The notes under the pieces: generated by a model
What the model saw: the letters and a program-made list of their open reading frames with translations, nothing else
What the model was told of the DNA's origin: nothing
Database searches by the model: none
Shown: positions 1-64,000 of the stretch, in pieces
Layout of the letters: each line of letters starts with the position of its first letter
Numbering within the stretch: the first letter of the stretch is position 1
DNA from: a virus
Length of the DNA: 64,000 nt
Strand: one strand, 5' to 3'
IMG/VR virus record: IMGVR_UViG_3300050503_000029
Translations under genes and position numbers: made by a program

Positions 1-154
1 GGTGGCAAGAGCAGTGCTCCGCCGTGCACGTCTCAGGGGTGTGGAGCAGGGCTTTAGCCCGCTCCTCTGCCATCTGGCTCGGCTTGGAGTAACCAACCTC
101 GTCGGGGTCGAGAGATGGTCTCTGTCCCTGACCAGGGAGCGGAAGTGCGGCCAT
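1..154 (-). CDS. hypothetical protein, N-terminal part only (gene runs off the left edge)
   Basis: Reverse-strand ATG at 154, just after the stop of ORF 156..647. The frame stays open to position 1 (MAALPLPGQGQRPSLDPDEVGYSKPSQMAEERAKALLHTPETCTAEHCSCH...). Too short for the ORF track. Confidence 0.35.
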   Translation of the reverse strand, partial: MAALPLPGQGQRPSLDPDEVGYSKPSQMAEERAKALLHTPETCTAEHCSCH

Positions 155-155
155 A

Positions 156-647
156 TCAGTTCTTTCCCATCGTGACGCCGGAGTGGAGCATGGTCTCTTC
201 CCGGATCCCGCAGTAGGGGCACACGGGGAACGCGGAGAAGTAGCGGTGGAGGTCGTCCCGGAGCGCGTGGTGCTTGCGCCTGGGGGCGAAGTGGACGGGA
301 CGCCGGCACATGATGCACCAGTCATAGCCGCGGGACTTGTAGTCCATGACCAGCTCCTCGGGACCGCGGAACCCGATGACACGCGAGGAGATGGACACGT
401 CCACGAACTTGGGCGAGGCCAGGAGCCGCTTGGCCTTGCCGAACGCCTCGCGGTAGTCCACGGCGGTGGTGCCCGCCCACTTGCCTGCGGGGGTGAGCGC
501 CCAGACCTTGAACGGGGCCAGGTGGTAGATGCCCTTCGGGATGATCGCGGGGCGCAGGAAGTACGCCTTGTACTTCGGGTCCTTGAGCAAGGTGGCGAGC
601 GTCGGGGAAGATGCGGTGGCGGGGTGATTGGCGGTCGTCGTCGTCAT
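156..647 (-). CDS. hypothetical protein with C-terminal 4-Cys zinc-ribbon
   Basis: 163-aa track ORF with high GC3. Has CIMC...CPYC (CxxC-N33-CxxC). Same strand as, and downstream of, the primase/helicase gene. Confidence 0.7.
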   Translation of the reverse strand: MTTTTANHPATASSPTLATLLKDPKYKAYFLRPAIIPKGIYHLAPFKVWALTPAGKWAGTTAVDYREAFGKAKRLLASPKFVDVSISSRVIGFRGPEELVMDYKSRGYDWCIMCRRPVHFAPRRKHHALRDDLHRYFSAFPVCPYCGIREETMLHSGVTMGKN

Positions 648-689
648 GTCTCGATCTTATGCTAGTGGGCGTGTGCGGGTCAACTGTGG

Positions 690-712
690 AAGCTCTGTGC
701 GCTCGTTAGGAG
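690..712 (+). repeat. 23-bp intergenic repeat AAGCTCTGTGCGCTCGTTAGGAG (copy 1)
   Basis: Identical 23-mer at 19926..19948. A related copy lies on the opposite strand at 63732..63753. The core GTTAGGAGCG also occurs at 4892..4901 and, reverse-complemented, at 58109..58120. Confidence 0.85.
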
Positions 713-714
713 CG

Positions 715-3159
715 CTAGGAGTCTCCGCGTGTACGACGAGACCGAGTGATGCGTCCACGTACCTTACGCGCCCACTCAGGACCGTCTGAGGGCTCACGAG
801 CGATACCCTCTTCCGCACACATCTTGCACCAACGTCGTCCCGGCTTGTACCCGATGTCATCTGGCATCGGGAAGTCGTCGGGGTAGGTGTGGTGATCTCC
901 ACAGTTGTGGCACTCTAGCGACCGCTTGGCTCCTCGCGGCATACGGTCTGCCTTGGAGAAGTCGAGGACCGTGCCCGAGACCAGGATGATCTTCTTGTCC
1001 GGGTCCTCGGCTGCCATCCCACGCTTGATCAGGCTGTTGACCGCGTTGGTGCAACGCTGGTTGTTCAGCTTGGTGACCTGGCGGAGGGAGTATCGAGTGA
1101 TCGGGCCACTCTGTGCCTTGAGGGCATCGAGGACGCGGATCTCGTGCTCAGCCAGCGGCGTGTCCTCCTCGGCCTCCTGGGTGGAATCGTCGTGGGTCGG
1201 AGTGAGCCCGCCGCGGTTGATCGGCTCGAACAGTGAGCGAGTGACCTTACCCTCTACGTCCGACGTCATGATGAACGTGGCAACGTCGTTCCACTGCTGG
1301 GTCTCCTCATCCTCGACATGGCGACGCTTCCAACGGATGACGCGGCCCACTCGATCTTTGACCGCGGCGAGGATCAAACGGCCGGTACCGCCCATGACGA
1401 GGGTGGAGGCGATCTTCTCGGGCCGGAGCTCATACTCGATGCCGGTGAGCTTGGCGCCCTTCTGGATCGTACCGCCGACTCGCCCACCTTGCTTCGTGCT
1501 GTGGTCGATCTGGAGCGTGGCGATGCCCGCGTCCAGGAACGGCTTGACTTGCTTGCCGTACCACCAAGCGTAGTCAGTGGCCTTGGAGCCGTCCAGAGCC
1601 ATGGAAGGCTTGTTCTCGTCATCCACCACAGACCAGTCGGCCATCGACGCGGACACACCATCAACCACGACAAGGTCCCAGCCCTTGAGCTGTTCAGCCA
1701 ACATGGTAATGGCGTCAATGGGCGAGATGGTCTCCACGCTCATGTCGATGCCGCCGAGGTACAGGAACTGGTTCCTGATCAGGTCCTCGGTGATGCCGTG
1801 CTGGTTCATCATGCGGTCACGGATGAACGTGTCGGCGCTGTCCTCAAAGTCGAAGTACGCCACGCGGCCGCCGCGCTTCATGATGTCATGGATCATGGCG
1901 ATGGTTACGTGGGTCTTGCCGAGGCCGCGGTCAGACGAGAGACCATGGGACTTGCCGGGGTACAGGAGGAAGTACTCCCCGCACGTGACGAGGGTGGGCT
2001 CCAACGGCTTGTAGTCGCCGGACAGGAGCACATCGAGGTCGGGACGTGCGAACGGGAAGCCGGATCCGAACTCAAGGCGCACGGGAGTGCCGGGCGGTTC
2101 AGTCTCGGGGGCTGGTGTGGTGCTGACCGGCGGGGTCGTCGTGGTCTTGTCCCTAGCCTCCTGGGCTTGAGGGGCCATCGCCACGTCCTCGGCGGTGAGG
2201 GTGCCGGACGGCTTCATGCCGGTCTCACGCCGCCACGTACGTGCCACGTCGACCTGGATGCGGTAACCGTTCTCTTCCTCTTGCTTGTCCAGCAGTGGCT
2301 CACACTCAAGGGCGAAGGCGTACGCTTCGTCCATGGTGAGCCCGTACTTAATCGCGTCCTTCACGATGGCGATGGTGGCCATGTAGCGACGGCACGAGCC
2401 AGACTGGAAGCGCCCGTTCCACTCACGGACGACCTTGCGCATCCGCTGGAACTTCAGGTCGGATGCCTTGTAGTTGAAGCCCTTCGGTACGGTGGGGAGG
2501 GTGAGCTTGGTGGCCGCGGGTGCCTCTGCGGTGTGCTCCACACCCAAGAACTTGGTCAGGTTCTCCGGGGTGTGCCGTGCGTCTGCCAGCCGCTCCACTC
2601 GAACCAGAGGAGACTTGGGGTACTTGTGGTTGCGGGTGCCAGGCAGACGGAGGAGCGTCGTGGAGTCGAACTTGTCGCCGCGGATGAACACCTTGAGGCC
2701 GCGGTTCAGAGTCTCCAGCTCCGGGGGTGTCACCTCCTTGGTCAGCAGGAGGTACACGTGGTACTTGGGCCCGTTGGTCGGGTGAATGCCGCCGGATCGA
2801 ACGAGGCAGGCACCAAGCTCGATGAGCTTGGCCTTAGCGTCTGCTGTCAGCCCCTCGTCGGCGTCCCCGAACACGACGACGTTGGGAAGTGCCTGCTCCT
2901 TCTTCCGGCCCTTGGTACCGCTCATGGGCGTCGGTGCGTAGAAGATCTCCGTGCCGGCGTCCGACTTCTTGATCATGCTGCGGGCCATGCCATCGATGGA
3001 CATGGACCACGGGCGGAGTCGTCCATCGCCCTCGTGGAACGTCTGGGTGGTCTTGCCACGGTCAGTGATCGTGGCCCGCGCCAGGGATACCTTCCTGTCG
3101 CCATACAGGTTGCGGAGGAAGCCGGTCAGCTCCTCGGCGCGGTCGTTTGTGTCCAACAC
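715..3159 (-). CDS. bifunctional DNA primase-polymerase / RepA-DnaB-like helicase
   Basis: 814 aa. N-terminal prim-pol signatures (VVVFGDADEG, YHVYLL, LRLPGTRNHKYP). Central P-loop GLGKTH and Walker B LVVVDG. C-terminal CHNC...CKMC zinc finger. Confidence 0.85.
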   Translation of the reverse strand: MLDTNDRAEELTGFLRNLYGDRKVSLARATITDRGKTTQTFHEGDGRLRPWSMSIDGMARSMIKKSDAGTEIFYAPTPMSGTKGRKKEQALPNVVVFGDADEGLTADAKAKLIELGACLVRSGGIHPTNGPKYHVYLLLTKEVTPPELETLNRGLKVFIRGDKFDSTTLLRLPGTRNHKYPKSPLVRVERLADARHTPENLTKFLGVEHTAEAPAATKLTLPTVPKGFNYKASDLKFQRMRKVVREWNGRFQSGSCRRYMATIAIVKDAIKYGLTMDEAYAFALECEPLLDKQEEENGYRIQVDVARTWRRETGMKPSGTLTAEDVAMAPQAQEARDKTTTTPPVSTTPAPETEPPGTPVRLEFGSGFPFARPDLDVLLSGDYKPLEPTLVTCGEYFLLYPGKSHGLSSDRGLGKTHVTIAMIHDIMKRGGRVAYFDFEDSADTFIRDRMMNQHGITEDLIRNQFLYLGGIDMSVETISPIDAITMLAEQLKGWDLVVVDGVSASMADWSVVDDENKPSMALDGSKATDYAWWYGKQVKPFLDAGIATLQIDHSTKQGGRVGGTIQKGAKLTGIEYELRPEKIASTLVMGGTGRLILAAVKDRVGRVIRWKRRHVEDEETQQWNDVATFIMTSDVEGKVTRSLFEPINRGGLTPTHDDSTQEAEEDTPLAEHEIRVLDALKAQSGPITRYSLRQVTKLNNQRCTNAVNSLIKRGMAAEDPDKKIILVSGTVLDFSKADRMPRGAKRSLECHNCGDHHTYPDDFPMPDDIGYKPGRRWCKMCAEEGIAREPSDGPEWARKVRGRITRSRRTRGDS

Positions 3160-3227
3160 CTGTCTCCTTGCCGGGTAATGCGGTGTAGCGTGCTGGGCGA
3201 TCGTACGTGACGACGTGCGGTGTGGTG

Positions 3228-3434
3228 TTACTTCTGGGGTCGGGCCGCCACCATCTTCAGAGAAGACAGCGGGCCGTGGTATTCCCAGGTCCCTGACTTG
3301 TGCAAGTGGTTGCCGGTGAAGTGGAACGAGTCCCCCTCAGCCATGAACGACTGGCGGCTGACCTGGTACCACTCACCGTCAGGCAGCATCACGCGGGCAA
3401 TGGAAGTGTAGGACGGCAGGGAGTTGATGTTCAT
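3228..3434 (-). CDS. hypothetical protein
   Basis: 68-aa track ORF. Its start overlaps the stop of the upstream ORF by 1 nt (ATGA-type coupling at 3434). Confidence 0.5.
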   Translation of the reverse strand: MNINSLPSYTSIARVMLPDGEWYQVSRQSFMAEGDSFHFTGNHLHKSGTWEYHGPLSSLKMVAARPQK

Positions 3435-3889
3435 CAGACGCCCACCTTCTCGTAGGTGCGGCGGGTGACAGGCTGGTGGAGGCGGACCCTGCGCTTCTTG
3501 GGCACGACCGCGGTGGGGCTCATGGGAGTGGGCGGCGGTTCCTCGGAGTCGTAGAACTGGAACGCGACCAGCTCATCCGAGACGACCTGGACCTTCACGC
3601 GGAGCACCTTGAAGTCCGGGACACGTCGGACCTTGTTGGTGCCGCGGACACGCATCACCTTGAGGGGAGCGTTCTTCTCGCGGGTTCGGGTCATCCGCTG
3701 AGCGCGGCTGTACAGGCTCGCACGGAAGTTAGACGTGGTCATCCTCGCGGGGAAGTCAACACCGCGCGAGGCCAGCCAGATGTCGCCGTGACCGTTGCGG
3801 TCCAGGAGCGCCCACTGTTCCCACGGGTACTCGAACTGGGCAGCGGCCGGAACTCTCGGGCCGGGCCACGTGTCGATCACTTCTGCCAT
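3434..3889 (-). CDS. hypothetical protein (first gene of the leftward operon)
   Basis: 151-aa track ORF. SD GAGGA lies 8 nt upstream. A promoter-like element sits about 40 nt upstream on the same strand. Confidence 0.65.
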   Translation of the reverse strand: MAEVIDTWPGPRVPAAAQFEYPWEQWALLDRNGHGDIWLASRGVDFPARMTTSNFRASLYSRAQRMTRTREKNAPLKVMRVRGTNKVRRVPDFKVLRVKVQVVSDELVAFQFYDSEEPPPTPMSPTAVVPKKRRVRLHQPVTRRTYEKVGV

Positions 3890-3917
3890 GATCGGAGGTC
3901 CTCACTCTGTGTAGCAC

Positions 3918-3946
3918 TTGACCACGTCATCGTAACATGCTAGTGC
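3918..3946 (+). promoter_or_regulatory. possible rightward promoter TTGACC-N17-TAGTGC
   Basis: -35 at 3918..3923, -10 at 3941..3946. The final base of the -10 is C rather than the usual T, so this is weak. It overlaps the leftward promoter. Confidence 0.3.
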
Positions 3947-3958
3947 ACCAAAGGTCAA
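3929..3958 (-). promoter_or_regulatory. leftward promoter TTGACC-N18-TACGAT
   Basis: Reverse strand: -35 at 3958..3953, -10 at 3934..3929, about 40 nt upstream of ATG 3889. Same -10 hexamer as the cassette promoter at 59129. Confidence 0.45.
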
Positions 3959-4031
3959 TGCGTGCTCATACAGCGCAGTGGCGGACGTTAATGGAGTCGG
4001 AGGTGCATAACTGGACACTTTCCCCACGGGT

Positions 4032-4222
4032 GTTTGCGGGTTGAGCTGCCGGCGTTCTGTTGCCGTTCGTTGCGTTCCGTTGCCAACTCTCCACAAATGT
4101 CTGAGTTTGTTGCCAACTCTGGTGATTCAGGGTTAGCCTCGCTGCGGTGTTCTGTTGCCGTCTGTTGCCAATTCTGGCGATTTGGTCGTTCCGTTGCCAA
4201 CTCTGGTAGTTTGCGGATTGAG
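4032..4222 (+). repeat. iteron block: GTTGCCAA(C/T)TCTGG x4 plus about 10-bp phased (C)TGTTGCC units, bracketed by GTTTGCGG(G/A)TTGAG
   Basis: GTTGCCAACTCT at 4079, 4109 and 4193, and GTTGCCAATTCTGG at 4164. TTCTGTTGCC/GTTCGTTGCG/TTCCGTTGCC run in tandem at 4055-4084, and CTGTTGCC occurs twice at 4152-4169. Bracket repeats lie at 4032..4045 and 4209..4222. Confidence 0.8.
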
Positions 4223-4256
4223 TGAGTCGGGCGTTAGGCGGGGAGAGCCAGAATAC

Positions 4257-4360
4257 TATTCCGATCTTGTTCCGAGCGACTATTCCGATCTTGTACCGCT
4301 GAAAGAATCGCAGCTCAGGACGTTAATGGAGAGGGACTATTCCGAGTATTCCGATCTTGT
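4257..4360 (+). repeat. second iteron family: TATTCCGATCTTGT x3 plus half-sites
   Basis: Full copies at 4257..4270, 4281..4294 and 4347..4360. Half-sites TATTCCGAG at 4338 and GTTCCGAG at 4269. The 13-mer GATCTTGTTCCGA (4263..4275) recurs on the reverse strand at 51.31 kb. Confidence 0.8.
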
Positions 4361-4631
4361 TCTCGTAGCTCATGCGCGTACGCGTAGGCGCGCTCTCTCG
4401 TGCATACACCTCAGCGAAGCTGAGGGTATTGCACGGAGAGATGCGCTGGCTACTACGCATGGCGGGGTCAAACCGCAGAGAGGGCGCTAGAGTATGACTA
4501 CGGAGAGTCACAGGATCTGAGGCTGTACACAACGGACCATGCTGTTAGGGTCCCCGATCGTGGGGAAACCGAAAGCGCGTCGCTCTCTGGGTGGGGTTTG
4601 CATGTGTGTACGAGGGAAGGGAGCCGGACAT

Positions 4632-4889
4632 ATGGCAATGGGTGGGGCAGTGAACACGGAGGCCCGAGGCGGGTCTGTGAGTGCGGGCCATGCCAAGCTG
4701 AGGAAGTACCAGATCCGGTACGTGGCTGGGTACTGGCTGGCTCGTGTGCCGTACGGGTCCTGGCGCAGGTTCGACACCTGGTCCATGGCGACCATCTACC
4801 TGAGGGGACGGCACGAGGAGCGCGTAGCGAAGGAGGCTGAGCTTGCGCGTCGTCGTGAAGATGCGACGCACGCTCACTACGAACCTTAG
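4632..4889 (+). CDS. small basic protein, possible DNA-binding regulator
   Basis: 85 aa inside track ORF 4539..4889. ATG 4632 lies 8 nt after GGGAAGGGAG. First rightward ORF after the iterons. W/Y/R-rich core KYQIRYVAGYWLARVPYGSWRRFDTWSMATIYLRG, with a by-eye resemblance to AP2-type DNA-binding domains only. Confidence 0.35.
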   Translation: MAMGGAVNTEARGGSVSAGHAKLRKYQIRYVAGYWLARVPYGSWRRFDTWSMATIYLRGRHEERVAKEAELARRREDATHAHYEP

Positions 4890-4997
4890 CCGTTAGGAGC
4901 GCGTGAGCGTACGTCTGGCGAGTCGAGAGTGTGAGTACGCGTGTACTCTCGCTCTCGCTTGCCGATCTATCCAGACAGCCGCTAGGAGCTTTTGATC

Positions 4998-5318
4998 ATG
5001 CCAAGCAAGGTAGGCCCGCCAGCGCCTTGTGTCTGTTGTGGGGTATGGGGTGGGATCATGGCTCGTGGGCTTAGGTCCACGTGCTACTTCCGCTGGCGGA
5101 ACAAGGGACAACTAGCCCGATGGCCGCTCCTGCGTAAGCGGGCCGTGTACTACCTGGAGCGAGAGTTCGCCATGGATCGTGCGCGGGAGTATGAGGCTAT
5201 GCGTCTCGGGCCGGGGTCGCTTAGCCGCAAGCGAGCGTGTATCGTCCTTGACATCACCGAGCGCACAGCCTACCGATACGAGGCCTGGCTGAGGCTCATG
5301 GCTGAGGCACAGAGGTAG
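4998..5318 (+). CDS. putative helix-turn-helix protein
   Basis: ATG 4998 lies 9 nt after TAGGAG. 106 aa. N-terminal Cys cluster (CVCC) and an HTH-like segment RKRACIVLDITERTAYRYEAWL. Confidence 0.55.
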   Translation: MPSKVGPPAPCVCCGVWGGIMARGLRSTCYFRWRNKGQLARWPLLRKRAVYYLEREFAMDRAREYEAMRLGPGSLSRKRACIVLDITERTAYRYEAWLRLMAEAQR

Positions 5319-5378
5319 CTGGAGGGAGGAATCGATGTACTGCCACTGTGGTAAGAGGTACCCCTGTTTCGACCACTA

Positions 5379-5729
5379 ATGGGCGGGCTCGGACAGAGGG
5401 TACGCCTAGAGTGGACGGGAGACGAGCCGGTTATGCCGGATGAGATAACGGACGTGCCGGCTCGTCGTACCTACAGGCGCTGGCCCTGGGACCAGTGGGC
5501 GTCAGGAGTGGAGCACAAGTTCGCGGGTGAGCACGGGGGCAAGACTCCTCGTGCCATGGCGAACTTCTGGCGCGCATGGGCTAAGCGGCATGGCAAGACC
5601 TGCCACGCGTACGTTGGGTGTGGTGCAGAGGGTGAGTACGTCCTTCTGTCCATGTCCGACTATGACCCGGACCATAAGCCGGAACAGTGTGACCAATGTG
5701 GAGATGAGGACTCACGATATGGCCAGTGA
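5379..5729 (+). CDS. hypothetical protein
   Basis: 116-aa track ORF with high GC3 and a C-terminal CDQC motif. Confidence 0.55.
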   Translation: MGGLGQRVRLEWTGDEPVMPDEITDVPARRTYRRWPWDQWASGVEHKFAGEHGGKTPRAMANFWRAWAKRHGKTCHAYVGCGAEGEYVLLSMSDYDPDHKPEQCDQCGDEDSRYGQ

Positions 5730-6063
5730 GAACGAGGCCGCCGAGAAGCACGTCCGCGCACTGTGCGTGGGTGGTCAGTACGACGGGCAGTGGAAGAGCA
5801 TCCCGAACCGGCTGAGGTACGACTACCAGGTACCGCGTGCCATGCGGCTCATGCCCGTGGTAACGAAGGAGCCCGACCTCTCGGTCGGCTTCCCGGAGTT
5901 CGACAGGTACCGCGTGGTGGGACCGATCTCCCTGTTCGGTGAGGGCGGTATCTGCCTCGCCCTGGAGCGCGGGGAACTGTTCGACAAGTACCGCGGCAGT
6001 GAGGAGCGGATGATCCTGAAGGCCATCCTCCAGCGTGACGTGAGCGCGGAGATGGGTCTCTGA
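5719..6063 (+). CDS. hypothetical protein
   Basis: ATG 5719 (MASENEAAEKH...) inside track ORF 5527..6063. The upstream part of that ORF overlaps gene 5379..5729 out of frame. Confidence 0.55.
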   Translation: MASENEAAEKHVRALCVGGQYDGQWKSIPNRLRYDYQVPRAMRLMPVVTKEPDLSVGFPEFDRYRVVGPISLFGEGGICLALERGELFDKYRGSEERMILKAILQRDVSAEMGL

Positions 6064-6338
6064 TGGAGGACTTCTTTGCCGGCCTGTTCGATGGGCTGGC
6101 AGACGCGGCCATTTGGCCTTGGAACTGGGGAGGTAACAGCGTGGGCAAGAAGGGTACGGCACGAGGCAAGAAGCCGGCACGTGCACGAGACGGTGTGACG
6201 GGCCGGGTGATCTACTGCGGCAACTGTGGCACGTCGGGTGAACACCTGACCGTGCGCGCCGTGCGGCAGTGCTACGGCCGACCCGTGAGCGAGGGCCCGG
6301 ACTACGGCTATGTGTCGGGGAGGATCAAGCCGGTATGA
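6063..6338 (+). CDS. hypothetical protein
   Basis: 91-aa track ORF. ATGA start/stop overlap with the upstream gene. Contains CGNC. Confidence 0.55.
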   Translation: MEDFFAGLFDGLADAAIWPWNWGGNSVGKKGTARGKKPARARDGVTGRVIYCGNCGTSGEHLTVRAVRQCYGRPVSEGPDYGYVSGRIKPV

Positions 6339-6613
6339 GTAGCGTGGGTGACGCGTTCCTGGGTGGGTTCCTACTGGTGCTCATGGCCATCATGTGCGCC
6401 AAGGGGGACTCCATCCAGAAGGCATGGGCAGCGCGTAGGCTTCGCCGGCACCACTGTCCCACACCCTGCCAGGAGTCAATGCGCTGCCGTTGCGGCTGTG
6501 GCGGACTGCACTCCGTGGGTGAGCGCCAGGAGTCATGTGGGGTGTGCGGTACTCCCATCGTGTATGATGAGGAGTCAGAGATCACCCAAGAGACGTACTG
6601 GAGGTACCCGTGA
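6335..6613 (+). CDS. small membrane protein, Cys-rich
   Basis: ATG 6335 overlaps the upstream stop. TM segment FLGGFLLVLMAIMCA followed by CPTPC...CRCGCGG...CGVCG. Confidence 0.55.
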   Translation: MSSVGDAFLGGFLLVLMAIMCAKGDSIQKAWAARRLRRHHCPTPCQESMRCRCGCGGLHSVGERQESCGVCGTPIVYDEESEITQETYWRYP

Positions 6614-6837
6614 GTGAGGGCACCGAGCCCGACGAGACAGAGGAGCCGGAGTGTAACGGCATCTGCCTGACGCCGGCCGATATCGGTCTGCCGGAGTATG
6701 GCGGTGCGGGTGTGATCGCCTATGCGCACCCGGACTGTCCTGCGCATGGCGACCCCCTGGAGGACGACGAGAACACGGAGACCTGTGGTGGCGGGGATGA
6801 GTCCTTGCGCTACGTGAGGGAAGAGGACATGGCATGA
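6610..6837 (+). CDS. acidic hypothetical protein
   Basis: 75-aa track ORF. GTGA coupling at both ends. Confidence 0.5.
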   Translation: MSEGTEPDETEEPECNGICLTPADIGLPEYGGAGVIAYAHPDCPAHGDPLEDDENTETCGGGDESLRYVREEDMA

Positions 6838-7403
6838 ACCAGCTTCCACCCGAACAGGACCCGGCCAACCTGACGGACGGGCAGCGGGCCAACATCGCTG
6901 CGGCACAGAGCCTGCATGATGACCTCCTGGCCGCAAGCACCGTGCCGGCAAGTCTCATCCCGGAGCCCGTCGTGAGTCGGGTTCCTACGTACGGGGATCT
7001 CATGGCCCTCATCAAGCGTATCGAGGACCAGCCGATGTACGGCGAGCCGGAGCCTGTACACCCGGACGTGTTCGAGGCCGCACGTCGTGAGGGCGAGACA
7101 CGTCGGCAGGCCAAGAGCCGGATCATGCTGGAGCACTACGCGCGGGAAGGGTTCACGGTACGTGACGGTGACCTGTGGGCCCTCCGTGCGCAGTACGTGG
7201 CTGTGAAGGAGTACGTCCAGGGACAGGGCGGCGGCCTGCCGTACAACACCCACAACTGGGTCCACTTCTACAACCGCTACGGCATGGGTGGGCAGGACCC
7301 GGTTCTCATGGTCGGCCTGCGGAAGGACACGGTCGAGGAGATGGGTCGTGCCGGCATCCTGGAGTCCGAGGCTCGCCGCACGCTGCGCATCCTGGGGCAT
7401 TGA
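6834..7403 (+). CDS. hypothetical protein
   Basis: 189-aa track ORF with high GC3, translationally coupled to the upstream gene. Confidence 0.65.
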   Translation: MNQLPPEQDPANLTDGQRANIAAAQSLHDDLLAASTVPASLIPEPVVSRVPTYGDLMALIKRIEDQPMYGEPEPVHPDVFEAARREGETRRQAKSRIMLEHYAREGFTVRDGDLWALRAQYVAVKEYVQGQGGGLPYNTHNWVHFYNRYGMGGQDPVLMVGLRKDTVEEMGRAGILESEARRTLRILGH

Positions 7404-7452
7404 CCTGATCGGTCAGTGGGGTGTATCGTGACGGTGAGTGAAGGAGGTGAAC

Positions 7453-7641
7453 ATGTCCGATACCGTACCCGAGGAGCCGATCCCCAGTGATCCGCCCGAG
7501 GAGGGGAACGACACTGTGGGTGTCGTGCCGACGGGAGGGCCCGTGACCGAGGGTGAGCCGCCCCCGCCACCGCCGCCCATCGTGACGCCCGACCCGGGAC
7601 CGCCGGATGAGAACTACCCGCCGGTGGACCAGCCCGGCTAG
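7453..7641 (+). CDS. proline-rich small protein
   Basis: ATG 7453 lies 5 nt after AAGGAGGTG. 62 aa with PPPPPPPIVTPDPGPPDENYPPVDQPG. Confidence 0.5.
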   Translation: MSDTVPEEPIPSDPPEEGNDTVGVVPTGGPVTEGEPPPPPPPIVTPDPGPPDENYPPVDQPG

Positions 7642-7649
7642 CAAGTGAA

Positions 7650-7697
7650 GAGGGGGCAGCCTGCGTGACTCCGGTCATATGCCAAGGCTGCCCCCTC
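7650..7697 (+). terminator. stem-loop (GAGGGGGCAGCC ... GGCTGCCCCCTC)
   Basis: Perfect 12-bp arms at 7650..7661 and 7686..7697 with a 24-nt loop, directly after the stop of 7453..7641. Confidence 0.4.
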
Positions 7698-7748
7698 GTG
7701 CTACAGTCGGTGTACGAGATGTGATGAGAGAGTGAAGGGAGTGGGACC

Positions 7749-7976
7749 GTGAAGTGCACAAGGCCTCAATGCGGGAAGGTCAGGTATACGGCGGAGACGA
7801 CGGCACAGCTTGCCTGTGTGAAGGCGGCCCTAGATGGGGATGCCTCTCTGTCCTGGTACTACAGCCAGGCGTGCGGGTGCTGGCATCTGACCTCTACGGC
7901 CAACAAGGGCAATACCGGAAAGCGCGTGAAGTGGGTGGAGGGTTTCAGTGAGAACGCAGGACGTGCCGCTGCCTGA
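7749..7976 (+). CDS. small Cys protein (CxxxxC ... CGCWH)
   Basis: 75-aa track ORF with a GTG start after GAAGGGAG. Its motif is shared with ORF 10575..10778. Confidence 0.55.
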   Translation: MKCTRPQCGKVRYTAETTAQLACVKAALDGDASLSWYYSQACGCWHLTSTANKGNTGKRVKWVEGFSENAGRAAA

Positions 7977-8262
7977 GGGCGACGAGACCGACGAGACGAC
8001 CAACAAGGGAACGGAGCCGGCACTCGAATACGGGTGGCGCGTCAGGTGGGGACGCACGATCGGCCAGCGCCAGCTCGCCAGTGGTGTGGTGCTCGCCTTC
8101 GAGCCGAACACGACCAAGGCGTCCCAGGCCTTCGATCGCAGGGCGAAGGAGTACCTCAAGGACATGGACGTGCGCAACGCATCTCCTGGCCGCGGGTACG
8201 TCGGAGACGTGCGTAGCGGGAAGTACGTGGAGATGGACTGGATCAGCAGGCCCAAGCCGTGA
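7948..8262 (+). CDS. hypothetical protein
   Basis: 104-aa track ORF. GTG start after GGAGGG. Overlaps the upstream gene by 29 nt. Confidence 0.5.
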   Translation: MRTQDVPLPEGDETDETTNKGTEPALEYGWRVRWGRTIGQRQLASGVVLAFEPNTTKASQAFDRRAKEYLKDMDVRNASPGRGYVGDVRSGKYVEMDWISRPKP

Positions 8263-8540
8263 AGCTGTACCGCGTAGATCCTGTGACAGGCGAGGCCATG
8301 GACGAGGTGTACTACCTCAAACAGCGGCTGGCCAAGGAGCCTGCCAACAAGGACGTGAGGGACCGCCTAAACGCCTTGAAGAGTCAGCGGCGTAGAAGCT
8401 ACTGGCTGACGCCGGTGTGTCCTACAAGCGCCCGTACAAGCGCTCGGACATCTCGTCGCTTGTGCTGGTCGCGTGCGTTCACGCGTACTCGTGGCGAGCG
8501 TATGAGGTCCTGTGCGAGACGTTCCCCGCGAAGGTCGTAG
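8259..8540 (+). CDS. hypothetical protein (3' end uncertain)
   Basis: GTGA coupling to the upstream gene. The N-terminal 50 aa look protein-like. The last 40 aa are R/S-rich and overlap the better-looking frame of 8417..8665. Confidence 0.35.
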   Translation: MKLYRVDPVTGEAMDEVYYLKQRLAKEPANKDVRDRLNALKSQRRRSYWLTPVCPTSARTSARTSRRLCWSRAFTRTRGERMRSCARRSPRRS

Positions 8541-8665
8541 AGGCCGCGTTCCTGCGGGACAACAACCGTGGGTATCTCAACTGTGGAACCTCCTTGGTCC
8601 GATGTTGGGTTGACCCGGACGGCGAACGGCTGATACGCTCCGAGCGTCAGAAAGTCATCTGTTAG
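8417..8665 (+). CDS. hypothetical protein
   Basis: 82-aa track ORF, GTG start, high GC3. Confidence 0.5.
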   Translation: MSYKRPYKRSDISSLVLVACVHAYSWRAYEVLCETFPAKVVEAAFLRDNNRGYLNCGTSLVRCWVDPDGERLIRSERQKVIC

Positions 8666-8679
8666 GGAGCGAGGAGCCC

Positions 8680-9018
8680 ATGCCGGCAGAGGGTGCACGT
8701 GAGAACCACGTGCCGTTCGTGGAAGAGCGTTGGACCTTGACGGTCACGTTCGACCTCATGGAGGACCAGGACAAGTCGGACCAGGGTGAGTACCGTGGCG
8801 TGGACGAGGCGTTCCGCTTCGCCCGCTACGCGGCCACTCTGTCGGGCGGTCTCTGGGAGGAGGTCCGCGAGATGATGAAGTGGCCCAAGGGGTCGCGCAC
8901 CGTGACCGTCACGTCGGACGTGCTGGACTACCTGTGCACGCTCCAGACCTGGGTCACGTACCACACCATCCCGCGTCAGATGAAGCTGGTCCGTAACGAC
9001 GGGAGCCGAGGAGTATGA
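8680..9018 (+). CDS. hypothetical protein
   Basis: 112-aa track ORF. SD GGGAGCGAGGAG upstream. Confidence 0.6.
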   Translation: MPAEGARENHVPFVEERWTLTVTFDLMEDQDKSDQGEYRGVDEAFRFARYAATLSGGLWEEVREMMKWPKGSRTVTVTSDVLDYLCTLQTWVTYHTIPRQMKLVRNDGSRGV

Positions 9019-9623
9019 CCGTTGCCCTGGACTTTGACGGGGTGATGCACGGTTACAGTCGTGGCTGGCAGGGCGGGGTCATCTACGACCCGCCCGTGCC
9101 GGGCACGGCTCAGGCTGTGCAGACCATCATGGACGCGGAAGCGACGTTCGTCCAGACCGCGCGGGAGAACCTCCACGACGTGGTCGAGTGGATCGAGCGG
9201 GAGCTGGGTATCCCGGCCATCGCTGACTCGCCGGTAACCGCGCGTACGTTCTGGAACGACCGCGGCATCCTCCTCGTCACCAACAAGAAGTACCCGGCTC
9301 GTGCCTACCTGGACGACCGCGCGGTGTACTTCGGTTCTGGTGGATGGGCCCAGGCTCTGGCAGACCTGGACCTGGACATCGCCGAGACTGTCCACATGTA
9401 CATCGTGACGGTGTCCATCGCGGGCATCCCGGGACACGACCCGCTGAACAAGATCACGGGTGAGTGCCAAGTGGCCGGGCAGTACTGCACGGACCGCACG
9501 GGCAAGCACCACACCTTCCTCGTGAAGTCGACCAAGAGCCTGGCCCAGGTTCGTGACCACTGCCGTGAGCAGTACGGCCACGTGACGCGCGTGGAGACGG
9601 TCGGCGAGATTCCCACCGTGTGA
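9015..9623 (+). CDS. HAD-superfamily phosphatase / 5'-nucleotidase-like protein
   Basis: N-terminal HAD motif I (ALDFDGVMHGY). ATGA coupling to the upstream gene. 202 aa with an extra C-terminal domain. Confidence 0.6.
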   Translation: MTVALDFDGVMHGYSRGWQGGVIYDPPVPGTAQAVQTIMDAEATFVQTARENLHDVVEWIERELGIPAIADSPVTARTFWNDRGILLVTNKKYPARAYLDDRAVYFGSGGWAQALADLDLDIAETVHMYIVTVSIAGIPGHDPLNKITGECQVAGQYCTDRTGKHHTFLVKSTKSLAQVRDHCREQYGHVTRVETVGEIPTV

Positions 9624-9649
9624 GCAGTGGGTGTAATGGTCATCCTGAA

Positions 9650-9679
9650 TTGACCGGGAGGCAGCTTGGGCGATAGCGT
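9650..9679 (+). promoter_or_regulatory. promoter-like TTGACC-N18-TAGCGT
   Basis: -35 at 9650..9655, -10 at 9674..9679, in the 96-bp gap upstream of the NlpC/P60 gene. Confidence 0.4.
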
Positions 9680-9719
9680 GTAACGGTCGGGTAACAGCTC
9701 GGCCGAAGCCTACGTTGGG

Positions 9720-10187
9720 ATGGACATGAAGACCAGAGCTGGAATCGTCGTCACGGGCGCTCTTGCCGCCCTTCTCGTCTCGCCGGCAGTAGAGGCGCAC
9801 GCCGCGCCGTCCCTCGCTCAGAGGGCCCTTTCTGTCGCCGCAGCACAGAAGGGAGACCCGTACAAGTGGGGGGCCACCGGGCCCGATCGTTTCGACTGCT
9901 CGGGCCTGACCTACTACTCGTACCGCAAGAGCGGGAAGACTTTGCCCCGTACGGCCCAGGCTCAGTACAACAAGTCCAAACACGTGGCGCCGGCGAACCG
10001 ACGTGTCGGGGACCTCGTGTTCATCGGCACGTCCTCGTCCAACATCTACCACGTCGGCATCTACGCCGGGTTCTCCAACGGGTACGGCTGGTTCTGGGAC
10101 TCTCCCAAGCCGGGCCGTACCGTCGGCAAGCACCGGATCAAGGACTACACCGCGGGTTCCCCGCGTGCGTATTACGGGAGGTTCTGA
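9720..10187 (+). CDS. secreted NlpC/P60 cell-wall endopeptidase
   Basis: Signal peptide (MDMKTRAGIVVTGALAALLVSPAVEAHA). Catalytic core GDPYKWGATGPDRFDCSGLTYYSY ... HVGIYAG. Confidence 0.85.
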   Translation: MDMKTRAGIVVTGALAALLVSPAVEAHAAPSLAQRALSVAAAQKGDPYKWGATGPDRFDCSGLTYYSYRKSGKTLPRTAQAQYNKSKHVAPANRRVGDLVFIGTSSSNIYHVGIYAGFSNGYGWFWDSPKPGRTVGKHRIKDYTAGSPRAYYGRF

Positions 10188-10439
10188 GTGAGCGGATGGA
10201 CGATCGCCTGGCTGGTCTGGCTGGGCGCGTTCGTGGCCATCGAGGGTCCGGCTCTGTTCAACAAGAAGCCGGACGACACGCTGTCCGAGCACGTCTGGAG
10301 ATGGTTCGCCACCAGGCGTGAGGACATGAGGAACGACCAGGGCAAGGCCAGCGCGTGGGTGAAGATCCGCCGCGTCGTGCTCGTCTCGTTCCTCGCCTGG
10401 CTGTCCCTGCACTTCGCCACAGGTGGCGAGTACGTGTAG
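10188..10439 (+). CDS. small membrane protein (2 TM)
   Basis: 83-aa track ORF. GTG start abuts the upstream stop. Hydrophobic segments WTIAWLVWLGAFVAI and VVLVSFLAWLSLHF. Confidence 0.6.
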   Translation: MSGWTIAWLVWLGAFVAIEGPALFNKKPDDTLSEHVWRWFATRREDMRNDQGKASAWVKIRRVVLVSFLAWLSLHFATGGEYV

Positions 10440-10469
10440 GAGAGGGGGCAGCCAGATGCGCCAGGTCCT

Positions 10470-10490
10470 CCACCCCGTCCTCTGGGGTGG
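10470..10490 (+). terminator. short stem-loop CCACCCC-N7-GGGGTGG
   Basis: 7-bp perfect arms 30 nt after the stop of 10188..10439. Confidence 0.35.
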
Positions 10491-10574
10491 GGGACTTTGG
10501 CGTGGATAGACCCGGGAGAGCGCTTGCTTTCGAGCGTCGATGGGTGTGGATCGTAACGGGGTAAGGGTGGTGAT

Positions 10575-10778
10575 ATGACACGAGGTGAGCCCTGCGGCGA
10601 CAAGCAAGGGCACGACACCAAGGAGCAGGCAAAGGCCCATCGGAACAATCTTATCCGCAGGGGCAATTCCTTACTGGAGGTTTACAAATGCCCGTGGTGT
10701 GATAAGTGGCATGTAGGCCATAGGCCGAAAGGGAAATCCTGGGGCCGGTCTACTAAGCGCCGAAGAGGGCGTGGCTAA
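10575..10778 (+). CDS. small basic Cys protein (CPWCDKWH)
   Basis: 67-aa track ORF. SD GGTAAGGGTGG upstream. C-terminal motif YKCPWCDKWHVGH resembles ACGCWHLTS of 7749..7976. Confidence 0.55.
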   Translation: MTRGEPCGDKQGHDTKEQAKAHRNNLIRRGNSLLEVYKCPWCDKWHVGHRPKGKSWGRSTKRRRGRG

Positions 10779-10794
10779 TAGAATCGGGCGTGGG

Positions 10795-10824
10795 TTGACA
10801 CGACTCGTGTCCGGTCGATAGTGT
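10795..10824 (+). promoter_or_regulatory. promoter TTGACA-N18-TAGTGT (same template as the right-arm cassette promoters)
   Basis: -35 at 10795..10800, -10 at 10819..10824. The downstream CTGTCCTGTCGGAGAG resembles TCTTCTTGTCAGCAAG of the cassette promoters. Confidence 0.6.
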
Positions 10825-10882
10825 CTGTCCTGTCGGAGAGAGCGTGTCGAACTTCGCGGTGATCGCGCTCCCGCCGAATAGT

Positions 10883-10918
10883 AGGGGCCCCGGGTAAACC
10901 CCCCCGCTCGGGGCCCCT
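10883..10918 (+). promoter_or_regulatory. strong leader hairpin (AGGGGCCCCG-N16-CGGGGCCCCT)
   Basis: 10-bp G/C stem lying between the promoter at 10795 and ATG 10956. Candidate attenuator, or the 3' end of a roughly 90-nt RNA. Confidence 0.45.
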
Positions 10919-10955
10919 CACTAACAAGGGGGGTACAGTGAGGGCAAGGAGCAGT

Positions 10956-11447
10956 ATGAGGGACGACGACCGGATCGGTTTCCGTGAGGGCGCGAAGTGG
11001 TACGCGAAGGGATGGGGCATCGCCCTCCTGACGCTCGCCACACTCCTCGTGTTCGGCACCATCACGACCTTCGCCACGGGCCAGCTCCAGAAGTGGACGG
11101 CTGACTTCCGCGGCGGCGTGAAGGCGAAGGAGCAGACCACGGGGAACGGCGCGTTCCGCGTCAACACCTACAACCACTTCTTCAACCTGTGCGCCTCGGT
11201 GCAGTCCACCGAGGACGCCATCAAGAACGCCCGGGACGAGATGGCGGACAAGGAGACGACGGCCGAGCGCAAGGCCAAGCTCCGGCAGAACATCACCGCC
11301 CTGAACAACTCCCGGGCCGAGGACATCCGCACGTACAACGCGGACAGCGCCAACGAGTACAAGGGCGCGTTCCAGTCCAACGACCTCCCGTTCACCCTGA
11401 ACGTGGCGGCCGAGCGCACAGAGTGCGCGTACAAGACCGCCGGCTGA
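10956..11447 (+). CDS. membrane-anchored protein
   Basis: ATG 10956 lies 5 nt after AAGGAG (the track ORF starts at GTG 10938). N-terminal TM GIALLTLATLLVFGTITTFA, then a helical soluble domain. Confidence 0.6.
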   Translation: MRDDDRIGFREGAKWYAKGWGIALLTLATLLVFGTITTFATGQLQKWTADFRGGVKAKEQTTGNGAFRVNTYNHFFNLCASVQSTEDAIKNARDEMADKETTAERKAKLRQNITALNNSRAEDIRTYNADSANEYKGAFQSNDLPFTLNVAAERTECAYKTAG

Positions 11448-11464
11448 CCTAGCCGGTAGTGGTA

Positions 11465-11499
11465 CCCAGCCCGACACTCGGCGGAGTGTCGGGCTTGGG
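11465..11499 (+). terminator. intrinsic-terminator-like hairpin
   Basis: CCCAGCCCGACACTC-GGCG-GAGTGTCGGGCTTGGG, directly after the stop at 11447. Confidence 0.6.
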
Positions 11500-11523
11500 G
11501 ACGTAGAAGAGAGGAGGATCCAA

Positions 11524-11640
11524 GTGCCGACGGATCCGATGGAAGTCCCGACCGAGGACAACGAGGACAGCCCGTGTATCGGGGCTGAGCCCACGCCCGA
11601 GATCATCGTGGTGCAGGGCAGCACGGACGACGACGCGTGA
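11524..11640 (+). CDS. 38-aa acidic mini-ORF
   Basis: GTG lies 5 nt after GAGAGGAGGA. High GC3 (VPTDPMEVPTEDNEDSPCIGAEPTPEIIVVQGSTDDDA). Its stop overlaps the next start (GTGA). Below the ORF-track size cut-off. Confidence 0.35.
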   Translation: MPTDPMEVPTEDNEDSPCIGAEPTPEIIVVQGSTDDDA

Positions 11641-11726
11641 CCGGCCGCTGTCCTACCTGTAAGAAGACGTTCGAGGACTGCACCTGCACGGGTGTGATCC
11701 GCTGGGTGAGGGGGTTGTTCCGGTGA
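11637..11726 (+). CDS. 29-aa Cys-rich mini-ORF (CPTC...CTC)
   Basis: VTGRCPTCKKTFEDCTCTGVIRWVRGLFR. GTGA overlaps at both ends link it to the 38-aa ORF and to thyX. Confidence 0.35.
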   Translation: MTGRCPTCKKTFEDCTCTGVIRWVRGLFR

Positions 11727-12490
11727 CTACTCCTGACCTCGCGGTAGACCAGGACGTCTCTGTCCGTCTCGTCCACGAGGACGCCGCCGACCTGCACGTG
11801 GTGCACGCCGCGCGAGTATCTACACTGGGCGAGGAGGTGATGGAGGAACTGGAGAGCCTGGGCCTGATCACGCCGGAGCAGTGGCGAACCCAGGAGATGA
11901 CCAAGCGGGATGAGGGCCTGATCAACTTCCTCACCCGTGAGCGTCATGGCTCGCCGTTCGAGCACAACTCCATGACGTTCTTCATCCAGGCCCCGATCTT
12001 CGTGTTCCGGGAGTTCCACCGGCACAGGGTCGGCTGGTCGTACAACGAGGAGTCGGGCCGGTACAAGGAGCTGGCTCCTCACCTGTACATGCCGCCGGCG
12101 TATCGCCCTCTCCAGCAGGTCGGCAAGGCCGGGGCCTATGAGTACGTCGCCGGCACGGCCGAGCAGTACGAGGTCATGACGGAAGAACTCATGGCCGTGT
12201 ACGAGCGGTGTTGGGTGGGATACCAGCGCATGTTGGGTGTGGGTATCTGTCGAGAGGTGGCTAGACTTTCGCTGCCCGTTGGTGTATTCTCTTCGATGTA
12301 CGCCACGTGCAACGCCCGGTCGCTCATGCACTTCCTGAGCCTCCGCACGAAGGACGAGCGTGCGAGGATCAAGTCCGGACCCCAGTGGGAGATCGACAAG
12401 CTGGTGGCCCGGCAGATGGAGAACGCCTTCGCCCGGCTCATGCCGGCGACCTACAAGGCGTTCAACGACAACGGGCGCGTAGCGCCCTAA
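11723..12490 (+). CDS. thyX: FAD-dependent thymidylate synthase
   Basis: ThyX signature FREFHRHRVGWSYNEESGRY (RHR...S...S.RY). 255 aa. Confidence 0.9.
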   Translation: MTTPDLAVDQDVSVRLVHEDAADLHVVHAARVSTLGEEVMEELESLGLITPEQWRTQEMTKRDEGLINFLTRERHGSPFEHNSMTFFIQAPIFVFREFHRHRVGWSYNEESGRYKELAPHLYMPPAYRPLQQVGKAGAYEYVAGTAEQYEVMTEELMAVYERCWVGYQRMLGVGICREVARLSLPVGVFSSMYATCNARSLMHFLSLRTKDERARIKSGPQWEIDKLVARQMENAFARLMPATYKAFNDNGRVAP

Positions 12491-12494
12491 CTGA

Positions 12495-13100
12495 GTGAGG
12501 ACTCCAACAGTGAAGATGGACCGTAAGAAGCTGATCCGCGGTGTGCTCATCCCGGCCGTGGGCGTGATCGTCCTGGCGACGACCGCCGGCGCGTGTGACG
12601 ACGAGAAGGACAACTCCAGCCGCGGCAAGGAGAAGGCCTCGGCCCAGTCCAACTACGACCGCCTCGTCGCCAACCAGCCGGCGCACACGGGCGACTACTC
12701 GCCGACCCGGGAGACCAAGAACTTCTGGATCGACACCTGGATGAAGAAGCCGGGGAAGCTCTCCTACGTCTACATCCAGAACGCCCAGGGCCAGTACGGG
12801 TACTACATCCTCAAGGGCCTCCCGGTCACCTACTGCGTGGGCCTGCTCCCGCCGGAGGTCAAGACCCGCGGCGACCTCGGCCAGTACGACGGCGACCTGA
12901 TCGTCCAGGGCCCGTCGATGGACGGCACGTACTCGTCGTCCTCCAACTGCAACACCATGTACGGGAAGGACGCCGAGACCGGCGCCTACCTGGAGTGGAC
13001 CGTCGGCATGAACCAGTCGTACTTCCTGTACGACCAGCCGATGGACCTGCCGCAGTACAAGAACGCCACGCCCCTGGGTGAGGCCAAGCTCAAGAACTGA
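12495..13100 (+). CDS. putative lipoprotein / exported protein
   Basis: Signal sequence MDRKKLIRGVLIPAVGVIVLATTAGAC with a Cys in lipobox position. Start may be GTG 12495 or ATG 12516. Confidence 0.6.
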   Translation: MRTPTVKMDRKKLIRGVLIPAVGVIVLATTAGACDDEKDNSSRGKEKASAQSNYDRLVANQPAHTGDYSPTRETKNFWIDTWMKKPGKLSYVYIQNAQGQYGYYILKGLPVTYCVGLLPPEVKTRGDLGQYDGDLIVQGPSMDGTYSSSSNCNTMYGKDAETGAYLEWTVGMNQSYFLYDQPMDLPQYKNATPLGEAKLKN

Positions 13101-13140
13101 CCCGAGGCCAGAAGGTCGCGGGCACAACCGAACCGATCAC

Positions 13141-13170
13141 AGGGCGGGGCTCCTTCCGGGGCCTCGCCCT
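13141..13170 (+). terminator. imperfect G/C hairpin
   Basis: AGGGCGGGGCTCC-TTCC-GGGGCCTCGCCCT followed by TTCGGG, 40 nt after the stop at 13100. Confidence 0.35.
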
Positions 13171-13194
13171 TCGGGCATGGAAGGAACCACAGTC

Positions 13195-13374
13195 ATGAAG
13201 TCTTACAAGGTAGTCGAGAAGCGTGGGGCCAACCATGGACTCCACCTCGTGCTCACCATCCTGACCGGTGGCCTTTGGGCCTTGACAGGGTGGCCCATCG
13301 CTGCGATGATGGGACGCAAGACAAAGACCCGCGTGCCTGTCGCGCTGGCCAACCAGGACATGACCGCCCGCTGA
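13195..13374 (+). CDS. small membrane protein
   Basis: ATG 13195 after GGAAGGAACC. 59 aa with TM LHLVLTILTGGLWALTGWPIAAMMG. Confidence 0.5.
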   Translation: MKSYKVVEKRGANHGLHLVLTILTGGLWALTGWPIAAMMGRKTKTRVPVALANQDMTAR

Positions 13375-13383
13375 GGGCAGAGA

Positions 13384-14127
13384 GTGAGGACCACAATGAT
13401 CCACGTTCGTACCTTCGCACTGGCCGGAGCCATAGCCGTGATAGCCACCGCGGTCTCGGTCGTCTCGCCGACGGCTGGTGTGGAGAGCACCACACCTGCC
13501 GCGTCGGTGTCGCCGTTCCCGACGAGTGGCACTGTGCCCGTCGTGACGGAAAGCGCTGTGCGCTCCTCTGGCGAGATCAACAAGAGTGCGCAGCACGAGA
13601 CACGCAACAGCAGTGCAAACGCTCCGTACGGCGACGCTGAGAGCGTTAGGAAGGAAGCACGCATCATCGCTGCGAACGCTGCGCGCTTGCAGTCGCCGAA
13701 CGTGCCCACCCCGAAGTGGACACTCATCAAGCCGTCGCCGTTCCCCAAGCTGACCCCGAGCCCGAGGGTGACCCCGCCCAAGCCGCCGGCCCCCAAGCCG
13801 CCCATCGTCTTCAAGCGGTACGACTTCTGCGGGTGGAAGGTGAGCCAGGCCCAGCGGTGCATCGACCAGGGGAAGCTGGTGCGGTACAAGCCGTCCGGCG
13901 TCAACACCCTGGCCGGCCACAACTACAAGGGGTGGTACTGGATCGATGACATCCCCACGGGGCGGAAGGTCGTCATCAAGTCCGGCCAGCTCAAGGGCAC
14001 GTACAAGGTGTACGGCCACGCCAAGGTCTACGACAAGAAGTTCCCCAAGTCGGGCCTGGGTGCGGACGTGGCGCTCCAGACGTGCGAGGGTTCGGGCATC
14101 GGCTTTTCGTTCTTGCGCCGGATCTAG
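13384..14127 (+). CDS. secreted protein with sortase-like C-terminal domain
   Basis: Signal peptide, then a Pro-rich linker (PSPFPKLTPSPRVTPPKPPAPKPP). C-terminal His/Cys/Arg pattern: LAGHNY ... TYKVYGHAKV ... ALQTCEGSG ... FLRRI. Function assigned by pattern only. Confidence 0.55.
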   Translation: MRTTMIHVRTFALAGAIAVIATAVSVVSPTAGVESTTPAASVSPFPTSGTVPVVTESAVRSSGEINKSAQHETRNSSANAPYGDAESVRKEARIIAANAARLQSPNVPTPKWTLIKPSPFPKLTPSPRVTPPKPPAPKPPIVFKRYDFCGWKVSQAQRCIDQGKLVRYKPSGVNTLAGHNYKGWYWIDDIPTGRKVVIKSGQLKGTYKVYGHAKVYDKKFPKSGLGADVALQTCEGSGIGFSFLRRI

Positions 14128-14142
14128 TGCGGCATGTAGTGT
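14113..14142 (+). promoter_or_regulatory. promoter-like TTGCGC-N18-TAGTGT
   Basis: -35 at 14113..14118 (inside the end of the upstream gene), -10 at 14137..14142. Confidence 0.4.
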
Positions 14143-14177
14143 CGTAGTGACGGAATCGAGTGGAAGGAACCGAGGGA

Positions 14178-14990
14178 ATGTCAAGGCTTCTGCGATGTAA
14201 CCGATGTGGGCAAGAGAAGGAAACGCCCATGCCGGTACCCAACCTCCTGGGCTTCACGGCTCCCGTGAAGGCCGAGGGCTGGGCCGTGATGACGCTGGGC
14301 CCCGGCCCGCTCCCCGCGCGCTACGACCTGTGCGAGGACTGTGCCGAGGTCCTGGTCGAACAGTTCATGGTGGGTGCGAACGTGCACGCCATCACCCAGC
14401 CGCCCGGCATGAACGTCCTCCCCCACGACAACGTGCCGTACCAGGACTGCCTCCTCGCGTTCGACCCGGACGCCGGCAAGTTCATCTGTGAGCACGACGA
14501 CCCGGAGCGGTTCCGGAAGTTGTGCACGGACCGCGCCCAGAACGTGGCGGAGGGCGTGCCGGAGCAGGTCGTTCCCGGCATCCCCGAGTGGGCCGAGAAG
14601 AAGCGCGGCGATGAGCTGGTCTCGTGCCCGGTGCTCCAGGGCGGATGCGGCGGTCGCCTGCCGGCTCGCCACCTGGAGCAGCACATGAGCGAGGTCCACG
14701 GCATCAAGCCGCTCCGGGAGAGGGCCGCCGAGCTGGTGGCCGACGTGCACACCTCGGGCTGGGCTCACAGCATCGTCCAGCGGTGCGGCGACGCGTGCTC
14801 GGAACAGCACACCTACACCAGCGGCTGCCTGCTGGATGGTGTGGTGCAGCCGGCTGATGGCCGGTGCCGGTACTGCCAGTGCACCGCGCACAACGGCCTG
14901 GCCTGCTCCTCGACCGGGTGCTCCTGCCAGGTGAGCACGCAGGGCGAGAACCTGACCGAGGCCTATTCGGAGCAGGAGGCGGCAGAGTGA
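14178..14990 (+). CDS. Cys/His-rich hypothetical protein
   Basis: ATG 14178 after GGAAGGAACCGAGGGA. 270 aa with several CxxC pairs (CNRC, CEDC, CRYCQC). Confidence 0.65.
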   Translation: MSRLLRCNRCGQEKETPMPVPNLLGFTAPVKAEGWAVMTLGPGPLPARYDLCEDCAEVLVEQFMVGANVHAITQPPGMNVLPHDNVPYQDCLLAFDPDAGKFICEHDDPERFRKLCTDRAQNVAEGVPEQVVPGIPEWAEKKRGDELVSCPVLQGGCGGRLPARHLEQHMSEVHGIKPLRERAAELVADVHTSGWAHSIVQRCGDACSEQHTYTSGCLLDGVVQPADGRCRYCQCTAHNGLACSSTGCSCQVSTQGENLTEAYSEQEAAE

Positions 14991-15526
14991 TGGAAGGTGC
15001 CGGACCGTTCTCGATGATGGCCGTGTCGGCCCTGGAGAACCACGTCAAGACTCTCCAGGTCGGCAGCAAGAAGTACGCGGCCGTGAGGCTGGAAGGCGGG
15101 GAGGGCTGGTACGGTGGGTGCAACATTACCACCGCCATGATCTTCTGCCTCGGCATCCTCGGGTACGACAAGGACCAGAAGCTCATCCTCCGCGACATGA
15201 TGGGCGGCGGCGACGAGGTACTGCCTGGTGACTGGATCGTCATGCTGTCCCGTACGTGCTTCCGGATCATGCGTGAGTCGGACAGTGAGTCTCTGTTCTC
15301 GCTCATGCCTGACGTGCCCCGTAGCACGCCCGACGAACGCCTCTCGCGCATCGCTCAGGCGCACAAGAAGGACGTAGACGAACAGGGCGGTACGCACGGC
15401 CTGTGCGTCGAGTGCTACCAGCCGTGGGGCGAGAAGGGCTGTCCGACGTACCGCTGGGCGACCGAGGACCTGGACGTGCTCGGTACGTGGGACCCCGACG
15501 ACAACGAGGTGGAAGATGAGACCTGA
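14990..15526 (+). CDS. hypothetical protein
   Basis: ATG 14990 overlaps the stop TGA 14988..14990. MEGAGPFSMMAVSALENH... lies inside track ORF 14864..15526. Confidence 0.6.
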   Translation: MEGAGPFSMMAVSALENHVKTLQVGSKKYAAVRLEGGEGWYGGCNITTAMIFCLGILGYDKDQKLILRDMMGGGDEVLPGDWIVMLSRTCFRIMRESDSESLFSLMPDVPRSTPDERLSRIAQAHKKDVDEQGGTHGLCVECYQPWGEKGCPTYRWATEDLDVLGTWDPDDNEVEDET

Positions 15527-16031
15527 GGACTTCCAGACCCAGAGGCTCCAGCTCCAGTGGAAGGACTTCGCCACCCGCATGATGGTGGACGCCGGTCTCT
15601 TCCTGGAGCCGGAGATCATGATCCGTCAGGATGACGCCATGTCGTTCATGATGGACCAGATCATGATCGGCTTCCGGGCCAAGATCCTGACCGACGACCT
15701 GCCGCCGGAGAGCGTCACCAACTCGACCGAGGTCGTGTTCCACGAGCCGGCATCCACGTGGCAGATGTGGAAGCGCAACAACCAGGGGAAGTGGTACACC
15801 AAGGGCTGGCTGCCGTGGCTTCTGGCACGGCGACCGGTGAAAACCCGCGAGGTCAAGAAGCTGGCCCACTGCACCATCAGCCTGGAGCGGCTCCGCTCGT
15901 ACCCCGAGGCGCAGTACCGAGCCTCTGACTTCCGCCTCGGGCGGGCCGTGCTCATGCACCATGTGGGCTCCCCCGTCTGGGACATCGAACACCTCACCGG
16001 GTACGAGCCGAAGCCGGAGAGTGGCGAGTGA
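15516..16031 (+). CDS. hypothetical protein
   Basis: 171-aa track ORF with an 11-nt overlap with the upstream gene. Confidence 0.6.
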   Translation: MRPEDFQTQRLQLQWKDFATRMMVDAGLFLEPEIMIRQDDAMSFMMDQIMIGFRAKILTDDLPPESVTNSTEVVFHEPASTWQMWKRNNQGKWYTKGWLPWLLARRPVKTREVKKLAHCTISLERLRSYPEAQYRASDFRLGRAVLMHHVGSPVWDIEHLTGYEPKPESGE

Positions 16032-16219
16032 GGATCAAGATCTCGGACGGTGTCCGAGAGGTCGAGGTGGAAGCCGCGTCGGACGAGAAGTGCGGGCACG
16101 ACCTGGAGGAGGTGGCCAAGCGGATGTACGAGCTGGTCGCCGCCAAGGGCGGGCCCGCCCCGATCGGCTTCACCTCTGCCACCACGTCAGACCATGAGCG
16201 CTCCTGGGAGCAGGAGTAA
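16028..16219 (+). CDS. hypothetical protein
   Basis: 63-aa track ORF with GTGA coupling. Confidence 0.5.
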   Translation: MRIKISDGVREVEVEAASDEKCGHDLEEVAKRMYELVAAKGGPAPIGFTSATTSDHERSWEQE

Positions 16220-16349
16220 GGAAGACCCACACCAGCCAGCGCTCGGCGATCTGTGACCCCATACGGGAGCCCTCGGAGTTGTGTCCGGGGGCTTCCTTGG
16301 TATATGATCAGGGTACCGAACATCGAACACGCTAGCTCGGCAGGCCCCC

Positions 16350-16610
16350 GTGAACTGGCTTAACGCTGCCATCACCGTCATCGACACCATCTCCGAAGCC
16401 ACTGCCACTCTCCGAGGACTCGACATGGACTCCGAATACGTCCCCCTTCTCGCCATCTGCCTCCTCGCCGGAGGGGTCATCTTCTGGCTGTTCCTCATCG
16501 GCGCCATCCTGCTGGGCGGCTGCCGTCTCGTGGCCCGAGGCTTCTGGGCCGTGGTGGACATCCTGCCGAACCGTCACGCGTCCGGTGGTTCGCTCCCGCA
16601 CGTCGAGTGA
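16350..16610 (+). CDS. small membrane protein
   Basis: 86-aa track ORF. TM LLAICLLAGGVIFWLFLIGAILLGG. Confidence 0.5.
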   Translation: MNWLNAAITVIDTISEATATLRGLDMDSEYVPLLAICLLAGGVIFWLFLIGAILLGGCRLVARGFWAVVDILPNRHASGGSLPHVE

Positions 16611-16645
16611 TACAGTCTTAGGGAAGATCAACCGAGGGAGACAAC

Positions 16646-16837
16646 GTGCTTACCCTGCTGTTCCTGGCAGTAGTCCTGACGCTCGCACTGGGCGCCTTCG
16701 CTGCGTTGGGTGTGGAGGACGCCAAGTTCCACGCGTCGCTCCAGCCCATCCGATACGACGCGTCGCCGGAGGTCATGACCTGGGAGGCCAGCCTGCCGGG
16801 TAAGCCCGCTCTTCCGTGGAGTGAGGACAAGAAGTGA
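16646..16837 (+). CDS. small membrane/exported protein
   Basis: 63-aa track ORF. N-terminal hydrophobic MLTLLFLAVVLTLALGAFAALGV. Confidence 0.5.
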   Translation: MLTLLFLAVVLTLALGAFAALGVEDAKFHASLQPIRYDASPEVMTWEASLPGKPALPWSEDKK

Positions 16838-17535
16838 CCGACGTATTCTCCACCCTGCTGGACCCGTTCTCGGCCCAGTTCCTGACGTACGACCTGGAGT
16901 TCGTGGACGACGGCAGGACCATCGACCTCGTGTCCGCCGGGTTCAAGTCGGGTGATGGTCGTACCCTGTACGTCATCAACCGCGAGATGAACCAGGAGAA
17001 GATCCTGGCCCACGACTGGATGCGGAACAACGTCTGGCCGCACCTGCCGCTCAAGGACCTCCCCGAGGTCCGAGGTGAACTCGGACAGTACCCGGTCAAG
17101 AAGTGCCGGTGTGCGTCCGCGGTCGAGGGCAAGAAGTACGAGTGGACCTGTTCGTGCATGAACGGCAAGCTGGACATGGACCACCCGGACGTCAGGCCGA
17201 TGGGTCAGATCCGGCGCATGGTGTCGGACTTCATCATGGCCTGCCACCCGAAGGGTCTCACCGGCGAGGTCAACCACCGGGACGACGTGAAGATGTGGGC
17301 GTGGTACGGGGCGTACGACCACGTCCGGCTGGCCCAGTGCTGGGGTCCGATGATCGACCTTCCGCCCCACGTCCCGATGCTGACCCACGACCTCAAGTCG
17401 GAGGCCATGCGTCTGGGCAACCCGAAGATGCCGGCGCAGAAGGGCAAGGAGCACAACGCCCTGGCCGACGCGGAGGGGAACCACCTGAAGGCCAAGTTCC
17501 TCTGGGGCCTGGCGACCGACAACCCGTACGAGTAG
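16834..17535 (+). CDS. DEDDh 3'-5' exonuclease
   Basis: Exo I YDLEFVDDG and Exo III HNALADAEGN (H-x4-D). 233 aa. GTGA coupling. Confidence 0.75.
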   Translation: MTDVFSTLLDPFSAQFLTYDLEFVDDGRTIDLVSAGFKSGDGRTLYVINREMNQEKILAHDWMRNNVWPHLPLKDLPEVRGELGQYPVKKCRCASAVEGKKYEWTCSCMNGKLDMDHPDVRPMGQIRRMVSDFIMACHPKGLTGEVNHRDDVKMWAWYGAYDHVRLAQCWGPMIDLPPHVPMLTHDLKSEAMRLGNPKMPAQKGKEHNALADAEGNHLKAKFLWGLATDNPYE

Positions 17536-17540
17536 GGGAT

Positions 17541-17945
17541 ATGCAGGCATCGGACACGGATGAGCTGGCGCGTAGGTTCGCCTACCACGCGCCGCTGAGT
17601 GACACGAGGCGACAGGCCCACGAGAACATCCGCGGGCAGATCGGCCGCCTGGCACAGTTCGTCGTGCACACCGTGCCGGCGGGACGTGAGCAGGCCCTGG
17701 CCGTGACCAAGCTGGAAGAGGCCATGATGTGGGCCAACGCCGGCCTGGCCCGAGCGGCCGACCCGGAGGCAGAGGAGCTGGTCGTCCTCACCCCGGTCGA
17801 GAAGGCACAGCGGGCGTACGAGGCGTACGGCGCCGTGACCGAGCACAAGAACTTCCAGGGTGATCCCATGCCGGCATGGGACGACCTGGGGGACACGATC
17901 CAGGCCGCGTGGGTTGCGGCCGCGAACATCGGAGGGAACCTGTGA
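17541..17945 (+). CDS. hypothetical helical protein
   Basis: ATG 17541 inside track ORF 17103..17945 (MQASDTDELARRFAYHAPLSDTRRQAHENIRG...). Sits immediately upstream of, and is coupled to, the endolysin gene. Confidence 0.6.
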   Translation: MQASDTDELARRFAYHAPLSDTRRQAHENIRGQIGRLAQFVVHTVPAGREQALAVTKLEEAMMWANAGLARAADPEAEELVVLTPVEKAQRAYEAYGAVTEHKNFQGDPMPAWDDLGDTIQAAWVAAANIGGNL

Positions 17946-18862
17946 CGACACTCACCGGCCCGCAGATCTACCCGGGCGCCGTGGCGTCTGGCTCATCGTG
18001 GTACGAGGACAACTGGGGCGGCGACCCGATGGAGGTCAACGTCGTCGTCCTCCACACCACCGAAGGCACGACGCTCCCGACGTACGACGGCGGCGCGGTC
18101 GCGCCCAACATCACGTTCGTCCCGGACTTCCGGAACAAGCGGCTCAAGGCGTACCAGCACTACCGCACGGACATCTCCTCGCGTGCCCTGGTGAACAAGC
18201 TGGGCGGCGTGGCGACGAACACCAACAACGTCACCCAGGCGGAGTTCGTCGGGACGTGCGACCCGGCAACGTCTCGCCGCTGGACAGCGGCTGGTGTGGA
18301 GCACATCTTCTGGCCGGACGCCCCCGACTGGGCGCTCCGCGAGATGGCCGAGTACCTGGCCTGGCTGTACGAGGAGCACGGCATCCCGCTCGTGGCGCCG
18401 GCGAAGTGGCCGGCCTACCCGACGTCCTACGCCAACGGCGGCGGGCAGCGGATGACCGAGGCGCAGTGGAACGCGTTCCACGGAGTGTGCGGTCACATGC
18501 ACCCGCCGGAGAACGTGCACGGCGACCCCGGCTCGCTCAACATCCAGAAGGTGCTGGCGTACGCGAAGGACCTGGCTGGCGACGGTGACGCGGACATCCC
18601 CGTGCCGACGCCGCCCAAGACCATCCCCGCGTTCCCGGGACGGAAGTACTTCCGTGCCGGCGCCAACAACAAGTACGTGACCCAGCTCGGCCAGCGCCTC
18701 GTGAAGAAGGGGTTCGGCCGGCACTACGTCGAGGGACCCGGGCCGAAGTGGGGAGAGGCCGACCGGCTGAACGTGCGGGACTTCCAGCGCTCGAAGGCTG
18801 CCCTCAAGGGTGACGCCGACGGGTACCCGGGTCCCCTGACCTGGAAGTTGCTGTTCTCGTAG
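17942..18862 (+). CDS. endolysin: N-acetylmuramoyl-L-alanine amidase with C-terminal peptidoglycan-binding domain
   Basis: GTG 17942 (GTGA overlap). Amidase-type VVVLHTTEGTTLPTY. C-terminal PG-binding repeat YVTQLGQRLVKKGFG ... DGYPGPLTWKLLF. Confidence 0.85.
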   Translation: MTTLTGPQIYPGAVASGSSWYEDNWGGDPMEVNVVVLHTTEGTTLPTYDGGAVAPNITFVPDFRNKRLKAYQHYRTDISSRALVNKLGGVATNTNNVTQAEFVGTCDPATSRRWTAAGVEHIFWPDAPDWALREMAEYLAWLYEEHGIPLVAPAKWPAYPTSYANGGGQRMTEAQWNAFHGVCGHMHPPENVHGDPGSLNIQKVLAYAKDLAGDGDADIPVPTPPKTIPAFPGRKYFRAGANNKYVTQLGQRLVKKGFGRHYVEGPGPKWGEADRLNVRDFQRSKAALKGDADGYPGPLTWKLLFS

Positions 18863-18865
18863 GTC

Positions 18866-18895
18866 TTGACCCTCGGCGCTTGTGGCGCTTAGAGT
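18866..18895 (+). promoter_or_regulatory. promoter TTGACC-N18-TAGAGT
   Basis: -35 at 18866..18871, -10 at 18890..18895, in the 76-bp gap after the endolysin gene. Confidence 0.55.
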
Positions 18896-18938
18896 CGAGT
18901 GAGTGAGCCCGACGACAACGACCTGGAGATGAGATCCC

Positions 18939-19451
18939 GTGATCATCGACCACGACACCATGACCCAGATGGGTCCCACCGACGAGACCATGCCGCTTCG
19001 CGTCATCCAGCAGGCGGAGCCCGCGGTGGACTACCCCGTGATGGAGAAGAGGATGCAGTGGGCGGGTCCGTTCCCGGTGCGTCCGGTGCGGTCGATGACG
19101 GGGCGTCTCTCCCTCCGGAAGTCGGCCCCGGCTGACGTCCCCGACCTGGAGACGTTCGCCAGGGAGGCGCCGATCGAGGACGTGGTGGAAGCGGTCAAGA
19201 TCCTCTCCTCCGAGGACACCGCCACTCACGCCCTGCCGGCGGTGGAGAAGCTGACCGGTGCGCCGTCTACCCAGAAGCTGGCGCACCGATCGGCCGCTCA
19301 TGTCCAGCGCGTGTTCAACGAGGCCGGCTGGCCGATCGCCGTCTGGTACGGCGAGGCCACGAAGGAGTACTGGGTGATGGACGAGAGCGGGCTCCACTCG
19401 TTCGAGTCTGTCACCGCCATGTACCAGGGCATGGGATGGGAAGCGCTGTAG
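18939..19451 (+). CDS. hypothetical protein
   Basis: 170-aa track ORF. GTG start after GGAGATGAG. Confidence 0.6.
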   Translation: MIIDHDTMTQMGPTDETMPLRVIQQAEPAVDYPVMEKRMQWAGPFPVRPVRSMTGRLSLRKSAPADVPDLETFAREAPIEDVVEAVKILSSEDTATHALPAVEKLTGAPSTQKLAHRSAAHVQRVFNEAGWPIAVWYGEATKEYWVMDESGLHSFESVTAMYQGMGWEAL

Positions 19452-19501
19452 GGTCTCCGTTCCCTCTGTTCGCTTCCCGCGACCAACCAGCGCCCAACGA
19501 C

Positions 19502-19537
19502 GAGAGCCCCCGACATTCCCCCCGGTCGGGGGCTCTC
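19502..19537 (+). terminator. intrinsic-terminator-like hairpin
   Basis: GAGAGCCCCCGAC-N10-GTCGGGGGCTCTC, a 13-bp perfect stem with the same GAGAG/CTCTC base as the right-arm terminators. Confidence 0.6.
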
Positions 19538-19548
19538 CGGCGGACGCC

Positions 19549-19583
19549 TTGACACCGTGTCGTGAGCGTGGGAGAGTTAGTCC
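19549..19583 (+). promoter_or_regulatory. cassette-type promoter relic or variant (TTGACA ... TTAGTC CTGTCAGCAAGACAACG)
   Basis: It carries the conserved downstream block CTGTCAGCAAGAC and the leader TAACTCAACAGGGAGC, shared with 58268..58283. The -35 to -10 spacing is 22 nt, so activity is doubtful. Confidence 0.3.
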
Positions 19584-19627
19584 TGTCAGCAAGACAACGC
19601 ACCACCTAACTCAACAGGGAGCATCCC

Positions 19628-19849
19628 ATGACCTGGGTAGCAGCCGAATCCGATGGCACTCCGCTCGCCGGCTTCGAGTACGGGACGTTCGTCGCGTACC
19701 AGATGGCAGACGGTACCGAGCGTACCGGGAAGATCATCGTCCAGGGAACGGACAAGATCGGGAGCGTCCACATGATCGAGGACGACGAGAACCCCGACGC
19801 TGAGATGGTGAAGATCTCGCCTCAGTTCGTGCGCCGGCTGAGCGACTGA
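19628..19849 (+). CDS. hypothetical protein (last rightward gene of the left arm)
   Basis: 73-aa track ORF. SD GGGAG lies 7 nt upstream. Followed by a terminator. Confidence 0.6.
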   Translation: MTWVAAESDGTPLAGFEYGTFVAYQMADGTERTGKIIVQGTDKIGSVHMIEDDENPDAEMVKISPQFVRRLSD

Positions 19850-19865
19850 TCCACACCAGCAGAGA

Positions 19866-19900
19866 AGCCCCTGACTCGGGAAACTGAGTCGGGGGCTTTT
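19866..19900. terminator. bidirectional terminator hairpin
   Basis: AGCCCCTGACTCGG-GAAA-CTGAGTCGGGGGCT followed by TTT. 14-bp stem. Confidence 0.65.
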
Positions 19901-19925
19901 CGGTGTCGGGCGTCTCTCGTGCGGA

Positions 19926-19948
19926 AAGCTCTGTGCGCTCGTTAGGAG
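19926..19948 (+). repeat. 23-bp intergenic repeat AAGCTCTGTGCGCTCGTTAGGAG (copy 2)
   Basis: Identical to 690..712. Lies between the two convergent terminators. Confidence 0.85.
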
Positions 19949-20094
19949 AGATCGATTAGCTCGCCTGAGAGTATCTGTCACTTCGCTATGCGCCTCGCCG
20001 AGAGACGCTGTTCTGTGCGTTTTGGAGCTAGGTCTCGACGTCTGACAGAGTGCACGCGACAGAATCAGAATGCGCTCTGGTCCTGTACACCATC

Positions 20095-20128
20095 GAGCCC
20101 CCGTCTGTACCTGACATGACGGGGGCTC
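20095..20128. terminator. terminator hairpin at the end of the leftward virion operon
   Basis: GAGCCCCCGTC-N12-GACGGGGGCTC, an 11-bp perfect stem, 28 nt beyond the stop at 20156. Confidence 0.55.
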
Positions 20129-20155
20129 TTTGGCGGTGCGAGGCGCGGGGCCGAA

Positions 20156-20395
20156 CTACTTCGGGACGGACTGGATGGCGGCGGCTACAGTGCTGCCGGC
20201 TCCCATCAGAAGGGCTACGCCGATGGCGTACCGCCAGTTCTCCAGGGACCCAGTGCGGGTCTCCAGCTTCTCGATGTCCGCCCGTACTCCGGCCATGTCG
20301 TTGTCGTGGGCGGTCCGATCCTCGACTGCCCGCTGGAGGCTGAGGTCTAGCTTCGCCTCGATGCGGACCAGTCTCTCCACGTCTTCTCTGGACAT
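20156..20395 (-). CDS. coiled-coil protein with C-terminal TM anchor (lysis-associated?)
   Basis: ATG 20395 (MSREDVERLVRIEAKLDL...) inside track ORF 20156..20635. C-terminal TM AIGVALLMGAGSTVAAAI. Last gene of the operon, next to the holin-like gene. Confidence 0.5.
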   Translation of the reverse strand: MSREDVERLVRIEAKLDLSLQRAVEDRTAHDNDMAGVRADIEKLETRTGSLENWRYAIGVALLMGAGSTVAAAIQSVPK

Positions 20396-20400
20396 GTCGC

Positions 20401-20703
20401 TCACTGGGCGTCTCCGGTGGGGTCGTTGTTCGCGGCCTTGTCGCCGGCACCACCTCCCGCGTTGGAGTAGGTCGGCGCCTTGGAAGATCCCAGCAGGTAG
20501 CGGCCGGCAGCCGGCCACTTGTGCTGGATCGCGCTGGCCGCGGTGTAGTAACCCGCGGTAGCGAGAGCCGTTCCCCCAGTCACGAGAAGGAGCTGGGTGT
20601 CGGTGTCGACCTCGACACCGCGAAGGGCAAGCCAAGAGATGAGAGCGCCGACTCCAGACGGGACGTAAGTACGGATCTGGGCAACCAGGTAGTCACGGAA
20701 CAT
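20401..20703 (-). CDS. holin-like 2-TM membrane protein
   Basis: 100-aa track ORF. Hydrophobic segments VPSGVGALISWLALRGV and LLLVTGGTALATAGYYTAASAI, with a charged Gly-rich tail. Confidence 0.5.
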   Translation of the reverse strand: MFRDYLVAQIRTYVPSGVGALISWLALRGVEVDTDTQLLLVTGGTALATAGYYTAASAIQHKWPAAGRYLLGSSKAPTYSNAGGGAGDKAANNDPTGDAQ

Positions 20704-20768
20704 GGGGTTCCTCCTGTGATGTACTGCGGTTGGGTGTGGGTCTGGTACGGGTAAGTATCGGCGATCTC

Positions 20769-21725
20769 CTAGAAGTACGTGGTAACGATGACAATGCCAG
20801 GGGCACCATCGCCACCATTGAGTGCGCCGTCAGCAGTGGTACCCGAGCAGGCACCTCCACCACCGGAGCCATAGCCCATGCCGGCAACACCGGCTACCTG
20901 GGCTCCAGCCGCGGAGCATCCGCGACCTCCACCACCGAGGTAGGAGTTACCTCCCATACCTCCCATGGTGACACCTGAGGGTTGCCTCATGCCAGCGCCG
21001 CCGCCCTGGCCGTTGATGGCAATGTCTGCCACGATGGTCTCGGATGCAGCCGTGGCACCAGAGATTCCAGCGTTGGACGCGCCCGTACCAGTCGATCCGC
21101 CGCCGGGTCCTCCGGTGGCAGAGACGTACGAGCCGAACGACGACGAGGTGCCATTGCCTCCCGTGCCTGTACCACCAGTGCCGCCGGAGCCGACTGTCAC
21201 AGTGACCGAGTCGTCAACCGAGTTGGCCAGGAGGGTGGACTCACCGTACCCGCCGCCGGCTCCGCCACCGCCGGCACAGACTTCACCTGCCGCGGTAGCA
21301 ACCACTCCGCCGCCTGCACCGCCACCGGCCTGTACCTGGACGCGGATCGAGCGTGCACCCTGCGGCTTCTCCCATGTGTCAGATCCGACCGTGGAGAAGA
21401 TGTCGATCTTGGGGTCCTGAGTGGCGGGACTCACGGTGCCGATGATCAGATACGTGGTACCGATCGGCAGGAGAACGACACGGTGGCCGGGCAGGGGGTA
21501 GTAACCGACCATGGTCTTGTACCGCTTCTGGCTGACGACCTTCTCGCCGTCGAACATGATCCTGGGGTAGATGCCTCCCAGGAAGTCGTTCGGGTCGTAG
21601 TCGTAGTCCACCGTACCAAGGCGGATCGGTCGGCCCTCGATGTTGGGGCCAGCGTTAGCCTCGGTGAAGCCGGCGATGGAGCGGAGGAAGTCATGAGCTT
21701 TGCGGCTCGAACCCGATCCAGACAT
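20769..21725 (-). CDS. glycine-rich minor tail protein
   Basis: 318 aa. Long GGxGG tracts (GGGGAGGGYG, GSGGTGGTGTGGNGT, GGPGGGSTGTG). Located distal to the tail fibre genes. Confidence 0.75.
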   Translation of the reverse strand: MSGSGSSRKAHDFLRSIAGFTEANAGPNIEGRPIRLGTVDYDYDPNDFLGGIYPRIMFDGEKVVSQKRYKTMVGYYPLPGHRVVLLPIGTTYLIIGTVSPATQDPKIDIFSTVGSDTWEKPQGARSIRVQVQAGGGAGGGVVATAAGEVCAGGGGAGGGYGESTLLANSVDDSVTVTVGSGGTGGTGTGGNGTSSSFGSYVSATGGPGGGSTGTGASNAGISGATAASETIVADIAINGQGGGAGMRQPSGVTMGGMGGNSYLGGGGRGCSAAGAQVAGVAGMGYGSGGGGACSGTTADGALNGGDGAPGIVIVTTYF

Positions 21726-21994
21726 CAGTCCTCCTCGAAGATCGGAACGGGGTTGGTCGGGGTGTCACACAACCCACACACCGCGCGGAAGACTCCGTCG
21801 CCGTTCTCGTGGAGCTTGACAGGGGACGCGATACCGAACGCCGCACAGGTAGGTGTGGTGCATGTCGAGGTCCCCGGGATGGACAGCCACTCGTCGTGCT
21901 CCGGCCACTCTCGCTCTTCCTCGGGACGCTGGGAGATCTCCTCCAGCAGGACCCGGAACTCGATGGCCTTCGCCTCGTACTCGGCCCGCTTCAT
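21725..21994 (-). CDS. hypothetical protein (4 Cys)
   Basis: 89-aa track ORF, coupled at both ends. CTTPTC ... CGLC. Confidence 0.55.
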   Translation of the reverse strand: MKRAEYEAKAIEFRVLLEEISQRPEEEREWPEHDEWLSIPGTSTCTTPTCAAFGIASPVKLHENGDGVFRAVCGLCDTPTNPVPIFEED

Positions 21995-22296
21995 GAGGTG
22001 AACTCCTGCCAGGACACCCAGTGCACGGTCGTGTCCACGTCGTTGGTACGGAAGATGTATGCGGTGAACCCGGTCGGTGTCGAGAAGCGATAGCCCACCT
22101 CACGAACACGAGACCACGGGAAAGCCGAGTGCGCGGTCAGCAATACCACCGGCTCGTTCGTGCCGGCGTGGTTGACCTTCACCTCGGATGCCGTGGCGGA
22201 GTTCGTCTGGGGACTCATGAGCACAGAGCCGAACAAGATGTTGGCCGCGCTCAAGGCGCCCGACACCACAAGGTCGTCGGCAATGGTCGTAGTCAT
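21991..22296 (-). CDS. stand-alone beta-rich domain protein (H-type-lectin-like), paralog 2
   Basis: 101 aa. Alignable by eye with 22466..22771 and with the last 95 aa of 22773..26192 (DDLVVSGAL..., ...HWVSWQ). Confidence 0.65.
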   Translation of the reverse strand: MTTTIADDLVVSGALSAANILFGSVLMSPQTNSATASEVKVNHAGTNEPVVLLTAHSAFPWSRVREVGYRFSTPTGFTAYIFRTNDVDTTVHWVSWQEFTS

Positions 22297-22358
22297 GGCA
22301 CCTCCTCACTTGAGCCGGTTTGACTTGAGGCCAAACTTTCAGCTTACTGTATGAGGGC

Positions 22359-22387
22359 ATGATAGCGCAAGTTCAGACTTTTGGCAA
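22359..22387 (-). promoter_or_regulatory. internal promoter-like TTGCCA-N17-TATCAT
   Basis: Reverse strand: -35 at 22387..22382, -10 at 22364..22359, in the 169-bp gap inside the tail operon. Confidence 0.4.
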
Positions 22388-22405
22388 CAAGGGCCCGTGG
22401 TCCCT

Positions 22406-22417
22406 GACAACGTTGCC
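22406..22417. repeat. GACAACGTTGCC palindromic motif
   Basis: The reverse strand reads TGGCAACGTTGTCAGG, identical to 60102..60117. Related copies at 63047..63058 and 63498..63509. Confidence 0.75.
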
Positions 22418-22465
22418 AATGTCCATACCAACCAGCCCCGGACTTGGGGATCCAGGGCTGGGAGG

Positions 22466-22771
22466 TCAGGTCCGCTTCCGCCACATGAGCCAGCCGACCT
22501 TGGTGGCTGTCGTGTTGTCGCGGTAGGTCCAGACGGTCATGCCGGTTGCCGACACAGACGAGATGCTGGACTCCAGGACGTCCGTGTTCGGCAGACTCGT
22601 GACCGAGGTGCACAGGCCGACGACGGTGCCGGTTCCCTTGAGACTCGGGACCGAGACTGCCACGGACGTGGGAGTGTTCGCCACAGGGGTGATGGTCACG
22701 AGACCCACGGCGATGTTGCCGGCCTTCAGCCGGCCGGAGATCCGGAGATCCCCGTTGCGGATCTGTGCCAT
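22466..22771 (-). CDS. stand-alone beta-rich domain protein (H-type-lectin-like), paralog 1
   Basis: 101 aa. NGDLRISGRLKAGNIAVGLVTITPVANTPTSVAVS... closely parallels the C-terminus of 22773..26192 (VVITGALEVGNIAVGVTTLTPVANKPTKVAVS...). Confidence 0.65.
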   Translation of the reverse strand: MAQIRNGDLRISGRLKAGNIAVGLVTITPVANTPTSVAVSVPSLKGTGTVVGLCTSVTSLPNTDVLESSISSVSATGMTVWTYRDNTTATKVGWLMWRKRT

Positions 22772-22772
22772 G

Positions 22773-25700
22773 TCAGGCTCCCCTCATTGCCATCCAGTGG
22801 ATGTTGGTCGCGGTGGTGTTCGTGCGGTAACCCCAGATGGAGAAGCCGTAGGGAGTGTGGTCGGCCGTGCAGACCTCGCGGAAGGTCGAGCCGGGGACGG
22901 ACGTCTCAGCAGTGGCAATGACACGGACAGGCCCGGTGCCCTGGAGGTTGAGACCAGAGACGGCGACCTTAGTCGGCTTGTTCGCCACTGGGGTGAGTGT
23001 GGTAACTCCCACGGCGATGTTGCCGACCTCCAGCGCCCCGGTGATCACCACATCATCATCCACGATGCTCGGGTCCGCGGTAGGCGTGAGCGAGATAACG
23101 CGGCGCGCGCGGTGGGTCATCTTCGCACCGGCCACTAGATCCATGTCCCAGGACACTTCCGCGTACTGGCCGTTCAGGCCCATCGGGTCGTACATGATGG
23201 TGTACACATCGTTACCCGAGTGGATCGGCATGAGGGCCGTGGAGAACTCGATGGCCTCGTATACCTGGCTGGCCTCGAATGCCTTCCGCGAGATCTTGGC
23301 GATCATGGTGGCTTCGCTGTCCGCGTCCTGGCCCTGCTCGAACGAGGTGATGGTCCTGCCTCGTCGGACAGTGCTGGTAGGGGACGCCGGGTCGTTGTTC
23401 GTGAAATCCATGGTGATCGTGTCGCGGTCCGGGTCGGACAGCGTCATGACCCAACGGTTGGGAACCCCGAACAGGTCGTACTCCTGCATGACCTCGGGGT
23501 ACATCACGGACAGTTCGTCGTCCTGGTAGGTGAACTCCGAGCCGCGATCCTGCGGGGAGATGTACGGCTTGACCACGGCGAACCCGTCCTCATCGAAAGA
23601 CAAGGACTCATAGTTGATGGCGGTCAACAGGTCGGCGATGATCTGCCGCTTACTCGTGCCCGCCTCCCACTCCTTCGGCACGGGGATCGTCGCGGTATTG
23701 GCCGTGATCTTCTTGGGGATGTTCGCCTCGGTCAGGAGGTGATCCACCACACCAGTGTAGGTGTTGCCCGGGTTCGGGTTGAGCTGGAACGAGTCGAACC
23801 GGATCTCCTGGTTTACGTTGGTGGTGCCCGAGAAGTTCGAGCCGGACACGCCCGTGTATCCGTACGTGATCTTGTACGGGTCGTCCACCTCTTCCTCGAT
23901 CATCCAGCCGGCAGGCTCCGAGACTCCCGACTTCCAGAGCTTGGCTCGCATGACGTGGCCGATGCACTGGGCGCGGAAGTTGAAGTATTCCCCGGCCGAG
24001 TAGGTAAGGCCCGTGTTCACGATGTCCCCGAAGGTGTGAACGGCTCCGCCGTTGGTGCTGGTGACGTTCAGGTGGACATCGAACCCAGACGCCGTGGTGT
24101 TGAAGTGGACACGGACGCGGTAGTAGTCGTTGGACGAGAACAGCCGGAAGATGGCACCGGCGATGAACGCGTTACCCGTGGAGAGCTGGCTGCACGCAAC
24201 CCGGCAGTAGATCTCGGAGTCCACCAGGATCTCTTGTGCCGTGTTGCCGGCCTGGGAGAGGCGGATGGCAGAGGAGTCATCCTGGATGCGTACGAACGCA
24301 TAGCCAGGCGACGCTGAGACGACTCCGCGGGTGGTGTTGGCTACGGTGTTGTGGAGCCAGACTGTACCGTCGTCAGAGGTGCCCCAGGAGCCCGTCACGT
24401 CCCGGGTGAAGTTGTCGTTCACCCGCAGGAGGTTGGCCGTGCTGAACCTCTCGGCGACGAGGTCGTCCTGGAGGATCTGTGCGAGGTCGTATCCCTGGAT
24501 GTCCCGGCTGATCACGTTGGCCTCGTCCGACTGCCTCTGCGGAGAGGACAGGATGAACACACCCTGGGGCCACTCCACGTAGTTGATCGAGTCGTCGGTG
24601 AAGCGCTGGTAGGTCTGAGGCTCAGTGATGAGGAGGTTGTCGAACCAGACGGGAGGTGTGGATGTAGGACCTCCGCCGTTGACCGTGACGGTGATCAGGG
24701 GCTCCCGCCCAGTGTTGTCCTCAGATGTCACGTAGTCCGGGGACGAGCCGGCAGGGTCAGTCCAGAACAGGCGGTAGATGGTGAGGGTGTCGGTGGTGAT
24801 GATCTCCAGCTTCACCAGCTTGTTGACCAGGTTCGTGGTAACCGATGCCGGCAGGCTCACCGAGCCGAGAGTGAATGATCCACCCGAGGCGTTGAGGGTG
24901 ATGTTATTGGACGTGTCGAGGGAGGCACCGTCCGGCTGGATGTAAAGCTGTCCGCCGGTCGGAATGTAGAAGTAACACCGCATGGACCAAAACGTGAGCG
25001 CGCTACGCAAGCGAGCGACGATAGTGCCGTCCGAAAGCGTGTCATCGCTTCCGAGCTTAGCCGCTTTACCACCGTCGGCAGTGTGACTGCCGTCGTAGAT
25101 TACGGTGCCCCTAACGTCGTCTAGGGCGTTTCCGTGTCGGGCGGAGTTGTTCTTGGTGACAGCCTCGCCCGTTACTCCCGGCGTACCGTTGAAGTTGTTG
25201 GACCATACCTGCTGGGGCATGAAGGCGGTCTCCACACCCTGCGGAGGCAAGCCGACGTTGTCCCACTCGGTGTAGTCCGTATCGTCCACGTTGCCCAGAG
25301 CCTGGAACAGCAGGCGGAGAGCACCAGTTCCCGAGATCACCCAGGAAGGTGTGGCAAGTGTCCGCTGGGTCTGCCACGTTCCAGGCAAGCCAGTTCGGCT
25401 CGTCTCCCAGAACACGGTGCCCGATGTCTCGCGGATACGGAACCACTTGTGCTCGTTCGGGTCATAGTCGATGATGACTGCGGCACCATCGGTACCGCCC
25501 GAGTTGCTGCAAAACTCCAGCTTGTTGAAGGAGCTGGTGCCAACCCGGCGGTACCGGATCATGAGGTTCGTGCCAGTGCCCAGCGCGTTGCCGTAGACGG
25601 ACACCGTGGTGGACACCGTGTCGACTCCGATGACCGAGCCTACCTGTGGAGGGCGGACGAACTGTGCAGTGACCGCGCTGCCGGTCAGTGTCCACGAGGC

Positions 25701-26192
25701 GTTCGAGCGGGCGGCCGGCGAGAAGGTCGTCATGGGAAGACGGAGGTGTCCACCCGTATTGATAGCGCCGTCCTCGTACGTTCCCCAGTTCGGTCCCATG
25801 GCGGCCGACTCAAAGTCGTCGGTGAACCCACCGAAGAACGGGGGAGACTGAGGCGCAGCGGGCAGGACCGGATCCGGCACGGGCAGTGCACGGGGCGGCA
25901 TGTGCAGACGGACCCACGGCTTGATCCGGTCGGACAGGTAGTCGATGGGGTCCTGGAACCCCGAGCGGAGCGAGAAGGTAGCGGTCCGCTTGATGTCCGC
26001 CAGCCAGTCCTGGGAGATCTTGGCCGCGGTCACCGTGTCAAGCTCACGCTTGACCTTGTTGGAGCTATCCAGGAGTTCGTATCGGAAGGACAGCTTCCGG
26101 GAGCCAGTGGCTCCCTTCAATGCCGCCTCGATCTCCGCAACCGTGTACTGGTTCGGGTTCCGGAACAGGTCCGGGATGTTGAGCGACTGCAC
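22773..26192 (-). CDS. minor tail protein in the Tal (tail-tip) position with jelly-roll and lectin-like domains
   Basis: 1139 aa, second large gene after the tape measure. DNFTRDVTGSWGTSDDGTVW domain shared with 26196..29942. C-terminal 95-aa domain shared with the two downstream genes. Confidence 0.8.
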   Translation of the reverse strand: MQSLNIPDLFRNPNQYTVAEIEAALKGATGSRKLSFRYELLDSSNKVKRELDTVTAAKISQDWLADIKRTATFSLRSGFQDPIDYLSDRIKPWVRLHMPPRALPVPDPVLPAAPQSPPFFGGFTDDFESAAMGPNWGTYEDGAINTGGHLRLPMTTFSPAARSNASWTLTGSAVTAQFVRPPQVGSVIGVDTVSTTVSVYGNALGTGTNLMIRYRRVGTSSFNKLEFCSNSGGTDGAAVIIDYDPNEHKWFRIRETSGTVFWETSRTGLPGTWQTQRTLATPSWVISGTGALRLLFQALGNVDDTDYTEWDNVGLPPQGVETAFMPQQVWSNNFNGTPGVTGEAVTKNNSARHGNALDDVRGTVIYDGSHTADGGKAAKLGSDDTLSDGTIVARLRSALTFWSMRCYFYIPTGGQLYIQPDGASLDTSNNITLNASGGSFTLGSVSLPASVTTNLVNKLVKLEIITTDTLTIYRLFWTDPAGSSPDYVTSEDNTGREPLITVTVNGGGPTSTPPVWFDNLLITEPQTYQRFTDDSINYVEWPQGVFILSSPQRQSDEANVISRDIQGYDLAQILQDDLVAERFSTANLLRVNDNFTRDVTGSWGTSDDGTVWLHNTVANTTRGVVSASPGYAFVRIQDDSSAIRLSQAGNTAQEILVDSEIYCRVACSQLSTGNAFIAGAIFRLFSSNDYYRVRVHFNTTASGFDVHLNVTSTNGGAVHTFGDIVNTGLTYSAGEYFNFRAQCIGHVMRAKLWKSGVSEPAGWMIEEEVDDPYKITYGYTGVSGSNFSGTTNVNQEIRFDSFQLNPNPGNTYTGVVDHLLTEANIPKKITANTATIPVPKEWEAGTSKRQIIADLLTAINYESLSFDEDGFAVVKPYISPQDRGSEFTYQDDELSVMYPEVMQEYDLFGVPNRWVMTLSDPDRDTITMDFTNNDPASPTSTVRRGRTITSFEQGQDADSEATMIAKISRKAFEASQVYEAIEFSTALMPIHSGNDVYTIMYDPMGLNGQYAEVSWDMDLVAGAKMTHRARRVISLTPTADPSIVDDDVVITGALEVGNIAVGVTTLTPVANKPTKVAVSGLNLQGTGPVRVIATAETSVPGSTFREVCTADHTPYGFSIWGYRTNTTATNIHWMAMRGA

Positions 26193-26195
26193 CCG

Positions 26196-29100
26196 TCACA
26201 CCTCCTCGATGTCGAACGAGACACGGCCGAACTTGAATCCCACGGTGACTCCCCACGACGCGTCCGACTGGCTAAACCCAGACATCGTACCATAAGCGGC
26301 ACGGCCTCGGTTGTCGCGGAGGAAGAGGGTCTTCTTCATCTCCATGAAGCCGCGGAGGTCAGCTTCCTCGGCCATGTGGGTGTCGCCGCCGGGGATGTCC
26401 ACGGAGATGGAGATGTCCTCGGTCTCGTACTCCCCGAAATCCGTTACGGGGAACGTACGGCCCGCGAACTGTTGCACCGTTGCCGCTGTGTCGATGGCGT
26501 GCGATCGGCTGTCCTTACCGTACACGAACTGCCGTACGGTCACCGCCGAGTCTGACGGGTCGTGGATCCAGACGCCGGTGAGGTCCAGCTCACGATCCGC
26601 CACGGTAGGTGTGGAGTCCTGGAAGAACTCACCCGCCGACGCTCGGACACGGTACTCGTACAGCACCCCGGATGCCGCGGTGTAGTCGAGGAACGTGCCG
26701 TTCGGGTCGGTGGTGCCGAGGATCTGGTAAGGAAGGTTGGGGTTACTCTGGCTGTAGACGCGGCGGTGGATCTGGTTCGTCGTCGGGTTCGGGCGGTCAC
26801 CGACCGGGTCCGGGTTGGTGATGTTCAGACCGATGTAACCCAGGTCGTCCTCGATGTCGAACGAGATGACCGGGACCTCGGGCCGGTTGTAGTTGGGGGT
26901 GATCTTGCGGTTGGCCGTGTTCGACTCGATCAGGGCCGCGTTCCTGATCTTGAGTGCCACGTTCCACTCGACGTCCGAGGCCATGCCGATCACAAGGTAC
27001 TGGAGGTCAGTGGACGTCACCCATCCCGTGGAGATGAGCGTGGCGCCAGTGTCGGTTCGAGTCACCACGATGTTGTACGCGGCTTGTGTGGTGTTCGAGA
27101 CCGTCCACCTGATCAGGTAGTTGGCGGTCACGATGTTGGGGTCATTGTCGATGGCCGGGTCCGTGATGTTGACCACGCCGGTGTTCGAGGTCGAGAAGAA
27201 CCCGTAATCCGACCACGGGCTCTCCACCACGTAGGAGTCCCAGGTCTTAACCCTCCACTTCCAGTCCTGGCCGTTGGGCAGGCCCGAGGCGGGAAGGGTG
27301 TAGTTGGAGGTGGAGCTCCCGTCCCGGAGGTACAGGTCATCGAACGTCAGGACAACGGGGAGGGTGTTGGTGTTCGTCGGCGAGACGTACGAACGGACAC
27401 CGATGTCTCCCGCAGCGGTCAGGTCCGTATCGGTGACCTGGATGTCCCAGTTGACCGGCTCGGTGTCCTGGGTCCTCCAGGCCTTGGCTCGGAGCGTGCT
27501 GCCCTTGGTGACGAACCGAACGAAGTAAGCCTGGCCCGCGGTGTGAGTGAGAGACGTTGACGCGGTGGCGAGCAAGGTCTCCGACGGCGTCCGCTTCCGA
27601 ACAGACAGGATGGCCGTGCCGGACGTGGTGAACTCCAGCCGGGCGAAGTAATACTGGTCCCCGGCCCCGTTGATCCTCGACCGGAAGTAGGTGTACATAC
27701 TGTCACCCGTGGGCACTACCGGGTTGGCCACGGTCCAGGTCATGTCCGAGTCAGCCACGGAGTGCGGCATACGCGACAGCCGGAACACGTCACGGGTGGT
27801 GTGGACGTGCCGACCAACGTTGCCCGTGGTGTCGTAGTCAGTCGAGACGGTACCGCCCGAGGACGTCCATGCACCGCCGCGGTCGGCCGTTCCCCAGCCA
27901 CCGGTGACCGAGCGGGTGAAGTTGTCGAACGCTCCCCAGCTATTCCACGCGATGAGGCCCGTGGTGTTGTTGTAGATCTCGACCTGGTAGAAACTCTGGG
28001 TGTCTCCCGCGTTCAGGTCGTGGAAGTCCCAGTCGAACAGGGCCGAGGTGGTGCCATCGAAGTTGGACCGCGTGATCAGGGTGGGCTGGCTCGGGGCCAC
28101 GTTGATGGTGTCGGCAACGGAGATCACGGAGTGGGTTCCGCTGGACAGATTCGCCACCGAGATGAGAACCTGTTCCCCGACGAGGGCTCCGCGGTGGACA
28201 CGGATCGCCAAGTTGGACGAGCCGGTCGCACCCACCGTGGCATTGACCTCGACCTGCTGGAGACCGGCCTGCCCAGTGTTCAGGTCGATGTCCGTACGCA
28301 TGAGCCGACGGCCGTCGCCCGTGGCGTCAAAGTAGTACACCCAGACGCGGTTGTCTCGCGGGTTGTAGATGGCATCCCACGTGTTGGTCACGGCGAGAGT
28401 CGCTGGGGCTGGCATGGTCGAGATACCCTGAGCGTCCAGGTCCACCTCGGAGATGACCGTGAACTGGTCCGCCTGCTGCTGCCGGTGCTTGACCACGATG
28501 CCGCGGGACGAGGTATTGGACGCGTTCACGGTCACGTACTGGGTGGACGAGACGGGAAGGACACGGGACTTGGCGTTGGCGTCCTTGACCGAGTAGCCGG
28601 TAAAGGAGTCGTAGAAGTTCCACACCTCTGCGAAGCCTGTGCCGCTGGAGTTCAGCGTGTACCGCGCGATGGACTGTCCCGCGTTCTGACCGAGCACGTG
28701 GTGCCGCGCGGTACTCATGACGAAACCAGTGTTGGATGTGATTCCGCCCGACTGGGAGATGTCGAGGAGAGTGCCGGTCTCGTTCGTGAAGTTGTGGAAG
28801 CCGTCGATAGACGTGGCGGCGACGAGAAGACCGACCGCGTTACCGGATCCGCGGAGGAGGGAGCCCGTGCCGTTCACGAGGTAGTCACAGGACAGCAGGA
28901 GGTATGACATCTCCGTGCCGGTGTTCGAGCCGGCCTGGTGACCGCAGATGACCACGATGGTACCGAGGCTGCCGCCGGCCGGGTGCCACGCGGCGACCAC
29001 GTTGTTGATGTCCGCGTCATGCGTCGGAAGTGCCTGCTTACCCGAGCGGACGGACAGCCAGGATCCCGCGTTCTTCTTGTACGTGAGGTACTGGAGGGAG

Positions 29101-29942
29101 TTCGCGGTGTCCGACTGGTAGAGGACGTACAGGTTGTCCGACGAGTCACGCACGATGGTGTGGGACTGGGCGCCCCGCTTGATCGGGCCACCGATGGTGT
29201 CGGAGATGGCCACGATGTTCGTGGTGGTACCCGCTACCGTGCGGTACTTCATGGTGAACGCATCGTTACCGAGGTTCGCCGACGAGTGCTCCAGGTAGAC
29301 GTGGCTACCGTCGGAGAGCTGGACCTGACCGCCCAGGCTCCGGTTCAGCATGGAGTCCAGGATCTCGGCTGCGAACAGAGCCGGGTCCGTGTCAGTGCCC
29401 GTGTAGTCGGCCGAGCGGAAGCCGTTGTACTCCAGCCCGGTGGGCGTGTTCTGGAGTCGGTTCCGGCTCGTGTTCATGACGTACCGCAGGGTCGCCGCCG
29501 CGTCCAGGTCGGTGAGCGTCAGGTATCCAGCGCGAACCGTGAGGTTCGAGGCGGACTGGATGTTGGCTACTCCGCCCAGGCGAGCGCTGCCGTACAGCGT
29601 GGAGAGCTGTGCCGGCGTGCGCCAGTCCGCGGTGGTGAGGGTGCCCCAGTCGAACTTGTTGATCTCCAGGGCCCGGCTCACAGACGTGCCGGTGACCTGG
29701 CTGGACGTCAGCCTGAGGTAACCCGCAACCGTGCTGGATGCGGCGGTGTCCGCGTACCCGAACTGGAGGAAGGCCTGCCAGATGGTGTACGGGGTACCCG
29801 ACTTCTGCTGGCCCACGAACAGCGTGGTGTCCGACACGGACGAGACACCATCTGCCGGCCCGGCGAGCGCGGTGGCATACGCGTTGTCGCCGGAGAACAG
29901 GTAGGCGTCGTTCGTGTTGGCAAAGGCGATGGTGGTAGTCAT
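26196..29942 (-). CDS. giant minor tail protein in the Dit position
   Basis: 1248 aa. The N-terminal two thirds carry repetitive beta-rich segments. DNFTRSVTGGWGTADRGGAW jelly-roll domain. The C-terminal roughly 250 aa (VWIHDPSD ... LFLRDNRGRAAYG ... FDIEEV) resemble a siphovirus distal-tail fold by eye. Confidence 0.8.
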   Translation of the reverse strand: MTTTIAFANTNDAYLFSGDNAYATALAGPADGVSSVSDTTLFVGQQKSGTPYTIWQAFLQFGYADTAASSTVAGYLRLTSSQVTGTSVSRALEINKFDWGTLTTADWRTPAQLSTLYGSARLGGVANIQSASNLTVRAGYLTLTDLDAAATLRYVMNTSRNRLQNTPTGLEYNGFRSADYTGTDTDPALFAAEILDSMLNRSLGGQVQLSDGSHVYLEHSSANLGNDAFTMKYRTVAGTTTNIVAISDTIGGPIKRGAQSHTIVRDSSDNLYVLYQSDTANSLQYLTYKKNAGSWLSVRSGKQALPTHDADINNVVAAWHPAGGSLGTIVVICGHQAGSNTGTEMSYLLLSCDYLVNGTGSLLRGSGNAVGLLVAATSIDGFHNFTNETGTLLDISQSGGITSNTGFVMSTARHHVLGQNAGQSIARYTLNSSGTGFAEVWNFYDSFTGYSVKDANAKSRVLPVSSTQYVTVNASNTSSRGIVVKHRQQQADQFTVISEVDLDAQGISTMPAPATLAVTNTWDAIYNPRDNRVWVYYFDATGDGRRLMRTDIDLNTGQAGLQQVEVNATVGATGSSNLAIRVHRGALVGEQVLISVANLSSGTHSVISVADTINVAPSQPTLITRSNFDGTTSALFDWDFHDLNAGDTQSFYQVEIYNNTTGLIAWNSWGAFDNFTRSVTGGWGTADRGGAWTSSGGTVSTDYDTTGNVGRHVHTTRDVFRLSRMPHSVADSDMTWTVANPVVPTGDSMYTYFRSRINGAGDQYYFARLEFTTSGTAILSVRKRTPSETLLATASTSLTHTAGQAYFVRFVTKGSTLRAKAWRTQDTEPVNWDIQVTDTDLTAAGDIGVRSYVSPTNTNTLPVVLTFDDLYLRDGSSTSNYTLPASGLPNGQDWKWRVKTWDSYVVESPWSDYGFFSTSNTGVVNITDPAIDNDPNIVTANYLIRWTVSNTTQAAYNIVVTRTDTGATLISTGWVTSTDLQYLVIGMASDVEWNVALKIRNAALIESNTANRKITPNYNRPEVPVISFDIEDDLGYIGLNITNPDPVGDRPNPTTNQIHRRVYSQSNPNLPYQILGTTDPNGTFLDYTAASGVLYEYRVRASAGEFFQDSTPTVADRELDLTGVWIHDPSDSAVTVRQFVYGKDSRSHAIDTAATVQQFAGRTFPVTDFGEYETEDISISVDIPGGDTHMAEEADLRGFMEMKKTLFLRDNRGRAAYGTMSGFSQSDASWGVTVGFKFGRVSFDIEEV

Positions 29943-30367
29943 CCCCGCTCGCTCCCGTTCTGCGAGGCGATGACCTCGGCGATGGCCTGGAGAGGATCGA
30001 CCCGGAACCGCCGGACAGTGTCTCGTCCGGTGGCCGGGTTCTTCTCGATAAGGACTTCCGTGCCCTGCGGGTCAGGGACCAGCATGGGCGGGTTGATCAG
30101 GCGAAAGGCGGGCGGCCCCTGCTGAGGGCCAACCCACACTTCCACGGAGTCGAGGTTGTCCGGGTTCGAGACGTGGCGGACATGGCCGATCTGTGCCTGA
30201 CCCGAGCGGGTCTGGAACGTCGCCAGCCCTTCCATGTTCTTGCCCTGGAAGTTGTCCCAGCGTGACTCCACCTCCTCAGCCTTGGCTCGGCTGATGGCTT
30301 GGAGAGCCTCGGCTGGTGTGGGACTCCCGTCTCGGATGTCCCGGATCTTGTCCGTGATCTCGGTCAT
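29939..30367 (-). CDS. hypothetical tail-associated protein
   Basis: 142-aa track ORF, coupled (4-nt overlaps) to the tape measure and to the 1248-aa gene. Confidence 0.6.
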   Translation of the reverse strand: MTEITDKIRDIRDGSPTPAEALQAISRAKAEEVESRWDNFQGKNMEGLATFQTRSGQAQIGHVRHVSNPDNLDSVEVWVGPQQGPPAFRLINPPMLVPDPQGTEVLIEKNPATGRDTVRRFRVDPLQAIAEVIASQNGSERG

Positions 30368-33300
30368 ACCCGCGCTCCGTGCTGACGAGAGGTGACCTTG
30401 AGGGCGTCGATCATGTCCACCACATCCTGGATGCTCTTGATCTTCGAGGCGTCCAGGACGATGGACCCCTCATTGAAGATGTAGGTCTGACCCTTTCCGG
30501 CAGCAACAAGGGCCTTCAGTTGATCGAGTGTACTCACTACCTCAGCCGTACCCGAAGTGTTGAGCGCGCCGACCCCGTCAGGCAGGATGCCGCCCATGTC
30601 ACGAGACACCCACGGAGCGTCGATGATGCCGCCCGTGGCAGCTCCAGCGCGGGCCGGCTTGAAGCCGTACCAGCTACCAAACATGGAGTTGTTGTAGCCG
30701 CGTGCACGAGAGCCGACGACAACACCGTCTCCGCCTCGGGACTCCACGTTGGTTCCTGCGAGAGTACCCGCGGTGTGACCGACGCCGGCATTGGTGATGC
30801 CGATCTTGAAGGGGGAGTTCAGGTGGTAGCCCCAACCCTTCGGGGCAGTGCTGCCGCTGAAGGAGTGTGTGGACCAGAGGCGGCCCTTCGGGTTCAGACC
30901 CTCGATGACCTTGGAGATGGAGGACATGAAGCCGGAGCAGTCGAACGAGGGGTTAAACGCTCCACCCCATTGGTACGGCTTGCCGGCCTGGGACTTGGCC
31001 CACTTGAGTGCGCCGGCCACTCCCTTGCTCGGAGCGAAGCCGCCCTCCTTGTTGCCCTTGTCACCCGCACCGATCAGCCGGTCCACGAGACTGTGGGCCG
31101 TGTCCTTGAGCATCCCGGAGAACCCGGACTTCCCGGGGATCTTGTTGATGAGCGGGTTAACCACGGTCTTGACGCCGGCGCGGATGGCTCCACCGAACGT
31201 GTCCTTCAACCACGAGTATCCGGACTTGACCTTGTCCCAGGCACCAGAGGCCACGTCGCCGATGCCATCGAAGATGCCACCGAGGGCGAAGCCGGCCGGG
31301 CCCCGAGTGCTACCGCTACCCTGGAACTTGTCGAGGGGCTGACCCGACATGGCAGCCTTGTTGACGGCGTACAGACGGGCCCGCTCATACGGGTCCTTCA
31401 TGGCCTCCGAGACGTAGACACCCTCACCCTTCCGCATGGGCACAAGCTGGTCGTCCCCCTGGCGGTAGGTGCTGTGACCGGGCAGGATACCGCCGCCGGC
31501 AAAGCCCTTGACCTCGCCGAGCTTCTTGCCGCCGAAGGCACCGACTACTGCGTTCCACACCTTCCGGATGCCGTTGTTGTAAACCGTGTCGATGACGAAC
31601 TGGACGGGCGCCTTGGCGATTCCCTTGATCTTGTCCCACGCCGTCTTGATGCCTTCCTTGGCGGCGTTGAAGGCAGCCACGGACTTGTCTCGGAACGTGT
31701 TGAACGCGCCGACGACCTTGTCCCGCAGGTCACGAGCCTTGGTCACCACCCAGTCCCGAGCGGTACCCATGATGCCGTTGATCCGGTCACGGATCGAGGT
31801 CACGACGTTGACCACGGAGTTCTTCATCGACGTGACCTTGTCCACCACGTCGGTCTTCATGCCGGAGACCTTGCCGACCACCCAGTCCCACATGTTCTGG
31901 AACAGCTTGGCCGCGGTCTTACCCATGCCGGTGAACCAGCCAATGATCCCGTTGACCAGGTCCGGGATGATGGAGTGGCCGATCAGGACATCGTACAGGT
32001 ACTTGAAGATGTCCACGATGGTGTCGATGATGGCCCCGATGACATCACCGATGGCAGAGAACGTACCCGTGAGGTAGTCCCACACTCCCACGAACACACT
32101 CTTCAGACCCTCCCATGCACCGGCAAAGTCTCCCGAGAACACGGCGGCCAGGGTCTGGATCACGGGGATGATCACGTTGGTGATGACGTTCGCCAACTGG
32201 TCCGCGAGGATCGTGGCCAGCTTACCCACCAGTTCGATGATGGGGATCAGCAGGGGGGCCATGGCCGTGAGCACTCCACCGAGGAGCTGGGCCAGGACGG
32301 TGATGAGCGGGGACAGAGCCACGAGGAGCTGGCCGAATGTCTGCCCGAGGGAGGCGATGGACGGAGCCAGAGCCAGGAGGAGCTGGCTGAGGATCGGGAA
32401 CAGGATCTCCGTCATCGTGGTGAAGTGCTCGATCAGGGGCTGGAGGATCGGACCCAACTGGTCGAGGATCGGGACCAACAGACTCTGGAGCATCTTGCCC
32501 ACCTGCTGAACCAGGGGACCGAACTGGACGAACGCGTCGGCCAGCGCCTGGAACAACGGCATGAGCGGGGGCAGGAGCGAGGCGATCAGGTCACCGATGA
32601 CGGGCAGGATCGGGGCGAACGCGACGACCAGGTTACCGATCGCCTGGGCCGCCACGGCGAGCACAGGTCCCAGCGCCTTGATGATCGGGGTCAGTGCGTC
32701 ACCCAGCGCCTTGATGAGGATGTTGAGCGGCGGGGCCAGCGCGGTGATGATCGGCTCGATGGCCTCCAGCACTGTACCGAGCAGGGGAGCCGCGGTCGTG
32801 GCGAAGGTGTTGAACACCGAGGCCAGGGCGGACATGGCGTCCTGGAATCCCTTGGTCGCGGTGAACCCGACGAGGGCATCGGTGATGGTCTTCAGTACGT
32901 TGATCATCCCTCCGCCCTCTTCCTGGAACTGCCCGAAGATGTTCCCGATGATCTGGAACACATTCATGAAGACCGCGCCCAGGTCCTTGATCAGACCCAT
33001 GGCCATCGTGATCGAGTCCGTCAGGGCACCCGACTTGAACGCGGTTCCCAGCTTGTCCGTGATGGCGGTGACCTTGTCGGCGATGCCGGCGGTCAGAGAC
33101 TCGAACACAGGAGAACCGGCAGCACCGAGTTGGGTGATGGCGGTGAGGATCTTGCCCGGGAGAGGGATGAGGTTGGCCATGCCAGCGTTGGCGCCGGCCA
33201 TCGCCTTGCCGAGGGTACCGTCCGCTCCCACCTGTGTGGCTGCGTCCATCGCGCCCTTGGCCATCTGGTTCAGGATGCCCGCGGTGTTGGTGAGGTTCGT

Positions 33301-34596
33301 ACGCAGGACAGGCAGAACAGACCCGGCCATGGTACGGAGCCGATCGGCTAGACCGGCGAACAGGGCGTCCTGGACATCCAACTTGAGGTTGTCCCACGCG
33401 GGCTTCAAGCGGATGATCTCGTTGACGAACGCACGCGCGTTAGGAGACAGCTTCGCCATCGCGTCGCCGAGAGCGTTACTGCCGGCGGCGGCCTTCTCCG
33501 TAGCAGTGTTCAGGGACTCCATGGCGGCGGCCACTTGCTTCTGGCCGTCGGCTGCTGTCTGTGCTTGCTGCTGGCGAGCCTCCGCCAGTGCCTTCTCCTG
33601 GTCGGCCACGTTCTTGTTGGCCTGGGCGTTCTTGTCCTTCCACTGCGTCATGGCCTGGGTACCGTCGATACCCTCCTTATTGGCCTTGGCAGTGTCTTCC
33701 CTCAGACGCTTGGTCTCCGTCTGCTGGTCCTTGAGCGCAAGCTGGGCCTCCTGGAGTCGGAGGAGTGCCTCCTCCTGCTCCTTCTTCGTGGCCGTCGAGT
33801 TGATCGCGGTCTTGTCGCGGTAGTCCTGCTCGGCGTCGGCGAGGTCCTGCTGGGCCTGCTTGAGGTCGAGTTCGCCGTGGGCCAACGCGGAGTTGAGGTC
33901 TTCCAGCTCACGCTTGGCGTCCTCGCGTGCCTGGCTCAACTCCTTCTGTACGGCGATGGCTTCCTTCTGCGCATCGACCAGGTTTTGCTCGGCCTCCTTG
34001 ACCCGCTTGGCCGCATCCGCGTTGGCACGAGCCGCCGACTCCGTGGCGTCCTGTACACCCTGCATGGCCTTGGCGTGGTTGTTCGCCGCGGAGGTTGCCG
34101 AGCTGGCCGCGGAAGCGGTCGGAGCAAAGGCCGCCTTGACCGCATCACCGATACCGGATGTACCGATCTTGATGGCGGCCATGCCCTGGGCGAAGGCAAA
34201 GACGGCGGTGACAGCTCCGGCCGCTGCCGGGGCGATGTTCTGGAGTGCGGTGATGATGCCGGCGATGGCCGGGATGGCCCCGCCCGCCATGAGCCCGAAC
34301 TTACCGAACTGCATGGCGGCGGTGCCGATGGCCCGACCGACCGTGGCGAACACGCCGGTGAGGCCGCGTACGTTCCGGCTGAAGGAGTTGGTCCTGTTGC
34401 CGGCGTCGTTCATCGCACCGCCGAGGGCGCGCGACTGAGAGACGAACCGCCCGCGAACGTCTCGGAGTCGCCCGTCCATACCCCGAACGAAGGCGTCACC
34501 AGTACGCTGGCCGACCTGGTTTGCGGCTCGAACCACGCCCGACTCGTCGATGTCCGGCTGGACGGTGACTACACCGGTGGCGATGGTAACTGCCAT
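30364..34596 (-). CDS. tail tape measure protein with embedded NlpC/P60 domain
   Basis: 1410 aa, directly downstream of the G/G-T chaperone genes. Ala/Gln-rich coiled-coil and hydrophobic Gly/Ala-rich central part. GKPYQWGGAFNPSFDCSGFMSS near the C-terminus. Confidence 0.9.
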   Translation of the reverse strand: MAVTIATGVVTVQPDIDESGVVRAANQVGQRTGDAFVRGMDGRLRDVRGRFVSQSRALGGAMNDAGNRTNSFSRNVRGLTGVFATVGRAIGTAAMQFGKFGLMAGGAIPAIAGIITALQNIAPAAAGAVTAVFAFAQGMAAIKIGTSGIGDAVKAAFAPTASAASSATSAANNHAKAMQGVQDATESAARANADAAKRVKEAEQNLVDAQKEAIAVQKELSQAREDAKRELEDLNSALAHGELDLKQAQQDLADAEQDYRDKTAINSTATKKEQEEALLRLQEAQLALKDQQTETKRLREDTAKANKEGIDGTQAMTQWKDKNAQANKNVADQEKALAEARQQQAQTAADGQKQVAAAMESLNTATEKAAAGSNALGDAMAKLSPNARAFVNEIIRLKPAWDNLKLDVQDALFAGLADRLRTMAGSVLPVLRTNLTNTAGILNQMAKGAMDAATQVGADGTLGKAMAGANAGMANLIPLPGKILTAITQLGAAGSPVFESLTAGIADKVTAITDKLGTAFKSGALTDSITMAMGLIKDLGAVFMNVFQIIGNIFGQFQEEGGGMINVLKTITDALVGFTATKGFQDAMSALASVFNTFATTAAPLLGTVLEAIEPIITALAPPLNILIKALGDALTPIIKALGPVLAVAAQAIGNLVVAFAPILPVIGDLIASLLPPLMPLFQALADAFVQFGPLVQQVGKMLQSLLVPILDQLGPILQPLIEHFTTMTEILFPILSQLLLALAPSIASLGQTFGQLLVALSPLITVLAQLLGGVLTAMAPLLIPIIELVGKLATILADQLANVITNVIIPVIQTLAAVFSGDFAGAWEGLKSVFVGVWDYLTGTFSAIGDVIGAIIDTIVDIFKYLYDVLIGHSIIPDLVNGIIGWFTGMGKTAAKLFQNMWDWVVGKVSGMKTDVVDKVTSMKNSVVNVVTSIRDRINGIMGTARDWVVTKARDLRDKVVGAFNTFRDKSVAAFNAAKEGIKTAWDKIKGIAKAPVQFVIDTVYNNGIRKVWNAVVGAFGGKKLGEVKGFAGGGILPGHSTYRQGDDQLVPMRKGEGVYVSEAMKDPYERARLYAVNKAAMSGQPLDKFQGSGSTRGPAGFALGGIFDGIGDVASGAWDKVKSGYSWLKDTFGGAIRAGVKTVVNPLINKIPGKSGFSGMLKDTAHSLVDRLIGAGDKGNKEGGFAPSKGVAGALKWAKSQAGKPYQWGGAFNPSFDCSGFMSSISKVIEGLNPKGRLWSTHSFSGSTAPKGWGYHLNSPFKIGITNAGVGHTAGTLAGTNVESRGGDGVVVGSRARGYNNSMFGSWYGFKPARAGAATGGIIDAPWVSRDMGGILPDGVGALNTSGTAEVVSTLDQLKALVAAGKGQTYIFNEGSIVLDASKIKSIQDVVDMIDALKVTSRQHGARV

Positions 34597-34610
34597 GAGG
34601 CCCTACCCTC

Positions 34611-35362
34611 CTAGTCGAAATAGGGAGTTAGTTCGGGGTTGTGGCTGATGTCCGAATAGTAGGTCTTACCGTCGACCTTCGTACCTGACACCAGGTGAGG
34701 GTTAGCTTCCTTCGGCCTTACGGCTGCCGGCGCTGGATCGCTTGTACGAGCGTTAGGCGCGTTGGTGAGACTCGCCGAGGGATTCTCACGCTCGTACTCC
34801 ATTCGGCCCCTCAGCGCGCCCTGATAGTGCATGAGGCGCAACGCTAGCGAGAAGAAGCGATACGCAGAGAGCGAGTCAACGTCATCGGGTTCGATCCGAT
34901 GGATTGCCGACAGGTCGCTCTCCACGTCCTCCATGTAGTATGGGATCCACCCGACCTCGATGAGGCGGTCGGAGGGGACTCGCCAGAAACCTACCTCGCC
35001 TTGATCTTGTGCCGTGCTGAGCCACGGGACTTTCCCCCCGGCACCGCGCCGAGGACCTTCTTCTCGATGTGGCCGATGATGGCGTCCATCTGCTCACGCT
35101 CCAGGTCGGGGTGGTCGCGGAGGGCCTCGAAGCCCTCCTCACCCAGCATCTCGACCATCATCCAGTACACGGCCGCGTCGGCACCCAGGGTGGACTGCTT
35201 CTCCAGGTAGCCGAGCGCCAGACCCGCGGACGGCTTGGCGGGGATCTGGTAGAGATCGCCGTCCAGCTCGAACACGGGCTCCATCTCGACCTCGACGGCG
35301 GCGCCGTCATCGGTCTTGGTGGACTTGAGGACGATGGGAGTGAACGAGTCGTTTACCGACAT
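34611..35362 (-). CDS. tail assembly chaperone G-T fusion (programmed -1 frameshift)
   Basis: The -1 frame is open from the slippery site GGGAAAG (35036..35030) to the stop at 34611. It runs through ...VPWLSTAQDQGEVGFWRVPSDRLIEVGWIPYYMEDVESD..., joining track ORF 34611..34934. Confidence 0.65.
34991..35362 (-). CDS. tail assembly chaperone (G)
   Basis: 123-aa acidic ORF between the major tail and tape measure genes. It ends 39 nt after the slippery heptamer. Confidence 0.8.
   Translation of the reverse strand: MSVNDSFTPIVLKSTKTDDGAAVEVEMEPVFELDGDLYQIPAKPSAGLALGYLEKQSTLGADAAVYWMMVEMLGEEGFEALRDHPDLEREQMDAIIGHIEKKVLGAVPGGKSRGSARHKIKAR
35030..35036 (-). other. slippery heptamer G GGA AAG
   Basis: Reverse strand CCG GGG GGA AAG TCC in the G frame. 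Same heptamer as the lambda G/GT site. Confidence 0.65.
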
Positions 35363-35422
35363 GGAGCTTCTCCTAGCAGAGTGGACGCCGTTTACGGGCG
35401 ACCGAGGTGTGTGGGTCTTGGG

Positions 35423-35467
35423 CTACCCGGGGCCGGGAGGTGACGACAGCCAGCCGGCCCCGGGTAG
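35423..35467 (-). terminator. strong hairpin after the major tail gene (attenuator/terminator)
   Basis: Perfect 14-bp arms CTACCCGGGGCCGG / CCGGCCCCGGGTAG at 35423..35436 and 35454..35467, in the gap between the major tail and chaperone genes. Confidence 0.6.
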
Positions 35468-35506
35468 GTCTTGCTCCACACCAGCGTGAGCTGGCGGGAT
35501 GTCCGA

Positions 35507-36076
35507 TCAGGTCTGGTCGATGTACCGGAACGGGCGGATCGTCTTGCTCACGTAGTGGCACGAGAACTCGACGGGGAACAGCGTCTGGCTGTCCTTCATG
35601 TACTCCTGGCCGACCGTGGCCACGTTGAGGACACGCCGGGCGATGACGCGCCGACGCTTGGAGTTCGGGCCGAAGCCGTCGAACACCAGCGCGGAGTACG
35701 TCGGGGTGTTGCCCGAGTTGTCCGAGGACGGCTCGTAGGTGCGGTACCCGGAGCCCGTGGTGATCGTGCCGCCGTTGGAGGCCAGCTGGTAGTTCTCCAG
35801 CGTGACCTCGGCCAGGTTGGTGTTGATCTTGAACTCGCGCTTGGTGAGCCGGCGGCCGGGGATGTCGACCACCTGGTCGACCTCCAGCTCCGTGTACTCC
35901 TGGTTCAGCTCCAGGGTGATGCCGCCCTGGGTGCCGCCCATGTCGGTCCACGAGCCGGACACGGTCGTGCCGGTCATGTCGTTGACGACCTCGGAGTCCG
36001 CGGGCTCCGTGGTGCCGAACGCACCCTTGAACATCTCACCCGGCCCGAGGGTCAGGTTGGTGACGGTGACAGCCAT
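35507..36076 (-). CDS. major tail (tube) protein
   Basis: 189 aa. Immediately upstream of the chaperone pair and downstream of the connector genes. Followed by a strong hairpin. Confidence 0.75.
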   Translation of the reverse strand: MAVTVTNLTLGPGEMFKGAFGTTEPADSEVVNDMTGTTVSGSWTDMGGTQGGITLELNQEYTELEVDQVVDIPGRRLTKREFKINTNLAEVTLENYQLASNGGTITTGSGYRTYEPSSDNSGNTPTYSALVFDGFGPNSKRRRVIARRVLNVATVGQEYMKDSQTLFPVEFSCHYVSKTIRPFRYIDQT

Positions 36077-36078
36077 TG

Positions 36079-36258
36079 TTATGCCTCCTCAGGCTTGGCC
36101 TTGGTGGAGGTGACCTTCACCGTAGCGGTGTTGGTCACGGGCTCCACGGGTCCGTATACGACCTCCTGGATCAGGCCCAGCCGGTCGAGGTCGGTGAACT
36201 CCTGCTCGGTCACCTTGATGATGGTGCCGGGCTGGAGGGTGGTCCTCACGTCTGGCAT
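36079..36258 (-). CDS. hypothetical small protein
   Basis: ATG 36258 (MPDVRTTLQPGTIIKVTEQEFTDLDRLGL...) inside track ORF 36079..36453. 59 aa. Confidence 0.4.
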   Translation of the reverse strand: MPDVRTTLQPGTIIKVTEQEFTDLDRLGLIQEVVYGPVEPVTNTATVKVTSTKAKPEEA

Positions 36259-36509
36259 CGGAACGCGCTCCTGTCGATGGGGAACTCCACGGCTTCCATT
36301 CCGCGAAGGTACTGGACGGGGATGCCCTCCAGCGGGCTCACGTCGACCGGCTTCACCGGGGTTCCCGGGAACAGGAACTCCAGCTCTTCCCGGCTGGTGT
36401 GGAAGATCACCCTGCCGCCCTGGGTCAGGAACTGCCCCGACTTCTCGCCCCACAGGCCGTACAGTTGGCCGGTCGGAAGCTGGATCGCCTCGGCGTCTAT
36501 CGTGGTCAT
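36246..36509 (-). CDS. hypothetical protein
   Basis: 87-aa track ORF, coupled to the upstream gene by a 4-nt overlap. Confidence 0.5.
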   Translation of the reverse strand: MTTIDAEAIQLPTGQLYGLWGEKSGQFLTQGGRVIFHTSREELEFLFPGTPVKPVDVSPLEGIPVQYLRGMEAVEFPIDRSAFRCQT

Positions 36510-36952
36510 AGTTCCCTCACCCAGAACAGTTGGAGGTCGAATGTGTAACAGGCGAACCTGGCCTCGTCCCCTTGGACTCGTCGCGGTTCCGTCGCGGCAA
36601 CTGACCCGAGGACGCGGACGTTCTCGTGTGTTGCCGGCAAGGCTAGATGACCCCAGTACCGCTTCTCATAGGTCGCGGCCTTGATGATCTCAGCCAAGTT
36701 GTTGGCCTTACCCCACGGCGGCTTCTCCGAATTGGGCTTAGCGGCCCAACAGTCAATCTGGAGAACCGGCTGGTTCTGTGGGGTATAGAGGTCGGGACTT
36801 CCGCCGGCGAGCCCAACCTGGATGAAGCCGGAGGCTTCCCAGGTCGAGTTGTCGGACGGGAGCTGGGTGTTCACCGAGTTAGCGGGGATGCCCTCAAGGG
36901 AACGGATCCAGTGGATCCCAACCAGTTCGTTGGTGGGAAGTTTCAGGGCCAT
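36506..36952 (-). CDS. tail terminator-like protein
   Basis: ATG 36952 (MALKLPTNELVGIHW...). 148 aa. Assigned by position between the gp10-like and major tail genes. Confidence 0.55.
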   Translation of the reverse strand: MALKLPTNELVGIHWIRSLEGIPANSVNTQLPSDNSTWEASGFIQVGLAGGSPDLYTPQNQPVLQIDCWAAKPNSEKPPWGKANNLAEIIKAATYEKRYWGHLALPATHENVRVLGSVAATEPRRVQGDEARFACYTFDLQLFWVREL

Positions 36953-36956
36953 GGTG

Positions 36957-37352
36957 TCACACCCTATCCACATCGACACCGACGCCGCGGCGGAGACGAC
37001 GCTGGCGCGTGGCCGCAGGACGGATGAACGGCTGGGCCTTGGTGCCCGGGTGGTAGACGCTCTTGACCGGGTGGTCGGCGTCAGGCCACCAGAGGGCACG
37101 CTTCACACGAGGCCGGATGATGTGCGGTCGCGTACCGTACTCCACGAAGTGCCAGTGTTCGGCCTCGATGGTGATTGTGGTACCGCGTCGCTTGATAGAC
37201 CGCACCAGCTCGCCAGTGTCAACGGGCGCATTCCGACGGATGTCTGCCTCGATGTCAGCGGCGACGTTCTCCATCGTGGGGCGGATCGCCTCGTGAAGTC
37301 GGGCGAAGAATCCACCGTCCATACGCACTCGGACGCGTGCTGTGCTTGCCAT
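36957..37352 (-). CDS. HK97 gp10-family head-tail connector (tail completion) protein
   Basis: ATG 37352 (MASTARVRVRMDGGFF...). Signature NAPVDTGELVRSI ... HWHFVEYGT. Confidence 0.75.
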   Translation of the reverse strand: MASTARVRVRMDGGFFARLHEAIRPTMENVAADIEADIRRNAPVDTGELVRSIKRRGTTITIEAEHWHFVEYGTRPHIIRPRVKRALWWPDADHPVKSVYHPGTKAQPFIRPAATRQRRLRRGVGVDVDRV

Positions 37353-37392
37353 GTTCTCCGCCTCCTTTACGTTGGCAGTAGAGTGGTGCTGG

Positions 37393-37755
37393 TTAGAGCT
37401 TGGTCTGTTGGATCCGCTTGAGGATGAAGCTCTGGGCCGCAGCACCGATCGGATCCTGTGGGTGGACCACAGACTCGATCATGTAAATGAAGCCGGTACG
37501 CTCGTCCTTGAGGCGGTCCGTGTTCTTTACGTCCACGTTCGCCCGGCAACGGCCGAGGATTGTTTCGACCGTCGTGGTTCGATTCTCGGACGGCAGGAAT
37601 TGCCGTTTGGACTGAAGGATGATGCTGAACGGGTGACCTGACGACGCTACCGTTTCGTTGTCCTCAGGATCCCCGAACTCGTCCGTGAGGTCACTGGGCG
37701 ACGTACGCAGTACGCTTACGTACGTCGTCGGCCTGAAGTTCGCGGAGGTACTCAT
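37393..37755 (-). CDS. head closure / head-tail joining protein
   Basis: ATG 37755 overlaps the upstream TAA (TAATG) after GGAGG. 120 aa. Assigned mainly by position. Confidence 0.55.
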   Translation of the reverse strand: MSTSANFRPTTYVSVLRTSPSDLTDEFGDPEDNETVASSGHPFSIILQSKRQFLPSENRTTTVETILGRCRANVDVKNTDRLKDERTGFIYMIESVVHPQDPIGAAAQSFILKRIQQTKL

Positions 37756-38528
37756 TAGATCGGCCTCCAAGGGTTACTGGAGAAGTCGTTCTCCAGATCC
37801 TCAGCGCCGGTGATTCCCACCGTCTCCGCCACAGCCTTGCCCCGAAGGACGAGGGCCTGCTGGGGAGTGAGCGGGTCGATGGTACGAGTCCGCATCCACG
37901 ACAACTTGCCGAGGGCCTTCTTCGCCAACGGGCCAAGGATGTGCATGTCCTCGGAACCCTTGCTGTACTGGAGACCGTCCTGGCTGACCAGCGTGGCATC
38001 CGACCTGCCGGTGAGGTCGATCTGAGCCGCCATCCATGCAGCCTGGTAGGACTCCGCCTTCTTGAGGAGGCGATGATCCCGATTGACCAGGCTCGGCCTT
38101 GCGTCGATGATCACTCCCGCGAACATCTCGATCACGTGGTAGGCCGCGTCCAGTTGAGACTGGGTGATGGTCTGACCCGTGATCGCCGACGCTTCGGCTG
38201 GTGTGGCCCAGGTCCCGGCAAGAGCCGCAGTAACCGTGACCTCGACAACCTCCGACGCGGAGACCGCCTGGGACTGAGCGTCGGTTCCGCTCCACACCAC
38301 CAGGTAGTTGCCGAGCTGTGCGTCGGTTGCCGGCGTCCAGTTGTAGGTGTAGATACCGACCGCAGGGTGGTTGATCCCAGCCGTGGTGGCAGGCACCGTG
38401 TTGTCGTTGTCAGACAGCCGGATGATGTGGACGGTGGGACCGGAGACGAGGTCAACCGACGGGCCGCCGCCGTACTCGTACCACTGTGACAGGAGGGTGA
38501 TCGTGGAACCCTGGGGTACGCTGGTCAT
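37755..38528 (-). CDS. head-tail adaptor with N-terminal Ig-like domain
   Basis: 257 aa. N-terminal beta-rich domain (ITLLSQWYEYGGGPSVDLVSGPTVHIIRL ... YLVVWSGTD). C-terminal helical part (QSQLDAAYHVIEMFAG). Confidence 0.55.
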   Translation of the reverse strand: MTSVPQGSTITLLSQWYEYGGGPSVDLVSGPTVHIIRLSDNDNTVPATTAGINHPAVGIYTYNWTPATDAQLGNYLVVWSGTDAQSQAVSASEVVEVTVTAALAGTWATPAEASAITGQTITQSQLDAAYHVIEMFAGVIIDARPSLVNRDHRLLKKAESYQAAWMAAQIDLTGRSDATLVSQDGLQYSKGSEDMHILGPLAKKALGKLSWMRTRTIDPLTPQQALVLRGKAVAETVGITGAEDLENDFSSNPWRPI

Positions 38529-39703
38529 GGCGTCGGAAACCTCCCAGGGTGAACGAACGTGGCTTGGGCCGGGTCGTTCAAGGCAGTGGCTGTACGGACC
38601 ACACAGATGTACGCGATGAGGACCGCGTCACTAGCGAGTGGGTGGGGAGTGAACGCGCCGGTTCCGATTGCTGCCACCGCGGCTGACAGAGAGGAGTACA
38701 CCTGCTGGCCGTACTGAACCATGTAATCCGCGTTGGTGTCAGACGTCGGGATGAGCCAGACACGCTGGATCGTTGTTGAACCGGCGCCGCCTCCTACCGC
38801 GGTGAGGACGCCGTTCAGGTCGTAGTTAGCAGGGTCCAGCACATTGACCACCGGAGGTGTGGATACTCCCGGCTCACGGAGAACCCGACGGAACGACAGA
38901 GCCACCTCGGCCGCGTCGTTCTGGACGTGCGGGTCACGAGTCAGTGTCGGACCGTTGTAGTGGTTGAACGCCCGGGCGAACACGGCACCGGTGGCATGGT
39001 CAATCGACAGGTTGGCCCCATTGGGGCTGACCCGGAGACCGGACACGCGGAACGGGCCGAGGCTGTTGAGGAGATCCCCGAACTGGTTGAGCGGGGTCAT
39101 GGCGATGTCCGGCAGGGTCTGGCACTGAACCAGCGCGCCGGCCACCGTGTCGTACGCGGTGACGCCCAACTGGAGAGACGTCCGCCGCTCCGAGTTCGTG
39201 GGCTTGGTGGCCTGCTGGATGATCGAGCCGTCGGCCGCCATCCGCCACCAGGTGATGCTACGGGTCAGACTCGCACCGGTGAGGGCGGGAGTCAGGTTGC
39301 TTGACTGCACCCTGGTTACGGTCGGGTTGTTGAAGTCGGTCACCGTGTCCACGATGTAACCGGTCAACCCCGAGATAGCCACGGTGGTGTTGTCCCAGAT
39401 GTTCATCTCTCCGCCGCGGATCACGCCCGTGGAGAGAGTCGAGGCGAAGGCCTCTTGGACATCTACGTCCACGCCGCCGGCAGACAGGTTCAGGGGCCCC
39501 GTCATCGTGTCGCCGGCGGCGTTGACGTACCGCGTCTCAGACGCGGCGGTGATCGCCTGTGCGGAGTTGTCCACGTATCCACGTGAAGCCGCCGCCAGTG
39601 CAGTGTCGGGGGAGGAGTCAGGCAGAACCAGCTCGCCGGTCATGGTGTCGCCAGAGGTGTCCACCTTCTGGGGATCGCCTGATGTGTAGCCGGTCGCTGC
39701 CAT
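38525..39703 (-). CDS. fibre-like protein in the head module (possible head fibre/decoration)
   Basis: 392 aa. Two copies of the tail-fibre-type motif GDTMTG(E/P)L (TSGDTMTGELVLP, AAGDTMTGPLNLS). Located between the capsid and connector genes. Confidence 0.6.
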   Translation of the reverse strand: MAATGYTSGDPQKVDTSGDTMTGELVLPDSSPDTALAAASRGYVDNSAQAITAASETRYVNAAGDTMTGPLNLSAGGVDVDVQEAFASTLSTGVIRGGEMNIWDNTTVAISGLTGYIVDTVTDFNNPTVTRVQSSNLTPALTGASLTRSITWWRMAADGSIIQQATKPTNSERRTSLQLGVTAYDTVAGALVQCQTLPDIAMTPLNQFGDLLNSLGPFRVSGLRVSPNGANLSIDHATGAVFARAFNHYNGPTLTRDPHVQNDAAEVALSFRRVLREPGVSTPPVVNVLDPANYDLNGVLTAVGGGAGSTTIQRVWLIPTSDTNADYMVQYGQQVYSSLSAAVAAIGTGAFTPHPLASDAVLIAYICVVRTATALNDPAQATFVHPGRFPTP

Positions 39704-39727
39704 GACTCCTCCTCTCGACTCGTGGTG

Positions 39728-40222
39728 TTACTTGACCGGGACGGCGTAGTGGACGTGGATCACGTCACCCGCCGGCACCGTGTCGGTGTGCTCGGCCTCA
39801 CCGCCGGCGAGGGTGTGTCCCGCCTGCTGTGCGACCATCGCCGCCATCTTCGCGTTCTCGTGGTGCCACGCGGAGTCCGCGAGGTACGGGCACGAGTGCG
39901 AGACGGTGACGGTGTGAACGAACGTGGCGACGGATGACGAGGCAACGCCCTGTGTGCCCGTCTCGGGCTCCGTCGGCGTCGCCGGGTCAGTCTGGTCGGC
40001 CGGCCCCTGTTCGTCGTCCTGCGGGCTCTCCAGCTCCGCGAACGGGTCTCCCTTGTCGAGACCTTCGGGGTCGGTGTCGGTAGACGGCACTTCGGTCTCG
40101 GATCCGTCGCATCGCTCTCCGGCGACCTTGTGGACCTTGATCTTGGTGCCGTTCTCCTTCGTGCCAACCGGGTGGCCGCACTCGGGACAGTCGACCTTGA
40201 CTTCCTCGTCCATGTTGTTCAC
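39728..40222 (-). CDS. hypothetical protein with N-terminal zinc ribbon
   Basis: 164 aa. CPECGHP ... ERCDG, an acidic Pro/Thr linker, then a C-terminal domain. Immediately downstream of the capsid gene. Confidence 0.6.
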   Translation of the reverse strand: MNNMDEEVKVDCPECGHPVGTKENGTKIKVHKVAGERCDGSETEVPSTDTDPEGLDKGDPFAELESPQDDEQGPADQTDPATPTEPETGTQGVASSSVATFVHTVTVSHSCPYLADSAWHHENAKMAAMVAQQAGHTLAGGEAEHTDTVPAGDVIHVHYAVPVK

Positions 40223-40256
40223 CTCCTTAGGGTGTCAGGCTGGTGTGGTACCTGGC

Positions 40257-41183
40257 TTACGCCAGGACCTCCAGCACGGCCGCGGCCTTCTCGTGGGTGA
40301 GGGCGAAGGCGCGGCGAGCGCGCATCTTCAGCAGGGCCTCGTCCGTGAGGAACGCGGCACCCGTGTCGGGACCGGCGACGCGAGACTCCGGGCCGGAGCG
40401 CTTGCCGATGGCGAGGAACTCCCGGTTGACCACGATCATGAGCGGGTTGCCGGTCGGGTTGTGGACGGCCGTCGCCGACGTCCGCGCACCGAGGCTCCAC
40501 CGGATGCGGTGACCGAACAGGGTGTCGGGGGTGCCCGAGTCGCCGCCCTGACCGCGGACGAAGATCGGCTCGTTCTGGTCGTCCTTGATGTTCCGCAGCT
40601 TCTCGCGGAGGGAGGGGTGGGCGATGACCAGGGTCAGTCCCTCCTCCCAGTAGTCGCCGACCTCGACCTTGCCCAGGAGGCTGGAGAGGTTGTTGTACGT
40701 GACGACGCCGCCGGTCGCGGTGGCCACGTAGTTGGTGTCCGCGGTGTAGCCCGTGTTGGCGTTCGTGGTGCGGATCGCCTTGTACACCGAGGTGTACGGG
40801 ACGGTGACACCCGACTCCGCGGCGGTGACGGCCAGGCACGCGTTGTCCAGGTACTTGGCCCACGAGGTGGCCCAGTCCACGCGCTTCTGCTCGATGATGG
40901 CGACGTTGGAGTCCTGGAGGTCCTCGTCCGCGATGCGGATGGCGCGACCGGCCTTCTTGGCCGTCAGGAGGACCTCGTCGTTCGTGGAGGTGTCCTCGTC
41001 GTACGCGGAGCCCTTCGCCACGCCGTTGACGTCCACGCCGGCGGACCGGGGGATGTGACGGGTGTCGGTGGCCATCGGGTACTCACGTGCCTCGGACTCG
41101 ATGACCGAGACCTGCTGGACGCGCTGGACGACCTGGGAGTCCCACTCTTCCGGGATCCAGGCCTCGAAGGTGTTACGTGCCAT
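40257..41183 (-). CDS. major capsid protein (HK97 fold)
   Basis: 308 aa. Position after the scaffold gene. Typical HK97-type N-terminus and C-terminal LLKMRARRAF segment. Confidence 0.85.
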   Translation of the reverse strand: MARNTFEAWIPEEWDSQVVQRVQQVSVIESEAREYPMATDTRHIPRSAGVDVNGVAKGSAYDEDTSTNDEVLLTAKKAGRAIRIADEDLQDSNVAIIEQKRVDWATSWAKYLDNACLAVTAAESGVTVPYTSVYKAIRTTNANTGYTADTNYVATATGGVVTYNNLSSLLGKVEVGDYWEEGLTLVIAHPSLREKLRNIKDDQNEPIFVRGQGGDSGTPDTLFGHRIRWSLGARTSATAVHNPTGNPLMIVVNREFLAIGKRSGPESRVAGPDTGAAFLTDEALLKMRARRAFALTHEKAAAVLEVLA

Positions 41184-41410
41184 TGGGGTCTACCCTCCTT
41201 CAAGGGTTAGAGGAGATCACGTAGCGAAGGAGGAGACCACCACAAAGCCCTCATGGAGAGTGTTCGGGTCTCGTCTTCCGACGCTTCGCCGCCCACTATC
41301 CAGAGGGCTTATGGGTCTTGCAATGGATCAAGGTTAACGGTACAGGCTCTGGGTTGTCAAGGGCCTATGGGTTTACTTGTCAAGTGCAGGACTGAACCGT
41401 TACACGATCG

Positions 41411-42133
41411 TTACTCGTCGCCGCGCATCCGGGCGAGGATGAGCTCCGAGGTGGACCGCTTCTTCGGCGGGGTCTTCTTGTCCGCGCCGTCCTGGGAGCG
41501 AGAGGTGGCGGGACGACGACGGGCGGCAGGCTTCTTCTCCTCCTCGTCCTCCTTGTCGTCCTTGGCCGGCTCCTCGCCGAACAGCTCGGGGAACTCCTCC
41601 TGGAGGCGGGTGACCTCGTCCTCCACACCCTCCAGTTCCAGCTCCTCGTTCACCTCGATGGCGGAGAGGTCCATGAGCTTGATGAGCCGCGGGATACCCG
41701 CCTTGCCCTTCTTGGGCTGGGCCGCGAGGAGAGCCGCCTCCGCGCCGGTCTTGATGAGAGCCGGCAGGTACTTCTCCGTCAGGGACTTGGAGACCTTCTC
41801 GGTGGCCTCGCGGAGCTTGGCCTCGGCCTCGGTCTCGTTCTTCCGGGCCTGCTCGTCCAGCTTGGCCTGGAGCTCACGGGCCTTGGCCTTCGCCGCCTGA
41901 CGTGCCTTGATGGCCTTGATCATCTCGGCCCGCGGAACGGTGTCAGACGCGCCGGCCTCGGCCTCGGCGGTGAGGTCGTCTTCCTCCTCGTCGTCCACCT
42001 CCTCGGCCTTCTTGCCGGCAGGCTTCTTGCCCTGCGCCGCAGCGAGGATCCGCTGGGCGGTGCTGTCCTCGTCCTCGTCCGACTCCTCGGCCTCGGTGCC
42101 CTCGGGCTTGGTGTCGTCGTTTTCCTTGGCCAT
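41411..42133 (-). CDS. scaffolding protein
   Basis: ATG 42133 (MAKENDDTKPEG...). Highly charged Glu/Lys/Ala-rich helical protein between the MuF-like and capsid genes. Confidence 0.75.
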   Translation of the reverse strand: MAKENDDTKPEGTEAEESDEDEDSTAQRILAAAQGKKPAGKKAEEVDDEEEDDLTAEAEAGASDTVPRAEMIKAIKARQAAKAKARELQAKLDEQARKNETEAEAKLREATEKVSKSLTEKYLPALIKTGAEAALLAAQPKKGKAGIPRLIKLMDLSAIEVNEELELEGVEDEVTRLQEEFPELFGEEPAKDDKEDEEEKKPAARRRPATSRSQDGADKKTPPKKRSTSELILARMRGDE

Positions 42134-42214
42134 GGTGAGCCCTCTCACGTGTGTACGAAGTGAAGGGAGCGGCGGTCGTGAACCGCTCCCCACACGTTGG
42201 GTGTGGTGCGTTGG

Positions 42215-42490
42215 TCAGCTCTTGGTGGTGCCGTCGGGGTTCCAGTTCGGGGGGATCATGCTGGAGAGGTCGAGGGCACGGGCCCGCTTCATGATGAAGC
42301 GGCGAACCTTGGCCTGGTCCTCAGGCGACCCGGCACGGCCCACGGCCTGGATCGCGTCCTTGAGCTCCGCCCGGTTGCGAACCGGGTAGGAACCCCCACT
42401 GTCCTTGTTCGGAATCGCTTGCCCCTTCTTGGCGAGCGCCTTCCTCTGTGCCATGCTCGGGTCAGCCATGACGGCCATCATTCCCTTCAC
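42215..42490 (-). CDS. hypothetical protein
   Basis: 91-aa track ORF between the MuF-like and scaffold genes. Confidence 0.55.
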   Translation of the reverse strand: MKGMMAVMADPSMAQRKALAKKGQAIPNKDSGGSYPVRNRAELKDAIQAVGRAGSPEDQAKVRRFIMKRARALDLSSMIPPNWNPDGTTKS

Positions 42491-42502
42491 TGGAATTCCA
42501 GG

Positions 42503-43402
42503 TCATGTTACATCATTGCCAGGAAAGTTTCTACCCTGTGGGAAGTTCCGGTCTTGGAGTGCACGGCGAGCACGCCGGACAACACTGGGCGGAAGTCTCA
42601 GGGTAGGAGACTGGAGGAGCTTGTCGAGAGCACGGAGACGAGCCGCGTTGGATTCAGTCGGGAGGGACCACCCACGCGCCACACTCCTCTCCGCTTCTCG
42701 TTTCAGCGCCTCCGGTGTTTCTGTTCCACCGTCCCACGGGATGATCCGGCAACGGCAGTTCGGGTGACGAGGCGGTCGGCCGTTGTAGCCAGGCCACGCC
42801 AGTTGCTTCTCCGCGTACGGAGAGAACGAGGTGAAGGGCTCACCGAACCTGGCAACCTCGCCGGCAAGACCGATGCAGTGGACGCACGCGTCCCGCTCGG
42901 AAACCCAGACGATACCCTCAGCCCCGAGCTGGTAGGCGGAGAGTTCTGCCGCGATGGCCGCAGTACGGTTGACCTCGGCTCGTGACAGGTTCTGGGTAGA
43001 GACGTTGGCCCTGGTGTAGATCGGCTCGGCCAGGTCGGGGTTGTTCGCCATGGCTTGCTCGGCTAGGGCGATGATGGCCTCCAGTTGCTGGTCGAACGTG
43101 GAGGCCTGGGAGGGTGGAGCTTGAGACGCGGCACCGGCTCGTCGGGTAATCGGTCGGCGCCCCGTAATGAGTCGCCAGGCGCTGGAAGCGATAGCTGTAC
43201 CGACGACACGCACCTGATCTACTACGCCCCTAATGAATCCCCTAACACTCGTCTGGGCGTTACGTAGCGCCGTCGGCGTGAAGCCGTCAGCTTGTGCGGC
43301 GAGGCGGAAAGCCTCGTTGACTCCGTTAGCCGCGTGGTCTTCCCAGCGGATAAGGGAATCGCTGGCGTCGTTGTTGCCCAGGATCTCGTCTTCCAGCGCC
43401 AT
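42503..43402 (-). CDS. MuF-like / SPP1 gp7-family head morphogenesis protein
   Basis: 299 aa, directly after the portal gene. Signature RPPRHPNCRCRIIPW. Confidence 0.8.
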   Translation of the reverse strand: MALEDEILGNNDASDSLIRWEDHAANGVNEAFRLAAQADGFTPTALRNAQTSVRGFIRGVVDQVRVVGTAIASSAWRLITGRRPITRRAGAASQAPPSQASTFDQQLEAIIALAEQAMANNPDLAEPIYTRANVSTQNLSRAEVNRTAAIAAELSAYQLGAEGIVWVSERDACVHCIGLAGEVARFGEPFTSFSPYAEKQLAWPGYNGRPPRHPNCRCRIIPWDGGTETPEALKREAERSVARGWSLPTESNAARLRALDKLLQSPTLRLPPSVVRRARRALQDRNFPQGRNFPGNDVT

Positions 43403-43405
43403 GGC

Positions 43406-45166
43406 TTACACTCCTGCCGGCTGAGCGGGAGGTGTGGGAGCGACCTCGGGAAGTGCGGTGCCCGCGGCCAGGGCCTGCTGGTTCTGGGCCACGGCAGCCG
43501 GCGACGAACCGAAGGAGTTGCCGGGCAGCGGGACACCCGACATGTCGAGGTTGTCAGCGGCGCCGGAGCCATCGGGGTTGTCCTCGGTGTAGCCCCACGA
43601 CGTGACCTCGGCCTCGGTGTAGCCGGCCTCCAGCAGAGTCTGACGCACGGGAACGCCGGCCTTCTGCTGTGCCTGCACAGCCTCCCAGCCCTCCTTGCCG
43701 GAGACGACTTGGACCGGAGCCCAGCGGACCTTGACCTCAGCTTCCAGCCCGAGGAGCTTGAGGCCGTACGACACGGCATCCTGCCACGTGGCCTCGGCGG
43801 AGAGCTGGCGGGCGTTCACCTTGGAGATGAACGGGGACTCACCCTTCCTCTGAGACTCGCCGGAGGCAGGTGTGGCGGTAGCTCCGAGAGTCACGAGGAA
43901 GTACGACACGGGGGTGGCGGTCACCGCAGCCATGAGGCCGGTGAACTTGTCGAGGGGCTGGAGGAACTGGCTGACGTCCGCGGCGGTGAACTGACCGACC
44001 GCCTTCATGTTCCGGAGAGGCCAGATCCGACCCGGTCCCGAGATGAGCTGGGACTGGAGGTCGCTCGGGTTCTTCGTGTCCGCGGTTGCGCCGTTGTCGC
44101 CCTCGTCCCAGTCGAGGTCGTCATCCGTCGTGGTGCCCGTCTCCTGGAGAGCCCACCGCTGGGGGAACGCGGCGAAGTCGGAGGTGGACATCATGTTGGT
44201 GATGATCTTGGTCAGGGCGTCCTGGCAGCCATAGGCCTTCAGGTGCTCGGGCCGGCCGTACGGCCTCGCGGTGCGGAAGTGGAAGAACGGGATCTCTCCG
44301 GTGTCGTTCGGGAGGAATCCCTTCTCGTCCGTGGAGTCGTCGGTGAAGACCTGGAAGTCGGCCGCGCCGGAGCGGTCGGAGGCACCCTTGGAGATGAACT
44401 TGTAGGTGCCATCCTTGTAGTACAGGTTCAAGCGGATCCGCTTGTTCGCCTTGGGCCCGACTTCCCAGCGCTTGATGGACAGCCGCTTCTTCCGCGGGTT
44501 CTCGTCCTCGTACAGGATGCGGACGTTCTTCGGGGAGTTGAAGAACAGGTCCACTCGGTTACTGTCCGGCTCGTCCTCGTCGTCACAGAGGCCGACGAAC
44601 AGGTAGGCGTCCCCGTATTCCAACATCTTCTCGTGAACCTCGGGCGCCTCGATGTCCATCTCATTGTCGCGCCAGATCTTGGAGACGGCCTCATCCAGGG
44701 CCTTCTCCTCGTCGGACATCTCCTCGTCGTCGGGCTGTTCCACACCAGCCGGCATGATGCCCGATGCGCCCGTGCCTGAGTTGTCCGACTCGGCGGCGTC
44801 GTCCTCGGTGTCGTCTTCCTCGTCCTCGCCGTCATCGATCGGCTCCGCGGTAACGGCGGCGATCTCCATACGGTCCTGTACGGCGTCCACGACGCGGCCG
44901 GCCAGGTTGACATTGAAGTCGGTGTCCGACCCCGTGAGGAGAGCCTGTACGGCCCGGCTGAGGAACTTCTCCTTGACCGTGCCGTCGTAGTAGGCCTCGG
45001 CCTTGTCGTACCCCGGGAGGGCGTCGTGGAGACTCTCCAGGGCCTCGTCCAGATCCAACCAGATCTGGGGGTCGGGCATGTTCGCGGCGGCGGGTGTTTC
45101 ACCACCCTCACCCTCTACGGCGGTGGGCACGACGTACCCGTCCACCACCCTGTCTTCCATGGCCAC
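43406..45166 (-). CDS. portal protein
   Basis: 586 aa. Position after TerL. SPP1 Gp6-like N-terminal region (LPGYDKAEAYYDGTVKEKFLS). Confidence 0.9.
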   Translation of the reverse strand: MAMEDRVVDGYVVPTAVEGEGGETPAAANMPDPQIWLDLDEALESLHDALPGYDKAEAYYDGTVKEKFLSRAVQALLTGSDTDFNVNLAGRVVDAVQDRMEIAAVTAEPIDDGEDEEDDTEDDAAESDNSGTGASGIMPAGVEQPDDEEMSDEEKALDEAVSKIWRDNEMDIEAPEVHEKMLEYGDAYLFVGLCDDEDEPDSNRVDLFFNSPKNVRILYEDENPRKKRLSIKRWEVGPKANKRIRLNLYYKDGTYKFISKGASDRSGAADFQVFTDDSTDEKGFLPNDTGEIPFFHFRTARPYGRPEHLKAYGCQDALTKIITNMMSTSDFAAFPQRWALQETGTTTDDDLDWDEGDNGATADTKNPSDLQSQLISGPGRIWPLRNMKAVGQFTAADVSQFLQPLDKFTGLMAAVTATPVSYFLVTLGATATPASGESQRKGESPFISKVNARQLSAEATWQDAVSYGLKLLGLEAEVKVRWAPVQVVSGKEGWEAVQAQQKAGVPVRQTLLEAGYTEAEVTSWGYTEDNPDGSGAADNLDMSGVPLPGNSFGSSPAAVAQNQQALAAGTALPEVAPTPPAQPAGV

Positions 45167-46791
45167 TAGGACCTCCCATTGTAGGGCACCGACGTGCCAC
45201 CCGCGGACTTGTTCGGCTTGAGGAAGAACGAGACACCAGCGCCGACGGCATCAACCATATCATCGTTGAGCACGTTCGGAAAAGCGCACATCTGGGCCTC
45301 AAGCTCGGGCATAGGCTGGATATGCTTTACCCGATAACGCTGGTAGTGGTTGAGGAGGTGCGAGGCTCGAACCTTCTTGGGCACCTGCTCATTATGGATG
45401 ATGACCTTAACCGGCATGTCGTGGAATACGGAATGCCACGTCTCGCCGCCCTGGTTGGCCTCGACTCGGATCCGCCCGATCTCCGGAAAGGCCTCGCAGA
45501 TTTCCAGCGCCTTCAACCGCATGGCCTTTGGAGCCAGCTTGAATTGCCGGCAGTACAGGACGGTGCACTTCTTGGTCTCGCGGTCGAACGCGATAACCGC
45601 CACGCCGTAATAGTCGGAGCTGGTCTTGCTGGTCGTCGCCGGGTCAATCTGGAGAAGGGTGTGGGTCCGTGTCGGGACGTCCCCGTACACAAAGTCCTCC
45701 TCCACCCAGTAGTCACCGTCCATGCGGACGGGCTGGTTGAGGAAGTTCTTCTTATAGGACCTCGTGTGCTTGATCTCCGAGAGGTATTCCATGGGCCACT
45801 TGTATGGCCAGATGGACCTCTCGGTGCCGTCCTCGTTCTGGAGGATCGGCTCGATGTAGACCACCTGGAACTTCTCGTCGGTGATCCACTGCGGGGTGTC
45901 CTTGGTCGTGGTGACAGTCTCGACCAACTGGTGGACGATCGAACCCGGCATGGTGACCGTGCCGATCAGTGCTACGTGCGCCCGCTCGTTCATCGCCAGG
46001 ACGGTATCGATGATCGTGGTAAGGCGCTTCTTCATCTGGTACTGGCTGTAGTTGGACTCATCCGGCTCGATGTCATCGAGGATGATGAGGTCCGGCCGCC
46101 GGTTCTGAGGGTCAACCAGACCCAGGATCTCAGAGTCGAGGCCAGCCGCGGTGAACGTGAACTCCGACTGGGAGTGGTACATCTCCTGGGTGTCGGCGAC
46201 GTTGCCACCGCTCGGCCTCTTTGCCGGCGTGCACAGCTTGGGGAAGTCGTTCCGGATGAGCTGGTTGGTGTCCACCTGGCGCTTGAAGCCGGACAGGTGC
46301 TTCTGTGCCTGGGTCGCCGACGAGGAAAACGCGGCGATGAACTTCACGTGTTCGTGGGACGACGCCCACAGAGGCAGGATCTTGAACACCCACGAGGACT
46401 TGCCGGCCTCACGAGGAGCAACGAAGGCGGTCCGCGATTCGCGGGCCTTGATCGGATCCTTCCACTTCTGGACATACCGACACAGCTCTAGGTGCAGCTC
46501 AGCAAACGAGATGTGTCCCGCATCGTCCGTAATGAGCGTACGGCAGTAGACGAGAGCGAACAGCATCGGATCGTTGCGCGTCATGTACACGCGCCCCGTA
46601 GACGTGAACACGCGCTCCGACGAGCCGTCCGGAAGATCGACCAAGTACGTCAGGGGCTTGTCTGCGTCTGGCCGTAGCTTGTCGATGGCGGCCGCGAACG
46701 TGATAGCGTTCGCCAGGTACACCTCATGGTTGAAGGTGGTGGCGTTCACGCTGGGGCCGAGCGGGTCATCCGCGAGAGTGGTTACTCCCAT
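45166..46791 (-). CDS. terL: terminase large subunit
   Basis: 541 aa. Walker A VAPREAGKSS, Walker B DLIILDDIE, C-terminal nuclease-type region. Confidence 0.9.
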   Translation of the reverse strand: MGVTTLADDPLGPSVNATTFNHEVYLANAITFAAAIDKLRPDADKPLTYLVDLPDGSSERVFTSTGRVYMTRNDPMLFALVYCRTLITDDAGHISFAELHLELCRYVQKWKDPIKARESRTAFVAPREAGKSSWVFKILPLWASSHEHVKFIAAFSSSATQAQKHLSGFKRQVDTNQLIRNDFPKLCTPAKRPSGGNVADTQEMYHSQSEFTFTAAGLDSEILGLVDPQNRRPDLIILDDIEPDESNYSQYQMKKRLTTIIDTVLAMNERAHVALIGTVTMPGSIVHQLVETVTTTKDTPQWITDEKFQVVYIEPILQNEDGTERSIWPYKWPMEYLSEIKHTRSYKKNFLNQPVRMDGDYWVEEDFVYGDVPTRTHTLLQIDPATTSKTSSDYYGVAVIAFDRETKKCTVLYCRQFKLAPKAMRLKALEICEAFPEIGRIRVEANQGGETWHSVFHDMPVKVIIHNEQVPKKVRASHLLNHYQRYRVKHIQPMPELEAQMCAFPNVLNDDMVDAVGAGVSFFLKPNKSAGGTSVPYNGRS

Positions 46792-47314
46792 CCTGGTCAG
46801 CCCTCCCCCGGCGGATCATCTCGGCCAGCTCCATGTCCACGTTGTCCATGGTGTGAATGGTCGCTTCCACACGAACCGGCTTGTCGAGGCCGAGGAGCTT
46901 GGACCTGCGCTCCATCACCTTCAGGAGGCGGTCGATGATCTTCATCACGGGGTCGATGTCGGGGACCGGGTCACCCGTGTCCATGTAGACCACGTGGCCC
47001 TGGCTGACCGTGTAGTAGTCCTCATCGATCATGGTCCAGAGCCGTTCCTCCAGGAGGTCCAGCTTCCCGATCTCGATGTCTCGGTGGTGGCTGGCGTCCT
47101 TCTCCAGGAGCTTGGGCGTGTACTTGTTGAGGAGCTTCTGGACCCGGAAGACGGAGCACTCCATGATGTCCGCCACCCGGGCCAGCGTGTACTTGGTGCC
47201 GTCCTCCTCGCCTGTCCGGAGAGCGAACATCCGCGCCGCGTCGGCCGCTTCCTTCTCCTTGTTGTACCGTGAGGAGGTGGGGAACGACTTGGTTCCCGGC
47301 GCGTTCTTTCCCAT
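46766..47314 (-). CDS. terS: terminase small subunit
   Basis: 182 aa, overlaps terL by 26 nt. HTH-like YTLARVADIMECSVFRVQKLL. Confidence 0.7.
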   Translation of the reverse strand: MGKNAPGTKSFPTSSRYNKEKEAADAARMFALRTGEEDGTKYTLARVADIMECSVFRVQKLLNKYTPKLLEKDASHHRDIEIGKLDLLEERLWTMIDEDYYTVSQGHVVYMDTGDPVPDIDPVMKIIDRLLKVMERRSKLLGLDKPVRVEATIHTMDNVDMELAEMIRRGRADQDGSNHSRG

Positions 47315-47323
47315 GACGGGCTC

Positions 47324-47361
47324 CCATAGTCTGGTTCTGGACGGTAGCTACCAGACTATGG
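47324..47361. promoter_or_regulatory. 12-bp perfect inverted repeat CCATAGTCTGGT-N14-ACCAGACTATGG (operator-like)
   Basis: Arms at 47324..47335 and 47350..47361. It spans the promoter spacer, the -10 and the start region of the terS promoter, and abuts the terS SD. Confidence 0.6.
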
Positions 47362-47373
47362 TAAGCCTGTCAA
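47345..47373 (-). promoter_or_regulatory. promoter TTGACA-N17-TAGCTA upstream of terS
   Basis: Reverse strand: -35 at 47373..47368, -10 at 47350..47345. A second CTTGACA lies 13 nt further upstream (47386..47381). Confidence 0.5.
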
Positions 47374-47382
47374 GGCCCTCTG

Positions 47383-48381
47383 TCAAGACGTGATGGCGTT
47401 CAGCCACATGGGAGCGGTATGGGTCGTCGTCCTGTTGTCAGCCACGTACTTCTTCGCGGCCCGACCGATCTCGGCGAACATCTCCGGGTCGTCCACCGAG
47501 GCCTTCAGATGACGGCTCCACATGTGGTCGTCCTTGACGAGGAGGCCAGTCTCGCCGTGAACGATCGAGCGGTACGGCGCCACGTCAGAGGCGATGGTCG
47601 GGATACCCAGGGCGGCCAGCTCCAGGTACTTGATGTCCGACTTGGACTGGTTGAAGTGGCTGTCCGCGAGAGGTGCCACCCCCACCGTGTAGTCGATGGT
47701 GCGGAAGAAGTCCTCCGGCGTCGGCACCCACTTCGTATGATGGCACTGTGCCGGCGGGAGCTTCATCCACTCCGCGTAGTCCATGCCGATCGTGTGGAAG
47801 GTCTTGCCGGGGTTCCTCTTCAGGAACGTGGACATCCCGTGGCGGAGCCTCGTGAAGTCACCGTGGTGTGTGGGGCTCCCGCCCCAGCCGACGTGGTGGT
47901 TCTTCTCCGCCTCGTGTTCAAGGAGCCAGGCCGGCACCGCGTTCGGAACCACGTGGATGTTCCGGTGACCGGTCTGTCGGAACACCTCGTCGCCCAGCTC
48001 GGGAGTCGAGACGGTGACCACGTGCGCCACCTGGATGTTCTCCTTGAGCCGCTTCTGGATGCCCATGTCCCGGAAGAAGTAATAGGCCTTCTCGTTCGCC
48101 GGGTCGATGTTCCAGAGGTCGTCGTCCAGCTCATAGACCAGCTTCTTCTGGCCCTCGCGGGCCCAGCGCTGCCAGAGCTTGGACGGTCCCTCCATGCACA
48201 CCCGCTGGCCGATCACGATGTTGGCCAGGTCCTTGGCCTTGTCGGTGATCGTGGAACCGAGACCCAGCACCAGGTTCGGGTCCATCTCCTTCATGGCCAT
48301 GAACGGGAAGCGGATGCGGTAGGCCTGACAGCCGGAGGCGTCTGCCGCCCAGCCCCAGATGCGAAGAGGTTGGGTCGTCAC
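47383..48381 (-). CDS. glycosyltransferase (GT4/GT1-like, GT-B fold)
   Basis: GTG 48381 (GTGA overlap with the upstream stop). C-terminal sugar-donor motif LAALGIPTIASDVAPYRSIVHGETGLLV. Confidence 0.8.
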   Translation of the reverse strand: MTTQPLRIWGWAADASGCQAYRIRFPFMAMKEMDPNLVLGLGSTITDKAKDLANIVIGQRVCMEGPSKLWQRWAREGQKKLVYELDDDLWNIDPANEKAYYFFRDMGIQKRLKENIQVAHVVTVSTPELGDEVFRQTGHRNIHVVPNAVPAWLLEHEAEKNHHVGWGGSPTHHGDFTRLRHGMSTFLKRNPGKTFHTIGMDYAEWMKLPPAQCHHTKWVPTPEDFFRTIDYTVGVAPLADSHFNQSKSDIKYLELAALGIPTIASDVAPYRSIVHGETGLLVKDDHMWSRHLKASVDDPEMFAEIGRAAKKYVADNRTTTHTAPMWLNAITS

Positions 48382-48893
48382 GGCTTGGCCTCCAGACTGG
48401 CGATCATGGCGCACTGCCAGTCCACTCGACTGGTGACAGGCCACGCGGAGAGTTCAGCGCTGGCGATGCTGACGTGTCGCACGTCTTGCACCCCAGAACG
48501 CCTCAGGACGCGCTCTAGGCGATCGGGGGTGCACTCCCAGAGGTGTACGTCGTTCGCCCAGCGACCGGCGCCGTGGACGACGTCCTGGAGCTTGATGCCG
48601 TACAGCCTGCCGGCGCGGTCGAGTGCCCGAGCACGGTCACAGTCCGGACCCACCACGGCGATCTCGACTCCCGGCACGCATCGCTCCCACAGCTTGGAGA
48701 GCGCCGGCGCGATGGTGCCGAGGGCGAGGTGTTCGAGGACGTGACCGAGGTAGACGTGGGTCACCCCCTGGATCTCGTCGGGGAGGTTCATGAGGTCACC
48801 CTGGATGTCCGGCTTGACCTCGTCGTTCCTCTCGATATCCATGTTGGTCCAGCCGTCGGCACGGTGGTTACCACACCCAACGTTGAGCTTCAC
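48378..48893 (-). CDS. class I SAM-dependent methyltransferase
   Basis: 171 aa. Motif I KLNVGCGNH and post-I/II LGHVLEHL. Confidence 0.7.
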   Translation of the reverse strand: MKLNVGCGNHRADGWTNMDIERNDEVKPDIQGDLMNLPDEIQGVTHVYLGHVLEHLALGTIAPALSKLWERCVPGVEIAVVGPDCDRARALDRAGRLYGIKLQDVVHGAGRWANDVHLWECTPDRLERVLRRSGVQDVRHVSIASAELSAWPVTSRVDWQCAMIASLEAKP

Positions 48894-49942
48894 TGGCCGA
48901 CCTCCAGTGCACGCGGGTTGTCCTGGTACCAGTGGACGGTCTGGATGAGGCGGTCCACGAGATTGACCGGCGGGGTCCAGCCGAAGTTGGCGAGCTTGGT
49001 CCCGTCCAGGCCATAGTGCATGTCATGCCCCGGCCGGCTGGTGTGGAAGTTCACCATCTCGAAGTTGCCGTCCACTCCGATGATCTCGGCCAGGGTCTCG
49101 GCCACCTCCAGGTTGGTCGCCCGCTGACCCACGATGTTGAACCGGTGAGGCTCCGCCGGCATGTCGGGGTAGTACGTCAGGTGGCCGGCGTGGCGAGGCG
49201 ACGAGGTGATGAGGTCGAACTTCTGGGTTAGCCACAGCCAGGCGTCGGCAAAGTCCTCGATGCCGATCCAGCAGCGGCTCCCACTCTCGCCCTCGGGAGA
49301 CGAGTGGATGGTCACCGGCTCGCCGGCGGTGAGGGCGCGGATGGTCTTGGGGATGAACTTCTCCGGGTGCTGCCGCGGACCGATGAGGTTCATGGTGTTG
49401 GTGATGACCAGCGGGATACCGAACGCCCGCCAGTACGAGTAGGCGATGGCCTCCTGAGCGGCCTTGCTGGCGGCGTAGGGGTTGCTCGGCTTGAGCGGCG
49501 ACCACTCCGTGTGCGGCGCGTCCTTCGAGTCGTCCAGCGGGCCGAACACCTCGTCCGTGGACATGTGCAGGAAGATCCGCGGCTGGACCTCCCGGGCGAA
49601 CTCCAGGACGTTGGTGATCAACGCCACGTTGTTCCAGATGAACGGCGCCGGGTCGGTGAGGCTGCGGTCGACGTGGGACTCCGAGGCGATGTTCCAGATG
49701 AAGTCGATGGTCGGCAGGTCGTCCCCGAACAGGTCCGCGGTGAACGGCATGGACAGGTCGCACGGGACGACACGGATCCGGTCCGGGAACTGGTCACGGA
49801 GAGCCACCAGGTTGGACTGGCTTCCCATGTGCCGCATGGTCGTGGGGCACACCACGTACCAGTCGGTCGACTGTATGACCCGCTCCAGGGCAGCGGATCC
49901 TACGAAGCCGGAGGCTCCCGTGAGGAAAAGGGTCTTACTCAT
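48890..49942 (-). CDS. NAD-dependent sugar-nucleotide 4,6-dehydratase/epimerase (SDR, RmlB-like)
   Basis: 350 aa. Rossmann LFLTGASGFVGSA, STDEVFG, catalytic YAASKAAQE. Confidence 0.85.
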   Translation of the reverse strand: MSKTLFLTGASGFVGSAALERVIQSTDWYVVCPTTMRHMGSQSNLVALRDQFPDRIRVVPCDLSMPFTADLFGDDLPTIDFIWNIASESHVDRSLTDPAPFIWNNVALITNVLEFAREVQPRIFLHMSTDEVFGPLDDSKDAPHTEWSPLKPSNPYAASKAAQEAIAYSYWRAFGIPLVITNTMNLIGPRQHPEKFIPKTIRALTAGEPVTIHSSPEGESGSRCWIGIEDFADAWLWLTQKFDLITSSPRHAGHLTYYPDMPAEPHRFNIVGQRATNLEVAETLAEIIGVDGNFEMVNFHTSRPGHDMHYGLDGTKLANFGWTPPVNLVDRLIQTVHWYQDNPRALEVGQ

Positions 49943-50258
49943 TGGCGGGTCCGTTCTCTCGCTCCTGGGCGGCGATGCCTTCCAGGTATAGGTTCCTCAT
50001 CTTGTCCGCACGCATGACGGCGGTGTGTTCGATGGTGTCAGTCTTGACCACCGCCCCGTCACCCTCGAAGGTGGTGAAGTCGATGGTCTTGCCGCGGAGT
50101 TCCATCCACCCCTTGGCCTCGGCGGTGGCCTTCTCGATGCTGACCCAGGCTTCCGGCTCGGAGTCGATGACCGCTCCGCCCTGGGTCACGATCTGGAAGC
50201 ACACCATGATGTGACCCTCGGGCGGCTCGGGGATGCCGTCCTTGATGTAGTCAGTCAT
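49935..50258 (-). CDS. hypothetical protein
   Basis: 107-aa track ORF with an 8-nt overlap with each neighbour. Confidence 0.55.
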   Translation of the reverse strand: MTDYIKDGIPEPPEGHIMVCFQIVTQGGAVIDSEPEAWVSIEKATAEAKGWMELRGKTIDFTTFEGDGAVVKTDTIEHTAVMRADKMRNLYLEGIAAQERENGPANE

Positions 50259-50778
50259 CCGACTTGACCTCCGGGAGCTGCCGCCCCTTGCCCGGGGTGA
50301 TGAGCTGGATGGACATGAAGGAGGTGATCAGTCCCGAGGCCAGGAACTTCCACTGGTAGTCGTCTGCCCAGATGGCAGAGAACATCAGGGCGAAGGCCAG
50401 CAGGCCGACGAGGCGACCGGAGACGAGACGCCAGCGGGGGAGTGTGGTGCTGTGAAGCTCCGCGGGTACCTCGTCCCGGAACCACTCGAACCCAGGCGGG
50501 ACACCCTGGCCCAGGAAGTCCAGCTTGCCGCTCGGGTCAGCGGACAGATGCGGGATCCGGATCTTCGCCTCGCGGCCGTCGGACAGGGACAGGTCGAAGA
50601 ACCCGCCCGGCTTGAAGTTCTTGGGCGCGGCACCCATCCACTCGAAGTGGCCGTACCACCTCACGATGCGGCCGATGCCCTGGACCTCCGCGGTCAGGTA
50701 GACATCGTGAGCCACACCCTCGACATCGACAGAGGCGATGCCCTCGAACAGGATGACCGTGGCTTCCTTCTCGTCCAT
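50251..50778 (-). CDS. membrane protein (soluble N-domain plus 2 C-terminal TM)
   Basis: 175 aa. TM segments LVGLLAFALMFSAIWA and FLASGLITSFMSIQLI. Confidence 0.6.
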   Translation of the reverse strand: MDEKEATVILFEGIASVDVEGVAHDVYLTAEVQGIGRIVRWYGHFEWMGAAPKNFKPGGFFDLSLSDGREAKIRIPHLSADPSGKLDFLGQGVPPGFEWFRDEVPAELHSTTLPRWRLVSGRLVGLLAFALMFSAIWADDYQWKFLASGLITSFMSIQLITPGKGRQLPEVKSDD

Positions 50779-51140
50779 CAGATACCGTCCTCACTCGTCG
50801 GCTTGTACGACTCGTGGCCCCAGCCCTGCGGTGACTTGAAGATCCCGGGGGCCTTGTCACCCAGCAGATTGACGCCGAGGGCGAGGAACAGACGGCGGCC
50901 GTAGTTGCGTCGCCACCAGACGCCGGCGCGACCGCACATGCCGTGACGCTGCCAGCCCCAGTAGGAGTGCTGTTCGCCCCACCCGAACGACCGGGTACGC
51001 GCGGTCTTCTGAGACCGGCACTCACACTCCTTGCCCTTGGGGTCCTCGTACACACCCACCACTCGCTGGGGTGTCGTGTCGATGAACTCCTGGGCCTTCT
51101 CCTCGTCTCCGAAATACAGGAGGACGATCCGTCCGGCCAT
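50778..51140 (-). CDS. hypothetical Trp/Arg-rich protein (first gene of the leftward block)
   Basis: ATG 51140 (MAGRIVLLYFGDEEKAQEF...) inside track ORF 50778..51212. 120 aa. Confidence 0.55.
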   Translation of the reverse strand: MAGRIVLLYFGDEEKAQEFIDTTPQRVVGVYEDPKGKECECRSQKTARTRSFGWGEQHSYWGWQRHGMCGRAGVWWRRNYGRRLFLALGVNLLGDKAPGIFKSPQGWGHESYKPTSEDGI

Positions 51141-51290
51141 GTAGCCCTCACTCGTCGTAACGGTTGTGTCGGTGCAGTCTATCAAAGAATGGGCCCAAGA
51201 TCGAGACCGCACAGATTGTCACCGTGAGTGATTCAGACATTTGGGGACGGAACACCGATTCCTGCTGGTCAGGTGCTGTTTTCGAGACGC

Positions 51291-51327
51291 TGTTCCGATC
51301 ATGTTCCGATCGTCGGAACAAGATCAT
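51291..51327. promoter_or_regulatory. operator-like cluster: TGTTCCGATC x2 and palindrome GATCATGTTCCGA-TCG-TCGGAACAAGATC
   Basis: Direct repeats at 51291..51300 and 51303..51312. 7-bp perfect arms GTTCCGA/TCGGAAC at 51304..51320, extendable to 13 bp with 1 mismatch. It shares GATCTTGTTCCGA with 4263..4275. Confidence 0.7.
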
Positions 51328-51546
51328 CTTTCACTCTGCGTAGTCGAAAACGTCCTGACGTGCAGGAATAGAGCCGCAGAGGGCGCATTGACCAGTGTCT
51401 GTTAGGCTGCTCCCTGCGGGAGTCGCGCTCTCGTTGCCCGGCGGAGCCGGTGCGCAACGCGAGGCGATGCGAAGCACAGCATAACAGCTCTGTCAATAGC
51501 GAGTCGGGAACAGATAGGAGGGAACGATGAACACCGATCATGAAAG

Positions 51547-51562
51547 TGTGACGCACGTCACA
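51547..51562. promoter_or_regulatory. perfect CRP/FNR-type palindrome TGTGA-N6-TCACA
   Basis: TGTGACGCACGTCACA (7-bp arms TGTGACG/CGTCACA), about 105 bp upstream of the -35 at 51666. Confidence 0.45.
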
Positions 51563-51665
51563 TCCACTGTGATCATGAGGTTCCGACGCGTGTCGGGCAT
51601 AAGACGAACGCGCGCACGTGAGTAGGACGAGACATGGCTGCCGGGAAGTCGATGGAATGAAGGGT

Positions 51666-51694
51666 TTGACACATCGGCCGAGAGGAGCTAATGT
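51666..51694 (+). promoter_or_regulatory. promoter TTGACA-N17-TAATGT
   Basis: -35 at 51666..51671, -10 at 51689..51694. The downstream TGTCTCCATCGCAGCAACACG resembles the cassette leaders. Confidence 0.6.
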
Positions 51695-51789
51695 TGTCTC
51701 CATCGCAGCAACACGAGGTCACAACGACTCGTGAGAAGCGCCCACCAACTTGCATTAACCAACACACACCCGTGAGAGGGGCCACAGAG

Positions 51790-52518
51790 ATGGCAACGCG
51801 AGGACGCACCCAGGAAGTCGCCGACGAGGTCGAGGAGTTCGAGGAGTTCGAGGAGTTCGAGGACGTCGAGGCCGAGGACGAGGACATCGAGGGCACCGGC
51901 GACGAGCTGGACGACCTGGAGCTGGAGGAGGTCGAGGACGAGGACGAGGAGGAGCCCGTCGAGGAGGCCGCCCCCCAGAAGAAGGGCCGCAAGCCCGCCG
52001 CGAAGAAGGCGCCGGCCGAGAAGAAGAAGCCGGCCAACGCGGTCGAGTTCGGCACCGCCGAGCTCCTGGCCCTCATCGAGAAGGAGCACGGCAAGGCGTA
52101 CGACGGCCGCCAGCTCCGCGTCCTGCTCCGCAAGATGAAGGCCGCCGGCGAGCTGCCGGGCGAGGCCGCGGACGGCAAGCGCTACTCCTTCACCGGCGCC
52201 GACGACCCGCAGGTCCAGGCGATCATCCAGCGCGTCAAGTCCGGCGAGATCGACGAGGCCACGCAGGCCGCCCTCCAGAAGCTCAAGGAGGACGCCGAGA
52301 AGAAGCGGGCCGCGAAGAAGGCGGAGCGCGAGGCGGCCGAGGCCAAGGCCGCGGAGACCGAGGAGGTCACCGAGGACGAGGTCGAGGAGGAGGCCCCGGC
52401 CCCCAAGAAGCCGGCCGCGCGGCGTGCCCCCGCCAAGAAGGCGACCACGACCCGTCGGGCGCCGGCGCGCAAGAAGGCCACCGACGTGGCCGAGGACGAC
52501 GGCGACGACGAGGAGTGA
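51790..52518 (+). CDS. acidic/basic nucleoid-associated-like protein
   Basis: ATG 51790. 242 aa. Acidic N- and C-terminal tracts (EEFEEFEEFEDVEAEDED..., DDGDDEE). Histone-H1/HupB-like tails (KKGRKPAAKKAPAEKKKPA, PAPKKPAARRAPAKKATTTRRAPARKKA). Central module shared with the next two genes. Confidence 0.7.
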   Translation: MATRGRTQEVADEVEEFEEFEEFEDVEAEDEDIEGTGDELDDLELEEVEDEDEEEPVEEAAPQKKGRKPAAKKAPAEKKKPANAVEFGTAELLALIEKEHGKAYDGRQLRVLLRKMKAAGELPGEAADGKRYSFTGADDPQVQAIIQRVKSGEIDEATQAALQKLKEDAEKKRAAKKAEREAAEAKAAETEEVTEDEVEEEAPAPKKPAARRAPAKKATTTRRAPARKKATDVAEDDGDDEE

Positions 52519-52549
52519 CCCTCACCCCCACCGCGTGACTCCTCTCCCG

Positions 52550-52582
52550 GGAACCCCTGGCGCCCCCAGCGTCGGGGGTTCC
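52550..52582 (+). terminator. hairpin GGAACCCC-N17-GGGGTTCC
   Basis: 8-bp perfect arms 32 nt after the stop at 52518. Confidence 0.4.
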
Positions 52583-52610
52583 TCGGTGGATAGACCATGC
52601 TGCGTGCGGG

Positions 52611-52640
52611 TTGACACATGCGGGACCACGGTACTAGACT
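52611..52640 (+). promoter_or_regulatory. promoter TTGACA-N18-TAGACT
   Basis: -35 at 52611..52616, -10 at 52635..52640. The ATG at 52648 follows almost immediately, so the mRNA would be near-leaderless. Confidence 0.5.
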
Positions 52641-52647
52641 CGGAGAC

Positions 52648-53415
52648 ATGAGACGAGATGAAGCCGCGGCGATGATGACCAACCTCCTGGTTGAGAATGG
52701 TCTGTACCAGAAGGGATGGCGGTTCAATTGGATGAACCGTCGTAACACCTACGGTCTTTGCCGCTACGGCCCCAAGCTGGTCCAGCTCTCCGTGATGTTC
52801 GTGGACCACAACGACGAGGACAAGGTCCTCGAAGTGTGCCGGCACGAGGTCGCGCACGCTCTCACCCCCGGCGCCAAGCACGGCTGGGAGTGGCAGATGA
52901 TCGCTCGCCAGTTGGGTGTGGATGACCCGCGTCCCTGCACCACTGCCGCGGAGCTCCCGCCCGCTCGCTACCAGGCGACGTGCCCGTCCTGCACCAAGCT
53001 GTACTCCAAGGCCCGTCCGCCTAAGGTCGGCAATGGCCGCTTCTACTACTGCCCGCCCTGCTGGCGCTCTCGGGGGCACCTGCCGATGGACGAGCGCAAG
53101 GCTGCCGCGGAGCTCACGTACACTGACTCTCTCGCGTCGCACGTCGTGAGTGTCCCGAGAAAGCACGAGAGGGAGCCTGTGAGCGCCGCACAGAGTGCGC
53201 CTAGTGTCTCTCTTCAGTCGTCGTCTGCTGACGTCCCTAACAGCTTCTCAGCGCCCCAGCTTGCAGCCGCCATGAAGATCGACCCGAAGAAGTTCCGCGC
53301 GTGGCTGAGGCGCTGGAGCCTCGCGTCGAACTACCAGGTTGGGCCGGGCGGAGCGTACGCCTTCACCCCCGACCAGGTCGCGGATGTCGTTCGAGCGTGG
53401 AACGCCACCCACTGA
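52648..53415 (+). CDS. SprT-like zinc metalloprotease with zinc ribbon and C-terminal DNA-binding-like module
   Basis: HExxH in VCRHEVAHALTPGAKHGWEW. CPSC...CPPC ribbon. C-terminal FSAPQLAAAMKIDPKKFRAWLRR ... YAFTPDQVADVVRAW. Confidence 0.75.
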   Translation: MRRDEAAAMMTNLLVENGLYQKGWRFNWMNRRNTYGLCRYGPKLVQLSVMFVDHNDEDKVLEVCRHEVAHALTPGAKHGWEWQMIARQLGVDDPRPCTTAAELPPARYQATCPSCTKLYSKARPPKVGNGRFYYCPPCWRSRGHLPMDERKAAAELTYTDSLASHVVSVPRKHEREPVSAAQSAPSVSLQSSSADVPNSFSAPQLAAAMKIDPKKFRAWLRRWSLASNYQVGPGGAYAFTPDQVADVVRAWNATH

Positions 53416-53428
53416 CCGACGCTGACAG

Positions 53429-53460
53429 AGGGGTGTGGGACTGACTCGCTCCACACCCCT
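53429..53460 (+). terminator. terminator hairpin preceded by GCTGACAGAG
   Basis: AGGGGTGTGG-N12-CCACACCCCT, a 10-bp perfect stem. Confidence 0.55.
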
Positions 53461-53480
53461 CGTAACCGAGGGAGAGAGTC

Positions 53481-53693
53481 ATGGCAAAGAGCGGTGCACA
53501 GGTCGCCCGAGATGCCGGCCTGGATCCGAAGGAGTTCCGTCGCTATCTGCGGTCGGTCCCGTCGTGGAACAACCCGGGGACTGGCAAGCGGTACATGTTC
53601 AGCGACCGGGACGAGGCGGCCGCACTCAAGGGGTACAAGGCGTGGAAAGCGGCACGCCAACCCGTCACCCGCACTAAGAAAGTCGAGGGTTGA
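53481..53693 (+). CDS. small protein carrying the shared DPK-FR-LR module
   Basis: 70 aa. SGAQVARDAGLDPKEFRRYLRS ... GKRYMFSDRDEAAALKGYKAW parallels segments in 51790..52518 and 52648..53415. Confidence 0.6.
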   Translation: MAKSGAQVARDAGLDPKEFRRYLRSVPSWNNPGTGKRYMFSDRDEAAALKGYKAWKAARQPVTRTKKVEG

Positions 53694-53719
53694 CAGACAC
53701 ATGTGATGGTCTGTAGTGT
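53690..53719 (+). promoter_or_regulatory. promoter TTGACA-N18-TAGTGT driving the tRNA cluster
   Basis: -35 at 53690..53695, -10 at 53714..53719, followed by TCTTCTCGTCAGTCCGACTGAC (cassette-type leader). Confidence 0.6.
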
Positions 53720-53798
53720 TCTTCTCGTCAGTCCGACTGACGCTCCTTGCCGGTCCCCTGCACTTCCCCCGAGGTGCAGGGGGCTAAGGAGAAGACTT

Positions 53799-53872
53799 GC
53801 CCTCATGGTCTAGAGGCTTAGGACGCTGCCCTCTCAAGGCAGAGGCCGCCGGTTCGAATCCGGCTGGGGGTA
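53799..53872 (+). tRNA. tRNA-Glu (anticodon CTC)
   Basis: Manual fold: acceptor GCCCTCA/TGGGGGT. D arm GTCTAGAGGCTTAGGAC. Anticodon stem CTGCC/GGCAG with loop CTCTCAA. T arm GCCGG-TTCGAAT-CCGGC. Discriminator A, no encoded CCA. Confidence 0.8.
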
Positions 53873-53993
53873 CGGTAGCCCGCTCCTCGGACGGGTGAAG
53901 GGAAGCACGGTCAGAAGGTTATGGGTGGCCGTGCACGGAGTCGGGGTTGAGAAGGGTTTCCCGGATCCACTAATTGCATAGTGTGAGAGTGAG

Positions 53994-54066
53994 GGCGGCA
54001 TACCTCAGTTGGTAGAGGAGTTCCCTTATAAGGTTCCAGTCGCGGGTTCGAGCCCCGCTGCCGCTA
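53994..54066 (+). tRNA. tRNA-like gene, anticodon TAT (Ile2-type), aberrant anticodon stem
   Basis: Acceptor GGCGGCA/TGCCGCT. D arm CCTC-AGTTGGTA-GAGG. T arm GCGGG-TTCGAGC-CCCGC. Loop CTTATAA. The anticodon stem GTTCC/GGTTC has two T:T mismatches. Confidence 0.55.
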
Positions 54067-54440
54067 CTCAGGAGTAGGCACCGATGCCATGAATCAATCC
54101 CCCTGGAAGTGGGGAGCGAATGAGCTAAGGATACTCCGAGAAGACCCTCCGCGGGGTTGCGTCCCTGTTGAGTGGCCATGGTCTGTGAGTCCCGAGTAAC
54201 GCCCTGGGCGAGAGTCCAGCCAGTCTCTGGCATGACGCGATGGCCAACCCCCTAGCTGGTGAGATTTGGTTCCCGCCGCTAGTCGACCGTCCGTGGGTCG
54301 TTGCCTCTTGGGGGAGGTCATGCGATCCACGGGCGGTTTTCGATAGACTCTCGTGGGGCTGGGGGTTGCGTCAACCGACGTGTCCACGGGCCCGGCCCCA
54401 CGAGAATGATTCACCCCCTCCCGAGACGAGTGAGGACTAG

Positions 54441-54572
54441 ATGAGGGCACGTGTACGCGGCGCCATCGTGTCGATGGGCGACCACGACAAGAACGACGAC
54501 GGCGACTCGGACGGCGGCAGCGGGACGACCAACCCGCAGGACGGCGACCACTGGGAAGACGAGGACGACTGA
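54441..54572 (+). CDS. 43-aa acidic mini-protein
   Basis: ATG after GAGTGAGGAC. Very high GC3. MRARVRGAIVSMGDHDKNDDGDSDGGSGTTNPQDGDHWEDEDD. Its stop overlaps the next ATG (ATGA type). Below the track size cut-off. Confidence 0.45.
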   Translation: MRARVRGAIVSMGDHDKNDDGDSDGGSGTTNPQDGDHWEDEDD

Positions 54573-54736
54573 TGTCCACTGACGTCCCCCGCCAGCACGA
54601 CGGCCACGAGGCGGCAACGCCTCCCGAGGCTGACCCGGTGATCCAGCAGGAGACCCGGGAGCACAACCCGGCGGAGCAGGTGCAGCCGCCGGACGCCGAC
54701 GCCGAGGACCTGTACGGACCTCCGCCCGGCATGTAG
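54572..54736 (+). CDS. 54-aa acidic Pro-rich mini-protein
   Basis: MSTDVPRQHDGHEAATPPEADPVIQQETREHNPAEQVQPPDADAEDLYGPPPGM. High GC3. Translationally coupled to the preceding mini-ORF. Confidence 0.45.
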   Translation: MSTDVPRQHDGHEAATPPEADPVIQQETREHNPAEQVQPPDADAEDLYGPPPGM

Positions 54737-54811
54737 TACCGCACGAGGGTGGGCCTCAGCCAAGGTGCTGGGGCTGTTATCTCTGGCAGGTCCCTAAAGC
54801 CTGCCCGCAAG

Positions 54812-54884
54812 CGCCCGTAGCTCAGTTGGCAGAGCAGGGGATTCTTAATCCTCGTGTCACTGGTTCAAGTCCAGTCGGGCGTAC
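54812..54884 (+). tRNA. tRNA-Lys (anticodon CTT)
   Basis: Acceptor GCGCCCG/CGGGCGT. D arm GCTC-AGTTGGCA-GAGC. Anticodon stem GGGGA/TCCTC with loop TTCTTAA. T arm ACTGG-TTCAAGT-CCAGT. Discriminator A. Confidence 0.85.
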
Positions 54885-54887
54885 AAG

Positions 54888-54956
54888 GTCGGGCAGGATT
54901 GGGGAGGCTGCTTCCACTCTATGCCCGGGCGGCTCTCGCCCGCTCCTGCCCGACCG
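54888..54956 (+). terminator. long structured hairpin after tRNA-Lys
   Basis: Perfect 12-bp outer arms GGTCGGGCAGGA / TCCTGCCCGACC (54888..54899 and 54945..54956) enclosing an inner GGGCG/CGCCC stem. Confidence 0.5.
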
Positions 54957-55143
54957 GTAGCCCCTCGTGTCCGCTGTTCGTACGGCAGCGCCGGCGTTAC
55001 GGTTGTCGGAGACCAAGCCGAGTGAAGTCCGACGACACGGGGATTAACGGGAGAGGTTCCCACTAGTGTAGGTCTGTGGGAAGTGAGTGGCCGGGACAGA
55101 CAAATACCGGTCGGCCTCTCCCGTCCTCATGGAAGGATTGGAC

Positions 55144-55788
55144 ATGGTCCTTTTCACACCGGACCAGCACAGGGCGTTCCGCAACGCGGAGCCGTTCCCG
55201 CATCTCGTCGTGGACGGCTTCTGGTCCGACGACGAACTCTCCATGGCGGCAGCCGAGTTCCCCGAGCCGGCGGACCCCAGGTGGAAGACGTACCGCGACC
55301 CCAAGGAGTACGGCAAGCGGTGTATGGATGAGCCCAGCACCTGGTCGAGGGGTGTGGGACAGCTTCTTGCCCACATGGCCTCCGAGGTCTTCTGTGAGTC
55401 CCTGGAAGACCTGACCGGCTTCGCCCCACTCACGGCGGACGCGGTCGGTGGCGGCATGCACATGACCGGCGAGGGTGGCCGGCTGGACATGCACGTGGAC
55501 TTCAACGTCCACCCCGACGGCAAGCGCCACCGCCGGCTCAACGTCCTCACCTTCCTGAACCCCGAGTGGGAGAAGGAGTGGGGAGGTGTCCTGTACCTGG
55601 GACCGAACCGGGACATCGAGGTCCTGCCGGTCTTCAACCGGATGGTGATCTTCGCGTGTTCGGACGAGTCGTGGCACGGGCACCCCGAGCCGATCGTGGG
55701 TGGGCACTGGCGGAAGAGCCTGGCCTGTTACTTCTACACCCCCGTGGCCGAGGAGCTCATCCCCCACACCACCACGTGGTTGACGTGA
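55144..55788 (+). CDS. 2OG-Fe(II) oxygenase (prolyl-4-hydroxylase-like)
   Basis: ATG 55144 after GGAAGGATTGG. HxD in RLDMHVDFN, distal His in ESWHGHPEP, basic residue in WRKSLACYFY. Confidence 0.8.
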   Translation: MVLFTPDQHRAFRNAEPFPHLVVDGFWSDDELSMAAAEFPEPADPRWKTYRDPKEYGKRCMDEPSTWSRGVGQLLAHMASEVFCESLEDLTGFAPLTADAVGGGMHMTGEGGRLDMHVDFNVHPDGKRHRRLNVLTFLNPEWEKEWGGVLYLGPNRDIEVLPVFNRMVIFACSDESWHGHPEPIVGGHWRKSLACYFYTPVAEELIPHTTTWLT

Positions 55789-56483
55789 CGGCGCCGTACC
55801 GAGTGGCGGTGATCCCGACCCGCGACCGCCACCGGATGCTGTTCGACGCGGTGCTCCCCCTCGTCTCGCAGGTCGACCGCGTGATCATCGTGGACAACCG
55901 CTCGGCACCGTACATCTCCCGCCACACGTGGGGCCTCGTGGAGTGGTGGGACGAGGACCTGATCCACGTCATCCCTCACAACGAGGACCCGCCCAACATC
56001 TCTCGCCTGTGGAACCTCGGCCTGGTCGCGGCTCAGCACATGGCGGAGGAAGAGGGCCTGTCGCAGTGGGACGTGGCCGTCCTGAACTCCGACGTGGTCG
56101 TGCCGTACGAGTGGGTGGAGAAGCTGTCCGCGGCGATGCGTTCAACGGACGCTGTCCTCGCGTACCCCGACCAGTTCGGGGGCAGCCAGCGCGTACTCCA
56201 CAAGGTCGCCGAGCCGGTGCCGCTCAACCAGAGGATCACGGGGTACGCCCACATGATCCGCGGTGAGTCGGGTCTCAGGTACGACGAGACCATGGCCTGG
56301 TGGTACTCCGACGACGACCTGGACTGGACGGCTCGCCAGCGCGGCGGAGCTCTCCTCGTGCCGGGGTTGAGTGTGGAACACCGTGACCCGAACGGGTCCA
56401 CGAACGCACGGCCCGAGCTCCAGGAGCAGGCCGGCCGCGACCGCCAGACGTTCATCACCAAGTGGGGAAGGGCACCGCACTAA
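55785..56483 (+). CDS. glycosyltransferase family 2
   Basis: GTG 55785 (GTGA overlap). VAVIPTRDRH N-terminus and DxD-type YSDDDLD. Confidence 0.8.
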   Translation: MTAPYRVAVIPTRDRHRMLFDAVLPLVSQVDRVIIVDNRSAPYISRHTWGLVEWWDEDLIHVIPHNEDPPNISRLWNLGLVAAQHMAEEEGLSQWDVAVLNSDVVVPYEWVEKLSAAMRSTDAVLAYPDQFGGSQRVLHKVAEPVPLNQRITGYAHMIRGESGLRYDETMAWWYSDDDLDWTARQRGGALLVPGLSVEHRDPNGSTNARPELQEQAGRDRQTFITKWGRAPH

Positions 56484-57025
56484 TGCACCTTGAGGCAAGA
56501 GCCGGTCTGGACCGGATGATCGACCACGTCGGCATCGACCGACAGTACCCGTACCGCTGCCTGGACCTGGGCGGGCGGGACATCAACGGTGGCATCCGCG
56601 ACCTCATCCCGAACGGGAAGTGGCAGGGAGTGGACATCGAGGCCGGCCCGGGAGTGGACCTCGTCCGCGACTGCACCATGGGTTGGCTGGACACCCTGCC
56701 GCGGTTCGACATCGTGGTGTGCACGGAGGTCCTGGAGCACGTGGAGAAGTGGCGGGACATCCTCCGCACCTGTGCCCAGGCCCTCGACACGATGGGCAGC
56801 CAGCTCCTGTTCGTGACCGCGGCGTCCACGGGACGACGTGCGCACGGAGCGAGTGGGGCAATGGACCCGGCCCCCGGCGAGTGGTACCGCAACGTGCCGG
56901 CAGAGGACGTGGCCGAGGAGCTGGGCCACCTGTTCAACAACTCCGGCGCGGAGTACAACCCGGTGCCTGGGGACGTGTACGCGTGGGCGACGCTGCCGCG
57001 ATGGGGAGTGGTCAACGGTGAGTAA
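56483..57025 (+). CDS. class I SAM-dependent methyltransferase
   Basis: ATG 56483 overlaps the TAA (TAATG). Motif I RCLDLGGRD, motif II-III IVVCTEVLEHVEKW. Confidence 0.75.
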   Translation: MHLEARAGLDRMIDHVGIDRQYPYRCLDLGGRDINGGIRDLIPNGKWQGVDIEAGPGVDLVRDCTMGWLDTLPRFDIVVCTEVLEHVEKWRDILRTCAQALDTMGSQLLFVTAASTGRRAHGASGAMDPAPGEWYRNVPAEDVAEELGHLFNNSGAEYNPVPGDVYAWATLPRWGVVNGE

Positions 57026-57617
57026 GCCGGAGATCACGGTGGTGGTCCCGTTCCACACCCACCGTGAAGTGAACGGCTACCTCCAGCGTGCGGTTGCCTC
57101 GATCCAGCGTCAGACCATGCCTGACGTCCAGGTGATCGCCATCCGCGACGAGGAGCGGCAGGGGGCGCCGGCCACGCGTCATGCCGGGCTCATGCTCGTG
57201 GACACGCCCTGGGTCGCGTTCCTCGACTCCGACGACGAGATGGACCCGTGCCACCTGGAGCGGATCTACGCGTGCGCCCAGGAGACGGGAGCGGACTACG
57301 TCTACCCGTGGTTCCGTGTGCAGGGCGGGAGCGACCCGTTCCCTCAGTTCTTCGGCCAGCCGTGGGACAACGCCCAGCCGCACCAGACCACAGTGGTGAC
57401 GCTCGTCCGTACTGAGCTGGCCCAGGCCGTCGGCTTCCACGACCCCTCGGGCAAGGGCAACTGGCCGGACGGCCAGCAGTACGGGGAGGACTGGCTGTTC
57501 ACCCTGGGGTGCATGGACAAGGGCGCGAAGATCGTCCACCACCCCGAGCGCACCTGGACGTGGCATCACCACGGGGCCAACTCCTCTGGCATGCCGGGTC
57601 GCGGGGACGCTCGCTAG
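57018..57617 (+). CDS. glycosyltransferase family 2
   Basis: GTG 57018. ITVVVPFHTH N-terminus, DxD in VAFLDSDDEMD. 199 aa. Confidence 0.8.
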   Translation: MSKPEITVVVPFHTHREVNGYLQRAVASIQRQTMPDVQVIAIRDEERQGAPATRHAGLMLVDTPWVAFLDSDDEMDPCHLERIYACAQETGADYVYPWFRVQGGSDPFPQFFGQPWDNAQPHQTTVVTLVRTELAQAVGFHDPSGKGNWPDGQQYGEDWLFTLGCMDKGAKIVHHPERTWTWHHHGANSSGMPGRGDAR

Positions 57618-57623
57618 TCCGCC

Positions 57624-57652
57624 TTGACACGGGGGAGCGCGGGGGATACTGT
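57624..57652 (+). promoter_or_regulatory. cassette promoter TTGACA-N17-TACTGT
   Basis: CGCCTTGACA context, -10 followed by TGTCCTTGTCAGCAAGAC. Confidence 0.55.
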
Positions 57653-57692
57653 TGTCCTTGTCAGCAAGACCGACGAGAGAAGGGCACACAGC

Positions 57693-58016
57693 ATGACCCG
57701 CGCGAACCCGAGTAATACGGACATCGCCCAGCAGTGGGCGGATCGCTACGTCGCCCAGCACGACTACCTCACTCGTGTGTACGCGGCACTGACCAACGAG
57801 TCTGGGCACCAGCTCATGACCACGGACAAGTGCACGGAGTGTGACTACGCCGTGACGGCCGACTACTTCGAGAACAGCGCCCACTGGATCATGTGGGACC
57901 CCCAGAGCCAGACCCACATCGTGGTGATCGGCTGTGAAGGGTACTGGCTGATCAACCCCGCGTCAGTGGGTCTCGACCCTCAGATGTGGTCGGGTATCGA
58001 GGGCGTCAACATCTGA
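57693..58016 (+). CDS. cassette 1 protein (107 aa), hypothetical
   Basis: ATG 57693 after GAGAGAAGGG, inside track ORF 57624..58016. Contains CTEC. Confidence 0.6.
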   Translation: MTRANPSNTDIAQQWADRYVAQHDYLTRVYAALTNESGHQLMTTDKCTECDYAVTADYFENSAHWIMWDPQSQTHIVVIGCEGYWLINPASVGLDPQMWSGIEGVNI

Positions 58017-58032
58017 TCAAGCCCTGACAGAG

Positions 58033-58073
58033 AGAGCGGGAGTCGCGCGACATGAGCGCGTGACTCTCGCTCT
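58033..58073 (+). terminator. cassette terminator
   Basis: Preceded by CCTGACAGAGAG. Stem AGAGCGGGAGTC.../...GACTCTCGCTCT. Followed by TTCGCATG. Confidence 0.55.
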
Positions 58074-58195
58074 TTCGCATGTCTGAGACGTCCTGAGAGC
58101 GCGTCTCACGCTCCTAACGCACTAGCGCGAGTCTCTGTGTCGAGTGCAGCGCGAGAGCGCGTCAGACGCGCGCACAGAGACTTCCTCGCTACGTG

Positions 58196-58224
58196 TTGAC
58201 ATGAGAGCCGGGACCGGGTAGTGT
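58196..58224 (+). promoter_or_regulatory. cassette promoter TTGACA-N17-TAGTGT
   Basis: -10 followed by TCTTCTTGTGAGCAAG. Confidence 0.65.
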
Positions 58225-58290
58225 TCTTCTTGTGAGCAAGCGAGACCGGCTCACAGAGCAAGGATTGTTAACTCAACAGGGAGCGTCACG

Positions 58291-58581
58291 ATGGCTGAGA
58301 GCATCAACCGGCTTACGAACGACGAGGCGCGCGAGGCGTTCGAGAACATGATCAACGTTCTCGGCTGCGAGGGTGCGGCGAGCATCGCGGAGAACTTCAT
58401 CGAGCGTGAGGCGGAGAAGGTCGCCGCTGACATCAAGGATCCTCAGAAGAGGAGGGCCGCTGAGCTGGTCGTCTTCCGGATCATCCTTGACAAGCTGGAG
58501 GCAGCGTATGCGGAAGAGCTTCACGTGAACGAGACCGGCGAACAGCCCCGCTACGACGCGGGTCCCGGCAACGTCGGCTGA
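58291..58581 (+). CDS. cassette 2 protein (96 aa), acidic helical
   Basis: ATG after CAGGGAGCGTCACG. Its leader TAACTCAACAGGGAGC is identical to the one before gene 19628. Confidence 0.6.
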   Translation: MAESINRLTNDEAREAFENMINVLGCEGAASIAENFIEREAEKVAADIKDPQKRRAAELVVFRIILDKLEAAYAEELHVNETGEQPRYDAGPGNVG

Positions 58582-58588
58582 CGAACAG

Positions 58589-58625
58589 AGAGGCCCCCTG
58601 TGTGTGACGGCACAGGCGGGCCTCT
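58589..58625 (+). terminator. cassette terminator
   Basis: AGAGGCCCCCTGTG-N8-CACAGGCGGGCCTCT with one bulge. Confidence 0.6.
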
Positions 58626-58645
58626 CGCGCGTTGCTGCGGACAGC

Positions 58646-58661
58646 GGATACCCGGCATACC
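58646..58661 (+). repeat. 16-bp quasi-palindrome GGATACCCGGCATACC (copy 1)
   Basis: Lies between the cassette terminator and the next promoter. Confidence 0.85.
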
Positions 58662-58712
58662 GGTGGTGTGGGTCAGGCTCTGAGACCGGCTCACAACGCC
58701 GGCGCGTCCTCC

Positions 58713-58741
58713 TTGACTCACGAGCCGGGCCCGTGTAGTCT
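58713..58741 (+). promoter_or_regulatory. cassette promoter TTGACT-N17-TAGTCT
   Basis: CTCCTTGACT context. Confidence 0.55.
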
Positions 58742-58782
58742 TTAGATGTGAGCCCGACAAGCGGGCCCCGAAGGGAGCGACA

Positions 58783-59034
58783 GTGGACGCCACTCAGAAG
58801 AAGATCGCCGAGATCATGGGGACGATCAACCTGGAAGAGCTGGCCCAGCAGATGGTCGACAAGATCTCCGCCGAGATCTGCGACCACGCCGACCTCATCG
58901 CGCTTGCGCGCATGGAGGAGAAGAAGATCAAGGACGCTGACAGCCACGACGCGCACAAGATCTACGACGCCGCCGAGGCCATGATCATCGCCGCCGTGCT
59001 CCGCCACATGACCAACATCAACGCCAAGAAGTGA
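58783..59034 (+). CDS. cassette 3 protein (83 aa), helical
   Basis: GTG after GAAGGGAGCGACA. Track ORF. Confidence 0.6.
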   Translation: MDATQKKIAEIMGTINLEELAQQMVDKISAEICDHADLIALARMEEKKIKDADSHDAHKIYDAAEAMIIAAVLRHMTNINAKK

Positions 59035-59047
59035 TCGGCCGCAAGTA

Positions 59048-59083
59048 GAGGGGGCCCCTGCTCACCCGAGGGGGGGCCTCCTC
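59048..59083 (+). terminator. cassette terminator
   Basis: GAGGGGGCCCC-N14-GGGGCCTCCTC followed by GTTTGGGTTT. Confidence 0.6.
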
Positions 59084-59104
59084 GTTTGGGTTTCACGTCC
59101 CGCC

Positions 59105-59134
59105 TTGCGCTGAGCGCGGAGCACGTGGTACGAT
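59105..59134 (+). promoter_or_regulatory. cassette promoter TTGCGC-N18-TACGAT
   Basis: CGCCTTGCGC context, followed by GACTATGTCAGCAAGCG. Confidence 0.5.
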
Positions 59135-59167
59135 GACTATGTCAGCAAGCGAACGAAGGAGCCCGAA

Positions 59168-59500
59168 GTGTACGAGATCGAGAACCCGAAGCGCGTGGAG
59201 ATCATCATCGCCACCGCGAAGATCGTGGGATTCCCCGTCACTGAACTGTCCGCCCTCGTGCTCGATGCCCTCGACGCCGACCACGACACCACGCTGTTCC
59301 CGATCTACAACGTCCTCCCCGACGCCGAGAACGCCGACCCGCGCGCGTTCATGATCTTCTTCCTCCACAACATGATCGGATCCGACGACGACCACGACTA
59401 CATCAGCCACGACCTCGACCACGCCACTCAGTCTCTCGACCCGTGCCCCGCTCACGCGACCGAGTGCGCCACGTGCTGTGAGCCCTGCCTGAACGACTGA
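59168..59500 (+). CDS. cassette 4 protein (110 aa), acidic, C-terminal Cys cluster
   Basis: GTG after GAAGGAGCCCGAA. Ends ...CPAHATECATCCEPCLND. Confidence 0.6.
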   Translation: MYEIENPKRVEIIIATAKIVGFPVTELSALVLDALDADHDTTLFPIYNVLPDAENADPRAFMIFFLHNMIGSDDDHDYISHDLDHATQSLDPCPAHATECATCCEPCLND

Positions 59501-59515
59501 CGCACCACACCAGCC

Positions 59516-59552
59516 GAGAGCGCGTCTCCTCACCCGAGGGGGCGCGCCCTCT
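59516..59552 (+). terminator. cassette terminator
   Basis: AGAGCGCGTCTCC-N8-GGGGGCGCGCCCTCT with a 2-nt bulge. Confidence 0.55.
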
Positions 59553-59599
59553 GGTGAGCGAAGGCCTGAGAGCGGCTGTGACAGCCGGCGACGGTCAGC

Positions 59600-59615
59600 G
59601 GATACCCGGGTATCG
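59600..59615 (+). repeat. 16-bp quasi-palindrome GGATACCCGGGTATCG (copy 2)
   Basis: 15 of 16 positions palindromic. Confidence 0.85.
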
Positions 59616-59667
59616 AGCGGGCAGCTAGCGCGGCTCAGATCGCCGTAGGATTCATCGGCGTGCCGCC

Positions 59668-59696
59668 TTGCATAGCGAGGGGAGAGCGGATAGACT
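59668..59696 (+). promoter_or_regulatory. cassette promoter TTGCAT-N17-TAGACT (class B leader CTTAC-TAC-GTAAG)
   Basis: CGCCTTGCAT context. The inverted repeat CTTAC/GTAAG at 59695..59707 overlaps the start region. Confidence 0.55.
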
Positions 59697-59737
59697 TACT
59701 ACGTAAGCAAGACAAGCCCGAGCGAGAGGCAAGATCC

Positions 59738-60031
59738 ATGACTGACCGCGCACCCCTCGACCACGCGAAGATCGCCGTCCGCGCCGCTGACATCGCCGCG
59801 CACCACCTGACCGCGTTCAACCCCGGCGACTTCCTCGACGCCCTTGAGATGTTCGGCAACAGCCTGACCCGCTTCGTCTGGGCGGCGATCGATGACAGCC
59901 GCGACGACGAGAAGCTGGACGACTACTTCACCGAGCTGTCCAGTGAAGAGTTCGCCGAGCGTTACGACGCCGTCGCCGAGATCCTGCTCACGATCTTCAC
60001 CGCGTTCCTCGCGCGACTGCCCCGCCGCTGA
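59738..60031 (+). CDS. cassette 5 protein (97 aa), acidic helical
   Basis: ATG 59738 after GAGAGGCAAG, inside track ORF 59660..60031. Confidence 0.6.
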   Translation: MTDRAPLDHAKIAVRAADIAAHHLTAFNPGDFLDALEMFGNSLTRFVWAAIDDSRDDEKLDDYFTELSSEEFAERYDAVAEILLTIFTAFLARLPRR

Positions 60032-60041
60032 CACCCTGACA

Positions 60042-60075
60042 GAGAGCGCCTCCTCTTCCGAGAGGGGGCGCCCTC
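60042..60075 (+). terminator. cassette terminator
   Basis: Preceded by CCTGACAGAGAG. Stem GAGAGCGCCTCCTCT-TCCG-AGAGGGGGCGCCCTC. Followed by GCATGG. Confidence 0.6.
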
Positions 60076-60102
60076 GCATGGGGAGCGCGGGGAATTTTGG
60101 AT

Positions 60103-60114
60103 GGCAACGTTGTC
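60103..60114. repeat. GGCAACGTTGTC palindromic motif abutting the -35
   Basis: Part of the conserved block TTTTGGATGGCAACGTTGTCAGGCCTTGC (compare 63036..63066). Confidence 0.75.
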
Positions 60115-60119
60115 AGGCC

Positions 60120-60148
60120 TTGCGCGGCACGACGCGGGGTGGTAAGCT
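60120..60148 (+). promoter_or_regulatory. cassette promoter TTGCGC-N17-TAAGCT (class B)
   Basis: The -10 is embedded in GGTAAGCTTACCTTGTAAGC. Confidence 0.55.
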
Positions 60149-60183
60149 TACCTTGTAAGCGAGAGAGCAGAGAGAGGGAGATC

Positions 60184-60405
60184 ATGGAGAAGCCCAGCCA
60201 CTTCGAGCGCAAGAACCCCGACGTGATCGGCAAGTTCATCAGCCTGACCGCCGAGCTCCTGTCCGCCGACATGACCCAGGCTGACTACGACAAGCTCCGC
60301 GAGATCGCCGGCATCCTGAACCCGGGCGGGGGAGCGTTCGGCTTCGTCGCTCGCCTGAACGGCGACGTGGAGCGTCTGCACCCCCACATCCAGCGCCGCG
60401 ACTGA
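60184..60405 (+). CDS. cassette 6 protein (73 aa)
   Basis: ATG 60184 after AGAGGGAGATC, inside track ORF 60097..60405. Confidence 0.6.
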   Translation: MEKPSHFERKNPDVIGKFISLTAELLSADMTQADYDKLREIAGILNPGGGAFGFVARLNGDVERLHPHIQRRD

Positions 60406-60417
60406 CCGCCCCTGACA

Positions 60418-60451
60418 GAGAGCCCGTCCTCACCTGAGAGGGCGGGTTCTC
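60418..60451 (+). terminator. cassette terminator
   Basis: Preceded by CCTGACA. 14-bp stem GAGAGCCCGTCCTC/GAGAGGGCGGGTTCTC. Followed by GCATGG. Confidence 0.65.
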
Positions 60452-60499
60452 GCATGGGCGCGGCCCTGAGAGCGCGCGAGACGAGGTGTGTGGGGCACA

Positions 60500-60515
60500 G
60501 GATACCCGGCATACC
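60500..60515 (+). repeat. 16-bp quasi-palindrome GGATACCCGGCATACC (copy 3)
   Basis: Identical to copy 1. Confidence 0.85.
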
Positions 60516-60587
60516 AGGCTCCGTCGCCGGCTCGCACGCGGCCGCTGAGAGCCTCCTAAGTTACTTGTCGGTAAGGCCCGTCTCGCC

Positions 60588-60616
60588 TTGACGCGGCTCC
60601 GCGTGGTTGGTAAGCT
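60588..60616 (+). promoter_or_regulatory. cassette promoter TTGACG-N17-TAAGCT (class B)
   Basis: CGCCTTGACG context. The -10 is embedded in GGTAAGCTTACTCCGTAAGC. The upstream block CTAAGTTACTTGTCGGTAAGG is shared with 61972..61990. Confidence 0.6.
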
Positions 60617-60655
60617 TACTCCGTAAGCACGAAACGCCGAGCAAGGAGAGATCAC

Positions 60656-60865
60656 GTGGGTATCCTCGACCGCTTCCGCCGCACTGCCGACTCGGGCGAC
60701 GGGCCGGGCGTTCCCGAGCCCGACCTGGGCCGCCCCTACGCGACCGTCCGTTACAAGAACGAGACGGGTGGGTACACCGAGGTTCAGGCGTACAGCGCCG
60801 TCCAGGCTGACGAGATCAAGGCCGATCACCCCGACGCGAAGATCACGCCGAAGCGCGGGCGCTGA
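60656..60865 (+). CDS. cassette 7 protein (69 aa)
   Basis: GTG after CAAGGAGAGATCAC. Track ORF. Confidence 0.55.
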   Translation: MGILDRFRRTADSGDGPGVPEPDLGRPYATVRYKNETGGYTEVQAYSAVQADEIKADHPDAKITPKRGR

Positions 60866-60874
60866 TCGGGTAGC

Positions 60875-60908
60875 AGGGGGCGAGTCGAGAAGTCATCGGC
60901 TCGCCCCT
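60875..60908 (+). terminator. cassette terminator overlapping the next -35
   Basis: AGGGGGCGAG-N15-CTCGCCCCT. The last stem base is the first T of TTGCGC. Confidence 0.55.
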
Positions 60909-60937
60909 TGCGCATGACGTCAGGCCCGTGGTAAGCT
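60908..60937 (+). promoter_or_regulatory. cassette promoter TTGCGC-N18-TAAGCT (class B)
   Basis: The -10 is embedded in GGTAAGCTTACTCCGTAAGC. Confidence 0.55.
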
Positions 60938-60975
60938 TACTCCGTAAGCAAGAACGACGACGAGAGGAACCGACC

Positions 60976-61110
60976 ATGATGAACCACCGCCAGCGCGACC
61001 CCGAGGGTCTGTGGGTGTTGCTCGCCGGCATGACCTTCATCGTGTTCCTGACCACCGGCGTGATCCTCGGCCCCGACGGGATCGCCGCCCTGTGGAACAT
61101 GATCTTCTGA
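60976..61110 (+). CDS. cassette 8 protein (44 aa), single-TM mini-protein
   Basis: ATG 60976 after GAGAGGAACCGACC. MMNHRQRDPEGLWVLLAGMTFIVFLTTGVILGPDGIAALWNMIF. Confidence 0.45.
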   Translation: MMNHRQRDPEGLWVLLAGMTFIVFLTTGVILGPDGIAALWNMIF

Positions 61111-61123
61111 TCCGCCGCTGACA

Positions 61124-61159
61124 GAGTGCCCCTGCCCTCGAAAGAGGGTGGGGGCGCTC
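61124..61159 (+). terminator. cassette terminator
   Basis: Preceded by GCTGACA. 16-bp stem GAGTGCCCCTGCCCTC-GAAA-GAGGGTGGGGGCGCTC. Confidence 0.6.
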
Positions 61160-61209
61160 GTATGGAGCGAGGCCCTGAGTCGTCCTGTGAGCCGGCGACG
61201 AGCCGCAGA

Positions 61210-61225
61210 GGATACCCGGGTATCC
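61210..61225 (+). repeat. 16-bp perfect palindrome GGATACCCGGGTATCC (copy 4)
   Basis: Fully self-complementary. Confidence 0.9.
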
Positions 61226-61299
61226 ACCGGCGGGGCTGACGGGCGCAGAGAGCCGCACAGGACTTTCTAAAGAATCTTGGAAGTCCCCCTCGTTTCGCC

Positions 61300-61328
61300 T
61301 TGACGGAGCGAGCGCGGTGCCGTAGTGT
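61300..61328 (+). promoter_or_regulatory. cassette promoter TTGACG-N17-TAGTGT
   Basis: CGCCTTGACGG context, followed by TATCCATGTCAGCACGACA. Confidence 0.65.
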
Positions 61329-61380
61329 TATCCATGTCAGCACGACAGAGCAACACAAACCCTGAGAGCGAGTGATTCAA

Positions 61381-61755
61381 ATGTCCGCCAAGAACTTCTC
61401 CCACGCCGCTTGCGACCACGCCTCCACCAAGGTCGCTCGTGCGAAGTGCCGCCGTGAGATGGCCCGCTCCATCGCCGCCCTCGTGAGCGTCGCCACCGTC
61501 GTCACCGAGTCCCCGATCATCACCGCGTGGAACTCGATGAAGACCGGCCCGCTGGAGCTGCTCCCCGCCCCCGTTCGCACCGACGTGACCGCCGAGAACT
61601 GGAGGGAGTTCAAGGGTCAGACCGTCTCCGTCGACCTGATCGGCGAGACCATCGAGGGTGAGATCACCGGGTGGAGCGCGAAGAACGTGCAGATCAAGAC
61701 CGACGGCAAGACCGTCCGCCACCCCGTCAGCATCGTGATCCGCGCGACCGTCTGA
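61381..61755 (+). CDS. cassette 9 protein (124 aa) with N-terminal H-x2-C-x-H-x9-C module
   Basis: ATG 61381 after GAGAGCGAGTGATTCAA. MSAKNFSHAACDHASTKVARAKCRRE... Confidence 0.6.
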   Translation: MSAKNFSHAACDHASTKVARAKCRREMARSIAALVSVATVVTESPIITAWNSMKTGPLELLPAPVRTDVTAENWREFKGQTVSVDLIGETIEGEITGWSAKNVQIKTDGKTVRHPVSIVIRATV

Positions 61756-61768
61756 TCCGACGCTGATA

Positions 61769-61809
61769 GAGAGCCCCTGAGAGACGCTGAGAGCGTCCCA
61801 GGGGCTCTC
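61769..61809 (+). terminator. cassette terminator
   Basis: Preceded by GCTGATA. 11-bp perfect outer stem GAGAGCCCCTG/CAGGGGCTCTC plus an inner GACGC/GCGTC stem. Followed by GCATGG. Confidence 0.65.
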
Positions 61810-61915
61810 GCATGGACGCGCCGGCACTCTCGTACACGCGAGACGTGCGAGGCGCTTAGAGGCGCGCACAGGGCCTCGGCTCTGTACGGCGCTCAGACGG
61901 AGGGTGTGGGACGCC

Positions 61916-61931
61916 GGATACCCGGCATACC
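61916..61931 (+). repeat. 16-bp quasi-palindrome GGATACCCGGCATACC (copy 5)
   Basis: Identical to copies 1 and 3. Confidence 0.85.
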
Positions 61932-62004
61932 TCCCCGCCTCACGCCGGCTCAGATCGCCGCCTGTGGCTTTCTAAGTTACTCGTGGGTAACCCCTCGATC
62001 TGCC

Positions 62005-62033
62005 TTGACGGCCCCGGGCTGGGCGCGTAGTGT
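62005..62033 (+). promoter_or_regulatory. cassette promoter TTGACG-N17-TAGTGT
   Basis: TGCCTTGACGG context, followed by TATCCATGTCAGCACGACA. Confidence 0.65.
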
Positions 62034-62073
62034 TATCCATGTCAGCACGACAACGACGACGAGGGAGCAAGCC

Positions 62074-62340
62074 ATGACGAAGACCACGACCTACACCGTC
62101 CGGATGATCATGGGGAACGACAAGTGCACCACTCAGACCACCGTCGAGAGCGACACCACCGAGAACGCGGCGCGTGAGGCGGAGATGAAGTGGACGGGGA
62201 TCACGGTTCGGATCGTCACCGTCGAGGGGCCCGACGGGTGTGACGTTGAGCTGTGCGAGGACGACGACCACTGGTGCACGACGGACGAGCGCCACGGGCA
62301 CCTGGAGAGCGACGGGACGTGCATGAACTGCCACTACTGA
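62074..62340 (+). CDS. cassette 10 protein (88 aa), Cys/His-rich
   Basis: ATG 62074 after GAGGGAGCAAGCC, inside track ORF 61906..62340. Ends ...HWCTTDERHGHLESDGTCMNCHY. Confidence 0.6.
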   Translation: MTKTTTYTVRMIMGNDKCTTQTTVESDTTENAAREAEMKWTGITVRIVTVEGPDGCDVELCEDDDHWCTTDERHGHLESDGTCMNCHY

Positions 62341-62361
62341 GAGAGGGAGAGAGACGCCGTT

Positions 62362-62392
62362 AGAGGGCCCTGAGCGTAGCTCAGGGCCTCTC
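62362..62392 (+). terminator. cassette terminator
   Basis: GAGGGCCCTGAGC-GTA-GCTCAGGGCCTC followed by TCGCATGG. Confidence 0.6.
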
Positions 62393-62471
62393 GCATGGAC
62401 GACCGGGCACTGAGAGACGCGCGCCGGCTGAGAGGCGCTTAGACGGGCGCACAGGAAGTTTCGGTCTCGCC

Positions 62472-62500
62472 TTGACGGAGCCGGCGGGACCGTGTAGTGT
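62472..62500 (+). promoter_or_regulatory. cassette promoter TTGACG-N17-TAGTGT
   Basis: CGCCTTGACGG context, followed by TCTTCTTGTCAGAACG. Confidence 0.65.
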
Positions 62501-62540
62501 TCTTCTTGTCAGAACGAAACGCCGAGCAAGGAGCCCGACC

Positions 62541-62882
62541 ATGAGCGAGATCATCGTCCGCGAGATGACCGACGTGACCCCCACTTGCGCCCTCTGCGGG
62601 TTCGTCATCGAGGACATCGACCTCTCCGAGGAGACTGCCCGAGGCCTGATCCACTTCGACCGCCAGTGCCCGAAGGGCGCCGAGAAGAAGGCCAAGCCGG
62701 CTCGCAAGATCGCCGCCGCGCCGAAGAAGTCCCCGGAGCGCGTCCTCGCCGAGGGTGCGGGAATCGTCGTCAAGGAGATGAAGATCGTGGGTGTCCGTGG
62801 CGCTCACGCCGAGTGCGACCACGCCGCGACCAAGAGCGCGCGTGCCGCGTGCCGCAAGGCGAAGGCTGCCGCCGCGAAGTGA
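62541..62882 (+). CDS. cassette 11 protein (113 aa) with C-terminal H-x2-C-x-H-x9-C module
   Basis: ATG 62541 after CAAGGAGCCCGACC. N-terminal CALC...CPKG, a lysine-rich linker, then C-terminal GAHAECDHAATKSARAACRKAKAAAAK. Confidence 0.6.
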   Translation: MSEIIVREMTDVTPTCALCGFVIEDIDLSEETARGLIHFDRQCPKGAEKKAKPARKIAAAPKKSPERVLAEGAGIVVKEMKIVGVRGAHAECDHAATKSARAACRKAKAAAAK

Positions 62883-62890
62883 CCAAGATC

Positions 62891-62926
62891 GAGAGCCCCT
62901 GCTCCCAGACGGGAGTGGGGGCCCTC
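62891..62926 (+). terminator. cassette terminator
   Basis: GAGAGCCCCTGCTCCC-AGAC-GGGAGTGGGGGCCCTC. Confidence 0.6.
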
Positions 62927-62974
62927 AGGTGGGCGAGGCTCTGAGAGCCCGCCTAAGAGCCTGTCGTGGGCCCA

Positions 62975-62990
62975 GGATACCCGGCATTCC
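62975..62990 (+). repeat. 16-bp quasi-palindrome GGATACCCGGCATTCC (copy 6)
   Basis: One substitution relative to copy 1. Confidence 0.8.
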
Positions 62991-63046
62991 ACCGAGGCGC
63001 TGCCGGCGTCAGAACGCCGTACAGGCCTCCCCAAGATTTTTTGGAT

Positions 63047-63058
63047 GACAACGTTGCC
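63047..63058. repeat. GACAACGTTGCC palindromic motif abutting the -35
   Basis: Part of TTTTGGATGACAACGTTGCCAGGCCTTGC. Confidence 0.75.
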
Positions 63059-63063
63059 AGGCC

Positions 63064-63092
63064 TTGCATCTGCCGTGGCACCCGTGTAATGT
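63064..63092 (+). promoter_or_regulatory. cassette promoter TTGCAT-N17-TAATGT
   Basis: Followed by TCTTCTTGTCAGCAAGACAACG. Confidence 0.6.
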
Positions 63093-63136
63093 TCTTCTTG
63101 TCAGCAAGACAACGACCCAGAGAGCGAGTGATCCAA

Positions 63137-63445
63137 ATGGCCGCCAAGAAGTGCAACTCTTGCAAGACCCGCCGCGCCTCCTCCGAGAACATGGCCGACC
63201 TTTGCAACCTGTGCTACGAATACGGCGCCTGGGAGAACCAGCACGAGGACGACAACCACGAGGGCGGCGAGAACCTGACCCCTGACTGCCTCGTCTGCCA
63301 CGGCACCGACCCCGCCACCGTCGAGCCGAAGGGTCACTCCAACGGGATCGCCAAGACCCACACCAGCCACGCTGAGTGCAGCCACCCGCGCACGAAGGCC
63401 GCGCGTGCGAAGTGCCGCAAGGAGCGCGCCCAGTCGGGCGAGTGA
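63137..63445 (+). CDS. cassette 12 protein (102 aa) with C-terminal H-x2-C-x-H-x9-C module
   Basis: ATG 63137 after GAGAGCGAGTGATCCAA, the same leader as cassette 9. CNSC...CNLC...CLVC, then SHAECSHPRTKAARAKCRKERAQSGE. Confidence 0.6.
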   Translation: MAAKKCNSCKTRRASSENMADLCNLCYEYGAWENQHEDDNHEGGENLTPDCLVCHGTDPATVEPKGHSNGIAKTHTSHAECSHPRTKAARAKCRKERAQSGE

Positions 63446-63455
63446 ATCCCCAGTA

Positions 63456-63486
63456 GAGGAGCCCCCGCGTGAGCGGGGGTTTCCTC
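63456..63486 (+). terminator. cassette terminator
   Basis: GAGGAGCCCCCGC-GTGA-GCGGGGGTTTCCTC followed by GTTTGGG. Confidence 0.6.
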
Positions 63487-63497
63487 GTTTGGGACGT

Positions 63498-63509
63498 GGC
63501 AACGTTGCC
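63498..63509. repeat. GGCAACGTTGCC perfect 12-bp palindrome
   Basis: Directly after the terminator. Fully self-complementary. Confidence 0.75.
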
Positions 63510-63556
63510 ATTCCGCGAGGCTCTGAGCGGCCGTCTAAGCGCCTCTGTGGGACCTT

Positions 63557-63572
63557 GGTATGCCGGGTATCC
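63557..63572 (-). repeat. 16-bp quasi-palindrome, inverted orientation (GGTATGCCGGGTATCC; copy 7)
   Basis: Exact reverse complement of GGATACCCGGCATACC. Confidence 0.85.
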
Positions 63573-63731
63573 ACCCCGGACACTGAGGCCGTCAGAGAGC
63601 CGCGCCGGCTAGAGCGTGTCAAGTGCGCGCGACGAGAGAGACGAGGAACGCCCCAGACGGCGCTCAGGCGTGTCTCTGACGTCCTGTGACGTGTCGCCGG
63701 CACGAGAGACTAGAGGCGCGTGTCGAGGCGC

Positions 63732-63753
63732 CCTAGCGAGCGCACAGAGCTTC
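63732..63753 (-). repeat. copy 3 (reverse strand) of the GAAGCTCTGTGCGCTCG element
   Basis: The reverse strand reads GAAGCTCTGTGCGCTCGCTAGG. The first 17 nt are identical to 689..705. Confidence 0.75.
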
Positions 63754-63809
63754 TTTGTACCGCGGATTGTACTGACCTAAAAAATCTTGGTCGTGACGGC
63801 TATCTCGCC

Positions 63810-63838
63810 TTGACGGCCGACGACGACCCGGGTAATGT
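63810..63838 (+). promoter_or_regulatory. cassette promoter TTGACG-N17-TAATGT
   Basis: CGCCTTGACGG context, followed by TCTTCCTGTCAGCACAACG. Confidence 0.65.
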
Positions 63839-63880
63839 TCTTCCTGTCAGCACAACGCAGCAACCGAGGGAGACACCGAG

Positions 63881-64000
63881 ATGAGCAAGATCCAGAGCCA
63901 CGAGAACTGCACCCACGAGTCCTCGAAGGCCGCCCGCGCCAAGTGCCGCCGCTCCCGCGCCAAGTTCGCCGACGCGTTCGCCAGCGCCCTGACCGACGGC
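63881..64000 (+). CDS. cassette 13 protein, N-terminal part (runs off the window), with N-terminal H-x2-C-x-H-x9-C module
   Basis: ATG 63881 after GAGGGAGACACCGAG. MSKIQSHENCTHESSKAARAKCRRSRAKFADAFASALTDG... Confidence 0.55.
   Translation, partial: MSKIQSHENCTHESSKAARAKCRRSRAKFADAFASALTDG

Follow-up and report, generated by a model that had tools for sequence, protein, structure and literature searches.

Four overlapping, co-directional genes lie on the plus strand at positions 55144-57617 of the window, the 64,000-nucleotide stretch of viral DNA analyzed as a whole. The earlier note had read them, in order, as an oxygenase, a glycosyltransferase, a methyltransferase (MT) and a second glycosyltransferase, a reading which ORF positions and Pfam searches confirm:

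55144..55788, plus strand: 2OG-Fe(II) oxygenase of the prolyl-hydroxylase-like clade, 214 aa (KimJongPhill gp110; PF13640, PF13661)
55785..56483, plus strand: GT2a, glycosyltransferase of GT-A fold, 232 aa (gp109; PF00535, 2.7e-5)
56483..57025, plus strand: MT, class-I SAM methyltransferase of the small-molecule/sugar type, 180 aa (gp108; Methyltransf_23, 6.9e-8; PHROG 32762, 2.6e-15)
57018..57617, plus strand: GT2b, second GT-A glycosyltransferase, an accessory member, 199 aa (gp107; PF00535, 2.2e-13; PHROG 14775, 1.4e-50)

Start and stop codons overlap by 4 nt (oxygenase/GT2a), 1 nt (GT2a/MT) and 8 nt (MT/GT2b), and a clear Shine-Dalgarno sequence is found at three of the four starts. All Pfam matches exceed the curated cut-offs (in gene order, 2OG-FeII_Oxy_3, 6.4e-17; Glycos_transf_2, 2.7e-5; Methyltransf_23, 6.9e-8; Glycos_transf_2, 2.2e-13). 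The window is a Zukovirus, 98.4% identical at the nucleotide level to Streptomyces phage KimJongPhill and 79% to Zuko. Both phages have these four genes annotated (gp110-107 in KimJongPhill), gp110, the oxygenase, being labelled hypothetical in the KimJongPhill record. As estimated from the comparison of the window with Zuko, purifying selection acts on all four genes, dN/dS being 0.25-0.37 for each. The neighbors of the cassette are small unknown genes and tRNAs; the head module resides elsewhere, which counts against a role in virion glycosylation.

A second sugar locus is found on the minus strand at 47383-49942:

48890..49942, minus strand: NDP-hexose 4,6-dehydratase/epimerase (SDR), 350 aa (gp4; Epimerase, 2.3e-42; GDP_Man_Dehyd, 3.4e-35)
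48378..48893, minus strand: second small methyltransferase, 171 aa (gp5; KimJongPhill annotation and N-terminal LNVGCG motif)
47383..48381, minus strand: GT-B (GT1/GT4-like) glycosyltransferase, 332 aa (gp6; Glyco_trans_1_2, Glyco_trans_1_4, 1.5e-6)

The translated dehydratase features GxxGxxG, STDE and YxxxK motifs. The second methyltransferase has no Pfam match at 1e-3, and is assigned by the deposited annotation and the GCG motif. The GT-B gene lies immediately upstream of the small-terminase-like gene, the terminase and the head genes. The two loci hold three glycosyltransferases, two methyltransferases, one dehydratase and one oxygenase, the same inventory drawn up earlier. Transmembrane-like segments are found in none of the seven enzymes, all of which are predicted to be soluble.

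The oxygenase and its partner enzymes

Hallmarks of prolyl-hydroxylase-like 2OG oxygenases are a double-stranded beta-helix, the HxD...H triad for iron, and a 2OG-binding basic residue (RxS). H117-x-D119, H178/H180 and R190-x-S192 are invariant across 48 homologs, so that the HxD...H site noticed earlier is real and intact. The protein matches PF13640 (6.4e-17) and PF13661 (2.5e-7), yields an AF2 model with a pLDDT of 96.3, and is a member of this group of enzymes. In profile searches OGFOD1 is the best match among characterized proteins (1.9e-9), followed by P4H, DdPhyA and PHD; PasI and PolD match as well, interleaved with the protein hydroxylases. PolD is the top PDB match of the model in Foldseek (8.3e-9). 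Tpa1, OGFOD1, PHD2 and PPHD match at TM 0.60-0.70, the sugar-acting PasI and HygX at TM 0.68 and 0.61, a structural similarity at 13-19% identity for PolD, PasI and HygX, and DdPhyA (6t8m) at TM up to 0.70-0.75, with a profile E-value of 1e-3. TET/JBP and AlkB dioxygenases are absent from the top 50 PDB folds and the 8 profile matches, and no TET_JBP Pfam match was found; PLOD/LH3-type enzymes are absent from the top 50 folds. Protein hydroxylases as well as oxygenases of sugar nucleosides (PolD, PasI, HygX) belong to the clade. The sugar-nucleoside oxygenases match as well as the protein hydroxylases, and therefore the enzyme class does not imply a protein substrate. Folds and profiles, proposed earlier as a means to separate protein hydroxylases from those acting on nucleic acids or small molecules, thus set the enzyme among the prolyl-hydroxylase types and apart from nucleic-acid dioxygenases, but not apart from oxygenases of sugar nucleosides. 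The family counts 1,100 representative clusters at E <= 1e-30. Its members are usually auto-annotated as "Tpa1-like proline hydroxylase" or hypothetical, and a functional assignment would thus correct many annotations.

GT2a and GT2b are GT2 glycosyltransferases of GT-A fold (PF00535), with the DXD-type motifs NSD (residues 101-103) and DDD (176-178) in GT2a, and DSD (70-72) in GT2b. The folds nearest to the AF2 model of GT2a (pLDDT 96.1) are TarS, TarP, RmlT and ppGalNAc-T, at TM values generic for GT-A (0.56-0.67). GT2a is found almost only alongside the oxygenase. GT2b homologs reside in 16 related loci, on the same strand every time, and relatives 42% identical are found in Arthrobacter phage Atuin. 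Pfam matches of the MT are limited to Methyltransf_23, Methyltransf_12 and Methyltransf_11; its 180 residues include neither PC[QN] nor [DNS]PP[YFW] motifs, and no DNA_methylase domain.

Gene order and fusions in related loci

The oxygenase, GT2a and MT form a conserved trio, recognized here for the first time. The three genes lie side by side on one strand in about 55 of the 73 viral contigs, and likewise in all six actinobacterial prophages. GT2a homologs flank the oxygenase in the same orientation in 54 of the 73 viral and 6 of the 6 prophage loci (median gap 15 nt), MT homologs in 56 and 6, respectively (median gap 0 nt). The order portal-protease-major capsid-[GT2a-oxygenase-MT]-adaptor-tail tube is found in roughly 20-25 contigs and one Amycolatopsis prophage. 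Integrated prophages carrying the cassette reside in Streptomyces, Amycolatopsis, Saccharothrix and Actinosynnema; in an S. canus prophage a nucleotidyltransferase gene (NTP_transf_3) neighbors the oxygenase. In marine phage contigs of 155-183 kb, fibre-type genes (Peptidase_S74, RCC1) neighbor the same enzyme set. Two isolated phages, phiPsal1 and S-CBS4, have homologous cassettes of glycosyltransferase and MT genes, without the oxygenase, at the same place in the head module. Wzy_C, flippase, glycosyltransferase and acyltransferase genes tend to be found near cellular homologs of the oxygenase. The surroundings are heterogeneous in non-actinobacterial chromosomes, where each glycan-related family makes up 2-4 of 119 immediate neighbors, a result which counts against the pathway proposed below.

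In the closest relatives (53-62% identity) the genes for the GT-B enzyme, oxygenase, GT2a, MT and GT2b form, in this order, a single operon, with or without the dehydratase, the GT-B homolog sitting directly upstream of the oxygenase. Homologs of the dehydratase/epimerase adjoin the oxygenase in 23 loci (L008 and L010, for example), those of the second methyltransferase (gp5) in seven. As both gene sets are found in one operon in the closest relatives, the two loci of the window are regarded as one split pathway.

Oxygenases of this family are also found fused to other enzymes. By Pfam, the partner is Methyltransf_23 in three proteins (P0097, P0131, P0147) and GT2 in one (P0208); additional GT-A-like or MT-like extensions were judged by eye, those in P0143, P0165 and P0220 being GT-A-like. 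All the fusion partners are sugar-pathway enzymes. The best structural match anywhere is a giant-virus protein of 616 aa (TM 0.87, rmsd 1.7 A, 29% identity), and its database name, GDP-mannose 4,6-dehydratase (GMD), taken with the structural alignment, implies one more fusion. In a marine virus the gene of the oxygenase homolog and a GMD-type gene share 4 nt; next come genes for a cytidylyltransferase-like protein and a sugar kinase. Some marine sugar clusters hold three or four different 2OG oxygenases each, more than one priming step would need. The family is genetically embedded among nucleotide-sugar and sugar-modifying enzymes.

Possible roles of the cassette

The conserved trio, its head-module position, the single operon of the closest relatives and the soluble enzymes point to virion glycosylation. 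A precedent, as relayed in part by PMC11256854 and PMC13313380, is given by the phage-encoded glycosyltransferases which glycosylate mycobacteriophage virions (Freeman et al. 2023). The explanation preferred here, tentatively, is that both loci encode one glycosylation pathway, which would act in the cytoplasm late in infection and supply a virion protein with an oxygenase-tailored, short O-methylated glycan. Nucleotide sugars would be provided by the dehydratase (gp4) and host enzymes, and moved onto the acceptor by GT2a together with the other two glycosyltransferases, GT2b and GT-B. The oxygenase would hydroxylate or oxidize the sugar, either as a nucleotide sugar after the 4,6-dehydratase step or once it has been transferred, and the MT may cap a hydroxyl, possibly the newly made one. 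That the oxygenase acts on a sugar rather than on a protein side chain is suggested by the GMD links, the fusions to sugar enzymes, the clusters with several oxygenases, the oxygenase-free cassettes and the matches to PolD, PasI and HygX. Against this speak the profile searches, in which OGFOD1, a prolyl hydroxylase of proteins, is the nearest characterized enzyme (1.9e-9), and the fact that sugar C-H hydroxylation has no documented case in the exact family of the oxygenase. Counting against a virion acceptor, no obvious Ser/Thr-rich tail is found in the capsid (ending ...AAAVLEVLA) or the major tail protein (ending ...RPFRYIDQT) of the window.

The earlier note had proposed hydroxylation-primed glycosylation. 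The oxygenase would hydroxylate a Pro, Lys or other residue of a virion structural protein, GT2a would glycosylate the Hyp or Hyl acceptor, further glycosyltransferases would extend the glycan and the MT would methylate, and so cap, the sugar. The coupling of oxygenase, glycosyltransferase and MT, in dozens of phage loci and in fusions, and the prolyl-hydroxylase type of the oxygenase uphold part of this proposal, which is nevertheless not the best-supported one and seems rather doubtful. OGFOD1 as best profile match, the Tpa1, OGFOD1, PHD2 and PPHD folds, and the almost exclusive co-occurrence of GT2a with the oxygenase fit it well, as do the GT-A::oxygenase fusions, the domain order of which is shared with LH3 and Mimivirus L230. 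The minimal trio beside the capsid gene would moreover be self-sufficient on host nucleotide sugars, and candidate acceptors are the small Pro/Thr-rich protein encoded on the minus strand at 39728-40222, directly after the capsid gene, and the conserved small ORF with an ...ATA.PGEKR motif found at that place in type-2 loci. Yet fusion and translational coupling to GMD-type enzymes have no role in such a scheme, MT::oxygenase fusions would link the first and last steps of the pathway, several different oxygenases are found in some sugar clusters, and related cassettes dispense with the oxygenase at the same locus. No collagen-like run of at least 5 G-X-Y triplets is present in any frame of the window, no PLOD/LH3 enzyme appears in the top 50 folds, and we know of no report of Hyp- or Hyl-linked glycans in bacteria or phages. 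The window has a single poly-Pro stretch (7438-7638). The poly-Pro and "sortase-like" proteins, both suggested earlier as substrates, correspond to gp59 and gp46 of KimJongPhill; their genes are not within the annotated structural block, a point which weakens them as candidates. Given the GMD fusion and coupling and the MT fusions, tailoring of a sugar fits better than priming of an acceptor.

Two more roles may be considered. The glycosyltransferases, MT and oxygenase could modify the wall glycopolymers, teichoic-acid-like or other, of an infected cell or a lysogen, thereby blocking superinfection or preventing the adsorption of progeny to debris; the prophage-encoded TarP of S. aureus is a precedent for wall-polymer modification of this sort. 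This is unlikely. TarP and the wall-teichoic-acid enzymes TarS and RmlT are among the folds nearest to GT2a, but the match is generic for GT-A (TM 0.56-0.67), and polypeptide GalNAc-transferases match equally. The occurrence in integrated prophages of four genera (Streptomyces, Amycolatopsis, Saccharothrix, Actinosynnema), the Wzy_C, flippase, glycosyltransferase and acyltransferase genes near cellular homologs, and the location of the four genes of the window outside the structural block all speak for an envelope target; a place between the capsid and the adaptor gene, as seen in some 20-25 contigs, is unusual for a lysogenic-conversion gene, no integrase or repressor is annotated in KimJongPhill, and the phage cassette includes no flippase or membrane-associated component, its enzymes all being soluble. 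Highly improbable is a role in DNA hypermodification, in which MT, oxygenase and glycosyltransferases would build a glycosylated base, or the glycosyltransferases use hydroxymethyl-pyrimidines produced ahead of replication. Known phage DNA-glycosylation clusters combine these three enzyme classes (bioRxiv 10.1101/2023.12.21.572611), and KimJongPhill encodes not only ThyX but also gp78, a highly divergent protein of ThyA fold, equally near to CMP 5-hydroxymethylase and thymidylate synthase (about 4e-6 each). But in the KimJongPhill record ~20 kb separate gp78 from the cassette, the MT is a Methyltransf_23 protein of 180 aa free of DNA_methylase, PCQ and [DNS]PP[YFW] signatures, the oxygenase is a PF13640 protein with no TET/JBP or AlkB enzyme in its top 50 folds or profile matches, and the trio resides in head modules, away from replication and nucleotide-metabolism genes.

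Comparison with known systems

Phage clusters of C5-cytosine methyltransferase, 5mYOX/TET and glycosyltransferase genes, sometimes with epimerases and extra glycosyltransferases, have been described (bioRxiv 10.1101/2023.12.21.572611). The cassette differs from these in its enzymes (Methyltransf_23 and PF13640 vs. DNA_methylase and TET/JBP) and in its setting (head module vs. DNA metabolism). PolD (polyoxin), PasI and HygX (hygromycin B orthoester) belong to the same fold clade, and reside in clusters with sugar-modifying enzymes; these make secondary metabolites, not glycoconjugates, and have no tie to GT-A/MT trios or phage structural genes. If the oxygenase acts on sugars, the prolyl-hydroxylase clade would gain a new hydroxylase of nucleotide sugars or glycans, with an O-methyltransferase as its partner.

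In human LH3/PLOD3 and Mimivirus L230 a 2OG-Fe(II) hydroxylase is fused to a GT-A domain, for collagen-type hydroxylysine glycosylation. The oxygenase of the window is similarly coupled to a GT-A enzyme, as seen in the 4-nt overlap with GT2a, the adjacency in 60 of 79 phage and prophage loci and the P0208 fusion, GT-A::oxygenase fusions thus occurring in its family too. It is, however, OGFOD1/PHD-like and not PLOD-like, no G-X-Y substrate is found, and the methyltransferase is an obligatory partner. In the cytoplasmic Skp1 pathway of Dictyostelium and Toxoplasma the prolyl hydroxylase PhyA makes the acceptor, on which Gnt1 and further glycosyltransferases act. The cassette likewise sets a PHD-type fold (the DdPhyA 6t8m match) beside soluble GT-A enzymes, but the Skp1 pathway includes no methyltransferase or nucleotide-sugar enzymes. 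Should priming hold true, O-glycosylation primed by hydroxylation would for the first time be known from bacteria and phages, beyond eukaryotes and giant viruses; the system would be widespread among the actinophages of soils and the cyanophages of the sea, an evolutionary parallel to the modification of collagen and Skp1.

Glycosylation of phage virions has reportedly been shown recently, in mycobacteriophages, and is said to shield particles from antibodies. The 2023 work of Freeman et al. in Cell Host Microbe reportedly places the glycan, O-linked, on the C-termini of capsid and tail-tube subunits, and its abstract is said to mention putative glycosyltransferases in some Streptomyces phages. 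The cassette resembles the O-glycosylation system of Che8, Corndog and Myrna in that soluble phage glycosyltransferases, often with methyltransferases, are found in actinobacteriophages, some of those cassettes lying near the genome end, as in the window. It differs in that five enzymes of the pathway show no detected sequence relationship; oxygenase, GT2a, GT2b, MT and GT-B sequences gave no mycobacteriophage match at E <= 1e-3 in tblastn searches of 50,697 phage records. Another difference is that the C-termini of the capsid and tail proteins of the window bear no obvious acceptor tail. To our knowledge, a 2OG oxygenase is part of no described mycobacteriophage glycosylation system. The literature searched returned nothing on the cassette, in agreement with the earlier note, to which no oxygenase/glycosyltransferase system established in an actinophage was known. 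The cassette is probably a variant of phage virion glycosylation on which nothing has been published. KimJongPhill and Zuko are cultured on tractable Streptomyces hosts, and the question is therefore directly testable. Compared with the mycobacteriophage system, the cassette suggests a distinct, sequence-unrelated glycosylation machinery, common in uncultured actinophages, with a related form in marine phages.

The four-gene operon and its genome

The window represents a Streptomyces phage, genus Zukovirus. Positions 55000-57700 are 98.4% identical to KimJongPhill (82.5 kb) and 79% to Zuko, and the remaining DNA aligns to the genomes of these phages at 92-97% coverage. The window is the reverse complement and a circular permutation of the KimJongPhill record; it is continuous over the ends of this linear record (~51154/51155), which points to circular permutation or a concatemer junction. 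As described in the earlier note, four co-directional ORFs with overlapping starts and stops (4, 1 and 8 nt along the series) are found, and both features are borne out by the ORF positions:

55144-55788, plus strand: oxygenase; Pfam 2OG-FeII_Oxy_3, 6.4e-17; KimJongPhill gp110, there 'hypothetical protein' only
55785-56483, plus strand: glycosyltransferase GT2a; Pfam Glycos_transf_2, 2.7e-5; KimJongPhill gp109
56483-57025, plus strand: methyltransferase; Pfam Methyltransf_23, 6.9e-8; KimJongPhill gp108
57018-57617, plus strand: glycosyltransferase GT2b; Pfam Glycos_transf_2, 2.2e-13; KimJongPhill gp107

All four Pfam assignments exceed the curated cut-offs. Among 48 oxygenase homologs the HxD...H...RxS catalytic signature does not vary, DXD-type motifs are present in GT2a and GT2b, and dN/dS between the window and Zuko is 0.25-0.37 for every operon gene. 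K58, R130 and R166 of the oxygenase are likewise invariant. Neither promoter-like nor terminator-like sites were found in the operon interior. The oxygenase and GT2a have no match in PHROGs, and a generic 2OG domain model was the sole match in defence-system libraries. The wider enzyme inventory of the earlier note holds as well: the minus-strand locus 47383-49942, immediately upstream of terminase and head genes, encodes an SDR 4,6-dehydratase/epimerase carrying STDE and YxxxK motifs (gene 4), a small methyltransferase, and a GT-B glycosyltransferase (gene 6). The enzymes of both loci are devoid of transmembrane-like segments.

Genes for tRNA-Glu(CUC), tRNA-Ile(UAU) and tRNA-Lys(CUU) (53799-53873, 53994-54067 and 54811-54884, plus strand) lie just 5' of the operon and share its strand, with a terminator-like hairpin (54752-54775) ahead of tRNA-Lys; Zuko has two tRNAs only at this position, in a different order. 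Outside the window, KimJongPhill gp78 (55860-56747 of its record, L003:5860-6747) is annotated as 'thymidylate synthase', and is very divergent, matching Pfam Thymidylat_synt only at 1e-7, and the CMP 5-hydroxymethylase MilA (4.2e-6) about as well as thymidylate synthases (3.7e-6). ThyX is already present in KimJongPhill besides gp78, the neighbours of which are genes for dCMP deaminase, dUTPase and TMP kinase, and one unknown 353-aa gene. Judged from its sequence, gp78 may be a pyrimidine hydroxymethylase, which, if true, would imply modified DNA.

Enzyme classes of the oxygenase and GT2a

The lone oxygenase sequence gave weak matches to solved structures. Family profiles ranked OGFOD1, a ribosomal-protein prolyl hydroxylase, first (1.9e-9), followed by P4H, PasI, DdPhyA, PHD, PolD, PPHD and Tpa1. 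In a fold search, the high-confidence AlphaFold model (pLDDT 96.3) matched PolD, Tpa1, OGFOD1, PasI, PhyA, PPHD, HygX and PHD2 at TM 0.6-0.7. Since profile ranking and fold matches agree, the oxygenase is a member of the prolyl-hydroxylase-like clade. AlkB, TET/JBP and PLOD enzymes are all missing among the best 50 fold matches. The earlier note proposed HHpred or structure prediction to separate protein hydroxylases from enzymes acting on nucleic acids or small molecules. This does not discriminate: the clade includes both protein hydroxylases and oxidisers of sugar-type substrates, and the former (Tpa1/OGFOD1/PHD) and the latter (PolD/PasI/HygX) fit equally well, at TM ~0.6-0.7. The substrates are octosyl-acid nucleoside phosphates for PolD and PasI, and an aminoglycoside for HygX.

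Among predicted viral structures one match is outstanding (TM 0.87, rmsd 1.7 Å, 29% identity), a 616-aa Mimiviridae protein (UniProt A0A5B8IHX4). The protein is named GDP-mannose 4,6-dehydratase, and the modelled match thus implies a fusion of an oxygenase to a nucleotide-sugar dehydratase; as no dehydratase fusion was found among the best 120 matches of a protein search with the marine oxygenase, the giant-virus fusion is read from one Foldseek row. The fold of GT2a is generic GT-A, fitted equally by teichoic-acid glycosyltransferases and polypeptide GalNAc-transferases. Its sole PDB sequence match is the flagellin O-GlcNAc transferase GmaR, over ~40 residues (E = 0.0036).

Distribution, gene order and fusions

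A 90%-clustered database contains 472 close homologs of the oxygenase, and a profile search of 1.84 billion representatives matched 4,645 clusters (1,100 at E <= 1e-30). Carriers among 50,697 deposited phage genomes are KimJongPhill, Zuko and two uncultured marine viruses only. "Bacterial" homologs (55-60% identity) reside in prophages, in the order GT1-oxygenase-nucleotidyltransferase-MT-x-GT2 in S. canus, where endolysin and resolvase genes are close by, and portal-protease-major capsid-126 aa-GT2-oxygenase-MT-Laminin_G_3...tail tube in Amycolatopsis pretoriensis. Six-frame translations of 153 loci (73 viral contigs, 6 actinobacterial genomes, 74 other genomes) were searched with the proteins of the window.

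Matches to proteins of the window at oxygenase loci (viral contigs; actinobacterial prophages; other genomes; median distance to the oxygenase)
GT2a: 54/73; 6/6; 1/74; 15 nt
Methyltransferase of the 55144-57617 locus: 56/73; 6/6; 3/74; 0 nt
GT2b: 13/73; 3/6; 0/74; 1470 nt
Dehydratase (gene 4): 12/73; 1/6; 10/74; 542 nt
GT-B (gene 6): 12/73; 5/6; 4/74; 694 nt

Every GT2a match, and 64/65 methyltransferase matches, are on the same strand as the oxygenase. Two types of gene order were distinguished. The closest relatives (53-62% identity) feature GT-B homolog-oxygenase-GT2a-MT-GT2b, with or without the dehydratase (type 1), which argues that the two loci of the window are one pathway, split in Zukoviruses. 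In contigs at a greater distance (35-45% identity), a bare GT2a-oxygenase-MT set separates the genes for the major capsid protein and the head-tail adaptor (type 2), an insertion seen in roughly 20-25 contigs and in the Amycolatopsis prophage. The trio formed by a GT-A glycosyltransferase, a prolyl-hydroxylase-like oxygenase and a class-I methyltransferase is conserved and translationally coupled. In some phages it is joined by nucleotide-sugar enzymes and more glycosyltransferases, and in three mutually unrelated phage groups it lies within or next to genes for virion structure. The neighbourhoods of cellular homologs in the 74 non-actinobacterial chromosomes are heterogeneous: among 119 neighbours of the oxygenase, the commonest families (GT2, Methyltransf_23, Wzy_C, epimerase/GMD, Acyl_transf_3, GT1, flippase, carbamoyltransferase) account for 2-4 genes each, and weakly favour a glycan role.

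A 4-nt overlap joins the oxygenase homolog of the marine virus AG-345-E08 to a GMD-type dehydratase gene; next come genes for a cytidylyltransferase-like protein and a PfkB sugar kinase, and GT25, two 2OG-FeII_Oxy_5 proteins and DUF6445 are encoded in this operon as well. A Kyanoviridae genome has the order GMD-epimerase-GT11-GT2-oxygenase-GT-Methyltransf_24-GT1-SDR...aminotransferase. Marine contigs of 155-183 kb carry the oxygenase, a ~990-aa Methyltransf_31/GT2/DUF6445 protein, MT24 and a GT2::Methyltransf_23 fusion, the ~990-aa protein and the fusion (412 aa) being directly 3' of the oxygenase homolog in L168:7708-12607 and L169:7702-12592. In L168 only, Peptidase_S74 and RCC1-repeat genes, both typical of fibres, follow the sugar-enzyme set. 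The isolated phages Pontimonas phiPsal1 and Synechococcus S-CBS4 have glycosyltransferase and methyltransferase cassettes in the head module, with no oxygenase.

The phiPsal1 head-module order is major capsid-GT1-MT-GT2-neck, and the methyltransferase (L163:5929-6447; annotation and tblastn) is antisense to every flanking structural gene. Arthrobacter phage Atuin (194 kb; L009:3394-8675) encodes homologs of GT-B (gp165, 28% identity) and GT2b (gp169, 43%) amid tRNA, RNA-ligase and DNA-repair genes, along with a second glycosyltransferase and a nucleotidyl transferase, and no oxygenase.

Among family proteins, P0097, P0131 and P0147 are fusions of the oxygenase with Methyltransf_23, and P0208 is one with GT2; by eye, an N-terminal GT-A-like domain was recognized in P0143, P0165 and P0220, and a C-terminal SAM-MT-like domain in P0137 and P0170. 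Each fusion partner identified, the dehydratase included, is a sugar-pathway enzyme.

Candidate substrates and possible roles

No collagen-like repeats occur in any frame of the window. Two substrates suggested in the earlier note, the poly-Pro protein (ORF 7438-7638, KimJongPhill gp59, hypothetical) and the "sortase-like" protein (KimJongPhill gp46, a peptidase), fall outside the annotated structural block. The most plausible of its candidates, on position only, is the first of the following:

39728-40222, minus strand: 164 aa (gp14), its gene immediately following that of the major capsid protein; no Pfam match; N-terminal CxxC...C zinc-ribbon-like motif and acidic Pro/Thr-rich linker (…DPATPTEPETGTQG…)
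38525-39703, minus strand: 392 aa, between capsid-proximal genes and the head-tail adaptor gene; no Pfam match; two 'GDTMTG(E/P)L' motifs, of a kind known from phage fibre repeats

By its sequence, the latter may belong to the head fibres or decoration proteins, which would make it another candidate glycan acceptor. Type-2 loci have a conserved small ORF (~75-130 aa; 26 matches) between the major capsid gene and the trio, which neither the window nor type-1 loci possess:

L034:6406-6642, L037:6131-6427, L046:5624-5926, L024:3775-4197, L005:8168-8635 and ~20 others: small ORF with the motif W.A.DP.V...P..F..DP...VE(Q/K)ATA.PGE(K/R)R..RR

Its product could serve as a dedicated substrate; alternatively, it could be a head protein specific to one lineage.

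We tentatively favour a modified glycan on a virion protein, in which the oxygenase would hydroxylate or oxidise the nucleotide sugar, or the sugar already transferred, and the methyltransferase would cap a hydroxyl. A virion protein as carrier is suggested by the positions in head and fibre modules, and by the glycosylation of mycobacteriophage virions as a precedent (Freeman et al. 2023, as cited through PMC11256854 and PMC13313380). Sugar tailoring is favoured by the fusion and coupling of the oxygenase to GMD-type dehydratases, by the methyltransferase fusions, which would unite consecutive steps, by clusters holding several different oxygenases, by same-locus cassettes devoid of the oxygenase, and by the type-2 gene order, which would mirror a transfer-oxidise-methylate sequence. 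The earlier note had proposed, as a possibility, that hydroxylation of a protein by the oxygenase primes its glycosylation. We regard this as less probable; the nearest characterised relatives of the oxygenase, the self-sufficiency of the minimal trio, the LH3-like glycosyltransferase::oxygenase fusions, and the fact that GT2a is hardly ever seen apart from the oxygenase speak for it.

A cell-envelope polymer as the target, supported mainly by the TarS/TarP/RmlT-like fold of GT2a and the occurrence of the cassette in prophages, is unlikely. DNA hypermodification is most improbable, as the methyltransferase and the oxygenase lack the defining features of the C5-MT/5mYOX system, although the divergent ThyA-like gp78 of KimJongPhill leaves a small opening. 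A role in tRNA modification, considered in view of the three tRNA genes just upstream of the operon and of ALKBH8, an oxygenase-methyltransferase fusion, was rejected, because trios elsewhere are in head modules without tRNA genes.

No paper was found on the cassette, on glycosylation in Zukovirus-type phages, or on hydroxylated residues in phage capsids. KimJongPhill and Zuko are cultured, which makes the role of the cassette directly testable. As a putative phage-encoded system for virion glycosylation the cassette may be likened to that of mycobacteriophages, but its components differ, the oxygenase, GT2a, GT2b, methyltransferase and GT-B having no detectable relationship to mycobacteriophage proteins (tblastn, 50,697 phage records), and it is set apart from known phage virion glycosylation by the obligatory prolyl-hydroxylase-like oxygenase.

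Follow-up and report, generated by a model that had tools for sequence, protein, structure and literature searches.

Host-takeover early regions have been described in other phages, among them SPO1's module for host takeover (PMC6873191). In Streptomyces, promoters display a TANNNT -10 element, an NTGACC/TGAC -35 element and A/T enrichment at +1/+2 (PMC4895711, PMC6742748). At transcript 3' ends without a U-tract in Streptomyces lividans, read density falls less, which the authors interpret as read-through (PMC6742748). We analyzed 64,000 nt of viral DNA (IMG/VR record IMGVR_UViG_3300050503_000029), hereafter the window, which corresponds to a cluster BR Streptomyces phage with 96.7% identity to KimJongPhill and 100% to the metagenome contig L019.

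A row of one-gene units at the right genome end

Our analysis confirms that the right end of this genome is a row of ~20 one-gene units, each with a host-type promoter and a hairpin (Table 1). Between 57624 and 64000, 13 promoters and 12 strong post-stop hairpins border 12 complete small ORFs plus one that the window edge cuts, all co-oriented, in agreement with the element counts (for 6.4 kb) and the ORF sizes (44-124 aa) of the initial annotation. The array starts at 57.6 kb as proposed but extends past the window edge: in L019, the contig of identical sequence, it runs on for ~4.8 kb, for a total of 19 promoters matching our regular expression and ~21 genes. The portion in the window (57.6-64 kb) represents the first 60% of a block 11-12 kb long. 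Coding density falls from 92% in the remaining genome to 54-62% in the array, about half of which is non-coding.

Table 1. Features of the array in the window. Promoter rows list the -35 hexamer, spacer length and -10 hexamer, then the sequence that follows where given.
Feature	Coordinates	Strand	Description	Comparison
P1	57624..57652	+	TTGACA, 17 nt, TACTGT; TGTCCTT/GTCAGCAAGA	regular expression; Zuko keeps hexamers, spacer differs
g1	57693..58016	+	107 aa, acidic (pI 4.4); GC3 0.86	KimJongPhill gp106; dN/dS 0.35 vs. Zuko
T1 hairpin	58026..58083	+	20-bp GC stem	Zuko stem sequence differs, still paired
P2	58196..58224	+	TTGACA, 17 nt, TAGTGT; TCTTCTT/GTGAGCAAG	
g2	58291..58581	+	96 aa, acidic	KimJongPhill gp105; dN/dS 0.16
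T2 hairpin	58582..58631	+		
Dyad core	58646..58661	+	GGATACCCGGCATACC, asymmetric form; 66 bp upstream of P3 -35	
P3	58713..58741	+	TTGACT, 17 nt, TAGTCT	
g3	58783..59034	+	83 aa, GTG start	KimJongPhill gp104, aa identity only 75% (allele swap)
T3 hairpin	59038..59091	+	CGTTTGGG tail	
P4	59105..59134	+	TTGCGC, 18 nt, TACGAT	
g4	59168..59500	+	110 aa, GTG start, very acidic (pI 4.2), 5 Cys	KimJongPhill gp103; dN/dS 0.23
T4 hairpin	59501..59560	+		
Dyad core	59600..59615	+	GGATACCCGGGTATCG, palindromic form; 67 bp upstream of P5 -35	
P5	59668..59696	+	TTGCAT, 17 nt, TAGACT; TACTAC/GTAAGCAAGA	
g5	59738..60031	+	97 aa, acidic	KimJongPhill gp102; dN/dS 0.27
T5 hairpin	60034..60083	+		lacks the 370-bp Endonuclease VII gene insertion of KimJongPhill's loop
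P6	60120..60148	+	TTGCGC, 17 nt, TAAGCT; TACCTT/GTAAGCGAGA	
g6	60184..60405	+	73 aa	KimJongPhill gp101 residues 61-133; dN/dS 0.91
T6 hairpin	60406..60463	+		compensatory stem changes in Zuko
Dyad core	60500..60515	+	GGATACCCGGCATACC; 87 bp upstream of P7 -35	
P7	60588..60616	+	TTGACG, 17 nt, TAAGCT; TACTCC/GTAAGCACGA	
g7	60656..60865	+	69 aa, GTG start	KimJongPhill gp100; dN/dS 0.68
T7 hairpin	60866..60917	+	3' arm adjoins/overlaps P8 -35	
P8	60908..60937	+	TTGCGC, 18 nt, TAAGCT; TACTCC/GTAAGCAAGA	
g8	60976..61110	+	44 aa, one hydrophobic segment	KimJongPhill gp99 'membrane protein'; dN/dS 0.73
T8 hairpin	61113..61169	+		
Dyad core	61210..61225	+	GGATACCCGGGTATCC, perfect palindrome; 89 bp upstream of P9 -35	
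P9	61300..61328	+	TTGACG, 17 nt, TAGTGT; TATCCAT/GTCAGCACGA	
g9	61381..61755	+	124 aa, basic; N-terminal H-C-H-C motif, long helix, C-terminal small Sm/SH3-like beta-barrel	
T9 hairpin	61756..61816	+		
D13 module, copy 1	61787..61872	+	direct repeat flanking g10 unit	
Dyad core	61916..61931	+	GGATACCCGGCATACC; 88 bp upstream of P10 -35	
P10	62005..62033	+	TTGACG, 17 nt, TAGTGT; TATCCAT/GTCAGCACGA	
g10	62074..62340	+	88 aa, acidic, 6 Cys	mobile unit
T10 hairpin	62355..62401	+		
D13 module, copy 2	62370..62455	+	73% identity with copy 1	
P11	62472..62500	+	TTGACG, 17 nt, TAGTGT; TCTTCTT/GTCAGAACGA	
g11	62541..62882	+	113 aa, basic; N-terminal Cys pair, basic linker, C-terminal H-C-H-C motif	
T11 hairpin	62891..62926	+		
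Dyad core	62975..62990	+	GGATACCCGGCATTCC; 88 bp upstream of P12 -35	
P12	63064..63092	+	TTGCAT, 17 nt, TAATGT; TCTTCTT/GTCAGCAAGA; AT-rich block AAGATTTTTTGGA upstream	
g12	63137..63445	+	102 aa, 8 Cys, C-terminal H-C-H-C motif	allele 74% identical to KimJongPhill gp95
T12 hairpin	63449..63493	+	CGTTTGGG tail	
Dyad core	63557..63572	+	GGTATGCCGGGTATCC, inverted form, flanks in usual orientation	repeat family D5
P13	63810..63838	+	TTGACG, 17 nt, TAATGT; TCTTCCT/GTCAGCACAA	
g13	63881..64000	+	cut at window edge; N-terminal H-C-H-C motif	full length (122 aa) in L019 and KimJongPhill gp94

Host-type promoters and nearly U-free leaders

Scanning both strands of 57624-64000 for TTG(AC/CG/CA)N-N17/18-TANNNT identified the 13 promoters, of sigma-70/HrdB type, on the + strand and no sites on the - strand, with a chance expectation of 0.06 sites on average and two at most (500 dinucleotide shuffles). 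A generic TTGACA/TATAAT scan missed them because their -10 boxes (TAGTGT, TAAGCT) score poorly against TATAAT. The bare -35/-10 pattern recurs at 10 further + strand positions of the window, three of them at 51666, 52611 and 53690 and the other seven from 7.4 to 22.3 kb, and it is therefore only the extended template that is array specific. As defined by pooling 88 array promoters from six phages, this template combines the Streptomyces housekeeping consensus with CC before the -35 (86-92%), a 17-nt spacer (77%), G at -13 (92%) and a T-rich discriminator of 6-7 nt, and it agrees with the -10, -35 and +1/+2 A/T enrichment in Streptomyces (PMC4895711, PMC6742748).

Array transcripts would share a conserved start, GT(C/A)AGCA, followed by a short, nearly U-free leader (0-2% T across about 15 positions in the 88 promoters) with a GGAG Shine-Dalgarno (SD). 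The SD previously assigned to every unit is present in 11 of 13, but g9 and g12 have a different leader in common, GAGAGCGAGTGATYCAA-ATG; in distal units past the window edge, the leader is absent altogether. The conserved promoter-proximal blocks were recovered as direct-repeat families D1, D7, D8 and D18. However, the first 6-7 nt of what had been described as an initial transcribed block most likely lie upstream of +1, since in leaderless sister units of KimJongPhill, Zuko and L016 the ATG is 6 nt past the -10, so that +1 falls on the conserved G/A. Throughout, we infer promoter use, start sites, timing and termination from the DNA sequence.

Stable hairpins and signatures of selection

In 12/12 complete ORFs, a GC hairpin with a GAGAG...CTCTC stem base is found ≤15 nt past the stop codon, and its conserved flanks, as initially noted, are recovered as families D4 and D19. 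The 60 nt following these stops have minimum free energies of -29.8 to -42.1 kcal/mol, vs. a mean of -18.5 kcal/mol for random 60-nt windows of the same genome, 3% of which reach -28 kcal/mol. All 12 hairpins are retained in Zuko, an 81% identical phage used as reference for selection, with stem pairing preserved via compensatory changes. In the same comparison, identity is 0.88 for the -35, 0.82 for the -10, 0.88 for the discriminator, 0.88 for the first 10 transcribed nucleotides and 0.90 for the dyad core (see below), vs. 0.62 for the -35/-10 spacer, 0.73 for codon position 3 and 0.73 for other intergenic DNA. These values support purifying selection on the promoter elements, and the compensatory changes structural selection on the hairpins. 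The view that every gene is its own transcription unit thus holds for the promoter-like and hairpin elements present at each gene, but a T-rich tail follows T3 and T12 only; the 10 others lack a U-tract and end G/C-rich, so some read-through is likely and the units may be uninsulated.

A His/Cys motif shared by array proteins

The ORFs evolve as coding sequence, with GC3 of 0.82-0.96 and dN/dS vs. Zuko of 0.16-0.91 (0.43 pooled). For none of them did Pfam or PHROGs yield a match to a functionally known family, in line with the initial impression that they were unrecognizable, and a host-directed role is therefore proposed by analogy. They are not all unrelated as had been thought, since g9, g11, g12 and g13 have a common ~22-aa His/Cys motif. 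This H-x2-C-x-H-x6-R-x2-C-R motif (uncurated), or H-C-H-C, occurs in about half of the array proteins, and its family comprises 522 representative clusters, with fusions to HNH_3, Endonuclease_7, SprT-like and Phage_zn_bind_8 domains. Its presence in several copies on HNH and Endonuclease VII nucleases, together with a model whose confidence over the motif is moderate (pLDDT 65-80), suggests that it is probably a small nucleic-acid-binding module. The annotated start of KimJongPhill gp101 is too far upstream.

Mosaic spacers and reshuffling among relatives

The spacers are mosaics of common modules (direct-repeat families D1-D19). They also hold conserved modules absent from the initial annotation. 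A 16-bp dyad core, GGATACCCGG(S)WWWCC, is confined to array spacers, about half of which contain it: there are seven copies in the window (0.03 expected for the five fitting the searched pattern), 10/10 copies in the whole KimJongPhill genome fall within the array, and the same is true of every copy in seven loci examined. It precedes the next -35 by 66/67, 76-80 or 87-89 bp, in spacers that are largely paralogous or orthologous rather than independent.

Unit content and order vary among five arrays. Zuko gp105, at the array head, is an inverted g10 unit complete with a promoter and hairpin of its own, which would make no sense unless a unit can be expressed alone. In L016, the g10 unit is placed ahead of the g9 homolog. 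D13 flanks this unit in the window, whereas Zuko has one D13 copy and no g10 unit at this place. The Zuko gene 92 unit, flanked there by repeated spacer modules, is missing from the window. The window and KimJongPhill diverge in the g3 and g12 ORFs alone, each bounded by an identical promoter and by repeated modules downstream, and in g12 the divergence stops at the motif-coding repeat. The ORF replacement originally suggested holds in altered form: as these genome comparisons show, relatives differ by the gain, loss, movement or inversion of whole units and by allele swaps, with breakpoints in repeated modules.

Discussion

We favor, with a probability of about 0.75 for the explanation as a whole, an array of tandem one-gene units in which host-sigma promoters drive early host-directed proteins, the dyad core coordinates them and repeated modules anchor recombination. 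Upon entry of phage DNA, host RNA polymerase with its principal sigma factor would fire all array promoters at once, yielding many small proteins at high level and largely independently of one another, which may act on the host or on DNA. The hairpins, probably leaky, would end or stabilize each transcript. The dyad core is most simply a candidate binding site for a regulator coordinating the promoters, and the regulatory modules could double as recombination anchors, a mechanism we infer from the comparative pattern.

Expression could instead be mainly polycistronic, with real promoters but inefficient terminators, transcripts crossing several units, hairpins acting chiefly as 3' stabilizers or processing boundaries, and output cumulative along the array. 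This would fit the co-orientation of the window units, the near absence of T-rich tails and the read-through reported in S. lividans (PMC6742748). Yet each unit keeps its own selected promoter, largely redundant if read-through sufficed, a complete unit is inverted in Zuko, and compensatory changes maintain hairpins that are highly stable (-30 to -42 kcal/mol), all of which makes this scenario possible but rather unlikely.

A structured RNA around the GGATACC core (a small RNA, or a processing site of the RNase III type found between T7 early genes), rather than a DNA site, is improbable. The core is intergenic, where read-through transcripts would pass, it is palindromic in 20/55 copies, and it has CTGAG and CTCAG placed symmetrically around it, at about -28 and +27. 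However, two asymmetric forms (35/55 copies) cannot make the core hairpin, ±50-nt folds differ between copies and are not unusually stable (z-scores mostly -1.8 to +1.2), the sequence between core and outer motifs is neither complementary nor conserved, the core can flip while its flanks stay, and an Rfam search gave no match. It is harder still to believe that the spacers are selfish or neutral repeats (segmental duplication leftovers or MITE-like) without regulatory role, the promoter boxes being copies that were inherited, not 13 signals maintained independently of one another, even though the spacers are mosaic, their repeats bound unit indels and homing endonuclease genes lie within spacers of KimJongPhill and L020. 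Conservation is focal (0.82-0.90 for hexamers and core vs. 0.62 for the 17-nt spacer), stems change in compensatory fashion, repeat orientation strictly matches the genes, and transposon-type terminal inverted repeats and target-site duplications are absent. Moreover, the distant relative L018 has the same architecture with different sequences (17 promoters, many leaderless units).

Our preferred reading is early host-directed expression from one-gene units. The likeness to host-takeover early regions drawn in the initial annotation is an apt one, the array resembling the SPO1 module (PMC6873191). Compared with such regions in other phages, the array stands out for its unusual regularity, its non-coding half and a reshuffling that is visible between relatives.

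The array occupies one end of a cluster BR Streptomyces phage genome

The window comes from a Streptomyces phage of cluster BR (genus Zukovirus), whose genome it shows in reverse complement. Over positions 57000-64000, identity is 96.7% with KimJongPhill (MW822144) and 81% with Zuko (MN204493), two isolated phages that are both assigned to cluster BR (PMC10690885), and a metagenomic contig of 82,094 bp (L019, Logan SRR5584097) is 100% identical to the window across 12.6 kb. The array, in which ORFs g1 to g13 are accompanied by promoters P1-P13 and post-stop hairpins T1-T12, corresponds to a reverse-strand gene block at the right genome end (genes 106 to 94 of KimJongPhill, in descending order) and lies about 6.5 kb from that end. 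The window is continuous across the position to which the ends of the KimJongPhill record map (see table), so the source assembly is circularly permuted, or joined, relative to the defined ends of the isolate. Upstream of the array and on the same strand lie three further consensus promoters, three tRNA genes, an SprT-like protease, a MerR-like protein and a glycosyl/methyl-transferase operon; the last of these promoters, directly 5' of the tRNA cluster, has the TAGTGT-TCTTCTCGTCAG block seen in the array. Beyond the window edge, the array runs to a gene encoding a 466-aa protein, which is followed by convergent recombination and replication genes. The KimJongPhill annotation lists neither an integrase nor a repressor. 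The GC content of the array is 64.5%, compared with 64.1% for the window and genome. Coding sequence fills 54% of the array in the window and 62% of it in KimJongPhill, whereas the figure elsewhere in the genome is 92%. That some 40-45% of an 11-12 kb block is non-coding in a size-limited genome argues that the regulatory scaffold is valuable to the phage.

Coordinates of features in and around the array (window positions unless another genome or contig is named; rc, reverse complement)
Feature	Genome or contig	Position	Strand
Ends of KimJongPhill record	window	51140/51141	
Consensus promoter upstream of array	window	51666	+
Consensus promoter upstream of array	window	52611	+
Consensus promoter upstream of array	window	53690	+
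Three tRNA genes	window	53799-54883	+
U-free leader	window	57660-57692	+
ORF reading through a dyad core	window	58604-58738	+
Dyad cores (seven)	window	58646-63572	
T3 hairpin (span found by the consensus scan)	window	59067-59084	+
U-free leader	window	59140-59167	+
T5 loop	window	~60058-60064	
AT-rich island or inverted repeat	window	60555-60580	
U-free leader	window	60625-60655	+
AT-rich island or inverted repeat	window	61267-61290	
g10 unit	window	~61875-62371	+
AT-rich island or inverted repeat	window	61972-61996	
AT-rich island or inverted repeat	window	63030-63060	
AT-rich island or inverted repeat	window	63777-63800	
Core with switched half-site (example)	KimJongPhill	rc 14043	
Core at orthologous position	Zuko	rc 13856	
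Insertion in T5 loop	KimJongPhill	73246-73618	
Inverted unit inside array	L021	5937-6191	-
Endonuclease_7 gene in spacer	L020	13397-13732	-

Promoters, hairpins and ORFs are built to a common template

The initial annotation had described a tandem series of promoter/small-ORF/hairpin units, and its counts and coordinates proved correct by regex, folding, repeat and ORF checks. A loose -35/-10 regex finds 13 promoters on the + strand of 57624-64000 and none on the - strand, compared with 0.06 expected from dinucleotide shuffles. All 13 display HrdB/sigma-70 hexamers (TTGAC-like -35 and TANNNT -10, 17 +/- 1 nt apart), in agreement with the published Streptomyces consensus (PMC4895711, PMC6742748). 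A generic promoter/terminator scan recovered none of the array promoters and few hairpins, its consensus being of the E. coli type and hence limited here. Pooling 88 promoters yields the template CC-TTGAC-N17-G-TANNNT, followed by 6-7 T-rich nt, G/A-T, and a leader with only 0-2% T over ~15 positions, far below the genome-wide T content; a repeat finder recovered this template as direct-repeat families D1, D7, D8 and D18. When the window is compared with Zuko, identity is 0.88 in the -35 hexamer, 0.82 in the -10 hexamer, 0.88 in the 7 nt that follow and 0.88 in the next 10 nt, against a background of 0.62 in the 17-nt inter-hexamer spacer and 0.73 in both third codon positions and other intergenic DNA.

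Distal units of KimJongPhill, Zuko and the metagenomic locus L016 are leaderless, with an ATG 6 nt past the -10 (TACAGT-CATCAC-ATGACGACGAAC). Leaderless mRNAs account for ~21% in S. coelicolor, and in S. lividans A at +1 and T at +2 are over-represented among start sites (PMC4895711, PMC6742748). By analogy with the leaderless units, the +1 of the window units is probably the G of a conserved GT(C/A)AGCA. The "initial transcribed block" proposed at the outset thus keeps its conserved GT(C/A)AGCA start, and loses the preceding TCTTCTT or TACTCC, which by the same analogy would be discriminator. In promoters of the TAAGCT-TAC...GTAAGC type, the -10 and the likely +1 both fall inside a palindrome, only half of which would therefore be transcribed. 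The 5' leaders are essentially U-free from about +3 to the SD, being composed almost entirely of A, C and G, and a GGAG-type SD is present in 11 of the 13 units, as had been claimed. A 5' RNA hairpin after the -10 was rejected as a general feature, the predicted folds differing between promoter sub-families. Several -35 boxes of this 64% GC genome are preceded, at a distance of 20-35 bp, by an AT-rich island (AAGATTTTTTGGA, CTAAAGAATCTTGG) or by the inverted repeat GTTAC-N6-GTAAC, sequences that might serve as UP-like elements or as a second operator.

A GC hairpin begins within 15 nt of the stop codon in all 12 complete ORFs, as the initial annotation had reported. The minimum free energy of the 60 nt after the stop ranges from -29.8 to -42.1 kcal/mol, whereas random windows of the same genome average -18.5 and 3% of them reach -28. 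These stem-loops, stable, GC-rich and directly 3' of the stop, follow a template with a GAGAG...CTCTC base and CTGACAGAG / CGCATGG flanks (families D4 and D19). All are kept in Zuko, where the stems of T1, T6, T7 and T12 differ in sequence yet still pair (compensatory changes). A U-tract (CGTTTGGG) follows T3 and T12 only, and a consensus terminator scan found T3 alone among the 12, together with two nested sub-stems; with the U-tract mostly missing, we name these elements hairpins and not terminators. Since 10 of the 12 lack a U-tract and such 3' ends leak in Streptomyces (S. lividans, PMC6742748), partial read-through between units is likely, and insulation between units is the main uncertainty in reading each gene as a transcription unit of its own.

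The ORFs have the sizes and the acidic, Cys-rich or single-TM character originally attributed to them. Their GC3 is 0.82-0.96 and their dN/dS relative to Zuko 0.16-0.91 (pooled 0.43), values by which they are real, fast-evolving genes, with g6-g8 weakly constrained. Taken together, the focal conservation relative to Zuko, the retention of hairpins with compensatory stems and the coding signal argue that promoters, hairpins and ORFs are functional. Pfam and PHROGs assigned no function to 20 array proteins, none of which belongs to a characterised protein family.

Further arrays were located via the H-C-H-C motif described below and g9 proteins. At least 10 contigs of ~82 kb are cluster BR-like. 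A like architecture, with promoter sub-families in common with the window, occurs in other ~82-kb metagenomic relatives (L016, L021 and L022) and in a partial locus on a 61-kb contig (L017). A more distant contig (L018) has a matching architecture with other sequences, including 17 consensus promoters, many of them leaderless. With the upstream glycosyltransferase as anchor, no array was found downstream in 11 IMG/VR relatives.

Many array proteins have a His/Cys motif in common

The ORFs had been considered unrelated to each other, which does not hold: g9, g11, g12 and g13 have in common a ~22-aa motif, H-x2-C-x-H-x6-R-x2-C-R (typically SHAxCxHxxTKxARAxCRR), located N-terminally in g9 and g13 and C-terminally in g11 and g12. 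This H-C-H-C motif is found in 11/21 array proteins of KimJongPhill, 11/22 of Zuko, 6/16 of L016, 8/10 of L017 and 8/23 of L018. No Pfam model covers the motif region and PHROGs returned only matches of unknown function (18656, 1342); PF24623 (Phage_zn_bind_8) matches a separate N-terminal domain in two proteins (P0045, P0064), not the motif. An exhaustive profile search recovered the motif in 522 representative clusters, mostly of proteins <150 aa. Larger proteins have two to four copies adjoining HNH_3 or Endonuclease_7, or have the motif with SprT-like, DUF6011 or Phage_zn_bind_8 domains; fusions to Endonuclease_7-type nucleases are seen in P0206 and P0157. Because this domain pattern is that of small nuclease-associated DNA-binding modules, the motif is probably a nucleic-acid-binding module. 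In the AlphaFold model of g9 (pLDDT 81.8), the motif starts a long basic helix that is followed by a confidently predicted small beta-barrel, for which a fold search returned generic Sm/Hfq/SH3-like small barrels (E ~5e-3), a likeness that we treat as a lead and not as an assignment.

A dyad-symmetric site is confined to the array spacers

The DNA between units contains a 16-bp dyad core, GGATACCCGG(C/G)(A/T)(T/A)(A/T)CC, of which the window has seven copies, five of them fitting the pattern used in the search, for which 0.03 would be expected. Across the whole KimJongPhill genome the core occurs 10 times, each time in an array spacer, and every copy in seven loci is likewise found in array spacers. 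Scanning IMG/VR for the palindromic core yielded three isolated matches, probably due to chance. Core identity between the window and Zuko is 0.90, whereas the flanks diverge. There are three forms of the core: one asymmetric, one its reverse complement and one perfectly palindromic. The alternative palindrome, GGTATGCCGGCATACC, accounts for 0 of 55 copies. Core orientation flips without a change in the orientation of the flanks. Half-sites read either GGATACC or GGTATGC, which differ by complementing four bases, and copies at orthologous positions switch from one to the other irrespective of the flanks (an example is listed in the table). With CTGAG near -28 and CTCAG near +27, the core forms a ~60-bp dyad. 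Between the core and the -35 that follows it, spacings group at 66-67, 76-80 and 87-89 bp, roughly a helical turn from one group to the next, a phasing that is at most suggestive because many core copies are related by descent.

The simplest reading of the core is a predicted protein-binding DNA site. A structured RNA around it was rejected (no consistent fold, z ~0), as was a known RNA family, Rfam giving no spacer match but only the three tRNAs upstream of the array and two chance-level matches. A conserved peptide was also rejected, spacer ORFs reading the core in different frames. One such ORF, Zuko gp102 (39 aa), present in the window as well, reads through the core (…SGYPAY…) and is probably a false gene call, given that the reading frame across the core differs in other spacers.

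Units are exchanged at repeated modules

The initial annotation had proposed ORF replacement within duplicated cassettes, an idea that stands in modified form: whole units or alleles are exchanged, with breakpoints in repeated modules. The g10 unit, bracketed in the window by an 86-nt direct repeat (D13), is missing at the syntenic site of Zuko, which has one D13 copy. The Zuko homolog of g10, gene 105, is a complete unit with -35/-10, GTAAGCAAGA start, SD and GAGAGC hairpin, inverted and back-to-back with P1, and in L016 the g10 homolog is placed before that of g9. The unit of Zuko gene 92, with repeated spacer modules on its flanks, is absent from the window, and L016 has six units without a KimJongPhill homolog and misses homologs of seven KimJongPhill units among gp88-gp106. 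The window and KimJongPhill are 98-100% identical except in the g3 and g12 ORFs, where divergence begins just past identical promoters and leaders and ends at the terminator (g3) or at the motif-coding repeat (g12). These breakpoint positions suggest that the repeats are recombination substrates. L021 contains another inverted unit, which encodes an H-C-H-C protein unlike g10 and carries a GAGAGC-type hairpin of its own.

KimJongPhill has a 370-bp insertion of 54% GC exactly in the T5 loop, where the window phage has an empty site. The opposite strand of the insertion encodes an unannotated ~110-aa Endonuclease VII-type homing endonuclease (PF02945, E 6.7e-11), and as a consequence of the insertion KimJongPhill gp101 is annotated 60 aa too long (g6 equals residues 61-133). 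In L020, which belongs to the lineage of the window phage, an Endonuclease_7 gene lies in another array spacer, at a site equivalent to ~4.8 kb beyond the window edge. With such genes in two different spacers, homing endonucleases seem to land repeatedly in array spacers.

Discussion

The best-supported reading is that the array would be an early block of autonomous one-gene units driven by host RNA polymerase, analogous to SPO1's host-takeover module, each unit fitting the structural definition of a moron. We infer its timing, start sites, termination efficiency and protein functions. A more ambitious reading, which we consider unlikely, would make the array a self-regulating, recombination-driven diversification platform, something of an "expression-ready" counterpart of integrons in a lytic phage, with the dyad core as operator for the array's own H-C-H-C proteins. 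Templated modules would then be there partly so that units can be swapped in and out, inverted and exchanged without losing expression, the swapping would be done by the phage's own recombination genes, and pairing of core and H-C-H-C proteins would link the units into one timed circuit. Each genome has 10 dyad cores and ~11 H-C-H-C proteins.

If the units are autonomous early genes, as the best-supported reading has it, the array would be a compact library of ~20 small, rapidly evolving and strongly expressed proteins directed at Streptomyces, and a place to look for inhibitors of host transcription, nucleoid, cell division and defence systems in an industrially important genus. For synthetic biology in Streptomyces, it supplies ready-made promoters, U-free leaders and hairpins that resemble one another without being identical. 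An uncurated, probably nucleic-acid-binding family is marked by the H-C-H-C motif, and the repeat-bounded turnover of units offers a concrete, testable picture of how a lytic phage might renew its accessory genes.

In phage SPO1, the host-takeover module (work cited in PMC6873191) is a ~12-kb near-end block of small, mostly unknown genes with many strong host-RNA-polymerase promoters and strong ribosome-binding sites, presumed to be expressed early and at a high level. The array likewise places a cluster of small genes, equipped with strong promoters of host type and with ribosome-binding sites, close to a genome end. The 26 SPO1 genes are in operons, whereas the array has essentially one gene per promoter; the SPO1 module lies inside the terminal redundancy, while templated spacers, dyad core and common H-C-H-C motif have no counterpart described for SPO1; and early timing and toxicity, demonstrated for SPO1, are putative for the array. 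A Pfam/PHROGs comparison showed no sequence homology between the two, and we found no usable literature data on transcription or function in cluster BR phages.

Morons are units of independent promoter, gene and terminator, present in some relatives and absent in others (HK97/HK022), and are typically single insertions of deviant GC in temperate phages, expressed from the prophage (PMC3594210). At the sequence level, the array has 12 complete units with promoter and terminator-like hairpin around the gene, and the g10 and Zuko gene 92 units are present or absent at one position. It differs from morons in having ~20 tandem units on one regulatory template, with the GC of the genome, in a phage without annotated integrase or repressor.

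Repeated similar promoters and terminators also subdivide the early region of the Streptomyces phage phiC31, and there too an inverted repeat recurs intergenically. The early promoters of this temperate phage are reportedly near-identical, not sigma-70-like, and accompanied by conserved inverted repeats (CIRs) bound by the repressor; those of the array are near the HrdB-type consensus, and its core lies 66-89 bp upstream of the -35, not at the promoter. The stoperators of cluster A mycobacteriophages are, like the dyad core, short conserved actinobacteriophage sites with many intergenic copies. They are asymmetric, oriented with transcription, found genome-wide and bound by the immunity repressor, whereas the core is dyad-symmetric and flips orientation, and its copies all lie in a single 12-kb block. 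Integron cassette arrays resemble the array as tandem small single-gene cassettes with fast turnover and repeated boundary elements, but integron cassettes are promoterless and moved by an integrase at attC. We rejected the array as an integron, with no annotated integrase and a promoter in every unit, and its breakpoints look like ordinary homologous exchange between repeats. As a feature, the array is genuine, conserved and of unusual regularity. It does not amount to a new kind of system, and is distinctive within known phage early regions for its templated scaffold, array-specific dyad site, common motif family and repeat-bounded unit shuffling.
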